A stretch of 64,000 nucleotides of DNA from an uncultured SAR86 cluster bacterium. GTDB lineage: Bacteria; Pseudomonadota; Gammaproteobacteria; Magnimaribacterales; Magnimaribacteraceae. The notes under the pieces are model-generated. The model saw nothing but the letters and a program-made list of their open reading frames with translations, had not been told where the DNA came from and searched no databases. Positions 1-64,000 of this stretch are shown piece by piece. The position numbers were made by a program, and so were the translations under genes. Each line of letters opens with the position of its first letter. Position 1 is the first letter of the stretch. The stretch is from assembly GCA_902532675.1 (NCBI GenBank), contig CACAIY010000002.1, positions 38,774 through 102,773 on the forward strand. The letters run 5' to 3'.

Positions 1-68
1 TTAGCTTGCAAAAGCATTGTTGACTTTCCTGCATTCATAGAAGAGTAATTGAAGTAGAGCTTGGCCAT
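1..68 (-). CDS. tdk: thymidine kinase, N-terminal fragment (gene runs off the 5' edge of the window)
   Basis: Not in the ORF track. Minus-strand ATG at 66-68. Translation MAKLYFNYSSMNAGKSTMLLQA... matches the E. coli Tdk N-terminus ([21 protein letters not shown]), including the P-loop NAGKST. Confidence 0.75.
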   Translation of the reverse strand, partial: MAKLYFNYSSMNAGKSTMLLQA

Positions 69-107
69 AGATGAAATAAGTTATGTGATACTATAGCAGC
101 CTTTCTT

Positions 108-1481
108 ATGTCCACGGAAGTAGATAAAAATCAGACCATAGAAGGTTCTGCTGAAATAACTCATCCTGAGTCTCTCAGTGTATGGGGATTGGCATGGCCA
201 TCAATTCTAAATAATTTACTTTTCGCTTCTGTAGGGCTTGTAGCTATAAAGGCAGTTGGTTCATTAGGGGCAGAAGCTGTTGCTGCTGTAGGAACCGGAC
301 AGAGGATATTTTGGGTTTTTCAAGCTTTATTAATGGCTATTATGGCCGGAACAACTGCATTGGTAGCAAGAGCAGTAGGTTCGGGCGATCCTGCAGAAGC
401 TGCTCAAGTAACTAGAGCTTCTTTAGGGTTATGTCTCGCTATCTCTGTTGTAACTGCCATAATGCTGTGGATAGGGGCAGATTCTATTATAGGTCTATTT
501 GGACTAAACCAAACTTCTCAAGAACTTGCTGTTACATACACAACTATATTAGTTTCGTTTACACCTGTTTTTGCTATCTCTATGGTTTTAGCAACTGCAC
601 AAAGAGCTGCAGGAGATGCTAAAACTCCTTTATATATTGGATTAATAACTAATGTAATTAATATTTTCCTTTTAATAGGACTTGTAGAGGGAAGGTTTGG
701 CTTACCCGAAATGGGTGTTGTGGGAGCTGCGTTAGCAGGAGGCTTAGCGTTTACCATTAATTCTTTACTGGTCTTAGCCTTGTGGTTTGGAAAGAAATTA
801 GCTGTAGGTATAGGCAGAGCTGGTTCCATGACTTCTGATAGATTAAAACAGCTGATTACAATTAGTTATCCTGCAGGAATGGAGTCATTCATCTTTCAAT
901 TTGGAATGCTTTCTTTTTTCTGGATAGTAGCTTTATACGGAACTGATGCTGTAGCTGCTTATAACATAGGTGTTAATGTATTAATGTTATCTTTTACCGT
1001 AGGTAATGGTTTTGCTATAGCGGGCGCAACTCTAACAGGTCAATACTTGGGCGCTTCAGATCCTGATAAAGCTTATGATTCTGGCTTTAGAGCAGCAACT
1101 ATGACTATACTCTCTATGGGAAGTTTAGGTTTAATATTGGCCTTATATTCAAGAGAGTTAGCAACTTTCTTTATTAACGATATAGATGTTGTAAATAAAG
1201 CAGTTGTATTTGTTTGGATACTTGGAATTATGCAACCTTTTATGGCGATAGAATTTTCTATAGGAGGTGCGGTGAGAGGAGCAGGGGATACAAAGTCTCC
1301 ATTAATCATAACACTCATAGGCTTAGTCATAATTCGAGTCCCTCTAGCATACCTAGTTTACCAACTAGGCCTGTCAATTGAATGGATTTATGCAACCTTA
1401 ATAGCAGATTATTTTATTAAAGGTGTGTTGTTGATTATTCGTTACCGATCCAGAAGATGGATGAAGGCATTGCAAACTTGA
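108..1481 (+). CDS. MATE family multidrug/sodium efflux transporter
   Basis: 457 aa with about 12 hydrophobic segments. N-terminal WPSILNNLL and a two-fold internal repeat are typical of NorM/DinF-type MATE proteins. Confidence 0.85.
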   Translation: MSTEVDKNQTIEGSAEITHPESLSVWGLAWPSILNNLLFASVGLVAIKAVGSLGAEAVAAVGTGQRIFWVFQALLMAIMAGTTALVARAVGSGDPAEAAQVTRASLGLCLAISVVTAIMLWIGADSIIGLFGLNQTSQELAVTYTTILVSFTPVFAISMVLATAQRAAGDAKTPLYIGLITNVINIFLLIGLVEGRFGLPEMGVVGAALAGGLAFTINSLLVLALWFGKKLAVGIGRAGSMTSDRLKQLITISYPAGMESFIFQFGMLSFFWIVALYGTDAVAAYNIGVNVLMLSFTVGNGFAIAGATLTGQYLGASDPDKAYDSGFRAATMTILSMGSLGLILALYSRELATFFINDIDVVNKAVVFVWILGIMQPFMAIEFSIGGAVRGAGDTKSPLIITLIGLVIIRVPLAYLVYQLGLSIEWIYATLIADYFIKGVLLIIRYRSRRWMKALQT

Positions 1482-1494
1482 TATAATTTAAGGA

Positions 1495-3198
1495 ATGAAA
1501 TACTTTTTCTACTTACTACTTTTATCCTTTTTATTCAGTTGCAGCGAAGAAATAGAAATAGAAAAAACCCTTCCTACTACCCCTGAAGATTTAAAGGAGC
1601 ATAGTGCTGAATTTACAAAAGAAGTAATTGAAGTTACTGATGGTGTCCATATGGCCATAGGATTTGCTTTGGCTAACGCAATGATGGTAGAAGGTGAAGA
1701 CTCAAATATAATAATAGATACCACAGGCACCGTAGAAACAGCACGAGAAGTTAAAGAGATTTTTCAATCTATTAACCCTAATCCTATTTCTGCAATTATT
1801 TATACACATAACCATGGTGACCATGTTTATGGGGCCTCTGTATTTGCTGAAGAATCAGACCCAGAAATATATGCTCATTCTTCAACAGAAAAATACATCT
1901 CAAGAGTAATTGGAATACTAAGACCAATAATATCTTCGAGGTCTAGCAAGATGTTTGGAAATGTTCTGCCCAATGAACATATAGAAAATAATGGCATAGG
2001 ACCATTCTTGGAGATTGGAAAAGATGGAAGAACACCTGGCTTGCTATACCCAACAAAAGTTTTTGAAGATCAAATGGAATTTGAAGTTTCAGGTATAAAA
2101 ATAGTTTTATACCATGCTCCCGGAGAAACAAACGACCAACTGTTTGTTTGGTTGCCTGAGAAAAAGGCTTTATTTCCGGGAGATAACTTCTACAAAACTT
2201 TTCCAAATCTTTATACGATTAGAGGAACGCCCTATAGAGATTTAGCTGGTTGGGTAAATAGTTTAGACATGATGAGATACCTTGAACCTGAACACCTTAT
2301 TCCTAGTCACACAAGACCTATCTCTGGAAAACAAGAAATTTATGAAAAATTAACTACTTATAGAGACGGCATTCAGTATGTGCATGATCAGACAATAAGG
2401 ATGATGAATCAAGGCATGGGACCTGATGAAATAGCTGAAAAAATTTCTTTACCTAAGCATTTAGGAAATTCTCCATTTTTAAAAGAGTTTTATGGCTCAC
2501 CTGCGTGGTCTGCTAGAAATGTTTTTTCAGGTTATTTAGGTTGGTTTGATGGCAACCCTTCTACCCTAAAACCTTTACCAAAAAATGAAGAAGCTAATAA
2601 TTTAATTAGTATTGCTGGGGGATGGGATAACTTATTTAAAATTGCAGAAGAATCTTTTAAAAACGAAAATTATCAATGGGCCCTGCAACTCACAGATTAT
2701 TTATTACTAAGCAAACCAGATAATAAAGAAAGCATTATTTTGAGAATGTCTTGCTTAAAGGCACTAGGAGAGAAAGAAAGTAATCCAAATTCTAGATATT
2801 ACTATTTAAGCAGCGCGGCCTTACTAGATGAGAATTACGAACCTAATGATATTTTAGCTCCTACCTTGGAAGTGGTAAAAAAATACCCCATTGAAGCTAT
2901 GCTAGAAAGTCTAAAAGTGAGTGTCGTACCTGAAAAATCTATCGATAAAAATATACAACTTCTATTTAGTTTTACTGATTCAGGCAAGAAATTCTCATTA
3001 TTTTTAAGAAAAGGAGTTTTAGAAATACAACCCTTCGAAGTAATGGGTTCAAGTGTACAAGTCATAGCTAAAGAAGAAGATATGAAAGCAGTACTTACAG
3101 GCTTAAAAAGTTTACCAATTTCCTTAGTAACCGGTTCAATAAAAGTGAATGGCAGTAAGGCTGATTTATTGTCATTATTCTCAAGCGTTAGGAGTTAG
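1495..3198 (+). CDS. alkyl/aryl-sulfatase (metallo-beta-lactamase fold, SdsA1/BDS1-like), predicted lipoprotein
   Basis: Lipobox LLSFLFSC at the N-terminus. HxHxDH motif (THNHGDH). Central dimerisation region and an SCP2-like C-terminal domain, the architecture of SdsA1-type alkyl sulfatases. Confidence 0.75.
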   Translation: MKYFFYLLLLSFLFSCSEEIEIEKTLPTTPEDLKEHSAEFTKEVIEVTDGVHMAIGFALANAMMVEGEDSNIIIDTTGTVETAREVKEIFQSINPNPISAIIYTHNHGDHVYGASVFAEESDPEIYAHSSTEKYISRVIGILRPIISSRSSKMFGNVLPNEHIENNGIGPFLEIGKDGRTPGLLYPTKVFEDQMEFEVSGIKIVLYHAPGETNDQLFVWLPEKKALFPGDNFYKTFPNLYTIRGTPYRDLAGWVNSLDMMRYLEPEHLIPSHTRPISGKQEIYEKLTTYRDGIQYVHDQTIRMMNQGMGPDEIAEKISLPKHLGNSPFLKEFYGSPAWSARNVFSGYLGWFDGNPSTLKPLPKNEEANNLISIAGGWDNLFKIAEESFKNENYQWALQLTDYLLLSKPDNKESIILRMSCLKALGEKESNPNSRYYYLSSAALLDENYEPNDILAPTLEVVKKYPIEAMLESLKVSVVPEKSIDKNIQLLFSFTDSGKKFSLFLRKGVLEIQPFEVMGSSVQVIAKEEDMKAVLTGLKSLPISLVTGSIKVNGSKADLLSLFSSVRS

Positions 3199-3200
3199 TC

Positions 3201-3974
3201 ATGAAAGAATATGAAGATATAGCCATTGAAGTTAAGGATTACATAGCAAAAATAACTATTCAAAGACCGCCAAATAATTTCTTTGATTCATTTTTAATTC
3301 AACAAATAGCAGATGCATACGAAGAATTAGATGGTATTGTCGAATGCAGGGTTATTTTATTGTGTTCTGAAGGTAAGAATTTCTGTGCTGGTGCTAACTT
3401 TGGTGAAGATAAAGACATGCATGACAAGTCTCATCCTTATTCAAAGCTTTATGATCAAGCAGTAAGATTATTTAGAACCAATAAACCTGTAATTGCTGTT
3501 ATACAAGGTGCAGCGGTTGGAGGAGGGTTGGGCCTTGCCTTGTCTGCTGATTTTAGAATAGCTTGCCCCGAAGCTAAATTCAGTGCAAATTTTGCCAAAC
3601 TCGGTTTTCATCAAGGCTTTGGTAGCTCTGTAACTTTACCAAGAGTAGTAGGTATCCAACATTCAGCTGATATGCTCTATACAGCAAGAAGGGTTAAAGG
3701 TGAAGAAGCTTTTAAAATGGGACTGGTAGATCAAATTACTTCTAAAGAAACTTTAATGGCAGAATCAATAAAATTTGCTTCAGAAATAGCTAGTTCAGCG
3801 CCTATGGCAGTAGAGTCAATTCGGTCTACTGTAAAAGGAGATCTTGCAGATCAAGTGGAGAAAGTTGTAGCTTGGGAATTGTCGGAACAAATTAGATTGC
3901 AGAAAACAAAAGATTTTAAGGAAGGAATTGCTTCTTCTTTAGAAAGGAGAGATCCTAAATTTTCAAGAAAATAA
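3201..3974 (+). CDS. enoyl-CoA hydratase/isomerase (crotonase) family protein
   Basis: 257 aa. Crotonase oxyanion-hole segments (FCAGANF ... GAAVGGGLGLAL). Starts 2 nt after the sulfatase stop. Confidence 0.85.
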   Translation: MKEYEDIAIEVKDYIAKITIQRPPNNFFDSFLIQQIADAYEELDGIVECRVILLCSEGKNFCAGANFGEDKDMHDKSHPYSKLYDQAVRLFRTNKPVIAVIQGAAVGGGLGLALSADFRIACPEAKFSANFAKLGFHQGFGSSVTLPRVVGIQHSADMLYTARRVKGEEAFKMGLVDQITSKETLMAESIKFASEIASSAPMAVESIRSTVKGDLADQVEKVVAWELSEQIRLQKTKDFKEGIASSLERRDPKFSRK

Positions 3975-3992
3975 TCTATAGGAGAATGATTA

Positions 3993-4181
3993 ATGGATAA
4001 AAATACCTTACTGACAATAACTTCTTGTATCTTTTTTTCTATGGCAGTTATTCATACTGTTAGAGTCATCCTTGGTGCAGAAATGATATTTTTTGGTTTT
4101 AGTTTGCCATATATAATGTCAATATTAATTGCTATTGGAATCTCATATTTAGGCTGGAAATCACTTAACTATAGAGATTAA
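3993..4181 (+). CDS. small hypothetical membrane protein (two predicted TM helices)
   Basis: 62-aa ORF with GGAG-like SD (ataggagaatgattaATG) and two hydrophobic stretches. No recognisable family. Confidence 0.35.
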   Translation: MDKNTLLTITSCIFFSMAVIHTVRVILGAEMIFFGFSLPYIMSILIAIGISYLGWKSLNYRD

Positions 4182-4217
4182 CAATATAGTACAATGCCGA
4201 AATCAAGACTTAAGAAA

Positions 4218-4309
4218 GGATAGTTGGCAGAGTCTGGTTGAATGCACCGGTCTTGAAAACCGGCAAGGGGTCAAACCCTTCGGGGGTTCGAATCCCTCAC
4301 TATCCGCCA
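4218..4309 (+). tRNA. tRNA-Ser (anticodon UGA), class II with long variable arm, CCA encoded
   Basis: Acceptor stem GGATAGT/ACTATCC. D stem GCA/TGC. Anticodon stem CCGGT/ACCGG with loop CTTGAAA (UGA). Variable arm AAGGG..CCCTT. T arm GGGGG-TTCGAAT-CCCTC. 3' GCCA. Confidence 0.93.
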
Positions 4310-4492
4310 CTTTTAGATGAGAAGCTTAATTTTTTTCCTTCGAGATCACCCGTCAGTATGGGCATTAGCAATATTAGCATTCTTTTTCTTCTATAACGTT
4401 CCTTCAGGGGAATATCTTAAAACTTTTTTTCAGAGCCTATTGTCCTTAATGTGTGGTGAAGATATAACTGGTAGGTGCAAGGGGTGACTTTT

Positions 4493-4951
4493 CTAGCTGA
4501 AGTCTTTTAACATCTTTTTTAGTTCTAACTGATGTTGCTCTTCTTGGCCAATTAAACTTCTTGCATATTCTTCTAAATAAACGGACGATCCTTCCACTTC
4601 TTCTAATAACTCTTTATATAGACCAAGTGCATGCACTTCGTGAGCTAAACTTTCTTGAAGAATATCTTTAATGGAATGATTATTTGTCTCAACAATCTCA
4701 GCTATTTTTTGACTGGGATGGCCTTCAAGCCCTGTTAATAACTCTCCTGCTTGTTGGGCGTGAAGTAGAGATTCGTTCGCTTGATCTTTTAAAAATTGAA
4801 CAATAGGTAGTCGATGGGGACCAACGATCATAAGAGAGTAATGAGTGTATCTCACCACACCAGCTAACTCGTATTCCATTATTTCATTAAGAATGCTAAT
4901 TACCCTTGAAGAACTAAGCTTATTCTTTTCCATATTTATAGATTTTATCAA
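4493..4951 (-). CDS. ferritin-like di-iron protein (bacterioferritin family)
   Basis: 152 aa, four-helix-bundle-like. Two ExxH ferroxidase motifs (ESLLH, EEQH) plus upstream Glu ligands (EYELAG, HEVH). Confidence 0.7.
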   Translation of the reverse strand: MIKSINMEKNKLSSSRVISILNEIMEYELAGVVRYTHYSLMIVGPHRLPIVQFLKDQANESLLHAQQAGELLTGLEGHPSQKIAEIVETNNHSIKDILQESLAHEVHALGLYKELLEEVEGSSVYLEEYARSLIGQEEQHQLELKKMLKDFS

Positions 4952-5139
4952 AATAATAAGAAAAAAATCTTAATGAGAATGAAGGTATAAATAAGAATGA
5001 TTAATGTTCAAAAGATTTAGAGAAACGCATGAGAGCAACTTGGGAAGTTAGGATAAAACAAATAGAAGCCATTCTTAAAATGAGTTCAGAGCATGAAGAA
5101 GTTTTGGAATTTTTAAAGAAAGATAAATACGTTTGGTAA

Positions 5140-6075
5140 TTAAATGAAATATTTATCCAATACATTAATTACGTCTGACACAAGTATTTGGTTTATCTCT
5201 TCCTTACCGCCGATTAAGTGATTTTGATTTATTCCTGTTGTCCCTATCAAAGACGTTTTTGTAGGACCGTAAAGGGTTATAGAAGGAGTTTCGGTTAAGG
5301 CAGATAAGTGAGCTAAACCTGTATCTGAACAAATACAAAAGTTAGCATTCTTAACAATATAAGCTATTTCATTTAGCGGCATAAGATCTATTGCTTGTGC
5401 TTTTTTTGATACAGAACAAATTTCTTTTGCCCTTTCAAGTTCATCTAAATTCCCAGATGGGAGCAACATATCAATACCTTTATTTTCTAGGTACCGAATT
5501 AAATTTTGCCAATTTCCAATGGACCATTGCTTTGTAACCCAACTAGCGTTCTGCACCAGAACACAATACTTATCTGGAAGTTTTATTCTTGGTTTAATAA
5601 AACTCTTAAATGAAGCACCGTAGTCTACTTTTCCCTGTTTATAATTATACCCAAGCGCGTCTCCAAGAAGTTTTTTTTGTCTATTAATGGCATGTAGCTT
5701 TTTGTTAACGTTAATTTTTTCTTTATAAGCTAAGTGTGCAGGGTATTCTCGCGTACTTTTAGAATCCATTCCAACAACATCATGCTTACATAAGTACGAG
5801 ATAAAAGCACTTTTAAGGTTATTTTGCATATCCACAACCAAATCATAGTCTCTTTCATTGATTTGATTAATAACTTCTTTAAGGGATTTTCTAGAATCTT
5901 TTGAAAATAAGTGTTTTTTCCAATTTCTATGGTCAGTTGTTATGATTTTATTTACTAGAGGATGCCAAGAAGGAACAGAAGCGAAGCTTGTGTCAACAAC
6001 CCAATCAAAACTAATATTTTCTATGTGACTACTAGCCTCTGTAAGAGCGGGTAGGGCATGCATAAGATCACCCAT
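5140..6075 (-). CDS. waaC: lipopolysaccharide heptosyltransferase I (GT9). The true start is probably upstream of the first ATG, near 6105.
   Basis: Collinear with E. coli WaaC (SMGDLMHALPALTEA / FDWVVDTSFASVPSWH vs SMGDVLHTLPALTDA / FDWVVEEGFAQIPSWH). The conserved first strand KVLIIKLTS is encoded at 6076-6102 with no ATG/GTG/TTG in frame. Confidence 0.9.
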   Translation of the reverse strand: MGDLMHALPALTEASSHIENISFDWVVDTSFASVPSWHPLVNKIITTDHRNWKKHLFSKDSRKSLKEVINQINERDYDLVVDMQNNLKSAFISYLCKHDVVGMDSKSTREYPAHLAYKEKINVNKKLHAINRQKKLLGDALGYNYKQGKVDYGASFKSFIKPRIKLPDKYCVLVQNASWVTKQWSIGNWQNLIRYLENKGIDMLLPSGNLDELERAKEICSVSKKAQAIDLMPLNEIAYIVKNANFCICSDTGLAHLSALTETPSITLYGPTKTSLIGTTGINQNHLIGGKEEINQILVSDVINVLDKYFI

Positions 6076-6107
6076 CGATGTTAGTTTAATAATCAGTACT
6101 TTCAGAA

Positions 6108-6737
6108 CTATTTCCTACGTTTTTTAAAAATAGATTTTAAAGAAGAGCTTAATTTATGTCTTAAGTTATGAAAACTTAAAGCCTCTGGATAAATGTAGTT
6201 GAGTTGAATAGAGAGTCTTTTACCTTCATAGGGCTTAAACCCATGCCAGCATTCATCGGTCACTTTGAAGCAGACCAAACTACCAAAAGTACAAGGTATT
6301 TCTTTAATATATTCATCTAAATTATTGTTTCCTTTTAACAATCTAAGATTCCCTCTATTTTCTGGCCAATTTAAGTTTAAGTATAAAAGAACGGTTAAAA
6401 TCTTTGTTTTTGAGTCTGTATGAATCTTTCCATCCTTTTTACGAGAGAAGCCTCTTAAGGTAGTAACTACTTTTGCCTTATCTAGATTAATACTGAATTT
6501 CTTTTCTAAGATTCTCTTAAATTCTTCACTTTCTAACTCTTTAATTAGTTTACGAATTGATTCTCCAGAAAGAATTGCATCAACATGAAAACTTCCTCCA
6601 TCATTAATGTCAGGGAAGTCTTTAATAATTGAGGAACTATCAATTTGATCTAAGAATATATTTTCTACGTGAAAGAAAGGGAAGAAATCTTTATTTACAA
6701 GTGCTTTAGATAATTTTTCACTATTTATCAGCTTCAT
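6108..6737 (-). CDS. 2OG-Fe(II) oxygenase superfamily protein, function unknown
   Basis: 209 aa. HxD (KIHTDSK), distal His (CWHGF) and Arg (KRLSIQLNY) are spaced as in the double-stranded beta-helix facial triad. Overlaps the upstream DsbA-like gene by 17 nt and abuts waaC. Confidence 0.6.
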   Translation of the reverse strand: MKLINSEKLSKALVNKDFFPFFHVENIFLDQIDSSSIIKDFPDINDGGSFHVDAILSGESIRKLIKELESEEFKRILEKKFSINLDKAKVVTTLRGFSRKKDGKIHTDSKTKILTVLLYLNLNWPENRGNLRLLKGNNNLDEYIKEIPCTFGSLVCFKVTDECWHGFKPYEGKRLSIQLNYIYPEALSFHNLRHKLSSSLKSIFKKRRK

Positions 6738-7374
6738 TTTCTTTCTGAATTATTTTTCTTAAGAATGATATAAATGTTTCGGGTTCCTGTCCTCCTTGGA
6801 TAATATACTTATCATTTATAAAATAAGTAGGAACAGCCCCTATACTTTTTTCAATAAAATTCATTTCAAGATCAGCCGTTTCTTGTCCACCTTCTTTTGA
6901 ATCAAGGAAGTTAAGGATTTCACTTTTATTCATCCCGACAGACTCGGATATCTTAGCAAGTATTTCTTTTGATCCTATGTCCAACCCGTCAGTAAAGTAA
7001 GCTGTAAATAAAGCTTCTGACAATTCAGTTTGTAAGTTATATTCTTCAGATTTCCACAGAAGACGATGTGCCATAAATGTATTCGGTATTCTTTCAGCTT
7101 TAGAAAAGTTGAAATTAAAATTAAGGGATTCTCCAATTTTAGTAATCTCATCGTATCTTGATTTACCACCTGAAGAGCCAAACTTCTGTTGCATATATAA
7201 CTTCTTGTCATAACCTTCTTCAGGTATTTCTGGGTGTAGTTCGTAAGGTTTCCATGAAATTTCAAAATCTAATTCAAATTTCAATTCATCCATTGCTTTT
7301 TTAAGGTTTCTAAATCCTATTACACACCAAGGGCATACAATATCTGAGACGATATCTATCTTTAGGGTATCCAT
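6721..7374 (-). CDS. DsbA-family thiol oxidoreductase (FrnE / 2-hydroxychromene-2-carboxylate isomerase-like)
   Basis: 217 aa. N-terminal CPWC thioredoxin-fold motif (DIVCPWCVIGF). C-terminal GVPTYFIN typical of the DsbA/FrnE family. Confidence 0.8.
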   Translation of the reverse strand: MDTLKIDIVSDIVCPWCVIGFRNLKKAMDELKFELDFEISWKPYELHPEIPEEGYDKKLYMQQKFGSSGGKSRYDEITKIGESLNFNFNFSKAERIPNTFMAHRLLWKSEEYNLQTELSEALFTAYFTDGLDIGSKEILAKISESVGMNKSEILNFLDSKEGGQETADLEMNFIEKSIGAVPTYFINDKYIIQGGQEPETFISFLRKIIQKENEADK

Positions 7375-7417
7375 TTAAATAATTATAGGTGATATAGTTG
7401 TTATTAAGGAAGGAATT

Positions 7418-7999
7418 ATGAAATCCATTTGTGTTTATGCTGGTTCAGCTTCAGGAAATAAACCTGAGTTCACAGAAAAAGCTATTGAGCTCGGGTATGC
7501 GATAGCTGATAAGAATTTTTCTATGGTTTATGGCGGGGGGAGTAACGGCCTTATGGGAGTTACAGCTGACGCTGCTTTATCTAGAGGTGCAAACGTAACA
7601 GGTATTATCACTGAGCAGTTAGATGCAATAGAAGTGGGTCACAAAGGCTTAACTAAACTTGAGATAGTTTCTTCAATGCACGAAAGGAAATCGAGAATGG
7701 CTAAATTATCTGATGCCATTATTTCTTTACCTGGAGGAGTCGGTACTTGGGAAGAATTATTTGAAGCTCTAGCTTGGAATCAATTGGGTTTTTATTCAAA
7801 ACCCATAATACTATTTAATGTAGATGACTATTACTCTTCTCTTTACGATTTTTCTAAAGAAGCGGTTAAAAAAGGTTTTTTACCAAGGACAACATTTGAA
7901 GAATTTTTTATTTCTGATGATTTAGAAATAATTTTTGATTTTATATCGAAGTTTAAAAAGAAGGATGGCAAAGATTGGTACAAAAGATTAGAAAGATAG
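7418..7999 (+). CDS. LOG family protein (TIGR00730; cytokinin riboside 5'-monophosphate phosphoribohydrolase-like)
   Basis: 193 aa. Signature motifs VYGGGSNGLMG and PGGVGTWEELFE. Confidence 0.85.
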   Translation: MKSICVYAGSASGNKPEFTEKAIELGYAIADKNFSMVYGGGSNGLMGVTADAALSRGANVTGIITEQLDAIEVGHKGLTKLEIVSSMHERKSRMAKLSDAIISLPGGVGTWEELFEALAWNQLGFYSKPIILFNVDDYYSSLYDFSKEAVKKGFLPRTTFEEFFISDDLEIIFDFISKFKKKDGKDWYKRLER

Positions 8000-8023
8000 A
8001 ATTTATTTTTATTTACTTTTTTC

Positions 8024-8051
8024 TTGCATAATAAAATTTTTTTGATAAATT
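8024..8051 (+). promoter_or_regulatory. sigma70-like promoter: TTGCAT - 16 nt - extended -10 TGaTAAATT
   Basis: -35 at 8024-8029, TG at 8043-8044, -10 at 8046-8051. T-tracts lie upstream (8006-8010, 8017-8022). The site is 25 nt after the LOG stop, with no downstream gene on this strand. Confidence 0.35.
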
Positions 8052-8057
8052 GAACTT

Positions 8058-8221
8058 AGGACATATTTTGGAAAGAATCGGACCTCGAGACCCGAATCAG
8101 GAAAAAAATGGACAGAAGAAGAAGGGTGAAAGGATTAAACGAAAGTTAATCATCTGTGAGTTAGAAAGGGTACTAACCACACAGTGAGAAACCCGCACTG
8201 ACCCCTTCAACTTCGATTTTT
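8058..8221 (+). ncRNA. candidate purine/GGA-rich small RNA (element A), paralogous to 21895-22110(-)
   Basis: Six GGA triplets within 8059-8134. AGAAGAAGAAGG tract. Hairpins GATTAA-7-TTAATC (8133-8151) and CTGTGAGTTAG-8-CTAACCACACAG (8154-8184). No convincing local terminator. Ends and strand are inferred only. Confidence 0.3.
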
Positions 8222-8801
8222 AGAATTCAAAGCTCTCCAAAAGAGTATACTCAGTTTTTCCTTTATCAAATTCGCTCTCAAATACATTTAGTTGTTTCAC
8301 TTTTCCTTTCAAGGTTTTTTCAAATATTCCAAATTCATAGTGTGGTCGGTCTTTTTCTTTAAAGCGTCCCAACGTAATATGAGGTCTATAATCCTTTAGT
8401 TCAGAACCAAAGCCAATATTAACTACAATTCTTTCTACTTTCTCGTGAAGAGTTTTTAAATGTGAGCTAGGTTTCACTAAAGCGGATAGAACTTGGCTTT
8501 TTTCATTAGGAAAAAAAGAAATTTCAGTTAAATCAATAGAATTTGAAAGGCTTGCAAAGTTTATTTCTTTTAGGTTTTCATTCATTTGATTTATTTGTTC
8601 AGGTTCCATCTCGCCGACGAAACATACCGTAAGATGGTGTTGATCATTTTTTTGCCAAGAAATATTGGCATCTTTCAATAAATTAGACTTAAGCTCTTTC
8701 TTAATTTCTATAATTTGATTATTGAAATCCTTCTCAAGGGTTAACGCTATGAAAATTCTTGCCATATAAATACTGCTAAAATAATAATCCATATAAGCCA
8801 C
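8220..8801 (-). CDS. thpR: RNA 2',3'-cyclic phosphodiesterase (2H phosphoesterase, ThpR/LigT). The likely start is the internal Met at 8765 (MARIFIAL).
   Basis: Two HxT/S motifs (HHLTVCF and PHITLGRF) with the spacing typical of LigT. The first 12 codons of the track ORF look like an artefactual extension. Confidence 0.8.
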   Translation of the reverse strand: MAYMDYYFSSIYMARIFIALTLEKDFNNQIIEIKKELKSNLLKDANISWQKNDQHHLTVCFVGEMEPEQINQMNENLKEINFASLSNSIDLTEISFFPNEKSQVLSALVKPSSHLKTLHEKVERIVVNIGFGSELKDYRPHITLGRFKEKDRPHYEFGIFEKTLKGKVKQLNVFESEFDKGKTEYTLLESFEF

Positions 8802-8852
8802 TTATCAAGTACTTTATTTGTTACATGAGTTAGAATACTTCTTGGAGTTTTT

Positions 8853-9863
8853 GTGAGTAAAGAACATAGAGTTTTAACAGGAATAACAACTACTGGCGTG
8901 CCCCATTTAGGCAATCTAGTCGGTGCAGTTTTACCAGCAATTAAGGCTAGCGAAACAAAAGATACAACATCATTCTTATTTTTAGCTGATTATCACTCTT
9001 TAATTAAAAATTCAGATTCTGAGTTAAGGCATATATCTAGCTTTGAAATTGCTGCTTGTTGGATGGCTTGTGGTCTAGATCCAAACAAAGTTATTTTTTA
9101 CAGGCAATCTGATATACCTCATATATTTGAATTAGCCTGGATTTTAAGCTGTTTGACCTCTAAGGGCTTATTAAATAGAGCTCATGCTTACAAAGCAGCG
9201 ACAACGGATAATGAAGCTAATAAATCAAAGGATATTGATAAAGGAATAAACATGGGCCTATTTAATTATCCTATTTTAATGGCAGCAGATATTTTGATGT
9301 TCAAAGCAGATTCCGTTCCAGTTGGTCAAGATCAAAAGCAGCATATTGAAATGACTAGAGATATAGCTTTAAAATTTAATCATTATTATGGTGATATTCT
9401 AACACCTCCTGAAGCGATAATTGATGAGAATACGGGGGTTCTTCCAGGAATTGATGGAAGGAAGATGAGTAAGTCTTATAACAATACCATTCCTGTGTTT
9501 AGTGAAGAAGAAGCATTACAAAAGTTAATCATGAAGATAAAAACAAATTCACTTGAGCCTGGTGATCCTAAAGATTCATTAGATTGTAATATTTTCAATA
9601 TCTATAAGGCTATTAGTACCAAAGAAAAGGTTAATGATTTACAGAAGTTATATGAAGAAGGGATTGCCTGGGGAGAGGCAAAACAAATACTATTTGAAGA
9701 ACTGTATTCTTTCCTAAGACCATTTAACAATGAATACAATAAGATTATAAAAGACAAATCATTCGTTGAAAAAACATTAATTGAAGGGTCCGAAAAAGCT
9801 TTATCAATTTCAGAACCTATTATTAGGGAAGTGAGACAAGCTATAGGCATAAAAGGATTTTGA
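8853..9863 (+). CDS. trpS: tryptophan--tRNA ligase
   Basis: 336 aa, GTG start. HIGH-type motif (TGVPHLGN), KMSKS motif, GQDQKQH segment. Confidence 0.95.
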   Translation: MSKEHRVLTGITTTGVPHLGNLVGAVLPAIKASETKDTTSFLFLADYHSLIKNSDSELRHISSFEIAACWMACGLDPNKVIFYRQSDIPHIFELAWILSCLTSKGLLNRAHAYKAATTDNEANKSKDIDKGINMGLFNYPILMAADILMFKADSVPVGQDQKQHIEMTRDIALKFNHYYGDILTPPEAIIDENTGVLPGIDGRKMSKSYNNTIPVFSEEEALQKLIMKIKTNSLEPGDPKDSLDCNIFNIYKAISTKEKVNDLQKLYEEGIAWGEAKQILFEELYSFLRPFNNEYNKIIKDKSFVEKTLIEGSEKALSISEPIIREVRQAIGIKGF

Positions 9864-10426
9864 GCAATAATAATATTTTATCTTTACAAGATCTTTATGA
9901 GTTTAAGGTAGGGAATAAGCATCTAATCCGTCTTCACGAACATGGCTTGCTGAGATTAATCACACTAAATACAGAGCCTAAATTTTCTAAAGTTACTAAA
10001 AAAATTTTTTTTCATTCACTTCTTAATAATCCAGTTTATCAAGAACTGTTTTTTGATCACTATACTCAACAAAGTTCTGGTAAGCATGGACCCTTTTTAA
10101 CTAAAAACTTAAAAGAAAAAGATTTTGTAAAGATTTCTGAAGAATACTTTAAGAATGAAGTTATTCAAATTGTTTCTTCCCCTAAATGGTCCTGCCCACC
10201 TATTTCTAAGGAATCTTTAACAAAGGTCAAATATCTTTTAAATAGATTTATTAATGAAACTTCTATTTTGTATTTCTTAGAAAGATGCATAGACTTTAAT
10301 TCTTCTTTCAATGAAGCAAAGGTCTATGAGCATGAATGGTCCCACAGCTTGTCTAGCTATTACGAATATATAATTCATGATCCTGAGAACAAAAAGATTC
10401 ATATGTTGATCATGACTTATGAATAA
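9860..10426 (+). CDS. hypothetical protein, overlaps both neighbouring genes
   Basis: 188-aa ORF with a TTG start inside the trpS TTTGA stop context. Its 3' end overlaps the MFS ATG by 8 nt. No motif recognised. Confidence 0.5.
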   Translation: MSNNNILSLQDLYEFKVGNKHLIRLHEHGLLRLITLNTEPKFSKVTKKIFFHSLLNNPVYQELFFDHYTQQSSGKHGPFLTKNLKEKDFVKISEEYFKNEVIQIVSSPKWSCPPISKESLTKVKYLLNRFINETSILYFLERCIDFNSSFNEAKVYEHEWSHSLSSYYEYIIHDPENKKIHMLIMTYE

Positions 10427-11675
10427 AGAGTTATCAAAATTACCTAATACGATCTGGATCTTAGCAGCAGGACTATTATGTGTTGGAGCAGGTCAGTCAG
10501 TAGTTTTTATAACTATACCTCCTATAGCAAGAGATTTAGGATTAACGGAGGTTCAAATTGGATTTATATTCGCTACTTCAGCTTTTGTATGGATGCTTTT
10601 TAGTCCCATTTGGGGCTCTTTAAGTGATTCTATAGGAAGAAAGAAAGTGGTTATTATTGGACTGTCAGGGTTTGCAATTTCTTTAATTCTCTTCAGTTTT
10701 ACTATCTCTATGGGTCAAGCAGGGAAATTAACGGGTGTAATACTATTTATTTTATTAGTAGCAGCAAGAGTCTTAAATGGATTATTTGGAAGTGCAACTA
10801 GACCTGCATCCGGGGGCTGGATAGCAGATATATCTTCTATCGAAGATAGAAGTAGAGCTTTTGCAAGACTTGATTCTGGTTTTTCTATGGGAAGAATTTT
10901 AGGACCGGCTTTAGCTGGAATTTTGCTACTAATTTCTTATACCGCTCCTTTTTATCTTTTTGCTTTAGGAGCTTTTTTTGTAATTTTTTTAATCACTAAA
11001 CAAAAATCACCTCCCATAAAAAAGAGCAAAGACGATTTAAAAAAAATTTCTCTATTTGATAATCGAGTTTGGCCTTTTTTAATAGTTTCTGCATCCTTTG
11101 GAATTTGCAATGCTGCACTAGTCCAGACATCGTCTTTTTACTTCCAAGATGTTATTGAACCAAACTCCACTAATTTCATAGCTCTAGCAAGTGTAGGTTT
11201 TATGTTAACTGCCCTTGGCATTTTAAATGGACAACTTTTGATAGCTGATAGATTACAAACTTCTCCTGGATCATTAATCAGATTAGGTATTTTATTTATA
11301 TTCTTCTCTTTACTTGGGGTAGCAAATAGCACTTCTTTAGTTCACATTTATATTTCGCTATTTTTTTATGGCTTAGGCGGGGGAATGCTGGGTCCAGGTA
11401 TATCTGCCTCTCTTTCCCTTTCAGTTGATAAGGAAAATCAAGGTTCAGCAAGTGGTTTTTTAGGGATGGTGATACCTGTAGGTCACGTTATTTCTCCAAT
11501 TATTTCTATGCCTTTATATACGATAAACCCTTCTTACCCTTATTTATTAGGTTCTTCCTTGATGCTTTTCTGCTTAATTTTTGTCTTGAGCAATAAAAGA
11601 CATAATTGGATAAGAAAAAAGAATTACAGAAAAGACTATAAAGCCTATACTGAAGAGCCTTCAGACTTGCCTTAA
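10419..11675 (+). CDS. MFS transporter
   Basis: 418 aa, about 12 TM segments. MFS loop 2-3 motif (GSLSDSIGRKKV). Confidence 0.85.
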   Translation: MNKELSKLPNTIWILAAGLLCVGAGQSVVFITIPPIARDLGLTEVQIGFIFATSAFVWMLFSPIWGSLSDSIGRKKVVIIGLSGFAISLILFSFTISMGQAGKLTGVILFILLVAARVLNGLFGSATRPASGGWIADISSIEDRSRAFARLDSGFSMGRILGPALAGILLLISYTAPFYLFALGAFFVIFLITKQKSPPIKKSKDDLKKISLFDNRVWPFLIVSASFGICNAALVQTSSFYFQDVIEPNSTNFIALASVGFMLTALGILNGQLLIADRLQTSPGSLIRLGILFIFFSLLGVANSTSLVHIYISLFFYGLGGGMLGPGISASLSLSVDKENQGSASGFLGMVIPVGHVISPIISMPLYTINPSYPYLLGSSLMLFCLIFVLSNKRHNWIRKKNYRKDYKAYTEEPSDLP

Positions 11676-11743
11676 GTAATAAAATAAGGGTTAAAACATA
11701 GTTATTTGATATAGTAACTATCCAAATTAATAAAGGAGATAGC

Positions 11744-12637
11744 ATGTTTAAAGATGACCTACTTAAAGGAAAAAGAATTCTAGTAACAGGCGGTGGATCG
11801 GGTCTGGGCAAAGAGATGTCTAGATATTTCTTGAAATACGGAGCCGAGGTTCTGATTTGCGGAAGAAGGGTAGGTGTACTAGAAGATACAGCTAAAGAGC
11901 TTATGGACGAACAAGGAGGTTCTGTAAAATGCTACGGGTTAGACATAAGAGGACCTCAAGATGTTGATAACACTATAAGTGAAATCTTCGAAGAAGCCCC
12001 TATACATGGTTTAGTTAATAATGCTGCAGGAAATTTTATCTCTAGAACCCAAGATTTATCACACCGAGGTTTTGATGCTATAGCTAGCATTGTCTTTCAT
12101 GGAACTTTCTACGTAACTCATTCAATAGGGAAAAGATGGCTAGAACTTGGTATGGGCGGAAATATTATTTCAATTTTAGCAACTTGGGTTTGGACAGGAT
12201 CTGCTTTTACGGTACCTTCTGCCATGTCCAAAAGTGGTATTCATGCCATGACACAATCTTTGGCAACAGAATGGGGAAAAACTGGAATACGAATAAATGC
12301 TATTGCACCAGGTCCTTTTCCTACAGAAGGCGCTTGGGCCAGATTATCTCCTGGTCAAGATCCAGATGCTGCAGCTTCAGACTCCAGTGGAACATATAGT
12401 CAAAATCCCATGGGAAGAGTGGGGGAGATGGAAGAATTAGGGAACTTAGCTACATTTCTCATGTCTGATGGTTGTAACTACTTAAACGGGCAAACAATTG
12501 CTATTGATGGAGCTGAATACTTAACAGGTGGAACTTTCTATAGGGCGCTAGCTTCGCTTGAAGATAAAGATTGGGAAGCCATTAGAGATACCATTAAAAG
12601 TAGTAATGAAAAAGATAAAGCTAAAAGATCAGTTTAA
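11744..12637 (+). CDS. SDR family oxidoreductase, 2,4-dienoyl-CoA reductase-like
   Basis: 297 aa. TGGGSGLGK dinucleotide motif, NNAAGNF, S...K catalytic region. Overall resemblance to DECR-type SDRs. Confidence 0.8.
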   Translation: MFKDDLLKGKRILVTGGGSGLGKEMSRYFLKYGAEVLICGRRVGVLEDTAKELMDEQGGSVKCYGLDIRGPQDVDNTISEIFEEAPIHGLVNNAAGNFISRTQDLSHRGFDAIASIVFHGTFYVTHSIGKRWLELGMGGNIISILATWVWTGSAFTVPSAMSKSGIHAMTQSLATEWGKTGIRINAIAPGPFPTEGAWARLSPGQDPDAAASDSSGTYSQNPMGRVGEMEELGNLATFLMSDGCNYLNGQTIAIDGAEYLTGGTFYRALASLEDKDWEAIRDTIKSSNEKDKAKRSV

Positions 12638-12649
12638 TTAGGGGGAATT

Positions 12650-14086
12650 ATGAGTAATGAAACCATACAAAATATGCATAGAGTGTTGGAACTTCAAAAG
12701 AACTTAAATATTAAAGAAGGAGCACCAAGCCTGGAACTTAGATCTGATCGACTAGATCGGGTAGTTTCTATGGTAACCAAGTATAAATCAGAAATAATTT
12801 CAGCATTGCAAGATGATTTTGGTAATAGAGATCCCGTAATGTCAGCTGCTACTGAAGTGGATTCAGTTATAGGGCCAATGATGCATGCTAAGAAAAATCT
12901 AAAGAAATGGATGAAAACTGAAAAAAGAAAAGCAGCTATAGCCCCTTTAGGATCGGCTCTGTCTCTTTTGGGTGCAAAAGCTGAAATTAGATATCAACCT
13001 AAAGGTGTAGTTGGTGCAATTAGTCCTTGGAATTTTCCTCTAAATCTTGCTTTAGCTCCTTTAGCAGGAATCTTGTCTGCAGGTAATAGAGTAATGTTAA
13101 AACCTTCAGAACTGACACCTGCTTCATCAGACCTAACGAAGTTAATGATAGAAGAGTATTTTGATGAGTCAGAGATAGGAGTATTTATTGGAGATCCTGA
13201 GGTCGGAGCTGCTTTTAGCGGACTAGCTTTTGATCATTTAATTTTTACAGGCGGTACTGCCATTGCAAAGCATGTAATGAAAGCAGCATCAGAAAACCTT
13301 GTGCCTTTAACCTTAGAACTTGGAGGAAAATCACCGGTAGTGGTTGGTAAATCTTCTAAAATAAAAGAGACTGCAACTAGAGTCATGCAAGGAAAAACTA
13401 TGAATGCTGGTCAAATATGCTTAGCTCCTGATTATGCATTAGTGCCTGAGGAAAGCGTTGATGAATTCGTTCAAGCGACTGTCGATGTCACTTCAGAAAT
13501 GTATCCTGATATGAAAGACAATGATGATTTTACTTCTATTATCAATCAAAGGCATTATGATCGGATTCAAGGGTATATATCTGATGCTAAAGAAAAAGGA
13601 GCAGAGGTAGTAGAAATTAATCCTTCTAACGAAGATTTTAGTCAACAACCTCATCACAAAATACCTCCAACAATTATTTTAAATCCTACTGAAGATATGC
13701 AAGTTATGCAGGAAGAAATATTTGGACCTGTTTTACCAGTGAAGACTTATAAAGACGTTTCAGAAACAGTAGATTACATTAATAGTAAAGACAGACCTTT
13801 GGGGCTTTATTACTTTGGAGAAGATACTAAAGAGAAGGACTTCGTTCTAGATAATACTACTTCAGGTGGTGTTACTGTTAACGATGTAATCTCTCATATT
13901 ACCATGGAAGATTTGCCTTTTGGTGGAGTGGGTCCTAGTGGAATGGGTTCCTATCACGGATATGATGGTTTTAAAGAATTTAGTCACGCTAAGTCAGTTT
14001 ATAAACAGTCTTGGTTGAATTTAAATAAAGTGGCAGGTTTAGTGCCTCCATATAAAAAGAAAGAAGATAACGCGAAATCAGCTTAG
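12650..14086 (+). CDS. NAD(P)-dependent aldehyde dehydrogenase (class 3 / coniferyl-aldehyde DH-like)
   Basis: 478 aa. ELGGKSP and catalytic-Cys segment GQICLAPDY. C-terminal FGGVGPSGMGSYHG is typical of ALDH3-like enzymes. Confidence 0.9.
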   Translation: MSNETIQNMHRVLELQKNLNIKEGAPSLELRSDRLDRVVSMVTKYKSEIISALQDDFGNRDPVMSAATEVDSVIGPMMHAKKNLKKWMKTEKRKAAIAPLGSALSLLGAKAEIRYQPKGVVGAISPWNFPLNLALAPLAGILSAGNRVMLKPSELTPASSDLTKLMIEEYFDESEIGVFIGDPEVGAAFSGLAFDHLIFTGGTAIAKHVMKAASENLVPLTLELGGKSPVVVGKSSKIKETATRVMQGKTMNAGQICLAPDYALVPEESVDEFVQATVDVTSEMYPDMKDNDDFTSIINQRHYDRIQGYISDAKEKGAEVVEINPSNEDFSQQPHHKIPPTIILNPTEDMQVMQEEIFGPVLPVKTYKDVSETVDYINSKDRPLGLYYFGEDTKEKDFVLDNTTSGGVTVNDVISHITMEDLPFGGVGPSGMGSYHGYDGFKEFSHAKSVYKQSWLNLNKVAGLVPPYKKKEDNAKSA

Positions 14087-14115
14087 CTCTTTCCATATAG
14101 CGATATAGGGTTCTT

Positions 14116-15360
14116 ATGAAAAATATATCTCTTTTTATTGCCCTAAGATATTTTAAAAGCAAAGGCCAGGGTTTCATTTCATTTCAATCTGGAATGGCTC
14201 TCGCAGGCATTGCTATCGGAGTGGCTATCTTAATCCTTGTAACTTCAGTCATGAATGGGTTTGAACGTGAATTAAAAACAAGAATACTTCAAGCCATTCC
14301 TCACGCTTCTATACAAGGAAATATAAATAAAGATGAAGTTGATGGTATTAATGAATCTTTAATGCTCAATTCTAATGTTTTAGGTGCTGCCGCTTACATA
14401 GAAACACAAGGCTTATTAAGTTCTGGAACTTATCTAAAAGGAGTCTATATATTTGGAGTAGACCCTCAGTATGAAAAGAATGTTTCAACAATTGAGAATC
14501 ATTTTATTGAAGGTTCTCTAGATTCTTTGCAAGAAAATAGCTACAACTTAGTCATCGGAGATATTTTAGCCATTCAATTAGGTTTAAGGGTTGGGGATTC
14601 AGTAAATATATTGGTACCAGAAACTGCCTTAGGTTTGGCAGGGATTTTGCCCCGAACAAAGAAATTTAAAATAACTGGTATTTTTAGTCTCGGAGCTCCT
14701 GAAATAGATCAAAGTTATGTTTATTTGAATATTGACAACGCTTCTAAATTGCTGAGAACGGGAGAGTACGTGCATGGAATCAGAATAAGATATTTAAATC
14801 TCTTCAATTCAAAAGATAACATAAAGTCTGATCTATTGAGAATAAACAAAGAATTCCAAGTTAATTACAAAGCAAGTACATGGGAGACAAGTTATGGGAC
14901 TCTATTTGAAGCAATTCAAATGGAAAGGTTTTTGGTTGCTCTTATGCTGATGACATTGATCCTGATTTCATCTTATAACTTGATGTCTATGCTTATTATG
15001 ACAATTAAAGAAAAGGAATCTCAAATAGCTGTCTTAATCTCTCTAGGAGCAACGCATCGTTTCATTAAAAACATCTTTTTGTTTTTTGGTTCCTTAATAG
15101 GTTTAGTAGGAATAATCACTGGTTTGTTAGCTGGATTACTCATAACAACCTACTTTGGGTCAATTGTTAGCTTTGTTGAGAGTCTTTTTGGAATCCAATT
15201 TATGAAAGTGTACTTTATTGACTATTTCCCTATAGATATTAGAGGTAATTGGGTTTTTTCTATCTGTATTATTTCATTTTTCTTGGCATTAATAGCTAGC
15301 GTTTACCCAGCGAAGATAGCTTCAAAGATTGAACCGGCAGAGGCACTAAAGTATGAATGA
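14116..15360 (+). CDS. lipoprotein-releasing ABC transporter permease, LolC/LolE family (only one permease gene at this locus)
   Basis: 414 aa. N-terminal TM, large periplasmic domain, C-terminal FtsX-like 3-TM bundle. Directly followed by, and overlapping, lolD. Confidence 0.9.
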   Translation: MKNISLFIALRYFKSKGQGFISFQSGMALAGIAIGVAILILVTSVMNGFERELKTRILQAIPHASIQGNINKDEVDGINESLMLNSNVLGAAAYIETQGLLSSGTYLKGVYIFGVDPQYEKNVSTIENHFIEGSLDSLQENSYNLVIGDILAIQLGLRVGDSVNILVPETALGLAGILPRTKKFKITGIFSLGAPEIDQSYVYLNIDNASKLLRTGEYVHGIRIRYLNLFNSKDNIKSDLLRINKEFQVNYKASTWETSYGTLFEAIQMERFLVALMLMTLILISSYNLMSMLIMTIKEKESQIAVLISLGATHRFIKNIFLFFGSLIGLVGIITGLLAGLLITTYFGSIVSFVESLFGIQFMKVYFIDYFPIDIRGNWVFSICIISFFLALIASVYPAKIASKIEPAEALKYE

Positions 15361-16012
15361 TGACCTAATAAACTGCATTAATTTAAATAAAACTTATAAC
15401 CTAGCTGCTGAGCACCTTACTGTTTTAAGCAATCTAAGCTTTTCAGTTAAAAAGGGTGAGCGCATAGGTCTAACTGGAGTTTCAGGATGCGGAAAATCAA
15501 CCCTTCTACATATTTTAGCTGGATTGGACTTACCAGATTCCGGGGAAGTTAATTTTAATGGCAAAAATATTGTTCAATTAGATAGAGATGACAGAGCTAC
15601 ATTTAGAAATAAAAATATTGGGTTTGTTTATCAATTTCACCATTTACTTCCAGAATTTAGCGCAATAGAGAATGTAGCCTTTCCTTTATGGTTGTCAGGT
15701 GAATCTAAGGATAATAGTTTAAGTGAAGCTAAAGATATATTAGATAAAGTTGATCTAAAGTCTAAAGAAGACAATAAGCCAAGTCAGCTTTCTGGTGGTG
15801 AAAGGCAAAGAGTTGCAATTGCAAGATCGATCATAAACAAGCCTTCATCTATATTTATGGATGAACCAACAGGAAACTTAGACAATAAAAATGTGGATAA
15901 TTTTATGAATCTTGTACTGGACCTAAGTAAAGATCTGAATATTAGCTTAATTATTGCAACACATGATAATAGCGTCTCAAGTCGACTGGATAGGTTATTG
16001 AATCTAGAATAG
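15353..16012 (+). CDS. lolD: lipoprotein-releasing system ATP-binding protein
   Basis: 219 aa. Walker A GVSGCGKST, signature LSGGERQR, Walker B IFMDEPTGNLD. Position after lolC/E. Confidence 0.9.
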   Translation: MNDDLINCINLNKTYNLAAEHLTVLSNLSFSVKKGERIGLTGVSGCGKSTLLHILAGLDLPDSGEVNFNGKNIVQLDRDDRATFRNKNIGFVYQFHHLLPEFSAIENVAFPLWLSGESKDNSLSEAKDILDKVDLKSKEDNKPSQLSGGERQRVAIARSIINKPSSIFMDEPTGNLDNKNVDNFMNLVLDLSKDLNISLIIATHDNSVSSRLDRLLNLE

Positions 16013-16017
16013 AGTTT

Positions 16018-18834
16018 ATGGCCAGTAAAAATACAAACCTATCAGGTGTTCGCCTTTACGGTAGATTGCTTTCATATGTACTGCCTTATATACCTTTATT
16101 TATTGTAAGCATTATAGGTTTTGCTATTTACTCAGGTTCGCAAGTTGCTGCAACTGAATGGCTTAAAAGAGTTATTGATTACGTTAATGACCCTGTTGGC
16201 GACATGAGAGTTATTCTACCTATAGCTTTAATTGCTATAGCTTTAGTAAGGGGAATAGGTTTTTTTGTAGGAAATTATCTACTTTCTTCTATATCAAATA
16301 GACTTGTTCATAACATTAGGACTGAACTATTTAATAAACTTACTGTTCTTCCAAGTTCTTATTACGACCAACACAGCTCTGGCCATTTAATCTCAAGAAT
16401 AACTTTTAACGTTATGCAGGTAACTGGGGCTGCTACAAATGCGCTAAAAATATTTATACGCGAAGGTCTGCTAGTAATAGGTTTAATTACTTATTTAATG
16501 TTTCTTAATTGGAAATTGGCAATGTTTCTTTTTATAGCTGCTCCTTTCATTGCAATTATTGTTGGAGTGGCTGCACGAAGACTTAGAAAGATTAGTGGAA
16601 GAATTCAAACAGCCATGGGAGATGTTACGCATGTAGCTTCAGAAACTATAACTGGACACGAAGAAGTTAAGTCTTTTGGAGGAGAAGAATATGAAATCAG
16701 TAGATTTAATGATGCAAGTGACAACAATAGAAAGCAGAATTTAAAACTAGAAGCTACTAATTCAATTGCCTCACCTTTAGTGCAACTTTTCGTGTCTGCA
16801 GCTTTAGCGCTAATAACCTGGTTAGCGCTTGATGCTTCTATAGTCTCTAATATGACTCCAGGGACTTTTATTGCCTTTTTTAGCGCAGCAGGGATGTTGG
16901 CAAAACCAGTAAGGCAATTATCGGAAATAAACAGTCAAATACAAAAAGGATTGGCGGCAGCTGAAGATATATTTAGTCAGTTGGATGAAACACCTGAAAG
17001 AAATGAAGGAACATATACTTCGGATGACATTAAAGGAGAGATAGTTTTTTCAAATCTTAATTTCTCATATGAAGGAGAAGGAGGGGGGAATACGCTCGAA
17101 GATATTAATTTAATAATTAATCAAGGTGAAACCGTAGCTTTCGTAGGAAAATCCGGAGCTGGTAAAACAACATTAATGAGCTTGCTACCAAGATTTTACG
17201 ATGGATACGAAGGAGACATAAAGGTAGACGGCATATCTATAAGCGAATATGAAATAACTAATTTAAGATCGCACATAGCCTTGGTAAGTCAAAACGTGAC
17301 ATTATTTAATGACACTATTGCCAACAATATAAATTATGGATCTTCTAATGTAGATTTGGATCAAATAAAAGATGCAGCAAAAAAAGCTAATGCTGACTCT
17401 TTCATAGAATTAATGGCTGATGGGTACGATACGCAAGCAGGTGATGATGGTGTTTTACTGTCAGGAGGTCAGCGTCAGAGGATAGCTATAGCAAGAGCCA
17501 TATTGAAAGATGCGTCTATCCTTATACTTGACGAGGCTACTTCGGCTTTAGATTCAGAATCAGAAAATTATATTCAAGATGCGCTAGTTGAATTATCTAA
17601 AAATAAGACCACTTTAGTTATAGCTCACCGTCTTTCAACAATTGAATCTGCAGATAAGATTGTTGTGTTGGATCATGGGAAGATTGTGGAAATAGGTGAC
17701 CACGCATCACTTATACAAAAGGACAGCCATTATGCCGAGTTACATAGAAATCAATTTAAAGACGACCCTCAGGTACCAACCAAAGCAGATGAAGTCAGAG
17801 ACTTAATTATTTCTGAAGAGTCTGAAATAGACCAAGTTAGTTTTATTGAAGAAAGTTGGTATAAGAAAAGACTTTGGTTGTGGGCCCTATGGCCAATCTC
17901 TAGATTGATTAAATCCTTAGTTACAAGAAGAAGAAATAAATTTTTACTTAATTCAGAACTTTCGTGGAAGCCTGACATTCCTGTAATAATTGTTGGAAAT
18001 ATTATCGTAGGAGGTTCTGGAAAAACACCTTTTGTTATTTGGCTTTCTAAAGTTCTTGAAGAGCAAGGATATAGTCCTGGAATAGTAAGTAGAGGTTATG
18101 GTAGTAAATCAAATCAATATCCTTTAATTATTAACGATGATTCTAGAGTAGAGGATTCAGGCGATGAGCCACTTATAATTCATAGAAATACAAACAGGCC
18201 AGTTTGTATTTCTCCTAACAGAACTCAGGCCGTTAAGAAGTTATTGGAAGAAACTGATGCAGATATAATTATAAGTGATGATGGATTACAACATTACAAG
18301 CTAGGTAGGGATATAGAAATAATAGTATTTGATGGCCTAAGAGGAATAGGGAATAGTCTCTGCTTACCAGCCGGTCCATTAAGGGAACCAATAGAACGCT
18401 CTAAAGACGCTGATTTTATTGTTAGCTCAACAAAAAGATTAAATGTTGAAGAGATTCACGAAGATTGTTTAATGACTTACAAGCCTTTGGAATGGGTAAG
18501 GTTAAGTGACAACAGAAGGTTTCCAGCAAAGGACTGGCCATTATCAAGAAATGTGCATGCTGTTGCAGGTATAGGAAATCCTTCAAAGTTTTACAATACT
18601 TTGACTGCTTTAGGCCTTAACCTTGTAGAGCACAGTTTCCCAGATCACTATCAATTTAAAGAAGAAGATTTAAATTTTGAAGATAATCATCCAATATTAA
18701 TGACAGAAAAGGACGCTGTAAGATGTATGGATATGAAGAATAAAAATCTTTGGTATTTATCAATTGAAGCAGAAATTAAGGATGATATTTTTAAAACAGA
18801 ATTACTTGCCAAACTTAAAGAAATTGGAGATTAG
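16018..18834 (+). CDS. msbA/lpxK: fusion protein: lipid A/LPS flippase MsbA (aa 1-580) + tetraacyldisaccharide 4'-kinase LpxK (aa ~610-938)
   Basis: The N-terminal half has a 6-TM ABC exporter domain plus an NBD (GKSGAGKTT, LSGGQRQR, ILILDEATSALD), ending ...YAELHRNQF like E. coli MsbA. A 29-aa linker occupies 17758-17844. Then come the LpxK N-terminal helix and P-loop (VIIVGNIIVGGSGKTP ... SRGYG), all in one uninterrupted frame. Confidence 0.9.
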   Translation: MASKNTNLSGVRLYGRLLSYVLPYIPLFIVSIIGFAIYSGSQVAATEWLKRVIDYVNDPVGDMRVILPIALIAIALVRGIGFFVGNYLLSSISNRLVHNIRTELFNKLTVLPSSYYDQHSSGHLISRITFNVMQVTGAATNALKIFIREGLLVIGLITYLMFLNWKLAMFLFIAAPFIAIIVGVAARRLRKISGRIQTAMGDVTHVASETITGHEEVKSFGGEEYEISRFNDASDNNRKQNLKLEATNSIASPLVQLFVSAALALITWLALDASIVSNMTPGTFIAFFSAAGMLAKPVRQLSEINSQIQKGLAAAEDIFSQLDETPERNEGTYTSDDIKGEIVFSNLNFSYEGEGGGNTLEDINLIINQGETVAFVGKSGAGKTTLMSLLPRFYDGYEGDIKVDGISISEYEITNLRSHIALVSQNVTLFNDTIANNINYGSSNVDLDQIKDAAKKANADSFIELMADGYDTQAGDDGVLLSGGQRQRIAIARAILKDASILILDEATSALDSESENYIQDALVELSKNKTTLVIAHRLSTIESADKIVVLDHGKIVEIGDHASLIQKDSHYAELHRNQFKDDPQVPTKADEVRDLIISEESEIDQVSFIEESWYKKRLWLWALWPISRLIKSLVTRRRNKFLLNSELSWKPDIPVIIVGNIIVGGSGKTPFVIWLSKVLEEQGYSPGIVSRGYGSKSNQYPLIINDDSRVEDSGDEPLIIHRNTNRPVCISPNRTQAVKKLLEETDADIIISDDGLQHYKLGRDIEIIVFDGLRGIGNSLCLPAGPLREPIERSKDADFIVSSTKRLNVEEIHEDCLMTYKPLEWVRLSDNRRFPAKDWPLSRNVHAVAGIGNPSKFYNTLTALGLNLVEHSFPDHYQFKEEDLNFEDNHPILMTEKDAVRCMDMKNKNLWYLSIEAEIKDDIFKTELLAKLKEIGD

Positions 18835-19002
18835 ATGACCGAATTAGATAAGAAGTTGTTGGATATATTAGTTTGCCCTGTATCCAAAGAGCCATTAGAG
18901 CAAGTTGGAGATGAATTAATTTGTAAAAAAAGTAAATTAGCCTATCCAATTAAAGACGGAATACCTGTAATGCTTCCTGATGAAGCTCGTAAATTAGATT
19001 AA
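18835..19002 (+). CDS. ycaR: Trm112/YcaR family small protein (UPF0434)
   Basis: Not in the ORF track (55 aa). [55 protein letters not shown] matches the YcaR pattern LL.I..CP...L....L.C..LAYPI.DGIPV.L..EAR. It fills the gap between lpxK and kdsB exactly, as in E. coli. Confidence 0.8.
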
Positions 19003-19725
19003 ATGCAGGATTTTATCGTTTTAATACCATCTAGAATGGAATCTACTCGATTACCAGGAAAACCGTTAAAACAAATAGGTAATAAAACATTAATACAGAG
19101 AGTTTATGAACAAGCCCTTCAAAGCAATGCCAAGGAAGTTTTAGTTGCTACGGATTCTGAAGAGATTATTTCTCACTGTTCCAATAATAGTATCGATACT
19201 GTTTTAACCAAACGAGATCATTTAACAGGATCAGACAGACTTGCTGAAGCAGTAAATAATCTTGATTTAGAAGGGGATCAGATTGTTGTTAATGTGCAGG
19301 GAGATGAGCCTTTTGTAGATCCCGAAGATATCAATAATTTGTTCGATTTAATGGTGCAAAAATCTTCAAACATGGCAACTTTATTCGCTAATTTAGATGC
19401 CAAAGACATTACAAATACAAGTGTTGTTAAGTTATGGATTAAAGAAGATGGAAGTGTAGTTAATTTCTCTAGAAAGATAGATGATAAGTATGATATTGAT
19501 GAAGCCAAAATGCATCTTGGTATTTATGCTTATAGAGCCAGTTTTCTAAAGCAGTTTGTGAAATGGCCACAAAGTGAAAGAGAGCTAGATATGCAACTTG
19601 AACAAATGAGAGCTATGGATAATAAAGAAGTTATATACGGAATAGAATCTATAAGTAATATTCATTTAGGAGTAGACACTGAAGAAGAATTAGAATTAGC
19701 AAGAGAACTAGCCAGTTCTTTATAA
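19003..19725 (+). CDS. kdsB: 3-deoxy-manno-octulosonate cytidylyltransferase (CMP-Kdo synthetase)
   Basis: 240 aa. IPSRMESTRLPGKPL N-terminus, VNVQGDEP motif, synteny after lpxK-ycaR. Confidence 0.93.
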   Translation: MQDFIVLIPSRMESTRLPGKPLKQIGNKTLIQRVYEQALQSNAKEVLVATDSEEIISHCSNNSIDTVLTKRDHLTGSDRLAEAVNNLDLEGDQIVVNVQGDEPFVDPEDINNLFDLMVQKSSNMATLFANLDAKDITNTSVVKLWIKEDGSVVNFSRKIDDKYDIDEAKMHLGIYAYRASFLKQFVKWPQSERELDMQLEQMRAMDNKEVIYGIESISNIHLGVDTEEELELARELASSL

Positions 19726-19726
19726 A

Positions 19727-20725
19727 ATGAAAATTGAAGAAAACTATTCTATAAAAGATATTAATTCTTTAAGAATTAATCAACTAGCAAAATATTTCTG
19801 TTCTATTGAAACAGTAGAGCAATTTCTAGAAGCGATAGAATTTTCTAAGCTAAAGAACCTTCCTATACTTTTTATTGGAGAAGGGTCAAATATTGTTTTC
19901 ACTAAAGATTATGACGGATTGGTGATCAAAAATAATATCTTTGGAAAGATTGAACATGATAAAAGGATAGTAGAAATTTCTTCCGGTGAAAACTGGCATA
20001 AATTTGTTGACTGGAGTATATCTAATAGAAGGTACGGCCTTGAAAACCTAGCTCTTATACCTGGAACTGTGGGTGCCTCGCCTATACAGAACATTGGAGC
20101 ATATGGAAAAGAGGTTTCTGCGTTTATTAAAGAGGTTAAATCAATCAATACACTTACGGCAGAAGAAAGAATATTTTGTAAAGAGGAATGCAATTTTGGT
20201 TATAGATCCAGCGTATTCCAGAATAAGAAAGAATATTTTATTACTTCAGTAGTTTTTGAGACTCATCCAGAGCCTTGCGTAGATATTTCTTATGATTCAT
20301 TACAGGAATTTTTTAGATCTAATCCTAAGGATATAGAAAAATTAACGCCTAAAGATGTATTTGACGGCGTGTCATCTCTAAGAAAGATTATTTTACCAGA
20401 TCATAATATAGAATTTAATGTTGGCAGTTTTTTTAAAAACTTGATCCTGGAAGAGGGTGATTTTAGAAATCTAACTAAGATAATTAATGTACCTTATTAT
20501 GAGGCTAATTCTAAATATAAAATACCTTCAGGCTATTTGATAGAAGAAGCTGGATGGAAAGGAAATGGAATGAAGAACGTAAAGGTATCAGAGAAACATG
20601 CTTTAGTCTTAACAACAAATGGCAATCTAGATGGAAATGAAATAGTTAGATTTGCTGATTCTATTATCGATGATATTTATGACAAATTTAAAGTTAAATT
20701 AGAAATAGAACCTACATTAATTTAA
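19727..20725 (+). CDS. murB: UDP-N-acetylenolpyruvoylglucosamine reductase
   Basis: 332 aa. FAD-binding GEGSNIVF, LENLALIPGTVGASPIQNIGAYG, C-terminal SAGWLIE-like (SGYLIEEAGWKG). Confidence 0.9.
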   Translation: MKIEENYSIKDINSLRINQLAKYFCSIETVEQFLEAIEFSKLKNLPILFIGEGSNIVFTKDYDGLVIKNNIFGKIEHDKRIVEISSGENWHKFVDWSISNRRYGLENLALIPGTVGASPIQNIGAYGKEVSAFIKEVKSINTLTAEERIFCKEECNFGYRSSVFQNKKEYFITSVVFETHPEPCVDISYDSLQEFFRSNPKDIEKLTPKDVFDGVSSLRKIILPDHNIEFNVGSFFKNLILEEGDFRNLTKIINVPYYEANSKYKIPSGYLIEEAGWKGNGMKNVKVSEKHALVLTTNGNLDGNEIVRFADSIIDDIYDKFKVKLEIEPTLI

Positions 20726-20729
20726 TTAA

Positions 20730-21344
20730 ATGGTGGAGTTTTTTACTGTAGCAATTTTGCATTTATTTGCGGTAGCAAGCCCAGGTCCTGATTTCGCATT
20801 AGTAACAAGACAAAGCTTAAGATATAACCGAAAAGTTGCAATCTGGACCAGCTTAGGAATAGGAGTAGGAATACTATTTCATTCTCTTCTAGCAATAACA
20901 GGTTTAGTTTTATTGATAACATCCAATGAACTCTTTTCAACAATCCTCAAAATCATAGGGTCGCTTTATTTATTGTATTTGGGAGTTAGATCAATTCTAG
21001 GTAGACAGGAAGAAGATAATATTGAGGTAGAAAATAAGAACATAGATAAATTTAATGGTTTTCTAGCTGGTTTAATTACAAATGTAACGAATATTAAAGC
21101 CATCTTATTTTTTGTAACTGTGTTTAGCGTTGTTGTAGGAGGAGAAAATAATCTATACCTAGTCTTATATGGAGCCTATATGGCATTTGCTACATTCATT
21201 TGGTTTTCATTTATTTCTTACGTATTTACTAGTAAAGGTTTTCAAAGTAAATTTTCTTCATTCTTAGGATTATTTGAAAAAATTATAGGTTTTGTCTTAA
21301 TTCTTTTATCCTTACAGATTCTTATTTATCAAATATTTATATAA
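20730..21344 (+). CDS. LysE/RhtB family amino-acid exporter
   Basis: 204 aa, 5-6 TM. N-terminal SPGPDFALV motif typical of LysE translocators. Confidence 0.85.
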   Translation: MVEFFTVAILHLFAVASPGPDFALVTRQSLRYNRKVAIWTSLGIGVGILFHSLLAITGLVLLITSNELFSTILKIIGSLYLLYLGVRSILGRQEEDNIEVENKNIDKFNGFLAGLITNVTNIKAILFFVTVFSVVVGGENNLYLVLYGAYMAFATFIWFSFISYVFTSKGFQSKFSSFLGLFEKIIGFVLILLSLQILIYQIFI

Positions 21345-21890
21345 ATGAATAAACCATCAATCTCATCAATATTTTCAGAACTGTCAAAGCTAGACGAAGA
21401 TACATTTCCACCCGTTGAGAAGTGGGACCCACCATTATGCGAGAACGTAGAAATGCGAATTGATAGATCTGGGAGATGGTTTTTTATGAATTCTCCAATT
21501 GGAAGAGAGAGAATGGTTAATTTATTTAGTAGAGTGCTGCGATTAGATTCTGATGGTTTTTATTATCTAGTTACTCCTGTAGAAAAAATTAGGATTATTG
21601 TAGAAGATAAACCATTCGTAATTATTGATTTTGAGATTCTAGGTTCCGGTGAACAACAAATAATAAATTTTAAAACAAATACCCATGAGACCTTTTCATT
21701 AAATTTAGATCATCCACTAAGAGTTGAAGTAAACAAGGAAACTTTAGAGCCTTCACCTTACGTATTAGTAAGAAAAAACTTAGAAGCTTTAATATCTAGA
21801 AACGTTTATTACAAATTAATTGATTTAGGAGAAGAGAAGGGAGAAGATTTTGGGCTTGTAAGCCAAGAATCTTTCTTTAAATTATATTAG
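21345..21890 (+). CDS. DUF1285 domain-containing protein
   Basis: 181 aa. Pattern W.PP.C...EMRIDRSGRWF...SPI.RERMVNLFSRVL..D.DG.YYLVTPVE matches my recollection of DUF1285. Starts immediately after the LysE stop. Confidence 0.55.
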   Translation: MNKPSISSIFSELSKLDEDTFPPVEKWDPPLCENVEMRIDRSGRWFFMNSPIGRERMVNLFSRVLRLDSDGFYYLVTPVEKIRIIVEDKPFVIIDFEILGSGEQQIINFKTNTHETFSLNLDHPLRVEVNKETLEPSPYVLVRKNLEALISRNVYYKLIDLGEEKGEDFGLVSQESFFKLY

Positions 21891-21894
21891 GGAC

Positions 21895-22110
21895 ATAAAA
21901 AAACAGAGCCTTAGCTCTGTTTAGTTCGAGTTCGAAAGTGTCTAGATTTGAGTTTTTTTCTCTAGCTCCTTGATCAATTTCTCTTTTGATCTTGGTGGTC
22001 TAATAAATCTTTTGGTACCTTTCTTTATTAGAGCTTTCACCTTCCGTTCTCTAACTTTCTTATCTCTTCCTTCTCCCGTCTCGAGTTGTTTCCAGATCGG
22101 ATAATTAAGT
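21895..22110 (-). ncRNA. candidate purine-rich small RNA or small basic-protein transcript (element B), paralogous to 8058-8221(+)
   Basis: Bounded by the promoter at 22117-22144 and the terminator at 21897-21922. Five GGA triplets. Hairpins CTAATAAA-16-TTTATTAG and GATCAA-8-TTGATC. No ATG anywhere in the transcript. Ends are inferred. Confidence 0.35.
21897..21922. terminator. intrinsic terminator hairpin, strongest on the minus strand (usable on both strands)
   Basis: AAACAGAGC-cTTA-GCTCTGTTT. On the minus strand the stem is followed by a 7-T run. On the plus strand it lies 10 nt after the DUF1285 stop, but only a short T run follows. Confidence 0.7.
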
Positions 22111-22116
22111 AAGGTA

Positions 22117-22176
22117 ATAATACTCTTTTTTAATAATCGGTCAACACTTTTTTTAACTTTTTTTTAACTTTTTTTT
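22117..22176 (-). promoter_or_regulatory. strong sigma70-like promoter with a phased A-tract (UP-element-like) array
   Basis: Minus strand: A8-GTT-A8-GTT-A7 (22148-22176, tract starts 10-11 bp apart), then TTGACC (22139-22144), a 16-nt spacer and TATTAT (22117-22122). Confidence 0.45.
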
Positions 22177-22210
22177 ACTTAATTTTATATAATATAAGTT
22201 ATTGATTTTA

Positions 22211-23860
22211 TTACATATTTGGGTAGTTAGGTCCTCCAGCTCCCTCAGGGGTTACCCAATTAATATTTTGAGAGGGATCTTTTATGTCACAAGTCTTACA
22301 GTGAACACAATTTTGTGCATTGATTTGGAAGATTTTATCACCATCTTTTTCAACTATTTCATATACTCCAGCAGGACAGTATCTTTGAGCAGGCTCATCA
22401 TATTTAGGTAAATTAATATCTATTGGTATAGAAGCATCTTTTAAAACTAGATGACAAGGTTGATCTTCTTCATGGTTAGTATTCGATAAAAAGACTGAAG
22501 AGAGTTTATCAAAACTAATTACTCCATCAGGTTTAGGGTAATCTATTTTTGGCAGTTCATTGGCTTCTTTTAAACAATCATGATCTGGTTGATCGTGATG
22601 AAGTGTAAAAGGTAATTTACCTCTAAATATGAGTTGATCCATGCCGGCCAAAGCTACTCCTAACAAAGTTCCGAACTTATGAATAAATGGTAAAAAATTT
22701 CTAGCCTTATGAAGTTCCTTTTCTAGCCAAGAAGATTGTAAGTTTGATTGAAAGTTTGCAATATCTTTATTTGACTCTTCTTTAATTATTTCTTCGTAAA
22801 TACTTTCTGCTCCTATCATTCCTGATTTCATTGCAGTATGAGTTCCTTTAATTCTAGGAAAATTCATAGTTCCAGCATCATCTCCTACAAGCAACCCTCC
22901 GGGGAAATGCATCTTAGGAATTGATTGGTAACCACCTTTGATTAGAGCTCTGGCACCGTAAGCAGTTCTTGTTCCTCCTTCTAAATATTTTTTTATCGAA
23001 GCTTGATGTTTCCATTGTTGAAATTCATCAAAAGGGCTAATGTGCGGGTTGTCGTAATCTAAAGGTACTATATAACCCAAGAATGCTTGATTATTTTCAC
23101 CATGGTAGAAATACGAACCGGATAGAACTCCTTTTGCTGCAGGCCATCCCATTGTGTGTATTACAAGACCTTCCTCGTGTAATTCAGGGTTTATATCCCA
23201 AACTTCTTTAAAGCCTATGCCATAGTGTTGAGGATCGCTATCTTTATCGAGATTAAATTGTTTTATTACTTGTTTTCCTAAATGTCCTCTACAACCTTCC
23301 GATAAGACTGTATATTTTGCTAAAAGGTCTATACCTGGTTCAAAGCTAGGTTTCTTTTCACCAGAAGCATCAAGCCCCATGTCTCCTGTCGAGACTCCAA
23401 TTACAGTTTCATTATCGTAAATAAGTTTAGATGCTGTAAAACCAGGGAAAATATCTATTTCTAATCCTTCAGCGTATTCACCTAACCATCTACAAAAATT
23501 ACCTAGACTCATGATGTAATTACCATGATTTTTAAATGTTGTTGCAAATAATGTAGGTATTGAAAATGCACTAGAATCATTAAGCAAATAACGTACTGAA
23601 TCTTTTTTTACAGGAGTGTTGAGTGGAGCTTCTAATTCTTTCCAATCAGGTATTAGTTCATTAAGAGCTTTTGGATCAAAAACATTACCTGAAAGGATGT
23701 GAGCTCCAATTTCAGAACCTTTTTCAACCACGCAAATAGAAATTTCTTTAGAATTTTTATCACATAACTGTTTTAACTTTATTGCGGTAGATAGTCCTGC
23801 CGGACCAGCGCCAACAATAACTACGTCATACTCCATTGATTCTCTTTCGGTGTTTTCCAT
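22211..23860 (-). CDS. electron-transfer flavoprotein:ubiquinone oxidoreductase (ETF-QO)
   Basis: 549 aa. FAD motif VVIVGAGPAGLS. C-terminal 4Fe-4S ferredoxin-like region (CPAGVYE ... NCVHCKTCDIKDP). Divergent from etfBA. Confidence 0.95.
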   Translation of the reverse strand: MENTERESMEYDVVIVGAGPAGLSTAIKLKQLCDKNSKEISICVVEKGSEIGAHILSGNVFDPKALNELIPDWKELEAPLNTPVKKDSVRYLLNDSSAFSIPTLFATTFKNHGNYIMSLGNFCRWLGEYAEGLEIDIFPGFTASKLIYDNETVIGVSTGDMGLDASGEKKPSFEPGIDLLAKYTVLSEGCRGHLGKQVIKQFNLDKDSDPQHYGIGFKEVWDINPELHEEGLVIHTMGWPAAKGVLSGSYFYHGENNQAFLGYIVPLDYDNPHISPFDEFQQWKHQASIKKYLEGGTRTAYGARALIKGGYQSIPKMHFPGGLLVGDDAGTMNFPRIKGTHTAMKSGMIGAESIYEEIIKEESNKDIANFQSNLQSSWLEKELHKARNFLPFIHKFGTLLGVALAGMDQLIFRGKLPFTLHHDQPDHDCLKEANELPKIDYPKPDGVISFDKLSSVFLSNTNHEEDQPCHLVLKDASIPIDINLPKYDEPAQRYCPAGVYEIVEKDGDKIFQINAQNCVHCKTCDIKDPSQNINWVTPEGAGGPNYPNM

Positions 23861-23940
23861 ATTTAAAATATTTATTTGTATTGAGTGGGGCTGCAGTTAT
23901 AGAATACGATCTTTGAATTTTACCATATAAGGAAAATAGT

Positions 23941-24693
23941 ATGAAGATTCTAGTTCCCGTAAAAAGAGTAGTTGATTACAACGTTAAAGTTAGAGCTAAA
24001 TCTGATGAGAGTGGTCCAGATCTAAGCAATGCAAAAATGGCAATTAATCCCTTTTGTGAAATAGCTATAGAAGAAGCAGTAAGGTTAAAGGAAGCTGGCA
24101 AAGCTGAAGAAGTAATAGCGGTATCAGTTGGTGATTCTGCTTCTCAAGAACAATTAAGGACTTGTTTGGCTCTTGGCGCAGATAGAGCAATCCTAGTAGA
24201 AGCTAGTGAAGCGCCAGAACCATTAGGCGTAGCCAAGGCACTCAAAGCTATTGTAGAAAAAGAGAGTCCTGAAATAATAATTCTAGGAAAACAGGCTATA
24301 GATGATGATGCAAACCAAACAGGTCAAATGCTAGCTGCCTTACTTGGCTATGCTCAAGGTACATTTGCATCAGAAGTTGATATTCAAGACGGAAAAGTGG
24401 AAGTTATTAGGGAGATAGATGGAGGTTTGCAAACAGTATCACTAAACCTACCTGCAATCATTACAACTGATCTAAGGTTAAATGAACCCAGATATGCTTC
24501 TTTGCCGAATATTATGAAAGCGAAAAAGAAACCATTGGACACTATTTCTTGTGATGAACTAGGCGTAGATGTGGTGCCTAGAACAGAAACCTTAAGAGTT
24601 AGTCCTCCGCCAGAAAGGGCAGCGGGCATAATAGTAGAAAGTATTGATGAGTTAGTTGATAAATTAAAAAATGAAGCAAAGGTGATTTCATGA
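23941..24693 (+). CDS. etfB: electron transfer flavoprotein beta subunit
   Basis: 250 aa. [19 protein letters not shown]-terminus and the [19 protein letters not shown] motif are characteristic of EtfB. Confidence 0.95.
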
Positions 24694-25619
24694 GTATATT
24701 AGTAATAGCGGAGCACGATAATACAGAACTAAAGACATCTACATTAAATGCATTAACTGCTGCTTCAGAGATTGGTGGAGACATTGATTTACTTGTAGCT
24801 GGAAGTAATTGCGGATCAGTTACTGAAGCTGCTAAACAAATACCTTGTATTTCTAAAGTTTTACAAGCAGATAAAGCCAGTTACGCCAATGCTCTTGCAG
24901 AAAATCTGGGTAATCTTGTGTCTGAATTAGGAAGAAACTATTCTCATATTTTAGCTCCAGCCACAACAAGTGGTAAGAATTTTATGCCAAGAGTTGCAGC
25001 TTTATTGGATGTATCGCAAATATCGGATATTAGTGCGGTATCATCAGATGATACTTTTGAAAGACCTATTTATGCAGGAAATTGCATTGCAACAGTTAAA
25101 AGTAATGATTCTATAAAAGTAATAACAGTTAGAACCACAGGATTTGACGCTTGTGAATCATCTGGCGGAGATGCTGACCTAGAAGAGTTAGATAATGATA
25201 CTGATCTAGGTGTCTCATCTTTTATAAAAGAGGAGATAGCAGAATCTGACCGACCTGAATTGACTGCAGCAGATGTCGTCATTTCCGGAGGAAGAGGTAT
25301 GCAGAATGGAGACAACTTTAGTCTACTAAACGGGATAGCTGATAAGCTTGGAGCGGCAATTGGAGCCTCTAGAGCAGCTGTAGACTCTGGATTTGTTCCA
25401 AATGATATGCAAGTAGGGCAAACGGGTAAGATAGTTGCACCGGATTTATATATTGCTGTAGGAATTTCAGGTGCTATTCAGCATTTAGCAGGAATGAAGG
25501 ACAGCAAAGTAATCGTAGCAATCAATAAAGATGAAGAAGCGCCTATCTTTCAAGTTGCAGATTACGGCTTAGTAGCCGATTTATTCGATGCTCTTCCTGA
25601 ACTAGAATCTAAACTTTAA
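24690..25619 (+). CDS. etfA: electron transfer flavoprotein alpha subunit
   Basis: 309 aa. C-terminal FAD-binding region ([28 protein letters not shown]). 4-nt overlap with etfB. Confidence 0.95.
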
Positions 25620-25628
25620 ATTGTTTTA

Positions 25629-26708
25629 TTATGAAGGCGTTATCCTTTCAAGGATGACGCCAGATTCAATGTGATTGGTATAGGGGAATTGATCAAACAT
25701 TGCGGCTCTCTTAATCTCATGAGTCTTTTTTAAAAGATTAAGATCTCTTTTTAAAGACTCAAAGCCACAAGAAATATAAATGATTTGATCAAATTGAGAA
25801 ATTTTATTGAGAGTTTTTTGATCAATACCTTCTCTTGGTGGGTCCACGAAGATTGTTTTTATATTATATTCTTTTAAATTAATTTGCTTGTTGACGAGTC
25901 TTCTAAATTCTCTTTTTTCTTCGTAAGCATCAAGAGTTTCCTTGCCTGATAGCCTGGCAAATTTAATATTTGTACAGTTGTTAGATTTTATATTTTGTTC
26001 AAGAGCTATAAGACTAGGACGACTATTTTCGGTAGCTATTACATTATTAAACAATCTACTAAGCGGGATGGTGAATGTTCCTATTCCGCAATGCAGTTCA
26101 ATGATATCAGTATCTTTCTTTTCATTGTCTTCTATCCAATTAATCATTTGATCGCATATATCTGGGTTAGTCTGACTAAAGCATTGCTCATATAGCTTTA
26201 GTTTAAATTTTTTGTTTAAAGAAGCGTATTGTTCGGTTACATAGTCTTGTCCAATTATGAGTTTCTGATTCTTACTTCTTCCTATGACAGAACATTTAAG
26301 ATCTTCCTTTAAGGCTTCAATCTTTTTGATCCAATTTTCATCCAATTTTTTGTGATAGATTAAAGATACCATTACCTCATCTAATCTGGAGCTTTGGAAT
26401 TCAATCTGAAATAATTTATTTAACAAAACATCTTCTTTAATTAATTCTTGAAGAAGATTTTTCATCAATTTCTGAATACTTTGTGAACATATTGGATATT
26501 CATTTATCTCTATATGCTTACGGTCTTCAATCATTGAATAGTTAAAACCGTTCTTAAATTCAGCTAATCCAAATTCACATCTATGCCTGAATGAGTGATA
26601 GGACGAAGAATAAATATTTTTTGAAACAACATCATTAAAGTAAGAATTAAATAAATTCTCTTTATCTTGAAGTTGTTTTTTATAATTTTCAGATGAAACT
26701 TTAATCAA
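25629..26708 (-). CDS. trmA: tRNA (uracil54-C5)-methyltransferase
   Basis: 359 aa. SAM-binding ELHCGIGTFT, VDPPREG motif and a catalytic-Cys region (YISCGFESL), as in TrmA/RumA-type m5U methyltransferases. Size is close to E. coli TrmA. Confidence 0.85.
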   Translation of the reverse strand: MIKVSSENYKKQLQDKENLFNSYFNDVVSKNIYSSSYHSFRHRCEFGLAEFKNGFNYSMIEDRKHIEINEYPICSQSIQKLMKNLLQELIKEDVLLNKLFQIEFQSSRLDEVMVSLIYHKKLDENWIKKIEALKEDLKCSVIGRSKNQKLIIGQDYVTEQYASLNKKFKLKLYEQCFSQTNPDICDQMINWIEDNEKKDTDIIELHCGIGTFTIPLSRLFNNVIATENSRPSLIALEQNIKSNNCTNIKFARLSGKETLDAYEEKREFRRLVNKQINLKEYNIKTIFVDPPREGIDQKTLNKISQFDQIIYISCGFESLKRDLNLLKKTHEIKRAAMFDQFPYTNHIESGVILERITPS

Positions 26709-26793
26709 GGTTAAATTTATTATTTTTAAAATAGCTATATTTTACAGAAAAACTTAAAAATTCAATTTAACTTAAATTTGTTAGAATAGGTAT

Positions 26794-27381
26794 ATGGAAG
26801 AGTTAACAATCACAGAATCAGCAGAAAAGTATCTTGATGAACTGTTAGGGTCTCAAGAGAAGGACACTGTCGGTATTAAAATTTTTGTAAGTGAACCAGG
26901 AACGCCTAGAGCTGAAACCTGTATTGCGTATGCAAAAGAAGATGAAAGTCTTGACGATTATTTACTAATTGAGGAACTCAACTTTTCCCTGCTTTTAGAG
27001 AAAAGCTCTCTTGATTTTATTAAAGATGCAGTAGTTGATTATTCCCCAGACAAATTTGGCGGGACATTAACTATTAAAGCTCCGAATGCAAAGCTTCCAC
27101 AGCTAAATGAAAATGCCTCAATTGAAGAAAAAATAAATTATGTGCTTTATTCTGAAATAAACCCTAGTTTAGCTTCGCACGGTGGGGAGGTTTCTTTAGT
27201 AGAAGTTTTAGATAAAGAAACAGCAGTTCTTCAATTTGGAGGAGGTTGCCAAGGATGCGGAATGGTAGACTTAACTCTTAAAGATGGAGTTGAGAAAACA
27301 TTACTTGAGCAGGTTGATGGTCTGAAAGGGGTTATGGACGTAACTGATCACTCTTACCGTGAAAATGCTTATTACAAATAG
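26794..27381 (+). CDS. nfuA: Fe/S cluster biogenesis protein NfuA
   Basis: 195 aa. N-terminal degenerate A-type domain plus C-terminal Nfu domain with the CxxC motif (GGGCQGCGM). Confidence 0.9.
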   Translation: MEELTITESAEKYLDELLGSQEKDTVGIKIFVSEPGTPRAETCIAYAKEDESLDDYLLIEELNFSLLLEKSSLDFIKDAVVDYSPDKFGGTLTIKAPNAKLPQLNENASIEEKINYVLYSEINPSLASHGGEVSLVEVLDKETAVLQFGGGCQGCGMVDLTLKDGVEKTLLEQVDGLKGVMDVTDHSYRENAYYK

Positions 27382-27436
27382 AATTTTCATACTAAGCGAC
27401 ATTAACTGTCGTATCCTCAAGTTAAAATAATAAAAT

Positions 27437-28843
27437 ATGTCTCAATTAAACGCTGATTCTTGTTATATATTCACTGATACTGAAACAACCGGACTAGATA
27501 TTAATTTTTCTCAGATAATTCAAGTAGGATCTATACTTACTGATGAATCTTTAAATCAAGAGAATTCGCAAGATATAGGTAGCAAATTATTACCTTGGGT
27601 TGTGCCTTCACCAGAAGCATTCCTGGTGCATAAAAAAACAGAATGCTTAGAAGAAAATGCAATGTCTCACTATGAGATGATGAAACTACTTAGAAATACT
27701 TGGCTAGACTGGTCTAAAAAAAGAAATGCTGTTTATATAACTTACAATGGACACAGATTTGATGAAGAGCTTTTTCGAAGACAGTTCTATTGGAATCTTT
27801 TACCTCTATACATAACCAATACTTTAGGTGCTTCAAGATTAGACATGATGAGTACGCTGCAGCTGGTAGCAAACTTTTTTCCAGATAGCCTTAAACTACC
27901 TACATTTGAGGAAAATGAAGTTAGCATGAAACTCACTGATTGGTCAGATGCCAACTCCATAGAGATCATAAATGCCCATGATGCTTTAGCCGATTGCGTT
28001 CAAATGCTAGAGCTAAGTAAATTAATTATTAAGAACGCTGCACCAGTATGGAAAGCATCGATAAAAGGTGCTTCGAAGAATGGAAACTTAGAATTATTAC
28101 AATCTCAACCATTTGCAATGATAGGGGAAGTGGTTAGGAGAAAGCGTTTTACTTATCCGGTAACCTTTTGCGGACAAAATCCAAAAATGAACAATGAAGT
28201 TGCAGTGGCGGATTTATATTTTGATCCAGATCAACTAAATGAATTAACCGATTCAGAATTATTAGAGCAAATTGGTAACAGTGGAACTGCAATTAGAAAA
28301 GTTAGAATTAATAAAAGCTTGCCCGTGATGTCATCAGACCAAATACCCAACATAGATACCTTTTTAGATATTCCTTATGATCAATTGGAGGAAAGAGCAA
28401 GAAAGATACAAGAAAACGTTAAACTTCAAACGAGAGTGAGTGAACTGTTGGCTAGTAACCAAATAAACTACCCTCCACCAAAGTACCTAGAACAAAGTGT
28501 CTATTCTGGTTTTCCATCAGATGCTGATGATTTATGGATGGAAAGATTTCATTCCTTGCCTTGGGAAGAGCGCAGCAAACTACTCGATGGTTTTGAAGAT
28601 TCTAGATATAAAGAATTAGCAGAAAGATTAATTTGCTCTCATTCATCTGAACTAGCTTCTCCTGACATGATGTCTAGATACCAAAATTTCCTGAATCAAA
28701 GACTGTATGATAAAGGCCCTTGGTTGTCTTTAGAGAAAAGCCTAGAAAAAACAAAGACTCTATTGTCTGAAGCTTCTGGAGAAGAAAAAGAAATTCTTGA
28801 GAAGCTTGAAAAGAATTTATCAGATAAGAATAGCTTTATTTAA
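27437..28843 (+). CDS. sbcB: exodeoxyribonuclease I
   Basis: 468 aa. DEDDh exonuclease motifs (FTDTETTG; YNGHRFDEE; NAHDALADC) and a long SH3-like/helical C-terminal region collinear with E. coli ExoI. Confidence 0.85.
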   Translation: MSQLNADSCYIFTDTETTGLDINFSQIIQVGSILTDESLNQENSQDIGSKLLPWVVPSPEAFLVHKKTECLEENAMSHYEMMKLLRNTWLDWSKKRNAVYITYNGHRFDEELFRRQFYWNLLPLYITNTLGASRLDMMSTLQLVANFFPDSLKLPTFEENEVSMKLTDWSDANSIEIINAHDALADCVQMLELSKLIIKNAAPVWKASIKGASKNGNLELLQSQPFAMIGEVVRRKRFTYPVTFCGQNPKMNNEVAVADLYFDPDQLNELTDSELLEQIGNSGTAIRKVRINKSLPVMSSDQIPNIDTFLDIPYDQLEERARKIQENVKLQTRVSELLASNQINYPPPKYLEQSVYSGFPSDADDLWMERFHSLPWEERSKLLDGFEDSRYKELAERLICSHSSELASPDMMSRYQNFLNQRLYDKGPWLSLEKSLEKTKTLLSEASGEEKEILEKLEKNLSDKNSFI

Positions 28844-29798
28844 TCTGTAAAGCAGAAATCCTAACAATGATCCCAAAATAAGGGTGATCGATAAAGTGAT
28901 ATTTATTCTCTTCTATCTTTATTTCTTGGTTAATTTCATATAGATCATTGTATTTAAATGCCAATGATTCTTGTGGTCTTAAATCTAAAGGTGAGTCATT
29001 TATTTCACTTTTTAAAATCCATTTAGAAAAATCACCAATATTTACTCTTACATTATTAAATATAGTCTCCATCCAATAATTATTATTTGGAACTTCTTCT
29101 TTTTCTTTTTCTTTAGATTTTTCTTTTAACAAATCATTAAAGTTAATGGTTTTAATTACAACTGATTCAGAAGATGGAGAGTCAGTTTTTTCACTTAATC
29201 TTAGTTTTGCATCAAAATGAATATATCTATCTTTATAAATTAGAACTTCTCCATAAGCTTTCATTTGATCTTTAGAATTTTCAATATAAAGAAAGGTAGA
29301 TTTGTCTTTCTCTACTAGAGGTTGATACCAAGAAATTGAATGTAAAACCTTATAATCTTTATTCTTATTTAATTTCTTTTTTACTTCTTCAAATTCTGTT
29401 TCATAAAGAATTCTTTCAAAAAGATTAAATCTTAGTTTAGTAGGCTCCGCTTCTGTTAATTCTTCTTCGCTTTCTGTGTTTTCTTCTATTAAGTTTTCTA
29501 TTTTTAATGAAATTAAATTAATATGATTTTTTTCTTTAAAGACGGGCTTTTCTACCAATAGGGTAGGCTGATCTTTAATAATAAATAGCTCTTGACTGAG
29601 ATTTAATGGCTCTAGTGTTTTCCATTTTTCTTTTAAATCAGCATCTTCTATGAATTCATTCTTAAAAATTAAAAGGTCTATTTTATATATTTCTCCATAC
29701 CCACTCTTATTTATATAACTATCTATAAAATCATTAGGCGTAACAGTCGCGTATACAGGAATAGACAGTATAAGGAGAAGAAATTTTTTAATTACCAT
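28836..29798 (-). CDS. secreted hypothetical protein, possibly CsiV family (assignment by synteny next to mfd)
   Basis: 320 aa with an N-terminal signal peptide and a Lys/Glu-rich linker. The gene downstream of mfd in Vibrio and Pseudomonas encodes the periplasmic CsiV-type protein. Family membership was not verified from motifs. Confidence 0.4.
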   Translation of the reverse strand: MVIKKFLLLILSIPVYATVTPNDFIDSYINKSGYGEIYKIDLLIFKNEFIEDADLKEKWKTLEPLNLSQELFIIKDQPTLLVEKPVFKEKNHINLISLKIENLIEENTESEEELTEAEPTKLRFNLFERILYETEFEEVKKKLNKNKDYKVLHSISWYQPLVEKDKSTFLYIENSKDQMKAYGEVLIYKDRYIHFDAKLRLSEKTDSPSSESVVIKTINFNDLLKEKSKEKEKEEVPNNNYWMETIFNNVRVNIGDFSKWILKSEINDSPLDLRPQESLAFKYNDLYEINQEIKIEENKYHFIDHPYFGIIVRISALQIK

Positions 29799-32751
29799 TT
29801 TGGCTAATTACTTTAATTACATCTTTTGTCATATTTATCTTAGATTCTATATCTTCAGCATTAATAAGGGAGGTATTTAGATCAGCATTTTTAAAAAAGA
29901 TATTGATCTTATCTTTATTAAAGTTGATCTTAGTTATCAAGTTTTCTTCACTTAACAATCTAAGCTCTGCTTGATAAAAAAAATTCTTAATTTCAATGGG
30001 TAATAAGCCAAAACGGTTAATCATCTCTACTTGTATTTTTCTTAGATCTTCTTCAGAACTTGCTAATGTGATCCTGTTATACATTAAAAGTCTTACATTG
30101 ATATCTGGGAGATATTCTTCAGGGATTAAACAGCTTTCATTAATATTTACTTCCGGCAATTCATCTAGGTTATGGAAATCAAGATCTCCATTTTTTATAA
30201 AGTCTGCAGCCCTCTTTATCATTCTCGTATATAAATCTAGACCTATTGAATCAAAAACACCACTCTGATTAGAGCCTAGAATTTCACCTGCTCCTCTTAT
30301 TTCAAGATCTTTTAAAGCTAATAAGAATCCTGCTGACAATGAATCTGTTTCTTGCAGAGCTTCTAGTCTTTTATCTGCAGATTTCTTTGAAATTATATGC
30401 CTTGCCCTCAAAAAGTAAGAATAAGCCTGTTTATTGCTTCTACCAATTCTACCTCTTAACTGATGCAACTGCGCTAGACCTAATTTATCTGCTTCTTCGA
30501 CAATTAGAGTGTTAGCGTTAGGTACATCGATCCCACTTTCAATTATTGTTGAACAAACTAAAATATCTATTGCGTTGGCATGAAAAGAAACCATTCTCTC
30601 TTCTATTTCTTTACTGTTAAGTTGTCCATGGACGACTTCAATTTTTAAATTAGGAAATCTAGATTTTAATCTTTGCTTTCTATCTTCTATTAACCTCAAG
30701 TCATTACAAAGATAATAGGTTTGACCATTTCTTAAACTTTCTCTTTGTATGGCTTCGTTAATTAGATTTTCATTAAATGAATATACGAAAGTTTTTACAG
30801 GTAAACGGTCATCTGGAGCAGTGGCTATAATTGAAAGATCTTTTAATTCAGTTAGAGCAAAATTTAAGGATCTAGGTATGGGTGTTGCTGAAAGGCTTAT
30901 TATTTCTACTTCTTCTTTTAAAGATTTTATTTTTTCTTTTTGACGCACTCCAAATCTATGCTCTTCATCTATAACCAGAAGACCTAAATCGTTAAACTTA
31001 ACATTATTTTGTAAAACTGCATGCGTGCCTATAAGGATATCGATTTTTCCTTCATTTAGTTTAAGCAGAAGTTTATCTTTTTGTTTGTTTTTAATATTTC
31101 TTGAAAGGACTCCTATTTCAACCCCAGTATTTTCAAATCTATCGATAAAACTTGAGAAGTGTTGACTTGCTAATAAGGTTGTTGGAACTAAAACACAGGT
31201 TTGTTTTTTATTAAAAGTAGCAATAAAAGCTGCTCTCATAATAACTTCAGTCTTACCGAAACCAACTTCTCCACATATTAATCTATCCATAGGGACAGGC
31301 TTTTGCATATCAATAATTACCTCATCAATTGTTTTTTTCTGATCAAATGTTTCTTGATAAGGGAATTTTGAACAAAATGCTTGATATTCTTTAATAGGAA
31401 CTTCGTAAGAAAAGCCTTGTCTGCTTGATCGTTTAGCTTGAACTTGCAATAGCTCTGCAGCCGTATCAAAAGTTTGCTTTAATGCTTTATCTTTTCTAGC
31501 AACCCATCTTTTTGATCCTAAAACATCAATAGACCTATCCTTCGGACCAAAATATTTAGAAACTAAGTTCATGTGTTCTATTGGAACGTAAACTTTACTG
31601 TTATTAGCGTATTCAATCTCAAGACAGTCTGTTGTTCCTATAGACGTATCTATATGTTTCAACCCATTAAAGATTCCTATTCCATGCGTTAAATGCACCA
31701 CTAAATCATTCTTCGTAGGCATATTTTGTAAACTCAGGTCGCTTTTTTCATTTCTCTCTTTTATTTCTTTCTCTATAGGCTCGATTTTTAAACTTTTATC
31801 TAACTTAAAGTGGTGTATCTTTCTATCTTTAATATGATCAAGAAAATCTTCGTATTCAATGAATAAATCGTCTGGAGACAAAAGAGGTCTTTTTTGATCA
31901 TATCTATATTCTTCATACCGTTCATTTATTAACTCTTCAAAAATTTTAACTTCTTCAGAAACCTCTTCTTGTATATGAATTGTTTTCATATTTTTTATAA
32001 AACTTAAAAGGCTAGTTTTATGTCCATAAAATAAAGGCAGATATATCTCAACTCCTTCTGCAGGCCTTGAATTTATAATTTTGTTAAAAATTTCTGAATC
32101 ACCTTCAAAAACATTAAATTTATTTCTCCAATTATTCTGGAAATTAATTGCACTTTTTTCGTTGAGTGGATATTCAAAAGAGGGAAGGTGGTTAATAGAT
32201 TGAATCTGTTCATTAGCAATCTGCGATTGAGGATCAAATGTACGTAAGCTTTCTATATCGTTTCCAAAAAATTCAATTCTTATAGGATCTTTTTCGCTTG
32301 TTAAAAAAATATCTAAAATTGAACCTCTCAAAGCATATTCCCCAGGAACAGAAGCAAAGTCTGATCTTGAATATCCATTATCACCTAGAAGATTTAATAA
32401 ATTTTCTAGGTATAACTTATCACCAACTTTCATATTGTTGACAGGCATGACATGACTTATATCTGGACAAGGAGATAATAGCGTTTGTACCGACACAATA
32501 AGATTAATATCTAATTGTTTAGTTAATTCAGAAAAGCAATTTAATCTACTAGCTCTAGTTACAGGAGAAGAAGAAAAAAAGTCGTAAGGTAATAGTTCCG
32601 AACCTTCAAGAAATAAGCAATGAAATTTATCTTTAAGTTCTTCAAATAATAATTTTGCTGATTCAGTATCTTTGGCAATTAATAGATTTTGTTTAGGCGA
32701 GCTTAAACCCAGATTTTTTAAATCCGTAAGGGTGTTAAGTTTTTTTGTCAC
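29788..32751 (-). CDS. mfd: transcription-repair coupling factor (compact form, 987 aa)
   Basis: RNAP-interaction domain (VVHLTHGIGIFNGL ... KVYVPIEHMNLVSKY). SF2 translocase motifs (GEVGFGKTEV, DEEHRFG, SATPIPR, LHQLRGRIGR). TRG region. Confidence 0.95.
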   Translation of the reverse strand: MTKKLNTLTDLKNLGLSSPKQNLLIAKDTESAKLLFEELKDKFHCLFLEGSELLPYDFFSSSPVTRASRLNCFSELTKQLDINLIVSVQTLLSPCPDISHVMPVNNMKVGDKLYLENLLNLLGDNGYSRSDFASVPGEYALRGSILDIFLTSEKDPIRIEFFGNDIESLRTFDPQSQIANEQIQSINHLPSFEYPLNEKSAINFQNNWRNKFNVFEGDSEIFNKIINSRPAEGVEIYLPLFYGHKTSLLSFIKNMKTIHIQEEVSEEVKIFEELINERYEEYRYDQKRPLLSPDDLFIEYEDFLDHIKDRKIHHFKLDKSLKIEPIEKEIKERNEKSDLSLQNMPTKNDLVVHLTHGIGIFNGLKHIDTSIGTTDCLEIEYANNSKVYVPIEHMNLVSKYFGPKDRSIDVLGSKRWVARKDKALKQTFDTAAELLQVQAKRSSRQGFSYEVPIKEYQAFCSKFPYQETFDQKKTIDEVIIDMQKPVPMDRLICGEVGFGKTEVIMRAAFIATFNKKQTCVLVPTTLLASQHFSSFIDRFENTGVEIGVLSRNIKNKQKDKLLLKLNEGKIDILIGTHAVLQNNVKFNDLGLLVIDEEHRFGVRQKEKIKSLKEEVEIISLSATPIPRSLNFALTELKDLSIIATAPDDRLPVKTFVYSFNENLINEAIQRESLRNGQTYYLCNDLRLIEDRKQRLKSRFPNLKIEVVHGQLNSKEIEERMVSFHANAIDILVCSTIIESGIDVPNANTLIVEEADKLGLAQLHQLRGRIGRSNKQAYSYFLRARHIISKKSADKRLEALQETDSLSAGFLLALKDLEIRGAGEILGSNQSGVFDSIGLDLYTRMIKRAADFIKNGDLDFHNLDELPEVNINESCLIPEEYLPDINVRLLMYNRITLASSEEDLRKIQVEMINRFGLLPIEIKNFFYQAELRLLSEENLITKINFNKDKINIFFKNADLNTSLINAEDIESKINMTKDVIKVISQNGN

Positions 32752-32840
32752 TAGTTTTAAAGCTTATATTAGTAATCAAAAAATGAAAATTATATAGGTA
32801 AGTGTATAATTATTTTTTTTTAATTTTAGGTTATGCAAAA

Positions 32841-34034
32841 ATGGACTTAACTTTTTCAGATTCTGATCTCTCTTTTAGGAAAGAGGTGATTACCTTTCTT
32901 GATAATGAATATCCTGCTGATATAAAAGAAAAACAGGACAAGAGAATACCTTTAGAGAAAGAAGAGATAGTAAGATGGCAGAAAATCCTTCATAACAAGG
33001 GATGGTTTGCTATTAACTGGCCAACTGAATTTTCAGGCTACAAAGAACTTTCAGTTACAGAAAAATATATACTTCAAGAAGAATTAGCTAAAGCTAACAC
33101 TCCTACCACTATCCCATTCGGGATGGGCATGTGTGCTCCTGTTATTTATAGTTTTGGCACTGAAGATCAAAAACAAAAACACTTACCTTCTATACTTAAT
33201 AGTGATATTTGGTGGTGTCAGGGATATTCTGAACCTGGTTCTGGTTCTGACCTAGCATCTTTAAAAACTAAAGCAGAACTAGTTGATGATAAGTATATTG
33301 TTAATGGAACAAAAACTTGGACTACTTTAGCGCAGCATGCCGATTGGATTTTTTGTTTAGTAAGAACTGAAACAACACCTATTAAACAAGAAGGTATAAG
33401 TTTTTTATTAATAGATATGGCAACGTCAGGAATTGAAGTTAAACCTATCATAACAATCGATGGATCTCACGAAGTGAATATGGTTTATTTGGATAATGTT
33501 GAAGTTCCAAAAGAAAACTTAATTGGAGAAGAGGGGCAAGGCTGGAATATTGCTAAGTTCTTGCTTGCGCATGAAAGAAGTGGAATAGCCGGTATAGCGG
33601 CTCTAAAAAGAGAGCTTAAAAGACTTAAAGAGTTGTCTTCAGAAATACCTTTAGGTGAGGGCACTTTATTAGAAGACTCGCAATTTAGAACTAAGATTGA
33701 AGAGACAGAGATTGAATTAACAGCTACCGAATTTACTGAACTTAGAACTTTAGCTGCAATGTCTCAAGGCGGCTCTCCTGGAGCAGAGTCATCAATTCTT
33801 AAAATTAAAGGAACTGAATTACAACAAACAATATCTGAATTATTTGTTGAGATGCTTGGTTATTATGCCCATCCTTTTTATCTTGAGAATGAAATAGGTT
33901 CTAATGAAACAGTAGGTCCGGATTACGCTGCTCCTGTAATGCCTCATTACTTAAATTATAGAAAAGTGAGTATTTATGGAGGTAGTAATGAAATTCAACG
34001 TAACGTTATATCAAAAGCAATTTTAGGACTTTAA
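32841..34034 (+). CDS. acyl-CoA dehydrogenase family protein (subunit 1 of a tandem pair)
   Basis: The start is taken at ATG 32841 (MDLTFSD). The track ORF begins at an upstream GTG at 32802. ACAD N, M and C domains are present. There is Gly at the MCAD-type catalytic position (IYGGSNEIQ) but an IVD/LCAD-type Glu in LLAHERSGIAG. Confidence 0.9.
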   Translation: MDLTFSDSDLSFRKEVITFLDNEYPADIKEKQDKRIPLEKEEIVRWQKILHNKGWFAINWPTEFSGYKELSVTEKYILQEELAKANTPTTIPFGMGMCAPVIYSFGTEDQKQKHLPSILNSDIWWCQGYSEPGSGSDLASLKTKAELVDDKYIVNGTKTWTTLAQHADWIFCLVRTETTPIKQEGISFLLIDMATSGIEVKPIITIDGSHEVNMVYLDNVEVPKENLIGEEGQGWNIAKFLLAHERSGIAGIAALKRELKRLKELSSEIPLGEGTLLEDSQFRTKIEETEIELTATEFTELRTLAAMSQGGSPGAESSILKIKGTELQQTISELFVEMLGYYAHPFYLENEIGSNETVGPDYAAPVMPHYLNYRKVSIYGGSNEIQRNVISKAILGL

Positions 34035-34037
34035 ATT

Positions 34038-35165
34038 ATGGATTTTACTTTTAATGAAGAACAAACAATGATCCAGGATCAAGTTGAACAATTCGTTCAA
34101 AAGGAATATGACTGGGAAACAAGGCAGGAGTTGTCGAACTCTGACTTAGGATTTGGAGCTGATAACTGGAAAACCTTTGCTGAACTTGGCTGGTTAGGCA
34201 TAGCCATATCGGAAGATAATGGTGGTTTTGGTGGTTCTTCAATAGAAACAATGCTTATCATGGAAGAATTTGGTAAAGGTCTAGTGGTTGAACCTTTTCT
34301 AGAAACAATAGTCATGTCTTCAGGACTTTTAGATCAACACGGAACGGATGAACAAAAAAGTGAAGTTATTGGATCTGTAATAAACGGAGAAATGCATTTG
34401 GCATTAGCTTATGCTGAACCGCAAAGTAGATTTAATCTCTCTGATGTTGTTACGGAAGCAAAGGTAGATAACGATAACTTTATAATTAATGGGTTTAAGT
34501 CCGTTGTTATGAATGGACCGTCCGCCAATAAGTTCATTATTTCTGCACGCACCTCAGGCAAACAACTTGAAAAGAAAGGAATTTCATTGTTTTTAGTTGA
34601 CTCTGATATAACCGGTTTAACTAAAGCTGATTATAAAACTGTTGATGGAAGAAAGGCTTCTGATTTAAGTTTAGAAAATGTATCTGTTCCAAGTGAATGT
34701 TTAATCGGTGCTATGGACGAAGGTTTTAATATTCTAGATGAATCAATAGATAGATCTATTTTAGCGATATCAGCTGAAGCTGTTGGTGCTATGGAGGTTT
34801 TATATAAGACAACGGTTGAGTACACAAAAACAAGAGAGCAGTTTGGAACTCCTATCGGGAAATTCCAAGTTCTTCAACATAGAATGGTAGATATGTTCAT
34901 GGAATATGAACAATGCAAATCACTTTTATACATGGCCACTATGAAAAATGAAGAAGGAGCTCCTGATGCTAAAAAAGCTATTTCAGGTCTTAAATATCAA
35001 GTCGGTAAAGCAGGAAAATTTGTTGGCCAACAAGCCGTTCAGTTACATGGAGGTATGGGTGTAACTGATGAGTTAAATGTAGGTCATTACTTTAAGAGGT
35101 TAACCACAATTGGAACAATCTTTGGTAATGCAGACTACCATTTAAAACAATATACTTCTTTATAA
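34038..35165 (+). CDS. acyl-CoA dehydrogenase family protein (subunit 2 of a tandem pair; no Glu at either catalytic-base position)
   Basis: 375 aa, ACAD fold. C-terminal TIFGNADYH replaces I-Y-E-G-T-x-E-I, and SIDRSILA stands where the IVD type has LER. Starts 3 nt after the previous ACAD. Confidence 0.9.
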   Translation: MDFTFNEEQTMIQDQVEQFVQKEYDWETRQELSNSDLGFGADNWKTFAELGWLGIAISEDNGGFGGSSIETMLIMEEFGKGLVVEPFLETIVMSSGLLDQHGTDEQKSEVIGSVINGEMHLALAYAEPQSRFNLSDVVTEAKVDNDNFIINGFKSVVMNGPSANKFIISARTSGKQLEKKGISLFLVDSDITGLTKADYKTVDGRKASDLSLENVSVPSECLIGAMDEGFNILDESIDRSILAISAEAVGAMEVLYKTTVEYTKTREQFGTPIGKFQVLQHRMVDMFMEYEQCKSLLYMATMKNEEGAPDAKKAISGLKYQVGKAGKFVGQQAVQLHGGMGVTDELNVGHYFKRLTTIGTIFGNADYHLKQYTSL

Positions 35166-35169
35166 AGAT

Positions 35170-36642
35170 ATGACAAAAGATCAACCCGATAAGAGGTTAA
35201 GACCAGAACTTCCTAAAGATCCATTTGGCGATTTCCAATATCGTCAAGCATTAGCTGAGGAAATGCTTCCTATGATAGGTCGTATCTATAGAAGTAATGT
35301 GCATCTTCTTTTGTACGGGAAGCCTCTAGTTAATCTATCAGTTTCTGAGATCATGAATTCTCATAGGTTTGTAAGGGAAACAGAGAATAATGAACTAAGT
35401 GAATTTGAAACCTATCAAGTCATCGTTGCATTAAGTGATTTAGATTTAGGTCCAGCAGAAATAGATATAGGTATTATCGCTGCCGCCTATCTATTTGAAG
35501 ATAAAGGTCTTAGCTTAGAAGAGTTTGTTCAGGAGTCTGTAATAGATTTAGTAGGTAAATCAGGAGCCATTCTTGATCAAGCTCAAGATGTTGTTTTGTA
35601 TGGTTTCGGCAGAATAGGAAGATTGCTTACGAGAATGCTTATTGAAGATTCAGCAGGTGGAGACAATCTAAGACTTAGAGCAATTGTAGTTAGAAAAGCA
35701 ATAGATGATGACATCATCAAAAGAGCTAACTTAATGAGAACTGACTCAGTACATGGGCCTTTTAAAGGAACTATAAGGGTAGTGGAAGAAGAGGATTTAT
35801 TAATTATTAACGGAAATGAAGTAAAGGTTATCTATTCTAATGACCCAACAACTATCAACTATACTGAATATGGAATAGAGAATGCTTTGTTGATAGACAA
35901 TACAGGAGTCTGGAGAACAAAAGAAGGACTAGGAAAACATCTGAATTGCAAAGGTATCTCTAAGGTTCTATTAACTGCACCAGCAAAAGATGGAATTAAA
36001 AACATAGTTCACGGAATTAATAATGAAATTATTGATAACGATGATGTTTTAGGAGCTGCTTCTTGTACCACTAATGCAATTGTCCCAACTCTAAAAGTAT
36101 TGAATGACGAATATGAAATTAAATCAGGACACATTGAAAGCGTTCATTCGTATACCAATGACCAAAATTTAATTGATAATTTCCATAAAAAAGAAAGAAG
36201 AGGAAGAAGTGCCGCTCTTAATATTGTAATTACAGAAACTGGAGCAGGAAAAGCCGTTGGACAAGTATTACCAGAACTTCTTGGAAAGCTCTCTGCTAAT
36301 GCAGTAAGAGTACCAACACCTAATGTTTCTTTAGCAATTATGAGCTTGGAATTAGGTAAAGAAGTGAATGTTGAAAGTTTAAACGATTTTCTTAGACAGA
36401 AAGCATTTCACTCAGATCTAAAAGAGCAAATAGGCTTTACCAACTCTCCTGAAGTAGTTTCTACGGATTTTGTTAGCGATAGTCACGCTGGAATAGTCGA
36501 TTCGGCTGCTACCATCGTAAATGGTAATAAATGTGTTCTTTATATTTGGTATGACAATGAATATGGTTATACAGCTCAACTTCTCGGTTTGGCTAAAGAA
36601 ATGGTAGGTTTAACTTACAAAAGATACCCAAATTTTAGCTAA
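35170..36642 (+). CDS. glyceraldehyde-3-phosphate dehydrogenase family protein, long form with an N-terminal extension of about 130 aa
   Basis: 490 aa. Rossmann GFGRIGR at about residue 145, catalytic ASCTTNA, WYDNEYGY near the C-terminus. The position immediately upstream of nqrA matches the Pseudomonas arrangement. Confidence 0.85.
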   Translation: MTKDQPDKRLRPELPKDPFGDFQYRQALAEEMLPMIGRIYRSNVHLLLYGKPLVNLSVSEIMNSHRFVRETENNELSEFETYQVIVALSDLDLGPAEIDIGIIAAAYLFEDKGLSLEEFVQESVIDLVGKSGAILDQAQDVVLYGFGRIGRLLTRMLIEDSAGGDNLRLRAIVVRKAIDDDIIKRANLMRTDSVHGPFKGTIRVVEEEDLLIINGNEVKVIYSNDPTTINYTEYGIENALLIDNTGVWRTKEGLGKHLNCKGISKVLLTAPAKDGIKNIVHGINNEIIDNDDVLGAASCTTNAIVPTLKVLNDEYEIKSGHIESVHSYTNDQNLIDNFHKKERRGRSAALNIVITETGAGKAVGQVLPELLGKLSANAVRVPTPNVSLAIMSLELGKEVNVESLNDFLRQKAFHSDLKEQIGFTNSPEVVSTDFVSDSHAGIVDSAATIVNGNKCVLYIWYDNEYGYTAQLLGLAKEMVGLTYKRYPNFS

Positions 36643-36718
36643 TCTTCTAGCTTTATAACTCTCTGATCTTTATAATACGCACGCGTTCAAGCCTGCATTT
36701 TTAAATATCATATAGGGA

Positions 36719-38071
36719 ATGATAAAAATAAAAAAAGGTCTTAATATACCCATCAACGGTGAGCCTACCGAAGAAATCAATGACTCAAAAAAAAGTCGCT
36801 CTGTTGCAATTTTAGGAGATGATTACATTGGCATGAAGCCAACTATGTTGGTTGAAGAAGGAGACGAAGTTAAATTAGGCCAAGCATTATTTGAAGACAA
36901 AAAAAATCCTGGTGTCATTTTTACATCTCCTGCTGGTGGAAAGGTAGAATCAATCAATCGAGGTGACAGAAGAGCTCTTCAATCGGTTGTCATAGAGATT
37001 GCTAAGGATGAAGATTCTGTAGACTTTAAATCTTTCTCGATAAGTGAATTAACTAAAGCTAATACAGGCGAACTAAGAAAACAATTAATTGCTTCTGGAA
37101 TGTGGACCTCTTTCAGAACTAGGCCATATAGTAAAATTCCAAAAATAGATTCTTCCCCTAAAAATTTATTTATTTCAGCTTTAGATACACAGCCTCTTAG
37201 TCCTAATCCGGAAAAAATTATTAACCTAAAAAAAGAAAGCTTTAACTTTGGACTTTTAGTTTTAAAAATACTCTTAGATTGCCCAATTCATATTTCTACT
37301 ATTGAAGATTCAACTTTATCTTTATCAGAAGACAGCAATATAAAATTACATACTGTTTCTGGGCCTCATCCTGCTGGTCTTGTAGGCACTCAAATGCATT
37401 TCATATCTCCAGCGTCTTTATCAAATATCAATTGGTCTATTGGCTATCAAGATGTAATTGCTATAGGGCAATTATTTGAAACCGGGAAGATTAATGTTCA
37501 AAGGATAATCTCTATTGCTGGTCCTCAAGTAAATAATCCTGCGTATTTCGAAACTAGGTTAGGAGCCTGTTCAGATGAAATTACTGCTGGTGAATTAACT
37601 CAAAGGGAAAATAGGATTATTTCGGGTTCTGTTATTTCAGGAAGAGAGGCTGTTGGTCCATATGCATATCTAGGACGTTATCATAATCAAATCTCTGTTG
37701 TTGCTGAACCAAATTCAAAAGACAGAGAGTTCATGAATTGGCTAACTCCAGGCCCAAGAAAATTCTCGAAGATCCCTCTATTCTTGTCTTCACTTTTTCC
37801 CAATAAGATTTTTAAATTTAAAGCCCTAATGAATGGATCAGATCGTCCCATAGTTCCCATAGGAATATATGAAGAAGTTTTACCTTTTAATTTCTTGCCC
37901 ACAATGCTGTTAAGAAATGTGGTCCTGATGGATACAGAAAAGATACAGGCCCTTGGCGGATTAGAGCTTGATGAAGAAGATCTATCTTTGTGTAGCTTTG
38001 TTTGTCCAGGTAAATATGATTTTGGCTCTCTATTAAGGGCAGGTTTAACAAAAATAGAAATAGAAGGCTAA
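36719..38071 (+). CDS. nqrA: Na+-translocating NADH:quinone oxidoreductase subunit A
   Basis: 450 aa. N-terminus MIKIKKGLNIPINGEP is typical of NqrA. First gene of a complete nqrABCDEF cluster. Confidence 0.95.
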   Translation: MIKIKKGLNIPINGEPTEEINDSKKSRSVAILGDDYIGMKPTMLVEEGDEVKLGQALFEDKKNPGVIFTSPAGGKVESINRGDRRALQSVVIEIAKDEDSVDFKSFSISELTKANTGELRKQLIASGMWTSFRTRPYSKIPKIDSSPKNLFISALDTQPLSPNPEKIINLKKESFNFGLLVLKILLDCPIHISTIEDSTLSLSEDSNIKLHTVSGPHPAGLVGTQMHFISPASLSNINWSIGYQDVIAIGQLFETGKINVQRIISIAGPQVNNPAYFETRLGACSDEITAGELTQRENRIISGSVISGREAVGPYAYLGRYHNQISVVAEPNSKDREFMNWLTPGPRKFSKIPLFLSSLFPNKIFKFKALMNGSDRPIVPIGIYEEVLPFNFLPTMLLRNVVLMDTEKIQALGGLELDEEDLSLCSFVCPGKYDFGSLLRAGLTKIEIEG

Positions 38072-39277
38072 ATGAGACCTTTAAGAAAGATTTTAGATAA
38101 TTTAAAGCCTAAGTTTATAAACGGCGGTTCTTTAGAGAAGTATTACCCAATTTATGATGTTATTGAAAATCTTTTCTATTCTTCTGACAAAAGAACTTTT
38201 GGCTCTGTTCATATAAGAGACAGTATAGACCTTCAAAAAGTGATGGTTGTTGTCTGGATGGCCACTTTCCCTGCAATGTTTTATGGAATGTATAATTTAG
38301 GATTTCAATCGCTTTCAGCTTTTGAACAATTAGGAACTATAAATAAAGACGATTGGCATTTTATTTTTATAGATCTTCTGTGTAATTATGATCCTAAAAG
38401 TATATTTGATTGTATTTGGTTTGGGGCCTGCTACTTTATTCCTATCTATCTAGTTACATTTCTAGTTGGAATTGCTTGGGAAGTGGTATTTGCAATAGTT
38501 AGAGGTCACGAAATCAATGAAGGGGCATTTGTAACCACAGTCTTATTTGCTCTTTGCTGCCCGCCTGATGCTCCATTATGGCAAGTAGCTTTAGGTATAA
38601 GCTTTGGTATTGTAGTAGCAAAAGAAATCTTTGGAGGCACTGGAAAAAATTTCTTGAACCCTGCATTAGCTGGAAGAGCGTTTCTGTATTTTGCTTACCC
38701 AGTTCATTGGTCGGGAGACTCTGTATGGGTGGCAGTAGATGGATATAGTTCACCAACAATATTGGGTATAGGTGCTCAAGAGGGTTTAGAAGGTATTCAA
38801 ATGCAATACTCCTGGTTAGATTCTTTCTTTGGAAACATTCCTGGTTCTATCGGAGAAACTTCAACATTATTTATCCTGCTAGGACTTGTGGTGCTTTTAT
38901 ATACTAGAGTAGCTTCTTGGAGAATAATAGCAGGTGTCTTGCTTGGTACGTTGCTGACTTCTCTTTTATTTAATCTTATAGGTTCTGATACAAACCCGAT
39001 GTTTTCTTTACCATTTCATTGGCACTTAGTTATTGGCGGCTTTGCTTTTGGGCTAACTTTTATGGCTGTTGAGCCAGTCTCAGGATCGCATACAAATTTA
39101 GGAAGATGGTATTACGGTTTTTTAATAGGGATAATGGTTGTTTTAATTAGAGTTGTGAACCCTGCTTATCCAGAAGGCATGATGCTTGCTATACTTTTCG
39201 CAAATTTATTTGCACCATTAATTGATCATTTTGTACAAGAGAGAAATATTAAACAAAGATTGAGGACCTCTGAATGA
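38072..39277 (+). CDS. nqrB: Na+-NQR subunit B
   Basis: 401 aa polytopic membrane protein. Conserved [11 protein letters not shown] and the FMN-attachment region (SGSHT-like VEPVSGSHT). Confidence 0.95.
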
Positions 39278-40053
39278 ATAACGATACAATCAGAAAAACT
39301 CTAATTGTAGCTATCTCTTTGTGTTTAGTTTGCTCAGCTTTAATCTCTTTTTCGGCAGTTGAGTTAAGGGATCTGCAAGAAGCCAATAAAACATTAGATA
39401 AACAAACTAAAATCTTATCAGCCGCCGGTTTATTAGTAACTGATAAAGACGTTTCTTCCTTATTTAAATCTATTGAAATTAAGATAGTTAATCTCGAAAC
39501 AGGCCTATTTGATTCAAGTATCAGTATAGAAGATTTTGATGAAAGTTCTTTTTCTAGAAATCCTAATACGTCAATAGAGCTTACTTCTGATACAGATATA
39601 GCTTTACTAAAACGAAGGGAAAATTTTCAGTCTATATATCTCCACTATGACAATGAAGATTTAAATGCAATTATTTTGCCAGTAAGAGGTTACGGTTTAT
39701 GGGGCACGATGAAAGGTTATTTAGCCTTAGAGTCAGATCTAAAGACAATAATAGGTTTAGAGTTTTTTGATCATAAAGAAACACCTGGTTTAGGAGGAGA
39801 AATTGTGAATCCAAGATGGAAAGCAATTTGGAAAGGGAAAGAAGTTTATTCTGATACAGGAGATGTAGTCATCTCAGTAATTAAGGGATCGGTAGATAAG
39901 GGGAACGAAAAGGCTAAGTATCAAGTTGATGGACTGTCAGGTGCAACGATTACCAGCAATGGAGTTACTAATTTACTTTCTTTTTGGTTAGGAGAGATGG
40001 GATATGGACCATTAATAAAACAAATAAGATCAATGGAGTCTGTAGATGTCTAA
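39274..40053 (+). CDS. nqrC: Na+-NQR subunit C
   Basis: 259 aa. Single N-terminal TM and FMN-attachment motif ([10 protein letters not shown]). Confidence 0.95.
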
Positions 40054-40714
40054 AGCAAAACAAGTCTTATTAAATCCAATATTCAATGACAATCCTATTG
40101 CTTTACAGATTTTAGGTATATGTTCAGCTCTTGCTGTAACTGGCACACTCTACATAACGTTAATTATGTGTGTTGCCTTAACGGCAGTAGTAACTTTATC
40201 TAATTTCTTTGTTTCTCTAATAAGAAATCATATTCCAACCAATATTAGGATTATTGTCCAGATTTCGATTATTGCTACATTGGTAATGTTGGTTGATGAG
40301 GTGCTTCAGGCTTATGATTATGAAAGCAGTAAAACCTTGTCTGTTTTTGTAGGCTTAATTGTGACTAATTGTATTGTCATGGGAAGAGCAGAAGCCTTTG
40401 CTATGAAAAATGGTCCCATAATGAGTGCAATTGATGGTTTTGGGAATGGATTAGGGTATAGCATCATTTTGATAGTTATTGCTGTAATAAGAGAGTTTGT
40501 TGGAGCAGGTACTTTTTATGGAATAGAGATAATGCCTTTAACAACTAATGGCGGCTGGTATCTTGCTAATAACTTCTTTCTTACTCCTGCTAGTTCATTT
40601 TTTATAATAGGTTTTACTATCTGGGCATTAAGGCAATGGAAAACTGACCAAATAGAAGAACCAGAATTTAAAATTTCTAAAAATAGCTTAGAAGCTAAGG
40701 AGACATCTGTCTAA
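40046..40714 (+). CDS. nqrD: Na+-NQR subunit D
   Basis: 222 aa, 6 TM, RnfE/NqrD family ([24 protein letters not shown]). Confidence 0.95.
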
Positions 40715-41313
40715 TGATAGAAGCATATCTAAGCATATTTATAAAAGCTGTATTCATAGAAAATATCGCAATTAATTTCTTTCTAGGCATGTGTACTTTT
40801 TTAGCTATCTCAAAAAAAATACAGCCTGCAATAGGTCTTGGTATAGCTGTTATAGTTGTACTAGGTTTAGCTGTCCCTATTAATAACTTGATCTACAATT
40901 TTTTCTTAAAAGCAGACGCTTTATTCCCTGGATCAGACTTACATTTTGTAGGCTTAATATGTTACATCGGCATAATTGCCGCTTTAGTACAAATTTTAGA
41001 AATGTTCTTAGATAAATTTCTTCCTACTCTATACAACGCTTTAGGAGTCTTTTTACCGCTTATAACAGTCAATTGTGCTATTTTGGGAGGTGTACTCTTT
41101 TCCATAGAAAGGAATTTGCTTTTCACTGAAAGTGTTGTTTATGGATTAGGAGCTGGAACTGGCTGGGCATTAGCTATAGTTGCTTTAGCTGGTATAACAG
41201 AGAGACTCAAATATGCAGATATTCCAGAAGGTCTGCAAGGTCTAGGCATAACTTTTATAACGGTTGGTCTTATGTGTTTTGGATTCTTATCTTTTGGAGG
41301 TATTTCTTTATAA
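40714..41313 (+). CDS. nqrE: Na+-NQR subunit E
   Basis: 199 aa, 6 TM, RnfA/NqrE family ([19 protein letters not shown]). Confidence 0.95.
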
Positions 41314-41314
41314 A

Positions 41315-42547
41315 ATGAATTTTTTACAAAATGAAATCTTTTTAGGAGTTTTAGTTTTTACTCTTGCAGTTAACATGATGGTTTTTATCATCTTAGTTGC
41401 ACGAAAACTTTTAGTATCATCCGGTAATGTAAGCATCTCAATGAATGAAGATGCTAAATCTATCAATGTAGAAGCTGGAGGAAAGCTTTTACAAACTCTT
41501 GCGGCTCAGAATCTATTTCTTTCTTCCGCATGCGGTGGAGGCGGTACTTGCGCTCAATGTAAATGTAAAGTTGTAAGTGGAGGCGGGTCTATATTACCTA
41601 CTGAAGAATCACATTTTACTAATAAAGAAAAAAAAGAAGGGTGGAGATTGTCTTGCCAAGTTCCGGTAAAAGACAATATGCAAATAGTTGTTCCTGATGA
41701 GGTCTTTGGCGCTAAGAAATGGGAATGTGAAGTTATCTCAAACAAGAATGTTGCAACCTTCATAAAGGAACTTGTTCTTAAGTTACCAGAAGGTGAAGAG
41801 GTTGGTTTTAAGGCAGGAGGTTATGTCCAAATGGAGATTCCTCCTTATGAATTAGACTATAAGACGTTTGATATTGAAGAAGAATACCATGGTGATTGGG
41901 ATAGATTTGGAGTTTGGGAACATAAATCTAAAACTTTTGAACCCGTCATAAGAGCTTATTCAATGGCTAATTATCCAAATGAAAAGGGCATAATGAAATT
42001 TAACATCAGAATTTCTTCACCTCCTCCAGGTACTGATTTTCCTCCAGGAGAAATGAGTTCATATATTTTTAATCTTAAAGAAGGAGACAAGCTAACTATA
42101 TTTGGACCTTTTGGAGACTTTTTTGCTGAAGAAACAGATAATGAGATGGTCTTTATAGGTGGTGGAGCAGGCATGGCACCAATGAGATCTCATATCTTTG
42201 ACCAACTTCTTAGGCTTAATTCAAATAGGAAAATTACATTCTTTTATGGTGCAAGGAGTTTAAGTGAAATGTTCTATACTGAAGAATATGATAAATTGGC
42301 TGAAGAACATGAAAATTTTGAATGGCATGTAGCCTTATCAGATGCTTTGCCAGAAGATAACTGGGAAGGACTCACTGGCTTTATCCATCAAGTAATTCAT
42401 GATGAATATTTAAAAGATCATCCTGCTCCTGAAGACTGTGAATACTATATGTGCGGTCCGCCAATGATGATGGATTCATGTTTTAAAATGCTTGATAGTT
42501 TAGGTGTAGAACCAGAAGCAATTAAATTTGATGATTTTGGGAGTTAA
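41315..42547 (+). CDS. nqrF: Na+-NQR subunit F (2Fe-2S ferredoxin + FAD/NADH domain)
   Basis: The start is taken at ATG 41315 ([11 protein letters not shown]), 1 nt after the nqrE stop. The track ORF start at 41264 lies inside nqrE. 2Fe-2S motif [15 protein letters not shown] motif [12 protein letters not shown] motif GGGAGMAP. Confidence 0.93.
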
Positions 42548-42556
42548 TATCTTAAA

Positions 42557-43564
42557 TTGAAATTCTCATACATCGCTTCACTTATTCTTTCTGTCTTTTT
42601 ACTTTTTTTCTTTCTTCTAGATTCTAATAAAGAAACTGAACCTTTGTCTTTTGAAGGACAGGTTATGGGTACTACTTACAAAGTTATTCTTTATGGAACA
42701 AACATTCAAACTTCTCAAATAGATATAAATAATATCTTTGAAGGTGTAAATCAAGAAATGTCTACCTACCTTGCGAATTCATCTATTTCTCAGATTAATA
42801 CAAATGATCTATTTGAATGGTCTAAAGTTTCTAAAGGATTTATTCATGTTTTAAGTTTTGCTATAGATCTCTGTAATGCCACTGATGGCATATATGATGT
42901 TTCAGTAGGAAGATTAGTAAATAAGTGGGGCTTTGGTCCAACTGAAGTGTCTCGTTTAACGCAAGATGAAGAAAGAAATATAGTGGAAGAGATAGGGTGC
43001 GATTCTGTCCAAGTTAATCAAGAATCAGTAAGAAGATTAAAAGAGGTACACCTTGATTTTTCTTCTATCGCTAAAGGGTATGCTATAGATTTAGTACATT
43101 TAGAACTTTTGTCTGATGCAAGTATTGAATCTCACTATATAGAATTAGGTGGAGAGATAAGAACTTCTGCTATTAAGAGACATAACATGCCTTGGGTGGT
43201 CGGTATACAGGACCCTGAAGATCCCAATAATTTTCTAATTAAGCTTCAATCAAATAAGTTTAAGGAGTTTTCTGTTGCAACTTCAGGTGATTACAGAAAT
43301 TTTAGAGTCTTTGATGAGCAAATGGTCTCTCATACAGTTAATACAAAGTTAGGCAAACCTAAGGCTTACTCAAAAACTTCAGTAACTGTAATTGCAGAAA
43401 ATGCAATGAAAGCAGACGCGTTGGCAACTGCACTAAATGCAATGGAACTAGAAGAGGCTATAAAATATTCAAATCAAAATAATATAAATGCAATTTTTAT
43501 ATCCAATCAAAATAAGTCATCTAACTTAATATTTTCTAATTCCTTGTTAAAAATAGTAAAATAA
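42557..43564 (+). CDS. apbE: FAD:protein FMN transferase (flavin transferase for NqrB/NqrC)
   Basis: 335 aa, TTG start, N-terminal signal/anchor. ApbE family segments (VMGTTYKV, FSSIAKGYAID, ATSGDYRNF, ADALATAL). Position after nqrF. Confidence 0.9.
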   Translation: MKFSYIASLILSVFLLFFFLLDSNKETEPLSFEGQVMGTTYKVILYGTNIQTSQIDINNIFEGVNQEMSTYLANSSISQINTNDLFEWSKVSKGFIHVLSFAIDLCNATDGIYDVSVGRLVNKWGFGPTEVSRLTQDEERNIVEEIGCDSVQVNQESVRRLKEVHLDFSSIAKGYAIDLVHLELLSDASIESHYIELGGEIRTSAIKRHNMPWVVGIQDPEDPNNFLIKLQSNKFKEFSVATSGDYRNFRVFDEQMVSHTVNTKLGKPKAYSKTSVTVIAENAMKADALATALNAMELEEAIKYSNQNNINAIFISNQNKSSNLIFSNSLLKIVK

Positions 43565-43568
43565 GAAA

Positions 43569-43745
43569 ATGCTAACAGGTTTAATAACATTTTTAGTTTT
43601 ACTTTTAATTGTTACTGCAATGTCAGTAGGAATTTTCTTTGGTAAAAAACCCATATCAGGCTCTTGTGGAGGTTTAGCAAATCTAGAACCTGGTAGAGAA
43701 TGTGATTTGTGTGGCGGAAATCCTTCTAAGTGCATTGAGCAATAA
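43569..43745 (+). CDS. nqrM: (Na+)-NQR maturation protein NqrM (DUF539)
   Basis: Not in the ORF track (58 aa). MLTGLITFLVLLLIVTAMSVGIFFGKKPISGSCGGLANLEPGRECDLCGGNPSKCIEQ has one TM helix plus the conserved Cys cluster. Canonical position after apbE. Confidence 0.8.
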   Translation: MLTGLITFLVLLLIVTAMSVGIFFGKKPISGSCGGLANLEPGRECDLCGGNPSKCIEQ

Positions 43746-43770
43746 AAAAGGAAGCAGTAGCTTCCTTTTT
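43745..43770. terminator. bidirectional intrinsic terminator between nqrM and aceA
   Basis: AAAAAGGAAGC-AGTA-GCTTCCTTTTT. A GC-containing stem is flanked by an A run and a T run, and it sits between convergent gene ends. Confidence 0.75.
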
Positions 43771-43787
43771 AAATTATAAGAGTTTTA

Positions 43788-45368
43788 CTAGAATTGATTC
43801 ATGGTGTTATCTTCACCTGAAGCTTTTAAAGCAGCTTCACCAGCAAAATATTCTTTATGGTCATCGCCCATATCCGATCCAGCCATATTTTGATGTTTTA
43901 CGCATGCAATTCCTTCTCGTATTTCTTTTCTCTGCACATTTTCAACATAACCTAGCATTCCTTTATCGCCAAAGTATTCTTTAGCAAGATTATCAGTCGA
44001 AAGGGCAGCAGTATGATATGTCGGTAGAGTGATAAGGTGGTGAAATATACCGGCTTCTTTTGCAGCATCTGCTTGGAAAGTACGTATTTTTTCATCTGCT
44101 TCTTTGCCAAGATCTGAGTCGTCGTATTTTTCATTCATTAGATCATTTCTATCATATTCACTAATATCCTTTCCTGCTTCTTCCATGGTATCAAATACTT
44201 GTTGTCTAAAATTTAAAGTCCAATTAAATGAAGGGCTATTGTTGTAAACAAGTTTAGCATTTGGAACAACCTTCTTAATTTCATTCATCATTGCTCCGAT
44301 CTGACCTATATGTGGTTTTTCAGTTTCAATCCAGATTAAATCAGCACCGTTTTGTAGACTAGTTATAGAATCCAGTATGCAGCGTGCTTCACCTGTTCCT
44401 TCTTTAAATCTGTATAAGTTGCTAGGAAGTCTTTTTGGCCTTACAACTTTTCCATGATGATTTATTAATACATCTCCATGATTCAACTCAGAGTCAGGTA
44501 GCTCTTCAAGATCAAGAAAAGAGTTATATTGATCTCCTAAATCACCGACTTCTTCAGTTATGGCTATTTGTTTAGTTAAACCAGCACCTAATGAGTCAGT
44601 TCTGGCAACTATCAAACCATCATCTACTCCTAATTCTAAAAATGCATAACGAACAGCATTAATTTTGGCTAGGAAATCTGCGTGAGGAACTGTAACTTTT
44701 CCATCTTGGTGACCACATTGTTTCTCGTCAGAAACTTGATTTTCAATCTGTATACAACAAGCTCCAGCTTCTATCATTTGTTTTGCCATTAAATAAGTGG
44801 CTTCTTCATTACCAAAACCGGCATCAATATCAGCAATTATTGGTACGATATGAGTTTGGAAGTTATCAATTTTTTCTTGAATAGTTTTCTTCGCTTCCCC
44901 AGTTGCTTCATCTAATTCTCTAAATAAGCCACCTAATTCTCTTGCGTCAGCTTGCTTAAGGAATGTATAGAGTTCATCTATTAAGCTGGCAACTGTAGTT
45001 TTCTCATGCATTGACTGATCGGGCAGGGGACCAAATTGAGATCTTAGGGCAGCGACCATCCATCCTGACAGGTATAGGTATTTCTTTTCTGTTGAACCAA
45101 AGTGTTTCTTAATGGATATTAATTTCTGTTGTCCTATAAATCCATGCCAGCAACCTAAGGACTGAGTGTAAGCTTCAGGATTAGAATCATAATCATCCAT
45201 ATCTTTCCTCATAATAGAGGCTGTGTACTTGGCTATGTCGATACCTGATTGGAATTGATTTTGTAATCTCATGCGAGCAGCATGCTCTGGATTAACGTTG
45301 ACGTGAGCTCCCTTACCTTCTTTCTTAAGTTTTAGGAGGGTATCAATCATGTCTTTATAAATTGCCAT
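43788..45368 (-). CDS. aceA: isocitrate lyase (long, Pseudomonas-type, 526 aa)
   Basis: Near-collinear with P. aeruginosa ICL (SLGCWHGFIGQQKLISIKKH, IIADIDAGFGN, catalytic KQCGHQDGK). Confidence 0.95.
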   Translation of the reverse strand: MAIYKDMIDTLLKLKKEGKGAHVNVNPEHAARMRLQNQFQSGIDIAKYTASIMRKDMDDYDSNPEAYTQSLGCWHGFIGQQKLISIKKHFGSTEKKYLYLSGWMVAALRSQFGPLPDQSMHEKTTVASLIDELYTFLKQADARELGGLFRELDEATGEAKKTIQEKIDNFQTHIVPIIADIDAGFGNEEATYLMAKQMIEAGACCIQIENQVSDEKQCGHQDGKVTVPHADFLAKINAVRYAFLELGVDDGLIVARTDSLGAGLTKQIAITEEVGDLGDQYNSFLDLEELPDSELNHGDVLINHHGKVVRPKRLPSNLYRFKEGTGEARCILDSITSLQNGADLIWIETEKPHIGQIGAMMNEIKKVVPNAKLVYNNSPSFNWTLNFRQQVFDTMEEAGKDISEYDRNDLMNEKYDDSDLGKEADEKIRTFQADAAKEAGIFHHLITLPTYHTAALSTDNLAKEYFGDKGMLGYVENVQRKEIREGIACVKHQNMAGSDMGDDHKEYFAGEAALKASGEDNTMNQF

Positions 45369-45470
45369 TTTTATTCCTTTATTACTAATAAGTTAATTTT
45401 AGTTTTCTTTTATTTTGAAACATCCATGCATCAAAAAAAGAAAAGAAGTTTAACGAAGAATTGCTATAAA

Positions 45471-46844
45471 TCAACTGTCTTTTAGCTGTTTAGCTAATCT
45501 ATTTGCTATGCCTGTATAAGAAGAAGGGGTTAGATTCTTTAGTGCGTTCTTTTCTTCTGAAGGTATATCAATTTTGTTTATCAAATTATGAAGATCTTCT
45601 TTGCTAATCTTTTTCCCTCGGGAAAGCTCTTTCATTAGCTCATAACCATCTTTAATTAGGTGTTTTCTAAATATCGTCTGCATAGCTTCAGTTAAAACCT
45701 CCCAGGAGCTATCGAGGTCATGTTTTAATTGATCTTTATTTATCTCTAACTTATAAACTCCTTTCAATAAAGAGAATAGGGCAAGATTAGTATGCCCATA
45801 ACACAATCCTATGTTTCTCATCACCGTTGAATCAGTTAAATCTCTTTGCCATCTCGAAATAACAACGGCATTAGACAGATGTTGAAAATTAGAATTCGCT
45901 AAACCTAAGTTGCCTTCAGCATTTTCAAAATCTATAGGGTTAACTTTGTGAGGCATTGTAGATGATCCAATTTCACCTTTTTTAAGTTTTTGTTTGAAGT
46001 AACCTAAAGATATATATCCCCAAATATCTCTACTAAAATCAATAAGTACATTATTTAGCCTAACGTAATTAAAAAATAACTCAGCCATTGAGTCTTTTGG
46101 TTCTACTTGAGTAGTGTGTGTGTTTACCTCTAAACCTAATCCTTTAATAAATTTTCTAGAGACTATTTCCCAATTTACATCTGGGTAAGCAATTGCATGT
46201 GCATTAAAGTTTCCTACGGCTCCGTTAATTTTGCCTTTTAAGGAAGTGCCTTTAATTGACTTATTGATAGAATTAATACGATGAACAAAATTAGCAAACT
46301 CTTTTCCCATTGTAGTTGGTGAAGCTGTTTGACCATGAGTTCTTGACAGCATAGGTGTATTTGAATATTGAACTGCTTTTTTTTTCAGAACTTTAATTAG
46401 GTTTTCAATATTTAAAGAGATAACTTTCGAGGCATCCTTAATCATTAATGAATAAGATAAATTATTTATATCTTCTGAAGTGCAGGCGAAATGGATAAAT
46501 TCAGAATATTTGTCTAAGGTTTTAACCTTAGAAAATTTCTCTTTCAAATAATACTCGACGGCTTTGACGTCATGATTGGTTCTTTTTTCTATAGATTTAA
46601 CACGTTTTGCATCATTTAATGAAAAATTGTTAACTAAATCATCAAGATAGCGAATATTCCTAATTGATAATTTAGGAAGTTCTTTGATTTTTGTAGTTTC
46701 AGCTAGGTGTTTAAACCACTCAACTTCTATAAAGAGTCTATATTTAATTAAACCGTATTCACTCGTTATATGTCTTAATTCACTATTTACAGCATTATAT
46801 CTACCATCAAGAGGAGAAATTGATAACAAAGAATCTATCTTCAT
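45471..46844 (-). CDS. purB: adenylosuccinate lyase
   Basis: 457 aa. LSISPLDGRY N-terminus, fumarate-lyase signature (GSSTMPHKVNP), collinear with E. coli PurB. Confidence 0.95.
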   Translation of the reverse strand: MKIDSLLSISPLDGRYNAVNSELRHITSEYGLIKYRLFIEVEWFKHLAETTKIKELPKLSIRNIRYLDDLVNNFSLNDAKRVKSIEKRTNHDVKAVEYYLKEKFSKVKTLDKYSEFIHFACTSEDINNLSYSLMIKDASKVISLNIENLIKVLKKKAVQYSNTPMLSRTHGQTASPTTMGKEFANFVHRINSINKSIKGTSLKGKINGAVGNFNAHAIAYPDVNWEIVSRKFIKGLGLEVNTHTTQVEPKDSMAELFFNYVRLNNVLIDFSRDIWGYISLGYFKQKLKKGEIGSSTMPHKVNPIDFENAEGNLGLANSNFQHLSNAVVISRWQRDLTDSTVMRNIGLCYGHTNLALFSLLKGVYKLEINKDQLKHDLDSSWEVLTEAMQTIFRKHLIKDGYELMKELSRGKKISKEDLHNLINKIDIPSEEKNALKNLTPSSYTGIANRLAKQLKDS

Positions 46845-46910
46845 CTAAATATTATAACTTATGTCTACTAATGCTTGCCTTGTAATTAAACTAGACGCAA
46901 ACTAGGTGTT

Positions 46911-48194
46911 ATGAAAAAGAATTTATTAATTTGGTTAAGTTTTTTGCTTAGCTTTAATGCAGTCACAAAAACGGTTATACATGCCGGTTACTTGATAGAT
47001 GGTAGTAATGATAATCCTATGAATGAGATGTCTATATATGTAGTAGATAATAAAATCTCTGAAATAGTAACTGGTTACATAGAGCCTGAACCTGATGACC
47101 AATATATAGATTTAAGTGGTTATACAGTACTTCCTGGTTTAATTGACATGCATGTTCATCTCACCTCAAACCAAAGTAGCACTAGCAGGTACACTGAGAG
47201 TACTAGCTTAAACCCGGCAGACTATGCAATTAGATCCGTTAATAATGCAAAAAAGACATTAATGGCAGGATTTACTACTGTAAGAAACTTAGGCGGTTCA
47301 GATACAGTTACTGTTTCATTAAGAAATGAGATTGCTAAAGGAACTGTACCTGGTCCCAGAATTTATACTGCAGGTTTATCAATTGCATCTACAGGCGGTC
47401 ATGCAGACGGAACTAATTCTTTAAACCGAGAACTGTCTTCTGATCCTGGACCTGCAGACGGAATCATTAATAGTCCGGTTGATGCATATAAAGCTGTTAG
47501 GCATAGATATAAAGAAGGAGCTGACTTAATTAAAATTACTGCAACTGGAGGAGTTTTAAGTAATGCTAAGAACGGTCAAAACCCACAAATGACATTAGAG
47601 GAAATAAAATCAGTCGTTGATGCGGCTAGAGATTATGGTTTTAAGGTTGCTGCTCATGCTCACGGGTCTGAGGGAATTATCCGCGCTGTAAAAGCAGGAG
47701 TGGATTCAATAGAGCATGGCACCCTAATGGACACAGAAGGCATGACTCTTATGAGAAAGGAAGGTACTTATTATGTACCCACGCTATTAGCTGGTGCTTG
47801 GGTTGCAGAAAAGGCTTTGATTGAAGATTATTATCCTCCTTTTGTTGAAAAAAAAGCACTTGAGATAGGACCGCAATTAATTTCTACCTTTTCTAGGGCT
47901 TATCAAGCAGGAGTTAAGATTGCCTTTGGTACTGACACAGGCGTAACCCCACATGGTGATAACGCTAAAGAATTTAAATTAATGGTTGAAGCTGGCATGA
48001 CAGAAAAGGAAGCCATTCTTTCAGCCACTTTTCACGCCTCAATTTTACTTGGAGAGGAAGAAAATCTTGGATCTATATCAAAGGGTAAGCTTGCGGATAT
48101 AATCGCAGTCTCAGGTAACCCTCTTGAAGATATAACAAATTTAGAATCAGTAGATTTTGTTATGAAAGATGGTAGTGTAGTAAAAAAACCTTAG
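46911..48194 (+). CDS. secreted amidohydrolase family metallo-hydrolase (Xaa-Pro dipeptidase / imidazolonepropionase-like)
   Basis: 427 aa with a signal peptide. Metal ligands DMHVHL, AHAHG, FGTDTG. Confidence 0.8.
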   Translation: MKKNLLIWLSFLLSFNAVTKTVIHAGYLIDGSNDNPMNEMSIYVVDNKISEIVTGYIEPEPDDQYIDLSGYTVLPGLIDMHVHLTSNQSSTSRYTESTSLNPADYAIRSVNNAKKTLMAGFTTVRNLGGSDTVTVSLRNEIAKGTVPGPRIYTAGLSIASTGGHADGTNSLNRELSSDPGPADGIINSPVDAYKAVRHRYKEGADLIKITATGGVLSNAKNGQNPQMTLEEIKSVVDAARDYGFKVAAHAHGSEGIIRAVKAGVDSIEHGTLMDTEGMTLMRKEGTYYVPTLLAGAWVAEKALIEDYYPPFVEKKALEIGPQLISTFSRAYQAGVKIAFGTDTGVTPHGDNAKEFKLMVEAGMTEKEAILSATFHASILLGEEENLGSISKGKLADIIAVSGNPLEDITNLESVDFVMKDGSVVKKP

Positions 48195-48199
48195 AAATT

Positions 48200-48811
48200 A
48201 TGAAATTTTACAACTCAATAGGACCCAATCCACACGTAGTAAGAATGTTCATCGAAGAACTTGGTATAGATATTGAATCCGTCGAAGTTGATTTAATGGC
48301 TGGAGAGAATAGACAGCAAGATCACTTATCTAGGAATCCTTCAGGTCAGATGCCTACTTTAGAACTTGATAGTGGTCAATTTATATCTGAAATAACTGTT
48401 ATATGTGATTACCTAGATGAACAACAAGGCTATACGGATCTTATGGGCAAGACTTCGGAGGCAAGAGCAGAGACAAGAATGTGGACTAGAAGAATAGATC
48501 TGCAGATAGTCGAACCATTAACTAATGGCTTTAGGTTTTCTGAAGGTCATGATTTCTTTAAAGACAGGCTAAGACTTATTCCGCAAGCAGCTGATGACTT
48601 AAAAACTTTAGCCCAAGAAAGAATAACTTGGCTAGATGGACAAATTAAAGATAAGCAATTTATTTGCGGAGATAGATTTTCTTTAGCTGACATTATGTTT
48701 TATTGTTTTTTAAATTTTGGAACTACGGTTGGGCAACCATTAAATGAAGATAATAAAAACGTAGTTAACCTTTATAACAAAATTCATTCTCGACCAAGCG
48801 CTTCAGCATAA
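48200..48811 (+). CDS. glutathione S-transferase family protein
   Basis: 203 aa. Thioredoxin-like N-domain (NP.GQMPTLE) and helical C-domain (SLADIMFYCFL). Confidence 0.85.
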   Translation: MKFYNSIGPNPHVVRMFIEELGIDIESVEVDLMAGENRQQDHLSRNPSGQMPTLELDSGQFISEITVICDYLDEQQGYTDLMGKTSEARAETRMWTRRIDLQIVEPLTNGFRFSEGHDFFKDRLRLIPQAADDLKTLAQERITWLDGQIKDKQFICGDRFSLADIMFYCFLNFGTTVGQPLNEDNKNVVNLYNKIHSRPSASA

Positions 48812-48906
48812 TAAATGCAAGAAGAAGATAGACTGAGAGCCTGGCTTTGTTCTATAGCTGTTTTTTTAATAATCTTGATTTGGTCTACGTCTAGCTTCTT
48901 TTAATT

Positions 48907-49146
48907 TTGAATTGGTATGTCTACATATTGGAGTGTAATGATAATTCGCTCTATACAGGCATTACTAATAACTTACAAAAGAGGATAACGACGCACAATT
49001 CTGGTAAAGGAGCGAAATACACAAAAGCTAGATTGCCAGTAAAACTTGTTTATAAGGAAACTTATAGGACAAAAAGTGATTCGTTAAAAAGGGAATTTGA
49101 GATAAAGAAATTAAAAAGAATACAAAAATTGAATTTAATTAATTGA
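48907..49146 (+). CDS. GIY-YIG nuclease family protein (UPF0213, YhbQ-like)
   Basis: 79 aa, TTG start. WYVYILECNDNSLYTGITNNLQKRITTHNSGKGAKYTK matches the GIY-YIG/YhbQ pattern. The 3' end overlaps mnmA by 12 nt, convergently. Confidence 0.8.
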   Translation: MNWYVYILECNDNSLYTGITNNLQKRITTHNSGKGAKYTKARLPVKLVYKETYRTKSDSLKREFEIKKLKRIQKLNLIN

Positions 49147-50202
49147 TTCTATCTCTCCGCCACCTAAACACTCATTTTCATTGTAAATAACTACAGATTG
49201 TCCTGGGGTTACAGCTCTTTGAGGTTCTGCAAACTTCACTATGATTTTATTTTTATCTATTTTGATATCACATTCTTGGTCTGCTTGCCGATATCTAACT
49301 TTGGCAGTGCCCTTAAATTCTTTGCCAATTTCGTCATTTAATAAATACTTATTCCTAGTTGTTAGTTTATTTGAAAAGAGCAGGGGATGATCATTCCCTT
49401 GAACCACAGTCAGTGTATTTGTCTTATTATTTTTACTGGCTACGTACCAAGGATCATTGTTCGATCCTTTTAGGCCTCCTATACCAATACCTTGTCTTTG
49501 ACCCAACGTATAGTATTGAAGGCCTTTATGTTCGCCTAGTTCCTTACCATCTTCATCTATAATTTTTCCTATATTCTCTTCAACATAGTTTGATATAAAT
49601 TCTGGAAAAGGCCGTTCTCCAATAAAACAAATACCCGTACTGTCCTTTTTCTCACTTGTCACCAATGAATTATCTCTAGCTATTTGCCTGACCTGATTTT
49701 TATCTATCTCACCAATAGGAAAAAGAGTTTTTGATAACACGGACCTATCAATGGCATGCAGGAAGTATGTTTGATCTTTGTTTACATCAAAAGCCTTTAA
49801 TAATTTGGAATTAACTGTTTGCGCATAATGACCTGTAGCAATGTAATCGAAGTTTTGCGTTATGGCATATTCGTAAAATTCTTTAAATTTAATCTCTTTG
49901 TTACACAGAATATCAGGGTTTGGAGTTCTTCCTTCTTCTAATTCTTCTAAAAAGTAAGAAAATACTCTGTCTTTATATTCTTTAGCAAAATTAGCTTCAT
50001 AAAGAGGAATATTTAGTTGGTCTGCAACAAAGGCAGCGTCCATAAAGTCCTCTTTTACGCTGCAATAAGGTGATCCGTCATCATCGTCCCAGTTTTTCAT
50101 GAATAGACCATGCACTTCATACCCTTTCTCTTTAAGAATAAATGCTGAGACAGATGAATCAACGCCGCCTGACATTCCTACTAAGACCTTAGTTTTACTC
50201 AT
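49135..50202 (-). CDS. mnmA: tRNA 2-thiouridine(34) synthase
   Basis: 355 aa. PP-loop GMSGGVDSSV, catalytic Cys segments (NPDILCN; STGICFIGE). Confidence 0.95.
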   Translation of the reverse strand: MSKTKVLVGMSGGVDSSVSAFILKEKGYEVHGLFMKNWDDDDGSPYCSVKEDFMDAAFVADQLNIPLYEANFAKEYKDRVFSYFLEELEEGRTPNPDILCNKEIKFKEFYEYAITQNFDYIATGHYAQTVNSKLLKAFDVNKDQTYFLHAIDRSVLSKTLFPIGEIDKNQVRQIARDNSLVTSEKKDSTGICFIGERPFPEFISNYVEENIGKIIDEDGKELGEHKGLQYYTLGQRQGIGIGGLKGSNNDPWYVASKNNKTNTLTVVQGNDHPLLFSNKLTTRNKYLLNDEIGKEFKGTAKVRYRQADQECDIKIDKNKIIVKFAEPQRAVTPGQSVVIYNENECLGGGEIESIN

Positions 50203-50274
50203 AAAAGCTTAAATTAACCTTATTTTCCTTTTAATATATAATGCTGCCCACAAAAGGAATTATACAGAGCAATT

Positions 50275-51534
50275 ATGAAATTCGAACATATCAGTGAGCC
50301 TAAAAATGGTACAAAAATTACAATTGATAAATCAGGCAAATTAGATATCCCAGATAATCCAATTATTCCCTTTATAGAAGGTGATGGTATTGGTTCTGAT
50401 ATTACGCCTGCAATGATACAAGTTGTGGACAGTGCAGTAGAAAAATCTTATGAAGGTAAAAGAAAAATAGAATGGATGGAAATATATTGTGGAGAAAAAT
50501 CCACGGTAGTTTATGGAGAAGATAATTGGCTGCCACCTGAAACTCTTAAAGCCTTAGAAACTTATTTAGTAGGTATAAAAGGCCCTTTGACTACACCCGT
50601 AGGAGGTGGAATAAGGTCTCTGAATGTTGCTTTAAGACAGGAATTAGATCTATATGTATGCCAAAGACCTGTTAGGTATTTTGATGGAGTACCAAGCCCA
50701 GTGACTAATCCGGAAAAGACAGACATGGTTATCTTTCGCGAAAACTCTGAAGATATATATGCAGGAATAGAATGGGAAGCTGGATCAGATGAAGCTCAAA
50801 AAGTTATAAAATTCCTTACTGAAGAAATGGGCGTCACTAAGATAAGATTTGCCGAAGATTGCGGTATAGGTGTAAAGCCAGTTTCTAAACAAGGAACTGA
50901 GCGCCTAGTTGATAAAGCAATTCGTTACGCCATAGATAACGATAGAGATTCAGTAACTTTAGTCCATAAAGGTAATATTATGAAGTTTACTGAAGGGTCC
51001 TTTAAAGATTGGGGCTATCAATATGCAGCGTCAGCATACGGTGCAGTAGAATTAGATGGCGGACCATGGCATTCACTTAAGAATCCAGATACTGGTAAAG
51101 AAATTATTATTAAAGATGTAATTGCAGATGCTTTTTTGCAACAGATTCTAACTAGGCCAGATGAATACAGTGTTATAGCTACATTAAATTTGAATGGTGA
51201 CTATATATCTGATGCATTGGCGGCGGAAGTAGGGGGCATAGGTATAGCGCCGGGAGCTAATCTTGGTGATAAAGTAGCTCTATTTGAAGCTACACACGGA
51301 ACTGCACCAAAATACACAGGACTAGATAAAGTTAATCCTGGATCTTTGATTCTTTCAGCAGAAATGATGCTTAGATACATGGGATGGACGGAAGCGGCGG
51401 ATTTAATTATTGAAGGTTTAGCCAAAACAATTAGCCAAAAAACAGTTACTTATGACTTCGAAAGATTAATGACAGATGCAAGCCTTTTAAAATGTTCTGA
51501 ATTTGGAGAAGCTATTATTAATAACATGGATTAA
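50275..51534 (+). CDS. icd: NADP-dependent isocitrate dehydrogenase (homodimeric type)
   Basis: 419 aa. [30 protein letters not shown], collinear with E. coli Icd. Confidence 0.95.
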
Positions 51535-51890
51535 TGTCCTATATAGATAATAATAAAGATTCTAAACAAGACGAAGATCAAGGCAATACTTCTGCTGTTG
51601 CAACTTTAGAAAAACCAAAAGTAAAAAAACCTCCGCTTTACAGAGTAATCCTTCTCAATGACGATTACACTCCCATGGAATTTGTTGTATATGTTCTCCA
51701 AATGTTTTTTGGATTTGAAGGAGACAAGGCACAACAAATTATGTTAGCTGTTCATACACATGGAAAGGGAGTTTGTGGTATCTTTACCAAAGAAGTTGCC
51801 GAAACGAAGAGTGCACAAGTTAATAATTTTGCTAAAGAAAATGGCCACCCTCTATTAAGTGATATAGAACAAGTAGAAGAAGATGATTGA
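51534..51890 (+). CDS. clpS: ATP-dependent Clp protease adaptor ClpS
   Basis: 118 aa. Core [20 protein letters not shown]...[11 protein letters not shown]. The start overlaps the icd stop (TAATG). Confidence 0.93.
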
Positions 51891-54144
51891 TAATGAATTA
51901 GAACAAAATCTAAACGAAGCTTTTAAACTGGCCCATACCCAAAAACATGAGTTCGTAACTGTTGAACATCTCCTTTTATCGCTTCTTGAAAATTCTGACT
52001 CTTTAGATCTTTTAAATTCAAACAAGGTTAATATTGACCAATTACGTACTGATCTTGAAGAGTTTATTGGCTCTACAACACCAAAAATAGAAAAAGAAGA
52101 AGTATCAGAGATACAACCTACATTGGGTTTTCAAAGAGTATTACAGAGAGCAGTCTTTCATGTTCAATCTTCAGGTAAAAGCGAAGTCAAAGGTAGTAAT
52201 ATTCTAGTTGCAATATTCAGTGAAAAAGAATCACAAAGCGTTTATCTGTTGGAACAACAAGGTTTAACCAGGCTAGATGCTGTAAGTTATTTAAGTCATG
52301 GAAGTTCTGAAAAGGTAAGCGTTGAAGGTGACGATTCTCAAACTGAAACTAATGAACCAGATTCTAATACTGCTCTAGAAAAATTTACCTTGAATCTTAA
52401 TAAAGAAGCCTTAGAGGGAAGAATAGATCCTTTAATAGGAAGAGCAGATGAAATTGAAAGGTTAACTCAGATTCTTGCAAGAAGAAGTAAAAATAACCCT
52501 TTATTGGTAGGAGAGTCAGGTGTTGGTAAAACAGCTATAGCAGAAGGACTTGCAAAACTTATAACTGAAAAAAAAGTACCTGATCTTATCAAAGACAGCG
52601 TTATCTATTCTTTAGACATGGGATCTTTGCTTGCTGGTACAAAATATAGAGGTGATTTTGAAGAAAGACTAAAAGCAGTTTTAAAAGAACTAGAAAATGA
52701 TGAGTCAGCTATTCTTTTTATTGATGAAATACATACTATTATCGGAGCTGGTGCAACATCAGGTGGGGTTATGGATGCGTCAAATTTATTAAAACCAGCT
52801 CTTGCAAAAAGGGGTCTTCAATTTGTAGGTTCAACAACTTATAAAGAATTTAGAGGCATATTTGAAAAAGACAGGGCATTGTCCAGAAGGTTCCAAAAAA
52901 TAGAGATACCTGAACCATCTGTAGATGAAACAATAGCTATATTAAAAGGCCTAAAAACACGATTTGAAGAACATCATGATATTAAATACACAGAAGGTGC
53001 TTTAAAAGCAGCTGCTTCATTGGCATCAAAGCATATAAACGATCGTTTTCTACCCGATAAAGCAATAGATGTTGTAGATGAAGCTGGAGCAAGACAAAAA
53101 TTACTTACAAAATCTAAAAGAAAGAAGACTATCTCAGAGATAGATATAGAAAAGATAGTTGCATCTATAGCTAGAATCCCTGAAAAAACAGTTTCTTCTT
53201 CCGATAAAAAGTCTTTAGAGAAATTAGAAGAAAACTTGAAACGAGTTATTTTTGGACAAGATCAAGCGGTAGAAAGTTTGTCTTCATCTATAAAGTTAGC
53301 TAGAGCAGGACTAAGGGTAGAAGAGAAGCCTGTCGGTTCGTTCTTATTTTCTGGCCCTACAGGAGTTGGAAAAACTGAAGTAAGTAAGCAATTAGCCAAG
53401 ATCATGGGTATAGAATTTGTAAGATTTGATATGTCTGAATATATGGAACGACATACTGTCTCAAGGTTAATAGGAGCGCCTCCTGGTTACGTAGGTTATG
53501 ACCAGGGCGGGTTGTTAACAGAATCAGTTAGCAAGCACCCTCACTCAGTTATTTTGCTGGATGAAATAGAGAAAGCACACCCTGAAGTATTTAATATTCT
53601 CTTACAAGTAATGGATCATGGAACATTAACTGACAATAACGGAAGAAAAGCAGACTTTAGAAATACTGTAGTAATTATGACCACTAATGCAGGAGCTCAA
53701 GATATGAGTAGGGCAAGCATGGGTTTTCAATCACAAGACCACTCAAGTGATGCTACAGAAATGATTAAAAAAACGTTCTCGCCTGAATTTAGAAATAGAC
53801 TTGATGGCATAATTCAATTCAATCCTTTACCAGTTGAAGTTATAAAGACAGTAGTAGATAAATTCTTAGTTGAATTACAAGTCCAATTAGATCAGCAAAA
53901 AGTTCAATTAGAAGTTTCGGATGAAGTAAGAGAATGGTTAATAGAAAATGGATATGATAAAAATATGGGTGCTAGACCAATGGAAAGACTTATTCAAGAT
54001 TCTATTAAAAAGCTGTTAGCTGAAGAAATATTGTTTGGTAAATTATCTAAAGTGGGCGGAATCGCTTATGTTGACCTTAAAGATGGTGAAATCTCTATTG
54101 AGTTTAAAGAGAATGCGAAGAAAAAAGTGAAGGTTAAAAATTGA
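51883..54144 (+). CDS. clpA: ATP-dependent Clp protease ATP-binding subunit ClpA
   Basis: 753 aa. Clp N-domain and two AAA+ modules (GESGVGKTA; GPTGVGKTE), sensor and arginine-finger regions. 8-nt overlap with clpS. Confidence 0.95.
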
Positions 54145-55307
54145 AAAAATTTACTTTATTTTTCTTTCTTTTTTCTCTTTCTATAAATATTTTTTCTGAA
54201 GAAGCAGATACTACTCAAACTGAACCTGAAAACAGCATTCTTTTTTGGGATAAACAACAGAAGATAGCTGGGTTTAAAAATGGTTATAATTTTGTTCCCT
54301 CAAGGGCTATTAATAAAAGCACAGAACCTTATCCTTTAAATTACCTATTATTAGATTTTTCTAAACTTACATATCAATACAAAGGAAAAACTTTCACTTT
54401 AGAAGACTATATTAATAAATTTAATGTAGCAGGGATGATGATAGTAAGACGGGGCAATATACTTTATGAAAACTATAATTTTGGTAATGATAAAGACTCT
54501 AAATGGATTTCCTTTTCAGTTACAAAATCAGTTACGTCTATGCTGCTCGGTGCAGCTATACAAGATGGTTTTATTAAAAACATTAAAGACCCAGTAACTA
54601 AATATTTACCCGAACTATCTGAAAGTAATTATAAAAATGTATCTATTAAGCATATTCTTCAAATGTCTTCTGGAATTGAATGGAACGAAGATTATGATGA
54701 TCCTTACTCTGATGTTAATTTAGCTGCTGGTTTAAACTCCTCAGACCTTTACAAATATTTATCAAAATTAGAGATGACAGGTAAGCCAGGTAAAAAATTT
54801 AATTACAACACTGCTGAAAGCAATCTTATTGGCGGAATAGTGCGTTCAGCAGTTGGAAGCAACCTATCAAGCTATTTAGAAAATAAAATATGGAAACCTT
54901 TTGGAATGGAATCTGATGCACATTGGGCTTTAGATACTAAGTTCTCAGATGAGTTAGGCGGTTGTTGTATTTATGCAACATTGAAAGACTATATAAGAGT
55001 AGGAATTTTTGCTTTGAACCAAGGTAAGTTAAGAAATGGTACAGAAGTACTTCCAAAGAAATGGATTAAAGATTCCACAAAAGCCTCTAAAGGGTATAGA
55101 TATTATGGTTACCAATGGTGGTTAAGTGGACCTCCTTATAAATCTTATTACGCTCAAGGCATCTTTGGTCAAATGATATGGATAGATCCACCCACTCAAA
55201 CAGTTATTGCAATGCACAGTGCGCAAGATAAGGCATGGACTCCAGAGGCAGATCAGCATAAGTTTGCTTTGCTTACAGCAATAATGATTAAACTCTATAA
55301 TCTTTAG
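54141..55307 (+). CDS. secreted serine hydrolase (beta-lactamase/class C esterase family)
   Basis: 388 aa with a signal peptide. SxxK (SVTKS), YxN (YNT). TTG start overlapping the clpA stop (TTGA). Confidence 0.8.
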   Translation: MKKFTLFFFLFSLSINIFSEEADTTQTEPENSILFWDKQQKIAGFKNGYNFVPSRAINKSTEPYPLNYLLLDFSKLTYQYKGKTFTLEDYINKFNVAGMMIVRRGNILYENYNFGNDKDSKWISFSVTKSVTSMLLGAAIQDGFIKNIKDPVTKYLPELSESNYKNVSIKHILQMSSGIEWNEDYDDPYSDVNLAAGLNSSDLYKYLSKLEMTGKPGKKFNYNTAESNLIGGIVRSAVGSNLSSYLENKIWKPFGMESDAHWALDTKFSDELGGCCIYATLKDYIRVGIFALNQGKLRNGTEVLPKKWIKDSTKASKGYRYYGYQWWLSGPPYKSYYAQGIFGQMIWIDPPTQTVIAMHSAQDKAWTPEADQHKFALLTAIMIKLYNL

Positions 55308-55313
55308 AGAGCC

Positions 55314-55532
55314 TTATCTTTCTCTAAAAATGATTCTACCCTTAGAAAGGTCATACGGAGTTATTTCAACTTTAACTTTGTCTCCAGTAAGTATTCTTAT
55401 GTAATGCTTGCGCATTTTTCCTGAGATATGTGCTGTAACAATATGATCATTGTCTAGCTTTACCCTAAAAGTAGTATTAGGAAGGGTTTCAACAACCTCC
55501 CCATCCATTTCTATTAAATCTTGTTTTGCCAT
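55314..55532 (-). CDS. infA: translation initiation factor IF-1
   Basis: 72 aa, [72 protein letters not shown]. Almost identical in pattern to E. coli InfA. Confidence 0.97.
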
Positions 55533-55676
55533 ATATAATACATTTTCTACTAGTTAGGAGAATTTCTAAAGTAAAAGATGAAAGAAAAAGAATTTAAATT
55601 TGGAAGATTGTTGCTTTTTTTAGCCTCAGTTACTATTTTTATAGCAATAGCAAGTTATGTGCTAGATAAATTTTTC

Positions 55677-56885
55677 TTAGTCTATTGATTGAACTATATT
55701 TTTATCGATCAAAGCTTGAATTTTAATCTCATCATATCCAGCCCATTCTTTTAAAATTTCTTTAGTATTTTTACCTAAATGAGGAGGGGGCGTGTAAGAA
55801 TCTTCATTTGTATAGGATAGTTTTACAGGATTTCCGGGCATTTTTACTTTTCCACCATCAGGGTGTTCTACCTCTACCACCATATTTCTATGAATTACTT
55901 GTTCATCTGATAAAGCTTGACTGAAAGTATTTATAGGACCACAAGGGACCTTTGCATCATTTAAAGCTTTAATCCAAAATTCAGAAGGTTTAGTTGAAAG
56001 GATTTTGTTCAATTCAGCTTCTATAAATTCTTGATTTTTTAATCTATCAACTGATTTACTAAATTTAGCATCTCTAAGGCTATCAACATTTACTACATTT
56101 AAAAGAGCTTCCCAGAAAGCATCTGTTATAACCGCTATGACAACAAAACCATTTTGTGTAGTAAAGCTATTGTAAGGTACGTGAACAAAATGAGCATTAC
56201 CAATGGGCTCAGGATCAATATCTGATAAGGTTTGCATGGTTGCCATGTAAGTTAAAAGTGATATTTGTACATCTAAGAGTGACATGTCGATATGTTGACC
56301 CATGTTAGTTTGCTCACGAGAGAGGAGGGCGGATAAAATTCCAATTACACTATAAAGACCCGAACCTAAATCTCCTATAGGTATACCAGCTCTAGTTGGA
56401 GTTTCAGCATCAGGTCCTGTTACTGACATACCTCCACTATAAGCTTGAACTATCTGATCATATGCAGGTCTGGAAGAGTGGGGTCCAGTTTCACCAAATC
56501 CTGTTATAGAGCATGTGATTATTCGAGGATTTATGCTTTTTAATGAATCAAAGTCAATTTTTAACTTATTGACTACACCAGCACTGAAATTGTTGAGAAC
56601 AACATCTGCTGATTTAACTAGATCATAAAAAACGTTTAAACCTTGGTCTGATTTAAGATCTAGAGAAACGCTTTTTTTGTTTCTATTTAGAGTTAGGAAA
56701 TAAGCTCCAAAGTCTTTAAAAGAGTAATTTGGATCAGATTGAAGCAGGCCGCGTGTCATTTCACCTGGAGCTAATGGTTCAACTTTAACTACTTCTGCAC
56801 CTAAATCAGCTATAACCATGCCTGCATAGGGACCAGCTAGCATATGGGTCAAATCAATTACTTTTATACCATTAAGAGGCTTCAT
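55677..56885 (-). CDS. family III CoA-transferase (CaiB/BaiF/Frc-like)
   Basis: 402 aa. N-terminal GIKVIDLTHMLAGPYAGMVIADLGAEVVKVE and a catalytic Asp region (GIPIGDLGSG) are typical of class III CoA-transferases. Confidence 0.9.
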   Translation of the reverse strand: MKPLNGIKVIDLTHMLAGPYAGMVIADLGAEVVKVEPLAPGEMTRGLLQSDPNYSFKDFGAYFLTLNRNKKSVSLDLKSDQGLNVFYDLVKSADVVLNNFSAGVVNKLKIDFDSLKSINPRIITCSITGFGETGPHSSRPAYDQIVQAYSGGMSVTGPDAETPTRAGIPIGDLGSGLYSVIGILSALLSREQTNMGQHIDMSLLDVQISLLTYMATMQTLSDIDPEPIGNAHFVHVPYNSFTTQNGFVVIAVITDAFWEALLNVVNVDSLRDAKFSKSVDRLKNQEFIEAELNKILSTKPSEFWIKALNDAKVPCGPINTFSQALSDEQVIHRNMVVEVEHPDGGKVKMPGNPVKLSYTNEDSYTPPPHLGKNTKEILKEWAGYDEIKIQALIDKNIVQSID

Positions 56886-57096
56886 ATTGTGCGCATTGTA
56901 CTACATGCTTTATATCACTATAAGTCTATAGAAAGAGTAGGGTTAAAGACTATGTTGTTAAATCTGTGGATAAATAGTTAATTTAACATAATATATATTA
57001 TACGAATATATAATAACTCAATATAGTATTTAGGTCTAAAAATTAATCAATATATAGTTTTCTTTCATTTTTCTCTTTAAGATAAGATGCTTAAAA

Positions 57097-57654
57097 ATGG
57101 AGATTAATATGATTTTAAGAAAATTGTTTATAAATATAAGTGCACTAATGTTTATTAGTTCACATATTGTATCTGCAGAACCACTAACTATTGGTGGTGT
57201 AGAGATGGGAGATGACTCTAAAAGTGTTGCATTTGAGCAAGTAAAGAAAAAAATTGGAAAATGGGAAGGAACAATGACGCAAGGCTTAACAGGAGCTGTT
57301 TTTGATGTTTCTTATGTTTTTAGATTAACTTCTGGAGGTAATACTATTACTGAAACTTTAGTAGAAGATGGTGTAGAGATGTTAACTACCTACAGTGATG
57401 ATGATGGTGAGCTCGTTATTAAACATTATTGTGGTCTAGGAACAGAACCCATATTTGAAGTTGACCAATTAAGTGGAAAAATTTTGTCTATTAAATTAGA
57501 TAAATCTAAAACTGATTTACATTCGGAACATGAGAGTTTTGTAACTAATATGAAATGGACAATGAACTCAAAAGATTCAATGTCATTTGAAAATACAGTT
57601 ATGTTAGATGGCGAACCTACAACTAATAAAGCTTACTTAAAGAGAGTTTATTAA
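57097..57654 (+). CDS. secreted hypothetical protein (lipocalin/DUF1579-like beta-barrel suspected)
   Basis: 185 aa with a signal peptide ending VSA. The GKWEGTMT...RLTSGGNTITETL pattern is reminiscent of DUF1579, but the family call is tentative. Confidence 0.5.
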   Translation: MEINMILRKLFINISALMFISSHIVSAEPLTIGGVEMGDDSKSVAFEQVKKKIGKWEGTMTQGLTGAVFDVSYVFRLTSGGNTITETLVEDGVEMLTTYSDDDGELVIKHYCGLGTEPIFEVDQLSGKILSIKLDKSKTDLHSEHESFVTNMKWTMNSKDSMSFENTVMLDGEPTTNKAYLKRVY

Positions 57655-57655
57655 T

Positions 57656-58501
57656 CTAATTTGTGAGTTGTGCTGCTAATTTAGCAGAATTACGCAGCAT
57701 TTTCTCATTGATACCAGTTTCATATCCTTCTTTATGCAACATTGAGACTAAGTCCTCAGTAGCTAAATTTCCTGAAGCACCAGGAGCAAATGGACAACCT
57801 CCTAATCCTGCAATACATGAATCAAATTTAGTAATGCCCTCTTCCATTGCAGCCTTAACGTTTGATAAGGCTAATAACCTAGTGTCGTGAAAGTGAGCTG
57901 AAAAAACAGATGACCCAAAGTCTTTAACTAATTCTTTGAAGACTTTTTGAACTTGATTAGGGTTACCTGCTCCTATTGTATCTGCAATAACTACTTCATT
58001 TATCCCATAAGAAAGAAATTCCTTAGTTAAATCGTAGACGTATCCGGAATTTACTGGCCCTTCATAAGGACATTCAAAAGCAACAGATATGTATATTTTT
58101 GTTCTTATTTGATCTTTTTTGGCCATATCTATTATTGCTTTAAATTCAGTTATTGTGTCTTTGATATTTTTATTTATGTTTTCCTTATTCATAGATTCAG
58201 TAGCACATAAAACTAAACAAACTTCTTTTACTTTATTCTCTTTTGCTTGTTTATAGCCGTGGGTGTTAGGTATAAGGACTGAATAGTTACTATTGCTAGT
58301 TGAAAGCTTTTCTAACAAAGCATCAGTTTTATGCATAGCAGGAACCGCTTTAGGGTTTACAAAGCTACCCACTTCTAGTGAATTTATTCCTGCTCTTTCT
58401 AATGACTCTATAAGTTGAAATCTCTCATCTACATTTAAAATTATATCTATATTTTGAAGACCATCTCTAGGCCCTACTTCATTAACAAATATCTTCTTCA
58501 T
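57656..58501 (-). CDS. hydroxymethylglutaryl-CoA lyase family protein
   Basis: 281 aa. EVGPRDGLQN signature, HFHDTR metal-binding motif, GLGGCPFAPGASGN catalytic loop. Confidence 0.85.
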   Translation of the reverse strand: MKKIFVNEVGPRDGLQNIDIILNVDERFQLIESLERAGINSLEVGSFVNPKAVPAMHKTDALLEKLSTSNSNYSVLIPNTHGYKQAKENKVKEVCLVLCATESMNKENINKNIKDTITEFKAIIDMAKKDQIRTKIYISVAFECPYEGPVNSGYVYDLTKEFLSYGINEVVIADTIGAGNPNQVQKVFKELVKDFGSSVFSAHFHDTRLLALSNVKAAMEEGITKFDSCIAGLGGCPFAPGASGNLATEDLVSMLHKEGYETGINEKMLRNSAKLAAQLTN

Positions 58502-59664
58502 ATCAAATTATTTTCTGTAAGCCAGTTAAAACAAACTTTTGCAGATTCTTTTGACTTTTCAGGTTGCCCAAAATAATAATGATTAGCGTCTTGAATCCAA
58601 GCTAACTGTTTCTTTTTATTACCAATTGCATTGTATAAATTATGTGTATGTGAAGGAGTAATTCCATCATCTGCTGTATTGCCAATTACTAGAGTAGGTA
58701 CTGATATATTTTTTGCACAATTTATGCCATCTCCCTTAGCATAATCATAACTCCATTGAGACATCCAGCTTCTAAGTGAACAGTATCTTGCCAAACCTAT
58801 AGGGCTATTATTGACAACTTTTGGATCTCCTAAAAAACACCAGTTTGGTTTCCTGCCATTTGGGTCTATAGAAGGATCTAACCATTTAGGATCAGCCATA
58901 GTCCTATGAACAATAAAACCAAATTCTCTATCTTTTTCATTGTTCTTTTTAAAGTCTGACAGTTTTTCTTGCACCCATGAAGTTATCCTTCTATTCCTTT
59001 CTATTTGTGCTTTCCTGTAAGTATCTACAAATTCTTGCGAATAAGCAGGCTGATTAGGGTTATCAGGATTATAAATATCTAGTTTGGTTTCTCTATTTTC
59101 TGGTTCTTGTTCGTTTATAACAGATCCATCAATCCATTCAGTAAAAGTTCTATGTCTTGATTCATGTGCCGCTATAAGCATTATTCCATCAGCGGGGATA
59201 AATTGTTCATCAATAAGATTAATTGCATCACCAGCTGGTGTTTCTGTAATTGAAGGATTTTCAGCTTCTGATTGGTAAAACAAAGAAAGCGAACCCCCTC
59301 CACTCCAACCTCCAAGTACAATTTTTTCGTATCCATGATCTAACTTTAAAGATTTAATGCAATTTCCTAGATCTATAAGAACTTTTTCCATAATTAAAGC
59401 AGAATCTGTACCCCTATACCTGCTGTCACACCAAACAGTATCTATATTCTGTTTGGCCAATGAATTAAGCATTGGTAGATAGCTACCACCTCCAGTGGGA
59501 TGCATAAATACTACAGCTGTTTTATTTGTTGAATCTAATGGTTTTAATAGATGAGCTGTTAAAGCTACTGTACCGATCTCACCTGCATAAGTATCTTTAT
59601 ACGAAGAAGTGTCTTTAAAAGCGAATATCAAAGGAGTTCTTTGATATTTTACTTGGTCATTCAT
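58498..59664 (-). CDS. alpha/beta hydrolase fold protein, cytoplasmic, unknown substrate
   Basis: 388 aa. Nucleophile elbow GGWSGGG, C-terminal Asp/His region (GNTADDG ... DANHYY). 4-nt overlap with the HMGL-like gene. Confidence 0.7.
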   Translation of the reverse strand: MNDQVKYQRTPLIFAFKDTSSYKDTYAGEIGTVALTAHLLKPLDSTNKTAVVFMHPTGGGSYLPMLNSLAKQNIDTVWCDSRYRGTDSALIMEKVLIDLGNCIKSLKLDHGYEKIVLGGWSGGGSLSLFYQSEAENPSITETPAGDAINLIDEQFIPADGIMLIAAHESRHRTFTEWIDGSVINEQEPENRETKLDIYNPDNPNQPAYSQEFVDTYRKAQIERNRRITSWVQEKLSDFKKNNEKDREFGFIVHRTMADPKWLDPSIDPNGRKPNWCFLGDPKVVNNSPIGLARYCSLRSWMSQWSYDYAKGDGINCAKNISVPTLVIGNTADDGITPSHTHNLYNAIGNKKKQLAWIQDANHYYFGQPEKSKESAKVCFNWLTENNLI

Positions 59665-60227
59665 TATTGGGTCTTTTCTCTAAGATCTAAAGCTTCATTA
59701 CCAAATTTTTCTAATTTTAGACCTCTTGTTTCTTTGGTCCATTGATCTAGTTCTTTATGCGCTTTATTGGCATCTTCTTCCATTATTTGATCATGATCTT
59801 TAGCTCTGCACGTAAATTCTAACTGTATTCCATTTGGATCAAAGATATAAAGTGATGTTACAAATTCGTGATCAATAGTAAAAGAATCCCATCCAACAGA
59901 ATTAAGCTGTTCTTTGACTTTCTCTAAGTCTGTTAACGAGTTAACTTGTACAGCTACGTGACTATCGAATCCATTCATGTCTTTAAAGAAGTCTGAAGGT
60001 GCGTTATGCGGGTCATCAAAAAAGGCAATATAATTACCATCAGTCATTTCAAAAAAAACATGCATATATTTCATCTCTTTATCTGTTCCAGAAACATGAT
60101 CAAAAGACATAGCCGCTGCCAACTTGAGGCCTAAGACGTCTTCGTAAAACCATCTAGTTTGCTCGGCATCTCTGCACCTATAGGCAACATGGTGTACTCC
60201 TTCTATTTCAACGTACTTCTTCGACAT
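59664..60227 (-). CDS. VOC (glyoxalase/bleomycin-resistance/extradiol dioxygenase) family protein
   Basis: 187 aa. Paired beta-alpha-beta-beta-beta modules with metal ligands (GVHHVAYRC ... HVAVQV ... LEFTC). 1-nt overlap with the downstream hydrolase. Confidence 0.8.
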   Translation of the reverse strand: MSKKYVEIEGVHHVAYRCRDAEQTRWFYEDVLGLKLAAAMSFDHVSGTDKEMKYMHVFFEMTDGNYIAFFDDPHNAPSDFFKDMNGFDSHVAVQVNSLTDLEKVKEQLNSVGWDSFTIDHEFVTSLYIFDPNGIQLEFTCRAKDHDQIMEEDANKAHKELDQWTKETRGLKLEKFGNEALDLREKTQ

Positions 60228-60259
60228 TTCTCCCCCTTTCTTAATTAAATAATAACTTA

Positions 60260-61270
60260 TTATTCTTCAAAATGATTAACCATCTCTTCAATTATTGCAG
60301 GAATTAATAAAGTTGGAAAATTATGACCCATTCCTTCAATGATTAACTTTTCTGAGTTTTTGATTTCATTAGCTATAGCCTCTCCATGGTCCACAGGAAT
60401 TAAAGGATCTTCAGTACCATGAATTATTAAGGTAGGTATGGACACTTCTTTAAGTTTTTTAAATCTATTAGGGCTTGAACCTACAGCAGCCATATGACCA
60501 GAATTTGGATTATTTCCATGCTCCGCCATAGATTTAAGTATTTTTTTAAGATTTTCATATTCTAGTTTTAAAAAACTAGGACCTATTAAAGCTAGATTTA
60601 CTACTTCAGATGATTCATAAGGCTTACCTTGAAGAGTTAATACAAAAGATTCCTTCATAGCTTTTACATATTCTGGGTACGGACCTGATAATCCAGCGGT
60701 ATCAAAACCAGGCGTTGTCATTATACCGGTAAATGTTTTTACTCTTTCCGGATACTTTAATGCAATAACCTGTGCAATCATTCCTCCCATTGATACGCCA
60801 ACTATATGGGCTTTATCTATTTTTAAATGATCTAATAGCGAGATTCCGTCAAGAGCCATGTCCTCTAGATTGTATTGCGAAGGCACACCACCCATTTTGA
60901 ACTGGCCTCTTTCATCTAGCATCTGATCAAAAAACCAATCCACTATTGGCTCTTGAATGAAAACTGGCATATATTTAATAAACTTAATAACTGCTGACTC
61001 TTTTGTAGGCCAGGTTGATTTACCAGTGTCCCTATTGTCGTAAGTGATTACATAGAGGTTTTGATTTATCAGACCTTGTATTAACTCAGGAGGCCAACGT
61101 TTTAAGTTTGAATTTAAGCCCATTATCATTAATACAGGCGGATTTGAATTATCTCCATGAGCCTCCCACCAAATATCAATATCATTTAATGAAGAAATTT
61201 GACCCTCATTAGCGTTAGAGGAGTTAAGAAATAATAAAAAAACTATAAAAATGAAACTTTTCATAGACAA
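60260..61270 (-). CDS. secreted alpha/beta hydrolase
   Basis: 336 aa with a signal peptide. GxSxG (GVSMGG), HGTEDPLIP, GMGHNF catalytic His region. Confidence 0.8.
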   Translation of the reverse strand: MSMKSFIFIVFLLFLNSSNANEGQISSLNDIDIWWEAHGDNSNPPVLMIMGLNSNLKRWPPELIQGLINQNLYVITYDNRDTGKSTWPTKESAVIKFIKYMPVFIQEPIVDWFFDQMLDERGQFKMGGVPSQYNLEDMALDGISLLDHLKIDKAHIVGVSMGGMIAQVIALKYPERVKTFTGIMTTPGFDTAGLSGPYPEYVKAMKESFVLTLQGKPYESSEVVNLALIGPSFLKLEYENLKKILKSMAEHGNNPNSGHMAAVGSSPNRFKKLKEVSIPTLIIHGTEDPLIPVDHGEAIANEIKNSEKLIIEGMGHNFPTLLIPAIIEEMVNHFEE

Positions 61271-61277
61271 GAAATTT

Positions 61278-62855
61278 CTACGGAGAAATTTTATAAATAG
61301 ATCTCTTCATTTCATCTGTTGCGAAGATATTTCCTTTATGAGCTACTATTCCATTAAAAACCATTGAAGGCGGTTGGAGTGGTGAAGCAGCTGGACTGCC
61401 GGCACTTAAGTTGGCAATTACTGATATTTTGTTATCAGAGATAGACTTAATTTCTCCAGTGTCTCCTTCATACACAAATATAGTATCGTCAATAAAAGCT
61501 ATTCCCTCAGGTGAATCTAAACCAGAAATTAAGATATTTTTATCTCCCGAGGAAGAAATCATTACCACTTCTCCCCTATTTCTATCTGAAACCAGGAGTC
61601 CATCTTTATAAGGAATGACATGAGTAGGAGAATCAAAATCGTCAGATAAAATATCCAAACTACCGTCGTCGTTCAGTATAGAAATAGAAGAATTTCCATG
61701 CAGAGCTACTGCATATGAATCTTTAAACTTTGCAGTTGATACAGGTATATTCAATCCTTCAAAGCTCTTAACTATCTTACCATTTTCAGGATTAAGAATT
61801 TTTACCGTATTGTCTACCCAGCTTGTTAGCAGTACGTAATCATCTAATATAGCCGCAGATGTGTTAGCTCCTAAAGGCGACGCTCTAAATATATTCCTTA
61901 AGACCCAGTCCTGATTCCTATTGTTAATATTAAAAGATCTGACAGACTGGATATCAGCAATGACAAGGCTGTCTTTATAAACAGCTAAGCCTCCTGGATG
62001 TGAGATGCCACCAGGCAGTATTTCTTCAGTCTTATCTCCGTTAACTTTTAAGATTGAACCATCAGCATAACTTGAAACAAATATTTCATCTTTATCATTA
62101 AAAGCAAAGTTATCTAAGCCTGTAAGCAGGTTGGCTATAGTTACTAATTCTCCATCAATTACTTTTAATACTTTTCCATCTGCGGTATCCAAGATGTGTA
62201 GTATTCCATTTGAATCAAACTTTACTGCAGCAGGAACATTTAAACCTGTTGCTTCAACTCGCATTTCTCCAGTGTCTACGTTTAAGCTCACAACTTCATT
62301 TTTAAACCACCTTGGTCCATACAACCTTCCATCAGGACCCCAATCCATGCCATTCAAGCCGCAATAAGGCCCCAATCCTTCTTTTATACTCCTAGGCTCC
62401 CCTATTCCTAAAGGATCAACTTCAAATAAACCATCATCGTAAAAGCATTGAGCGACAAATAATCTGCCGTCATCAGAGAAAGTAATAGGATTTACGCCTG
62501 GACCCAGGTTGGCAGCGATAATTTTCTTTCCTTCAGAATTAAAGCCTGCGACTTCTCCTGTAAGGATCGTAGTCCAGTAAAATTCTCCTTCGTTGTTAAA
62601 TGCAACATCATCAGGTCCAAAGACACCTTCTTCTGGACCATATCTCTTAATTATTTTTTTAGATTCTGTATCTACCACAGATATATCAGACCCGATAACA
62701 GAAGTAGCATATAAATAACCATCTGGACCAAAATGAATTCCATTTACACCAGAGATTTTAGCCCCAGCTGAAAATAACTCTACGTTTAATTTTTCTCTTT
62801 CACCGCATGAAGTTATTAAAGATAAAAGAAGCAAGGTTATATATATATTCTTCAC
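61278..62855 (-). CDS. beta-propeller lipoprotein (NHL / SMP-30-gluconolactonase-like repeats), function unknown
   Basis: 525 aa. Lipobox LITSC. About 12 repeats of roughly 40 aa with a recurrent G.DG.L/I(Y/F)V.. blade pattern (GPDGYLY, SDDGRLFV, GPDGRLY, DSNGILHI, DKDEIFV ...). Confidence 0.6.
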   Translation of the reverse strand: MKNIYITLLLLSLITSCGEREKLNVELFSAGAKISGVNGIHFGPDGYLYATSVIGSDISVVDTESKKIIKRYGPEEGVFGPDDVAFNNEGEFYWTTILTGEVAGFNSEGKKIIAANLGPGVNPITFSDDGRLFVAQCFYDDGLFEVDPLGIGEPRSIKEGLGPYCGLNGMDWGPDGRLYGPRWFKNEVVSLNVDTGEMRVEATGLNVPAAVKFDSNGILHILDTADGKVLKVIDGELVTIANLLTGLDNFAFNDKDEIFVSSYADGSILKVNGDKTEEILPGGISHPGGLAVYKDSLVIADIQSVRSFNINNRNQDWVLRNIFRASPLGANTSAAILDDYVLLTSWVDNTVKILNPENGKIVKSFEGLNIPVSTAKFKDSYAVALHGNSSISILNDDGSLDILSDDFDSPTHVIPYKDGLLVSDRNRGEVVMISSSGDKNILISGLDSPEGIAFIDDTIFVYEGDTGEIKSISDNKISVIANLSAGSPAASPLQPPSMVFNGIVAHKGNIFATDEMKRSIYKISP

Positions 62856-62870
62856 ATTTAGTTCTCCTTT

Positions 62871-64000
62871 TTAAGTCTTTATAACGTATTCAGAATCTAT
62901 CTTTTTTATTTCCTTTCTTAATAAAATTAATGCTATTAAATTTGGGACGGTAGCAATAGGTCCAATAACTGTAGCTATATCCCAAACTATCTTAGTATCT
63001 ATTATTGAAGCAGTAAAAAAGGCAGCTACATAAATAACTCTATACCAGAAAACCCACCCTTCTCCAAAAAGATGGACGGTTGCCCTGTCTCCGTAATATG
63101 ACCAAGCAATAACAGTTGAAAAAGCAAATAACAAAAGACCAATAGCGACTATATATTGACCAAAATCTCCAAATATACTCTTAGTAAAAGCTTTGCCTGT
63201 TAAATCTGCACCAAGAAGCAAAGAGTCTCCTCTTAAAATATATTCACCTGTATTCTTAATGCTTCCATTATTTATTTCCATTGATCCTGTGTATAAAGAA
63301 TTATCTTTAGAAAGATAAACAATGGTATTTTCAGCTATTGATCTATTATGAAGAAGAGTAACTTTCTCTAAATTGATCTTTCCATCAATTACTTCAATTG
63401 GTCCTGTATATTCTATTTCAGAGTTATTTCCATAGTAGTAGCTCCTAAGTTCAGTAGCATCTTCTTGGTTTGTTTCTATAAACTTCCCTTCAACGAAGAC
63501 CATTGCACTAGCTTCGAATTTATTTTCAAATTTCTGATTCCAAACACCAGACGAAAGGATAACCAAGCCAGTAAGAGTGCAAATAATTATTGTATCGATA
63601 AAAGGTTCAAGTATTGAAACCATACCTTCCTCTATAGGATTTTCTGTTTTAGATGAGGCGTGAGCTATGGGAGCGGAACCTTGACCAGCTTCGTTGGAAT
63701 ACAGTCCTCTATTAACACCTCTCGTAAGTGCAGCAGCGACGCTAGCACCTAGAAAACCTCCAATTGCAGCGGTTGGCGTAAAGACATGGATAAAAATTGA
63801 CTGGAAAGAAGGGATTATATTTTCGTAATTACTAATAATTACAGCTAATCCTCCCACTATGTACCAAAAAGCCATAAAAGGAACTAATTTACTAGCTATT
63901 TGAGCAATTCGTTTAATACCGCCAATAATTACTAACCAAACAAGAACTGAGAGAACTAATCCAGTTACAATCTTAGGTATATTAAAAGTATCAAGTAAAA
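62871..64000 (-). CDS. alanine/glycine:cation symporter (AGCS) family transporter, partial (N-terminus beyond the 3' edge), with a loop insertion of about 100 aa
   Basis: AGCS signature RGLYSNEAGQGSAPIAHA, FIDTIIICTLT, FAFSTVIAWSYYGD. The open frame continues upstream of the first Met to the window edge. Confidence 0.85.
   Translation of the reverse strand, partial: LLDTFNIPKIVTGLVLSVLVWLVIIGGIKRIAQIASKLVPFMAFWYIVGGLAVIISNYENIIPSFQSIFIHVFTPTAAIGGFLGASVAAALTRGVNRGLYSNEAGQGSAPIAHASSKTENPIEEGMVSILEPFIDTIIICTLTGLVILSSGVWNQKFENKFEASAMVFVEGKFIETNQEDATELRSYYYGNNSEIEYTGPIEVIDGKINLEKVTLLHNRSIAENTIVYLSKDNSLYTGSMEINNGSIKNTGEYILRGDSLLLGADLTGKAFTKSIFGDFGQYIVAIGLLLFAFSTVIAWSYYGDRATVHLFGEGWVFWYRVIYVAAFFTASIIDTKIVWDIATVIGPIATVPNLIALILLRKEIKKIDSEYVIKT

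Follow-up and report, generated by a model that had tools for sequence, protein, structure and literature searches.

Two RNA genes and their surroundings

The window, the whole 64,000-nucleotide (64 kb) stretch of DNA that was analyzed, carries two short intergenic elements, A on the + strand and B on the - strand. Element A is flanked by a LOG/lysine-decarboxylase-like gene (7418-7999, +) and by a gene for a LigT-type phosphoesterase (8220-8801, -). The genes on either side of B are a DUF1285 gene (21345-21890, +) and that of an ETF-ubiquinone oxidoreductase (ETF-QO; 22211-23860, -). A is convergent with the 3' end of ligT, and B with the 3' end of the DUF1285 gene.

A scan of the entire window against Rfam at the curated thresholds returned only three matches: IMES-5, IMES-1, and a tRNA-Ser. 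Element A is an IMES-5 RNA (RF02995; 8064-8215, +). It matches the covariance model at full length, over model positions 1-150, and scores 135.2 bits where the gathering threshold is 96.1 (cmscan); its sequence differs in nothing from the family. Element B is an IMES-1 RNA (RF02034; 21916-22106, -), likewise full length, which matches model positions 1-191 and reaches 131.5 bits, the gathering threshold being 81 (cmscan). Our own IMES-1 covariance model, R1, gives B 151 bits. A third copy was not found in the window by covariance search with filters off. Both families were already catalogued as marine bacterial non-coding RNAs, so that elements A and B in themselves are a rediscovery.

In the surface ocean, IMES-1 is reportedly one of the most abundant RNAs that lack an explanation. 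The IMES RNAs were reportedly known from environmental sequence only when first described, and we know of no function assigned to IMES-1 or IMES-5 since the 2009 description. IMES-1 is said to have been introduced by Weinberg et al. in Nature in 2009, and was reported to be exceptionally abundant in marine metatranscriptomes; IMES-5 is said to come from Weinberg et al. 2017, in NAR. The literature searched, which included the main text of the 2017 paper, mentions neither RNA.

Judged by the MsbA-LpxK fusion protein encoded between A and B, the host is a SAR86-cluster gammaproteobacterium. This protein is 92-94% identical to those of SAR86-cluster single-cell genomes and ~75% identical to the homologue of isolate HIMB1674, for which the complete genome is available. 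Conservation was sampled in the loci of related genomes, 10 kb either side of the gene for this fusion. IMES-5 occupies the syntenic site in 24 loci, distant SAR86 clades among them, IMES-1 does so in 21, and 15 loci have both; the conservation in relatives for which the earlier note had asked is thus present for both elements. In the HIMB1674 genome (locus L012), both RNAs are found at the same sites.

The surroundings of the two RNAs differ among clades. In distant SAR86 clades, trpS follows IMES-5 in the same orientation. A functional link between IMES-5 and the adjacent LigT phosphoesterase was considered and rejected, as ligT is missing at the IMES-5 site in these clades. A conserved protein partner beside IMES-1 was also rejected, the neighbors being assorted housekeeping genes in changing combinations.

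IMES-1 itself falls into types. The loop hexamers of the majority type are CUGCAG for P2 and GUCGAC for P3; the subtype to which B belongs differs in having CUCGAG and GGUACC at these positions and a weaker 5' hairpin. The CUCGAG type is tied to the DUF1285/ETF-QO site in one SAR86 clade. The CUGCAG type occupies other sites, on AT-rich contigs, where its neighbors are assorted housekeeping genes and its copies are sometimes in tandem. One such site matches the uncultured gammaproteobacterial MAG TMED226, and the host of this type is resolved to that level. IMES-5 was not found on the contigs bearing CUGCAG-type IMES-1.

A scan of viral contigs gave no IMES-5. Two IMES-1 matches in IMG/VR were examined for a phage origin, which was rejected: in both, a truncated IMES-1 lies at one contig end. 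One of these contigs (L082) carries a phage portal gene and the other (L083) is from a picorna-like RNA virus, and with their terminal IMES-1 fragments both are most likely chimeric assemblies. As a side observation, IMES-1 fragments occur in assemblies fused with a range of unrelated sequences, the RNA-virus contig L083 among them.

Both elements have signals that suggest transcription from their own promoters. Upstream of A, a putative promoter at 8024-8051 (+) consists of the -35 hexamer TTGCAT (8024-8029), a 16-nt spacer, and the -10 hexamer TAAATT (8046-8051). Owing to its weak -35 element, it is missed by a simple consensus scan. Related SAR86 loci keep the hexamers and their spacing ahead of IMES-5, which suggests that the site is active. 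The putative promoter of B at 22117-22144 (-) is near-consensus (TTGACC, 16 nt, TATTAT, with 10 of 12 matches in a promoter scan) and is preceded by an A/T-rich upstream tract. Other IMES-1 genes keep a promoter as TTGACA-17-TATATT. The 16-nt spacer given for both promoters in the earlier note is accordingly correct.

At the 3' side of B, a terminator scan places an intrinsic terminator at 21897-21922 (-), with the hairpin ACAGAGC-UAAG-GCUCUGU, a stem counted as 9 bp, and a U run behind it. Every IMES-1 gene examined keeps such a terminator, and likewise the promoter, tandem copies included. In other SAR86 clades a terminator follows IMES-5, including in those where trpS is the next gene. In the clade of the window, the ligT stop codon lies 4 nt past IMES-5, and only the closing helix of the RNA and a U run remain. 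For A, the conserved promoter-like site and the convergent neighbors fit a stand-alone small RNA gene. The best explanation of these signals is that A and B are stand-alone genes for structured non-coding RNAs, driven by sigma-70-type promoters, and not messages or leaders.

Individual folds and palindromic apical loops

Every IMES-5 consensus helix is aligned in element A (cmscan), and folding A as a single sequence recovers the same consensus structure. All coordinates of A are on the + strand. The P2 hairpin (8077-8097) has the covarying stem AUCGG / CCGAAU and a 10-nt loop, ACCUCGAGAC, which contains the palindrome CUCGAG (8084-8089); across the folding ensemble, the probability that this hexamer is unpaired is 0.67. 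The 5' half of the closing helix P1, GAAG-AA-GAAGGG (8115-8126), pairs with CCCUUC-AA-CUUC (8203-8214). The junction GGUGAAAG (8125-8132) is common to IMES-1 and occupies conserved columns in the joint alignment described below. P3 is a short hairpin, UAAAC-GAAA-GUUAA (8136-8149), with a GNRA-type tetraloop and without a palindrome. The P4 hairpin (8155-8181) has the loop AAGGGUA (8166-8172), of which GGGU (8168-8171) pairs with ACCC (8191-8194) in the loop of P5. P5 (8182-8200) has the stem CAGUG / CACUG and the loop AGAAACCCG. Among 23 IMES-5 homologues, the stems of P2, P3, P4, and P5 vary with retention of pairing, and both halves of P1 are invariant in sequence.

In element B, all coordinates are on the - strand. 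The 5' hairpin P2 (22060-22104) has the outer stem UUAUC (22104-22100) / GAUAA (22064-22060) and the loop AACAACUCGAGACG, with the palindrome CUCGAG at 22080-22085. The 5' half of P1, GAG-AA-CGGAAG (22041-22051), pairs with CUUUCG-AA-CUC (21928-21938). P3 (21999-22033) is a hairpin with the covarying stem CUCUAAUAAA / UUUAUUAGA and a 16-nt loop, which contains a second palindrome, GGUACC (22014-22019). P4 (21972-21991) has the stem GAUCA / UGAUC and the loop AAAGAGAAAU, and its GAG (21981-21983) pairs with CUC (21950-21952) of P5. P5 (21942-21965) has the stem CUAGAG / AUCUAG and an A-rich loop with ACUC. Both-side changes occur at 23 of 27 RNAalifold pairs in the IMES-1 helices, and the mapped Rfam structure of IMES-1 is paired in most of 43 representatives. 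The single-sequence fold of B does not predict the P2 loop to be open.

The palindromes are a property of the families rather than of A and B only. IMES-1 was sought in metagenomes with a pattern in which the P2 hexamer was written as CUNNAG, so that the outer four bases were fixed and the central two free. The central dinucleotide in the 125 matches is GC in 98, CG in 20, UA in 5, CA in 1, and AC in 1. The CA match, the AC match, and one CG match (L176) are GC-rich, coding-like sequences; they were rejected as chance matches and are not IMES RNAs. Every true P2 hexamer of IMES-1 is CUGCAG, CUCGAG, or CUUAAG, each a palindrome, with the central pair providing the only free test and taking three states. 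Second IMES-1 copies on the same contigs, which the pattern does not constrain, keep CUGCAG amid differing flanks.

IMES-1 has another self-complementary hexamer in its P3 loop, and this one is variable, with at least 8 different hexamers. Watson-Crick palindromes include GUCGAC, GCUAGC, GGUACC (as in B), GUUAAC, and GUAUAC; GUCGAU, GUCGGC, and GUUGAC are self-complementary only via G-U pairs. A Watson-Crick palindromic hexamer is present in 47 of 74 unique P3 loops, compared to 5.5 +/- 2.2 in shuffles. When G-U pairs are allowed, these values become 65 of 74 and 9.0 +/- 2.7. Of the nine remaining loops, eight carry GUUGAC, which is self-complementary with a central U-G, bringing the total to 73 of 74. 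In IMES-5, the P2 palindrome in its 10-nt loop is CUCGAG in all copies, and P3 is short, often with a GAAA tetraloop.

A six-base palindrome is unable to pair with itself inside one loop, and the G-U variants are not palindromes at the level of DNA. The simplest reading of the hexamers is therefore intermolecular RNA pairing, and the palindromic loops have the signature expected of symmetric kissing loops. If so, the palindromic loops of two molecules would pair with one another. IMES-1, with two independent self-complementary loops in P2 and P3, could form dimers or higher symmetric oligomers. IMES-5 has only the P2 palindrome, which is identical to that of the co-resident IMES-1, and could form homodimers or pair with IMES-1. 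All 15 loci with both genes have CUCGAG in both RNAs, and heterodimers are therefore possible. A tentative proposal, to which we give somewhat less than even odds, is that IMES-1 self-assembles via P2 and P3, into dimers or into homo-oligomers that may be closed or open, and that IMES-5 dimerizes, or joins or caps IMES-1 assemblies where both carry CUCGAG, as they do in the window. If true, this would be a natural RNA-only quaternary assembly with a unit of <200 nt in a free-living, streamlined bacterium.

The strongest alternative is that the hexamers act in DNA, as sites for dimeric proteins or sites related to restriction-modification, or that they are functionless and the RNAs monomeric, serving as a protein scaffold or a regulator. 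Palindromes commonly bind proteins, P2 takes only three states, and multimers of IMES RNAs are proposed here from sequence. Against this, GUCGAU, GUCGGC, and GUUGAC owe their self-complementarity to G-U pairs and would not be palindromic in DNA, and a single sequence-specific protein would not need self-complementarity to be kept across at least eight hexamers. In addition, both hexamers are placed in apical loops of covarying hairpins within the transcript. On balance, this explanation is unlikely, while still deserving some weight, and pairing between RNA molecules is the reading retained below.

A probable relationship between IMES-1 and IMES-5

The two folds appear to follow a common plan. 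This would begin with the 5' hairpin P2, which has an internal loop and CUCGAG in an apical loop of the form (A/C)(A/C)CUCGAGAC(G/C). A purine-rich linker would lead to P1, the closing helix, which an AA/AA internal loop divides in two. The GGUGAAAG junction, P3, a CCACC-like junction, P4, P5, and a GAC before the closing strand would complete the order, with the loops of P4 and P5 base-paired together.

This plan was examined in a joint alignment of both families (A3), which was fitted to the IMES-1 model R1 and therefore favors the IMES-1 structure. In A3, all elements are collinear in both families, which also agree in the conserved base at 33 columns. Subject to the same caveat, pairing holds in 92% of cells, and both-side changes that keep pairing are seen at 36 of the 40 pairs. 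The covariation score is 0.54, compared to at most 0.13 when the partners are slid by one to three columns, and was reached in 0 of 500 shuffles. One changed pair lies in P1 (A3 columns 67/286), where IMES-5, as in A, has A-U and IMES-1 has G-C. The helix between the P4 and P5 loops is GAGA/UCUC in IMES-1 and GGGU/ACCC in IMES-5, with two of its four pairs changed on both sides. Within IMES-1 it also varies, as GGG/CCC in one sequence (L127) and GAAG/CUUC in another (L178).

Covariance searches detect this relationship in one direction. The Rfam IMES-1 model finds A at full length with 30 bits and an E-value of 7.8e-5. When 1.1 Mb of SAR86 DNA is searched with R1, which was built from 43 IMES-1 sequences only, at least 15 full-length IMES-5 elements are found, at E-values of 5e-7 to 4e-3. 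The first unrelated R1 match, at E 0.029 (L015:14204-14346), falls within a coding ORF and was rejected as background. On the window with filters off, R1 scores A at 28.7 bits and the next match, the best of the background, at 12.3 bits. In the reverse direction, the Rfam IMES-5 model gives no match to B at E <= 10, and our own IMES-5 model, R2, gives B 15.6 bits over the 5' hairpin only, compared to a background of 15.9 bits. Sequence-only profile HMMs of either family do not detect the other (E > 1), and single-sequence nhmmer searches give no matches across families.

The earlier note had reached a kinship between A and B from four short blocks shared by the two elements. Their positions are correct: TGGAAA (8069-8074 / 22089-22094), CTCGAGAC (8084-8091 / 22078-22085), GGTGAAAG (8125-8132 / 22034-22041), and AGAAAGG(G)TAC (8163-8173 / 22015-22024). 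So are the distances, with 60 versus 59 nt from the promoter TTG to CTCGAGAC and 41 versus 44 nt from CTCGAGAC to GGTGAAAG. The claim that the 8-mer and its spacing exceed chance also stands, in that the arrangement CTCGAGAC-N30-40-GGTGAAAG occurs twice in the window and in 0 of 100 shuffles, a pattern picked post hoc. By itself, CTCGAGAC occurs 2 times on both strands of the 64 kb window, in A and B only; 0.33 occurrences are expected, and 6 of 100 shuffles have at least two.

A structure-aware alignment retains CTCGAGAC and GGTGAAAG as equivalent positions in A and B, and separates the other two blocks. TGGAAA is part of an internal loop in A but of the inner stem in B. The block AGAAAGG(G)TAC lies in the P4 loop in A (AGAAAGGGTAC) and in the P3 loop in B (AGAAAGGTAC); in the former, GGGU pairs with ACCC of the P5 loop, and the latter holds the palindrome GGUACC. 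The stems around this block, GTTAG/CTAAC in A and CTAATAAA/TTTATTAG in B, had been taken for compensatory change. As they belong to P4 of A and P3 of B, they are non-equivalent helices and not one helix that has changed. Genuine compensatory changes between A and B are found elsewhere in the fold. A formal pairwise alignment of A and B, the check proposed for their kinship, does not separate them from shuffled sequence: the local z is -0.3 to -0.4 and the semi-global z is 1.0 to 1.8, with the semi-global score reached by 57 to 153 of 1000 dinucleotide shuffles.

It could be argued from these last results that A and B are indeed IMES-5 and IMES-1 but that the families are not homologous, their short motifs and multi-hairpin layout having arisen by convergence or chance. 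Pairwise alignment and HMM profiles are not significant, IMES-5 models fail to detect IMES-1, and Rfam assigns neither family to a clan. However, two independent IMES-1 models detect full-length IMES-5 with E-values of 1e-4 to 5e-7 and a 16-bit gap over background, all elements agree in order, and the helix between the P4 and P5 loops is retained through compensatory changes. The loop motif AACUCGAGACG is also identical in the more divergent IMES-5 RNAs of two loci (L022 and L026) and in IMES-1, including B; A has ACCUCGAGACC. Taken together, these observations make independent origins improbable. Common ancestry of IMES-1 and IMES-5 is well supported, and a remote but real relationship is highly probable; the two families appear to form one superfamily.

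What had been suggested as a pair of paralogous small RNAs is borne out in this form: A and B each have their own sigma-70-type promoter at an equal distance from a common core, and both are conserved in relatives. In the joint reading, A is IMES-5 and B is IMES-1, and the two would be distant paralogues built on one plan with symmetric kissing loops. We assign this reading a probability of about 0.7.

Other roles and comparison with known systems

Three further explanations concern what kind of gene A and B might be. The first is that they are sponges of the CsrB/RsmY type, in which repeated GGA motifs sequester a CsrA-like protein. Two paralogous, abundant small RNAs would suit this role, and some GGA is present in the purine-rich linkers, for example in AUGGACA (A) and CAAGGAGC (B). 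These sites are few and none is common to both families. The loops are CUCGAG, GAAA, AAGGGUA, GAAACCC, AAAGAGAAAU, or A-rich, and contain no ANGGA, and Csr/Rsm RNAs, with their simple repeated hairpins, have nothing like the conserved multi-helix junction and its pseudoknot. Searches up to E <= 10 give no match to any Csr/Rsm family. This role is very improbable, and the analogy to CsrB/CsrC or RsmY/RsmZ drawn in the earlier note does not extend beyond there being a pair of paralogous small RNAs, as the loops hold no GGA arrays.

Slighter still is the chance that A and B are cis-acting leaders or riboswitches of neighboring genes. Both are intergenic, and the position of IMES-5 upstream of trpS in distant SAR86 clades, on the same strand, is what such a leader would show. 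Within the window, however, A and B are each convergent with the next gene. IMES-1 always has its own terminator, as does IMES-5 where trpS follows, and the neighbors of IMES-1 vary freely.

The suggestion of a small protein-coding gene (B) with a decayed copy (A) can be set aside: A has a short ORF of 45 aa with a TTG start and B one of 32 aa with a GTG start, but no ORF is conserved, the homologues having ORFs of 27 to 64 aa with TTG or GTG starts and no ATG; variable columns have no 3-base, codon periodicity (45/56, 45/58, and 43/57 in IMES-1; 28/47, 33/48, and 29/46 in IMES-5); base-pair covariation is abundant, with pairing kept through the both-side changes in 36/40 pairs; and A is more conserved than B, not decayed. 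Structured RNA genes remain the preferred account of both elements.

The analysis adds to IMES-5 a named host lineage, a fixed site (from the LOG-like gene to ligT or trpS), a promoter, and a link to IMES-1. The proposed superfamily link between IMES-1 and IMES-5 is absent from Rfam clans. Both RNAs are placed in SAR86, a named lineage that is abundant and can now be cultured, which opens them to genetics and RNA work.

Among known systems, the likeness to CsrB/CsrC and RsmY/RsmZ consists in two related small RNA genes per genome with their own promoters and, for B, its own terminator. The IMES pair differs in lacking an array of GGA loops, in its compact conserved fold with a pseudoknot, and in matching no Csr/Rsm family. 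At the level of the single loop, the dimerization initiation site of HIV-1 is a 9-nt loop with a 6-nt palindrome, and the 10-nt loop of IMES-5, AC-CUCGAG-AC, is similar to it.

The covarying palindromic loops lead to a concrete and cheaply testable hypothesis of RNA self-association. The same signature has recently been found to mark real RNA-only complexes. In OLE and GOLLD, symmetric kissing loops were validated by cryo-EM (Kretsch et al. 2025, PMC12286853). Switching of the palindrome across homologues was used there as evidence of intermolecular pairing, with GGCC/GAUC/AGCU in L9.3 of OLE and GC/CG in L21a of GOLLD (PMC12286853). Symmetric kissing loops are described there for the RNA-only complexes of OLE, GOLLD, and ROOL; IMES-1 has palindrome switching of this kind in its apical loops and may likewise form multimers. 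The IMES RNAs, at only 150-190 nt, have no sequence relationship to these families and match none of them.

The IMES-1 linker and the 3′ end of IMES-5

In the IMES-1 RNA of the window, the inner hairpins P4 and P5 are joined by the linker CAAGGAGC (window 21965-21972, minus strand), which is nearly invariant in IMES-1. It contains a perfect Shine-Dalgarno-like AAGGAG. IMES-5 does not carry this linker.

A distance of 4 nt separates the 3′ end of IMES-5 from the ligT stop codon, the two genes being convergent (window 8215-8222). In other SAR86 clades, IMES-5 is followed by an AACACC...GGUGUUUUUUU terminator, which is absent at window 8215-8222. In distant SAR86 clades the site is without ligT, and IMES-5 is located immediately upstream of trpS.

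Tandem genes and host of the majority IMES-1 type

The majority form of IMES-1, defined by the P2 loop hexamer CUGCAG, is found in tandem at four loci. Here, the period is approximately 300-320 nt in L134 (4293-4801), L089 (1387-1883) and L181 (5175-5670); in L109 (2918-4292), two copies are separated by approximately 1.2 kb. The two spacers read, those of L134 and L181, show a separate TTGACA promoter and a separate terminator for every copy. The flanking genes are housekeeping genes (IDO, oadB, pyk, eda, edd, patatin, GH2 and M20) in changing combinations, as if the tandem copies marked points of rearrangement.

A pyruvate kinase (protein P0001, L173:2766-4178) adjoins a CUGCAG-type gene and matches a 'Gammaproteobacteria bacterium TMED226' protein at a rounded identity of about 100%. 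This match places the host of the majority type at class level only.

IMES-1 fragments on viral and GC-rich contigs

Two IMG/VR contigs carry partial IMES-1 sequences. The first, L083, encodes RdRP, helicase and capsid and is the genome of a picorna/dicistro-like RNA virus, with a truncated IMES-1 joined at one end (1-161). The second, L082, is a phage portal contig with an IMES-1 fragment at its end (1-142). In several further contigs (L116, L118, L120 and L165), IMES-1 is joined to unrelated GC-rich sequence. The junctions in all of these contigs most likely represent chimeric assemblies from RNA libraries, a hint that IMES-1 transcripts are abundant.

Other genes of the window

The sole further RNA gene detected in the window, besides IMES-5 and IMES-1, is a tRNA-Ser with anticodon UGA (4218-4309, plus strand). 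A single 938-aa ORF (window 16018-18834, plus strand) is an msbA-lpxK fusion, combining ABC transporter domains with a tetraacyldisaccharide 4′-kinase. Across SAR86, full-length matches to the msbA and lpxK halves are both present, spanning approximately 3-3.5 kb of DNA. The two genes are also found together in loci of Porticoccus, Enterovibrio, Grimontia, Psychrobacter and Aggregatibacter.

Follow-up and report, generated by a model that had tools for sequence, protein, structure and literature searches.

Weinberg et al. reportedly described the IMES-1 RNA motif in 2009, from environmental sequence only and with no cultured host, and Shi et al. are said to have counted it among the abundant marine small RNAs in the same year; a 2009 report reportedly placed it among the most abundant non-ribosomal RNAs in ocean metatranscriptomes. 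To our knowledge, neither a function nor a cultured host has been given for IMES-1, and the searchable literature shows none either. The discovery of abundant non-coding RNAs in marine metatranscriptomes has been published (PMC8049014). Full-text literature searches for IMES-1, IMES-5 and SAR86 small RNAs returned nothing relevant, and no paper tying IMES-1 to SAR86 was found. The IMES-5 RNA was reportedly described by Weinberg et al. in 2017.

An IMES-1 gene between DUF1285 and ETF-QO

The window is the whole 64-kb stretch of SAR86 (Magnimaribacterales) DNA that was analysed, in which the convergent DUF1285 and ETF-QO genes enclose a spacer of 320 bp. A first-pass annotation had proposed a self-contained minus-strand transcription unit in this spacer, and a sequence check found every feature that it listed where it had been placed. 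An Rfam search, which that annotation had called for, returned a full-length match to RF02034 in the spacer, covering model positions 1-191 of 191 at 131.5 bits (gathering score 81; E 4e-30). The RNA of the spacer is almost certainly IMES-1, and the element is already known as that catalogued RNA family; RF02034 was also called in HIMB1674, SAR86A, SAR86E and the other genome loci tested. The main features of the locus are the following:

21345-21890 (+): DUF1285 gene, left flank of the spacer
22211-23860 (-): ETF-QO gene, right flank of the spacer
22148..22176 (-): three phased A tracts, A8-GTT-A8-GTT-A7, in UP-element position (sequence)
22139..22144 (-): -35 hexamer TTGACC (promoter scan and homologue alignment)
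22117..22122 (-): -10 hexamer TATTAT, 16 nt from the -35 (promoter scan and homologue counts)
22110 (-): predicted transcription start, an A 7 nt past the -10 hexamer (from promoter geometry and consensus fold)
21916..22106 (-): IMES-1 RNA, full-length match to Rfam RF02034 (covariance model)
21897..21922 (-): intrinsic terminator AAACAGAGC-UAAG-GCUCUGUUU and U tract (terminator scan and homologue counts)

The window copy shares its helices, conserved junction sequences and marine origin with the IMES-1 family, and the locus is a member of it. Its marine origin is reflected in exact matches of the flanking DUF1285 protein in Tara Oceans and JGI marine assemblies, and in the presence of IMES-1 homologues in SAR86 single-cell and metagenome-assembled genomes. 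However, the copy falls in a divergent subgroup, which scores 131-145 bits as against ~190-206 for the main SAR86 clade. It differs in its weak 5' helices with non-standard pairs (including the two outer pairs of the 5' helix), in a loop that is 3 nt shorter, and in the hexamer CUCGAG instead of CUGCAG.

Distribution of the unit in SAR86

A profile search recovered ~110 homologous copies in ~100 genome loci, nearly all of them from SAR86 (Magnimaribacterales). HIMB1674 (CP151794), the first SAR86 isolate in culture, carries IMES-1 at the DUF1285/ETF-QO position, at about 437,676-437,928. The first-pass annotation had named absence of the spacer from close relatives as an observation that would speak against the unit; both spacer and RNA were present in all 17 syntenic loci found, in which ETF-QO is 71-95% identical. 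This site is conserved only in the clade containing HIMB1674. Other SAR86 clades have one to two IMES-1 copies elsewhere, beside pyruvate kinase/IDO, GH2, OadB or PDH E1, and sometimes in tandem, each tandem copy with its own promoter. As shown by comparison of these loci, promoter, RNA and terminator move and duplicate together, with no constant gene neighbour across SAR86.

The full-length IMES-1 core, together with a promoter and terminator kept in all 100 aligned homologues, bears out the proposal of a self-contained transcription unit. Judged from the alignment, a chance origin is ruled out by the fact that 100 distinct homologues have kept the unit in its entirety.

Fourteen pattern matches in high-GC genomes (Eubacteriales, Pseudomonas, Isosphaeraceae and others; GC 54-69%) were set aside as chance. 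Of seven pattern matches in IMG/VR, three proved to be incomplete IMES-1 copies located at the ends of contigs; in one the copy is joined to a picorna-like RNA-virus contig, in another to a T4-like gp23 contig, and the third is locus L122. Phage carriage was considered for these and rejected, the truncated contig-end copies being read as chimeras and not as phage genes. The fusions to the RNA-virus and gp23 contigs were counted as indirect evidence that the RNA exists in quantity.

Promoter, terminator and autonomy

The three A tracts lie on the minus strand at 22176-22169 (A8), 22165-22158 (A8) and 22154-22148 (A7), each followed by GTT or GTG, and the near-consensus promoter that had been described downstream of them was found as TTGACC at 22144-22139 and TATTAT at 22122-22117, with 16 nt in between. 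The emphasis on A tracts holds for the window, where all three are present, but not for the family, in which the middle tract is mostly T-rich rather than A-rich. In the alignment, most homologues have A7, then T8, then A7 upstream of the -35, and 87 of 100 have T5 or longer in the -57 to -47 region, where the distal UP region of the window is A-rich and not T-rich. By its sequence, the T-rich middle tract of most homologues matches the classical UP-element layout even better. The promoter-proximal AAAAAAGTG of the window agrees with AAAAAARNR, reportedly the consensus of the E. coli proximal UP subsite given by Estrem et al. in 1998/1999; an exact AAAAAARNR occurs in 28 of the 100 homologues. 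A/T-rich proximal and distal subsites, such as UP elements have between -38 and -59, are present.

All 100 aligned units combine TTGNNN, a spacer of 16-17 nt and TANNNT with A/T tracts in UP-element position. The TTG of the -35 is kept in every one, its commonest form being TTGACA (53/100), as is the TANNNT of the -10, and the spacer is exactly 16 nt in 99. The unit and its orthologues thus have the conserved -35 and -10 elements at 16-18 nt spacing by which sigma-70 promoters are recognised. A plain sigma-70 consensus scan showed no enrichment in this AT-rich region (13 sites vs 15.4 expected), and the composite A6-N3-TTGAC-N16-18-TANNNT had one match in 64 kb vs 0.03 expected. To judge by these motifs, the region 22117-22176 (-) is a sigma-70-type promoter with UP-element-like A/T tracts, at which binding of the alpha subunit is putative. 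It resembles the UP promoters of the rrn P1 type in the A tract directly upstream of the -35, in the T tract at about -47 to -57 of most homologues and in its near-consensus hexamers. It differs from them in its discriminator between the -10 and the start, which is AT-rich whereas theirs is GC-rich, and, in the window copy, in having A tracts at the place that the T tract takes in most homologues.

At the other end of the unit, the strong terminator of the first-pass annotation is present at 21897-21919 (-) as CAGAGC-TAAG-GCTCTG followed by T7. The terminator scan extended its stem to 9 bp (21922-21901; 4-nt loop, T7), and its end lies 7 nt from the DUF1285 stop codon. A regex count found the core CAG(A/G)G-loop-CUCUG, followed by T7-T10, in 100 of 100 homologues.

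The scan found no terminator between ETF-QO and the IMES-1 promoter, so that some read-through from ETF-QO into IMES-1 is likely besides the promoter-driven transcription. This arrangement, with IMES-1 on the ETF-QO strand and 59 nt downstream of that gene, would suit a mere 3' UTR or read-through tail of ETF-QO, with the hairpin as a terminator common to the convergent genes and the promoter as a chance AT-rich match; plain promoter-like matches are indeed frequent in this DNA. However, such a tail is highly improbable, because in other SAR86 clades the same promoter-RNA-terminator unit stands beside genes of other kinds that are unrelated, frequently in divergent orientation to the gene upstream, and also in tandem arrays, and because conservation of -35, -10 and 16-nt spacing is put at 100/100. 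The retention of promoter, A/T tracts and terminator with the RNA in every one of the 100 homologues argues for an autonomous gene and against read-through from ETF-QO. On these comparisons, IMES-1 at this locus is very probably transcribed independently, and, taking identity and autonomy jointly, we are highly confident that this SAR86 (Magnimaribacterales) genome has a complete IMES-1 gene in the spacer.

Transcript and coding potential

The start is placed at 22110, with helix P1 beginning 1-2 nt downstream of it (the consensus fold starts from alignment columns 2-3), and the predicted RNA is ~211-214 nt long. The 214-nt transcript is 64% purine by composition count, and no 214-nt stretch elsewhere in the 64-kb window, on either strand, is as rich in purines as the richest one in this spacer. 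Its folding z-score is -4.3 relative to shuffles. No ATG occurs in 22110-21897, as against 3.9 expected from composition, which agrees with what had been noted for the transcribed region.

A coding alternative is a small basic protein encoded by a 32-codon GUG frame at 21942-22040 (-), MKALIKKGTKRFIRPPRSKEKLIKELEKKTQI. The window and 32 of 97 homologues have this frame uninterrupted, and the lengths of some indels are divisible by three. Yet only 56 of 97 sequences begin it with GUG, 32 having GCG and 6 GAG there; the frame has at most 21 codons in 56 of the 97, with early stops in more than half; it is not preceded by a properly spaced Shine-Dalgarno sequence; and substitutions track base-pairing rather than codon position. 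With neither start codon nor open frame conserved among the 97 homologues, the frame was rejected as coding, leaving this alternative a negligible probability, and the description of the product as a purine-rich non-coding RNA of ~215 nt stands.

Conserved fold and single-stranded segments

The structural elements of the RNA, from 5' to 3', are the following:

22078..22087 (-): apical loop of the 5' hairpin, AACUCGAGAC, with the palindromic hexamer CUCGAG at 22080-22085 (consensus fold)
22033..22046 (-): 5' strand of the long-range helix, CGGAAG, and junction motif GGUGAAAGC (covariance-model structure)
21999..22033 (-): hairpin with 9-bp stem and A-rich loop, CTAATAAA-16-TTTATTAG (covariance-model structure)
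21991..21998 (-): invariant single-stranded CCACCAAG (100 aligned sequences)
21972..21991 (-): hairpin GAUCA-loop(AAAGAGAAAU)-UGAUC, loop AAGAGA invariant (helix 6, alignment)
21965..21972 (-): near-invariant single-stranded CAAGGAGC, the only CAAGGAGC in the window (alignment)
21942..21965 (-): hairpin CUAGAG-loop-AUCUAG (helix 7)
21924..21938 (-): 3' strand of the long-range helix, CUUUCG, and conserved tail CUCGAAC (structure and alignment)

In the predicted fold shown by these elements, the 5' domain is a hairpin that bears the apical loop AA-CUCGAG-AC, and the three hairpins of the 3' domain are enclosed by the long-range helix. The two good hairpins that had been noticed at the outset, the 9-bp hairpin and GATCAA-8-TTGATC, are both present. 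The covariation score of the homologue alignment is 0.364, compared with 0.136 for shuffles (0 of 500 reach 0.364) and at most 0.125 for slid partners. Helices 2, 6 and 7 are 97-100% paired: helix 6 in 99.6%, with compensatory pairs at 4 of 5 positions, and helix 7 in 97%, with 5 of 6. The long-range helix is 80% paired, and four of its pairs have changed on both sides. Because MAFFT aligned the 9-bp hairpin and the terminator wrongly from one clade to another and so lowered their scores in the covariation test, RNAalifold and the regex count were used for these two elements. In the 9-bp hairpin, 9 of 9 pairs (columns 88-96 with 120-128) have changed on both sides according to RNAalifold, an independent run of which recovered five helices, with 28 of 39 pairs compensatory.

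Purine-rich single strands (GGUGAAAGC, CCACCAAG, AAGAGA and CAAGGAGC) occupy junctions and loops of this fold and appear invariant in the alignment, although part of this constancy was imposed on CCACCAAG, AAGAGA and most of CAAGGAGC (6 of 8 positions), whose letters were prescribed by the pattern used to collect the homologues. The GAAAG of the junction region is also invariant in the alignment, and the junction motif GGUGAAAGC is common to IMES-1 and IMES-5.

Two further pairings were tried and rejected. A pseudoknot between UCGAG of the apical loop and CUCGA of the 3' tail could form 5 bp in the window clade, but the tail is unchanged where the loop is CUGCAG. A GGUG-CACC pairing around the 9-bp hairpin is contradicted by a change of GUG to GCG in 32 of 97 sequences, with CCACC invariant and thus no compensation.

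Possible mode of action

The SELEX core bound by CsrA is reportedly (A)CARGGAU, and the first-pass annotation had drawn attention to five GGA triplets in the transcript. The count is correct, but it is no enrichment, since 4.0 are expected from composition. A CsrB/RsmZ-type sponge, which would titrate a CsrA-family translational repressor through GGA motifs, would account for the purine-rich composition, for the resemblance of the near-invariant single-stranded CAAGGAGC to the SELEX core, and for high expression, as is presumed for IMES-1. We consider it very doubtful, given that the conserved hairpin loops, AAGAGA and AAUCUCA, hold no GGA, that the second GGA-rich stretch of other clades, GAAGGAAGAG, is AAAGUUAGAG in the window clade, and that no Csr/Rsm family of Rfam matches. 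Thus, although IMES-1 may share with the CsrB/RsmY/RsmZ sponges the character of a purine-rich, highly expressed decoy and one conserved A(A)GGA-type motif, it lacks their repeated loop GGA and is not a member; the reading based on GGA enrichment was ruled out by the counts and the placement of the motifs. A tblastn search for CsrA and Hfq in the window and the genome loci gave no match in ~1 Mb in all, which is too little DNA to show absence. The supplements of the HIMB1674 paper (PMC11582366) make no mention of CsrA or Hfq.

CAAGGAGC also resembles a Shine-Dalgarno sequence, the one such motif that is near-invariant in IMES-1, and no start codon follows it. In the window, AAGGAG occurs 45 times and about 8-12 of 55 genes have any Shine-Dalgarno-like motif; the idea of a decoy for the ribosome (30S) is weakened by this rarity in the genes of this genome.

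A conventional sRNA that regulates mRNAs by antisense seed pairing would be expected to have the layout seen here, in which the gene stands alone and ends in a Rho-independent terminator and U tail, a typical Hfq-binding module. However, the long invariant segments and the multi-helix fold are kept across the whole order, unlike those of short-seed sRNAs, and the long invariant unpaired purine runs suggest recognition by a conserved partner and not by variable mRNAs. In addition, an RNA so rich in purines cannot mask purine-rich ribosome-binding sites by pairing with them, and the expression level suggested by the promoter would be unusual for stoichiometric antisense regulators. This mode is unlikely, and antisense regulation of mRNAs seems less likely than a protein partner or decoy.

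The variable genome position of IMES-1 fits an RNA acting in trans, and it would presumably be made at a very high level: its abundance is suggested by the earlier literature, the promoter architecture and the IMG/VR fusions. We propose that IMES-1 may serve some abundant, conserved protein or cellular machine as its RNA partner or as a decoy, following the titration or ribonucleoprotein logic of 6S RNA and CsrB. That it works by binding or sequestering a protein, as an abundant decoy RNA, is our best guess, offered tentatively and at somewhat less than even chances. The favoured logic is that of 6S RNA (SsrS), likewise an abundant, stand-alone, structured RNA of ~200 nt that binds a protein machine. 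The likeness is one of analogy: IMES-1 has a multi-hairpin fold instead of a rod with a central bubble, it is not a 6S member, and 6S models found no match at the locus at E<=1.

Possible relationship with IMES-5 and the palindromic loop

An IMES-5 RNA (Rfam RF02995) lies in the same window at 8064-8215 (+). The IMES-1 model aligns with it full-length at 30 bits (E 1.3e-4 locally, 0.018 over the whole window) and gives 23-35 bits on 8 of 20 metagenomic IMES-5 loci, whereas the IMES-5 model found no match at the IMES-1 locus at E<=1. Both RNAs have the same order of elements, namely a 5' hairpin with the loop AA-CUCGAG-AC, GAAGGGUGAAAG, CCACC, three hairpins, GAC with the closing helix, and a CUUCGA tail. 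IMES-5 is shorter (150 vs 191 model positions) and differs in its hairpin loops, AAGGGUA and GAAACCC, and in the -35 of its promoter, TTGCA. No Rfam clan is listed for the two families. From the full-length alignment of the IMES-1 model on IMES-5 loci, IMES-1 and IMES-5 look paralogous.

The hexamer of the apical loop is CUGCAG in 72 of 100 homologues, CUCGAG in 17, CUUAAG in 5, CUAUAG in 1 and AUGCAG in 5, so that its centre covaries among GC, CG, UA and AU and is always self-complementary. An analogy is offered by the dimer initiation site (DIS) of HIV-1, whose 9-nt loop holds a 6-nt palindrome with purines on either side. In IMES-1, the apical loop has 10 nt, the 6-nt palindrome is flanked by AA on its 5' side and AC on its 3' side, and the central pair covaries with self-complementarity kept; IMES-1 differs in being a bacterial chromosomal RNA, whose dimer is putative.

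The covarying palindrome hints at kissing-loop dimerisation. IMES-1 might self-associate through AA-CUNNAG-AC, as a homodimer or as a heterodimer with IMES-5, the dimer or a higher assembly being the functional unit; this would be compatible with protein binding. Four of the hexamers are full palindromes, none of the 100 sequences shows an intermediate with just one of the central bases changed, and a C-G pair closes the loop. Accessibility predictions put the hexamer above average (0.63 unpaired vs 0.45 overall), the CUCGAG of IMES-5 is invariant in 67 sequences, and the hexamers are identical on both DNA stretches that carry both RNAs (the window and locus L163). On the other hand, only ~3 independent switches are involved, with a chance probability of ~0.04 by estimate; AUGCAG leaves a 4-bp palindrome; the AU-rich variants form weak duplexes (-3.2 and -3.8 kcal/mol); and folding predictions have the hexamer of the window clade partly engaged in intramolecular pairs. 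Taken together, self-association appears rather unlikely, and we give a similarly low probability to the broader proposal that IMES-1 and IMES-5 are paralogues of one SAR86 RNA superfamily that act as kissing-loop multimers, as RNA or ribonucleoprotein, and not as monomeric regulators.

Implications

The discovery value of the spacer finding is modest, since the element is a known family. Newly noted in the present comparison are the full-length alignment of the IMES-1 model to IMES-5 loci and the apical loop AA-CUNNAG-AC that is common to both. Few heterotrophic bacterial groups of the surface ocean are as abundant as SAR86, and IMES-1, an orphan RNA, is now placed in it (Magnimaribacterales), including the cultured strain HIMB1674. 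As this strain carries IMES-1 at the same DUF1285/ETF-QO position, the orphan RNA becomes experimentally approachable, and leads to its mechanism may come from a promoter built like those of rRNA genes, from its apparent paralogy to IMES-5 and from the palindromic loop with its covarying centre.

Identification of the spacer element as IMES-1

When the window was scanned against Rfam 15, the spacer between the DUF1285 and ETF-QO genes gave a match to IMES-1 (RF02034) that covers the whole model (positions 1-191 of 191) and, at 131.5 bits and E 4e-30, exceeds the gathering score of 81. The spacer thus contains an RNA of a family already described. The first-pass annotation, which had read a minus-strand unit producing an abundant RNA of ~215 nt and had proposed this Rfam search, is thereby confirmed in its observation and supported in its interpretation, although the element itself had been catalogued earlier, as IMES-1. 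In the 2009 work of Weinberg and colleagues, IMES-1 reportedly came from marine environmental sequences only, had no assigned function and stood out in metatranscriptomes by its exceptional abundance.

Features of the spacer and its borders (window coordinates)
21345-21890, plus strand: DUF1285 gene, one border of the 320-bp spacer
22211-23860, minus strand: ETF-QO gene, other border, convergent with DUF1285
22176-22148, minus strand: A8-GTT-A8-GTT-A7 tracts, then GTG (read from sequence)
22144-22139, minus strand: -35 TTGACC (sequence and consensus scan)
22122-22117, minus strand: -10 TATTAT, 16-nt spacer from -35 (sequence and consensus scan)
22110-21897, minus strand: predicted transcript, 214 nt, start site predicted at 22110
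21916-22106, minus strand: IMES-1 match
21897-21919, minus strand: terminator CAGAGC-TAAG-GCTCTG then T7 (sequence; 9-bp stem by consensus scan)

The convergent genes with their 320-bp spacer, the phased A tracts, the near-consensus promoter, the two named hairpins and the terminator are all present as the annotation described them. Promoter-like sites are not in excess in the AT-rich DNA here (13 against 15.4 expected by consensus scan), so the hexamers alone are little proof; the composite A6-N3-TTGAC-N16-18-TANNNT matches once in 64 kb against 0.03 expected. The predicted transcript is indeed purine-rich (64% over 214 nt), the spacer containing the most purine-rich 214-nt stretch of the window when both strands are compared, and its fold has z = -4.3 against dinucleotide shuffles. 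It likewise lacks ATG, with 3.9 expected, whereas the five GGA triplets were correctly counted but carry no meaning as an enrichment, 4.0 being expected. On the opposite strand, a promoter-like site (TTAACT-18-TATAAT, 22164-22193, plus strand) lies within the A-tract region and is aimed into the antisense strand of ETF-QO; in DNA so rich in AT, it probably arose by chance.

A conserved promoter-RNA-terminator unit

In an alignment of 100 distinct IMES-1 copies with 75 nt upstream, the TTG of the -35 element is invariant (commonest form TTGACA, 53/100), the -10 TANNNT occurs in every copy, and the two are 16 nt apart in 99. An A tract directly adjoins the -35, in the window as AAAAAAGTG, which fits AAAAAARNR, reported by Estrem et al. 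for the proximal UP subsite in E. coli, and a T tract lies ~10 bp farther upstream in 87 of the copies. Given these conserved tracts in the homologues, the phased A tracts of the window are a local version of a putative UP-like region. All 100 copies also keep the terminator core CAG(A/G)G-loop-CUCUG-T7-10. Its stem CAGAG/CUCUG (window 21897-21922, all homologues) is essentially invariant across the order, more than termination alone requires, and may have a second role as a protein-binding or stability module.

The Rfam structure was projected onto the alignment, with shuffles and slid partners as controls. Paired cells reached 73%, compared with 59% for shuffles, and the covariation score was 0.364 against 0.136 (0/500 shuffles reaching 0.364; slid partners at most 0.125), with three hairpin helices 97-100% paired and almost all of their pairs compensatory. 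RNAalifold, applied independently to 28 diverse copies, recovered the 5' helices, the 9-bp hairpin and two short hairpins (28/39 pairs compensatory), with helix P1 beginning 1-2 nt past the predicted start site 22110. The RNA also stands as non-coding: a 32-codon GUG frame inside it (21942-22040, minus strand) is not conserved among 97 homologues, the start being GUG in 56, GCG in 32 and GAG in 6, and the frame shrinking to at most 21 codons in 56.

Distribution and genomic context

A search for the conserved-core pattern CCACCAAG...AAGAGA...CAAGGNGC over one genome per GTDB species gave at least 119 stretches, which among the matches listed are overwhelmingly from SAR86 single-cell and metagenome-assembled genomes and include two complete genomes, CP097973 and CP151794; the second is that of Magnimaribacter mokuoloeensis HIMB1674, the SAR86 strain first brought into culture (PMC11582366). 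A nucleotide profile confirmed ~110 copies among the loci listed; by profile and GC, 14 pattern matches in 54-69% GC genomes are chance (window GC, 34%). Rfam scored IMES-1 above threshold in 14/14 genome loci tested (HIMB1674, at 145.5 bits, SAR86A, SAR86E, a Porticoccaceae MAG and ten others). Among the matches listed, the closest relatives over the unit are the SAR86 single-cell genomes AG-343-J11 (96% identity) and AG-319-O13 (92%). Exact copies of the DUF1285 protein of the window are found in marine assemblies from Tara Oceans and JGI. Bona fide IMES-1 was also observed on low-GC contigs (32-43%) in genome bins (loci L044, L098, L021, L048, L060, L091, L112, L008, L016) labelled Neomarinimicrobiota, Bdellovibrionota, Woeseia/Woeseiaceae, Pseudohongiella or Porticoccaceae, reflecting either mis-binning or mislabelling, or a family that reaches a few other marine Gammaproteobacteria.

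The spacer is not absent in close relatives, which the first-pass annotation had named as a possible refutation: IMES-1 sits within a conserved MurB-LysE-DUF1285-[IMES-1]-ETF-QO-ETF-beta/alpha order in 17 loci, HIMB1674 included (ETF-QO identity 71-95%, DUF1285 down to 54%). Other SAR86 clades carry the same cassette elsewhere: flanked by an IDO-family gene and pyruvate kinase, following a GH2 glycosidase, next to OadB, or ahead of PDH E1. Two copies are found in at least 16 SAR86 genomes, with tandem or nearby duplicates at the homologous loci L033, L050, L117, L078, L088 and L097.

Tandem IMES-1 duplicates (spacing ~300 nt; promoter and terminator present in each copy)
L033, 1571-2135: between IDO-family gene and pyruvate kinase
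L050, 2166-2751: between IDO-family gene and pyruvate kinase
L117, 6437-7013

These tandem duplicates look like gene-dosage amplification. Since the cassette keeps its own promoter while its neighbours change, comparison of the sequences argues for an autonomous gene, with a product predicted to act in trans, and against an ETF-QO 3' UTR. The independent minus-strand transcription unit originally proposed is borne out to the same extent, its predicted promoter and terminator being conserved in 100/100 copies beside variable neighbours.

Expression and viral contigs

Abundant non-coding RNAs have been described from marine metatranscriptomes (reviewed in PMC8049014). Truncated IMES-1 copies lie at the ends of three IMG/VR contigs.

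Truncated IMES-1 copies
L125, 1-172: genome of a picorna-like RNA virus (RdRp, helicase and capsid domains)
L126, 1877-2060: contig with T4-like gp23 and scaffold genes
L122, 1925-2009: IMG/VR contig classed as viral

Most likely, these ends are not viral genes but arose when metatranscriptome assembly joined the contigs to an abundant RNA. As the RNA-virus contig is necessarily RNA-derived, its simplest reading is a chimera assembled with a transcript of very high abundance, and on that reading it is an indirect sign of IMES-1 expression.

Possible modes of action

The unpaired segments GGUGAAAGC, CCACCAAG, AAGAGA, CAAGGAGC, GAC and UCG vary little or not at all in the alignment, although for CCACCAAG, AAGAGA and most of CAAGGAGC this is partly imposed, as they were fixed in the retrieving pattern. 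This constancy spans lineages whose flanking proteins share 45-70% identity and, together with the rRNA-like promoter and the dosage-raising duplications, suggests that a conserved macromolecular partner would recognise IMES-1. We therefore favour, tentatively, an abundant RNA that would bind a protein, serve as a decoy or form a ribonucleoprotein subunit. Action as a short-seed antisense regulator is less likely, because the constraint points to a conserved partner and a purine-rich RNA is unable to occlude ribosome-binding sites; a CsrB-type sponge is unlikely, as GGA is neither enriched nor located in loops. The 6S-type fold is absent, and Rfam model scans gave no match of a related family to IMES-1. 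The AAGGAG motif could make the RNA a ribosome decoy, a reading weakened by the rare use of Shine-Dalgarno sequences in the window genome: upstream of 55 window ORFs of at least 150 aa, GGAG occurs in 8, AGGA in 11 and AAGGAG in 3, most leaders being merely AT-rich.

The apical-loop hexamer (n = 100) is CUGCAG in 72 copies, CUCGAG in 17, CUUAAG in 5 and CUAUAG in 1, a palindrome with a covarying central dinucleotide, with AUGCAG in the other five. As adjacent bases are unable to pair with each other, the retained self-complementarity suggests an intermolecular duplex. Such a duplex would be a kissing-loop dimer, a lead to which we give a low probability, the events being few (chance probability ~0.04) and the AU-rich variants weak.

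IMES-5 as a possible paralogue

A second orphan marine RNA, IMES-5 (RF02995; Rfam, 135 bits), lies at window 8064-8215 (plus strand), between ORFs 7418-7999 (plus) and 8220-8801 (minus), downstream of a T-rich region and a -35-like hexamer TTGCAT. The IMES-1 model aligns end to end on it (30 bits; E 1.3e-4 local, 0.018 for the whole window) and on 8/20 metagenomic IMES-5 loci (23-35 bits), as no other family does, although the reciprocal match of the IMES-5 model to the IMES-1 locus is missing and Rfam lists no clan. The elements of both RNAs follow one order: a 5' hairpin whose apical loop is AA-CUCGAG-AC, then GAAGGGUGAAAG, CCACC, three hairpins, GAC with the closing helix, and finally a CU(U)CGA tail. 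In the window, the two copies share the loop AACUCGAGAC and the junction GAAGGGUGAAAG. IMES-1 and IMES-5 are probably paralogues. As regards the possible kissing-loop dimer, the hexamer is invariantly CUCGAG in IMES-5, and identical between the two RNAs in the stretches containing both (the window and L163). The metagenomic IMES-5 loci are syntenic with the window (GC 29-37%). In the window, a tRNA-Ser(UGA) (4218-4309, plus strand) is overlapped by a weak and probably spurious sX4 match (30.5 bits, below the gathering score of 70); several metagenomic loci have a tRNA with the same 89-nt span 0.1-0.8 kb from IMES-5.

What remains of interest in this family is that it can be placed in SAR86 and in a cultured strain, together with its conserved UP-type promoter and the leads offered by IMES-5 paralogy and loop palindromy.
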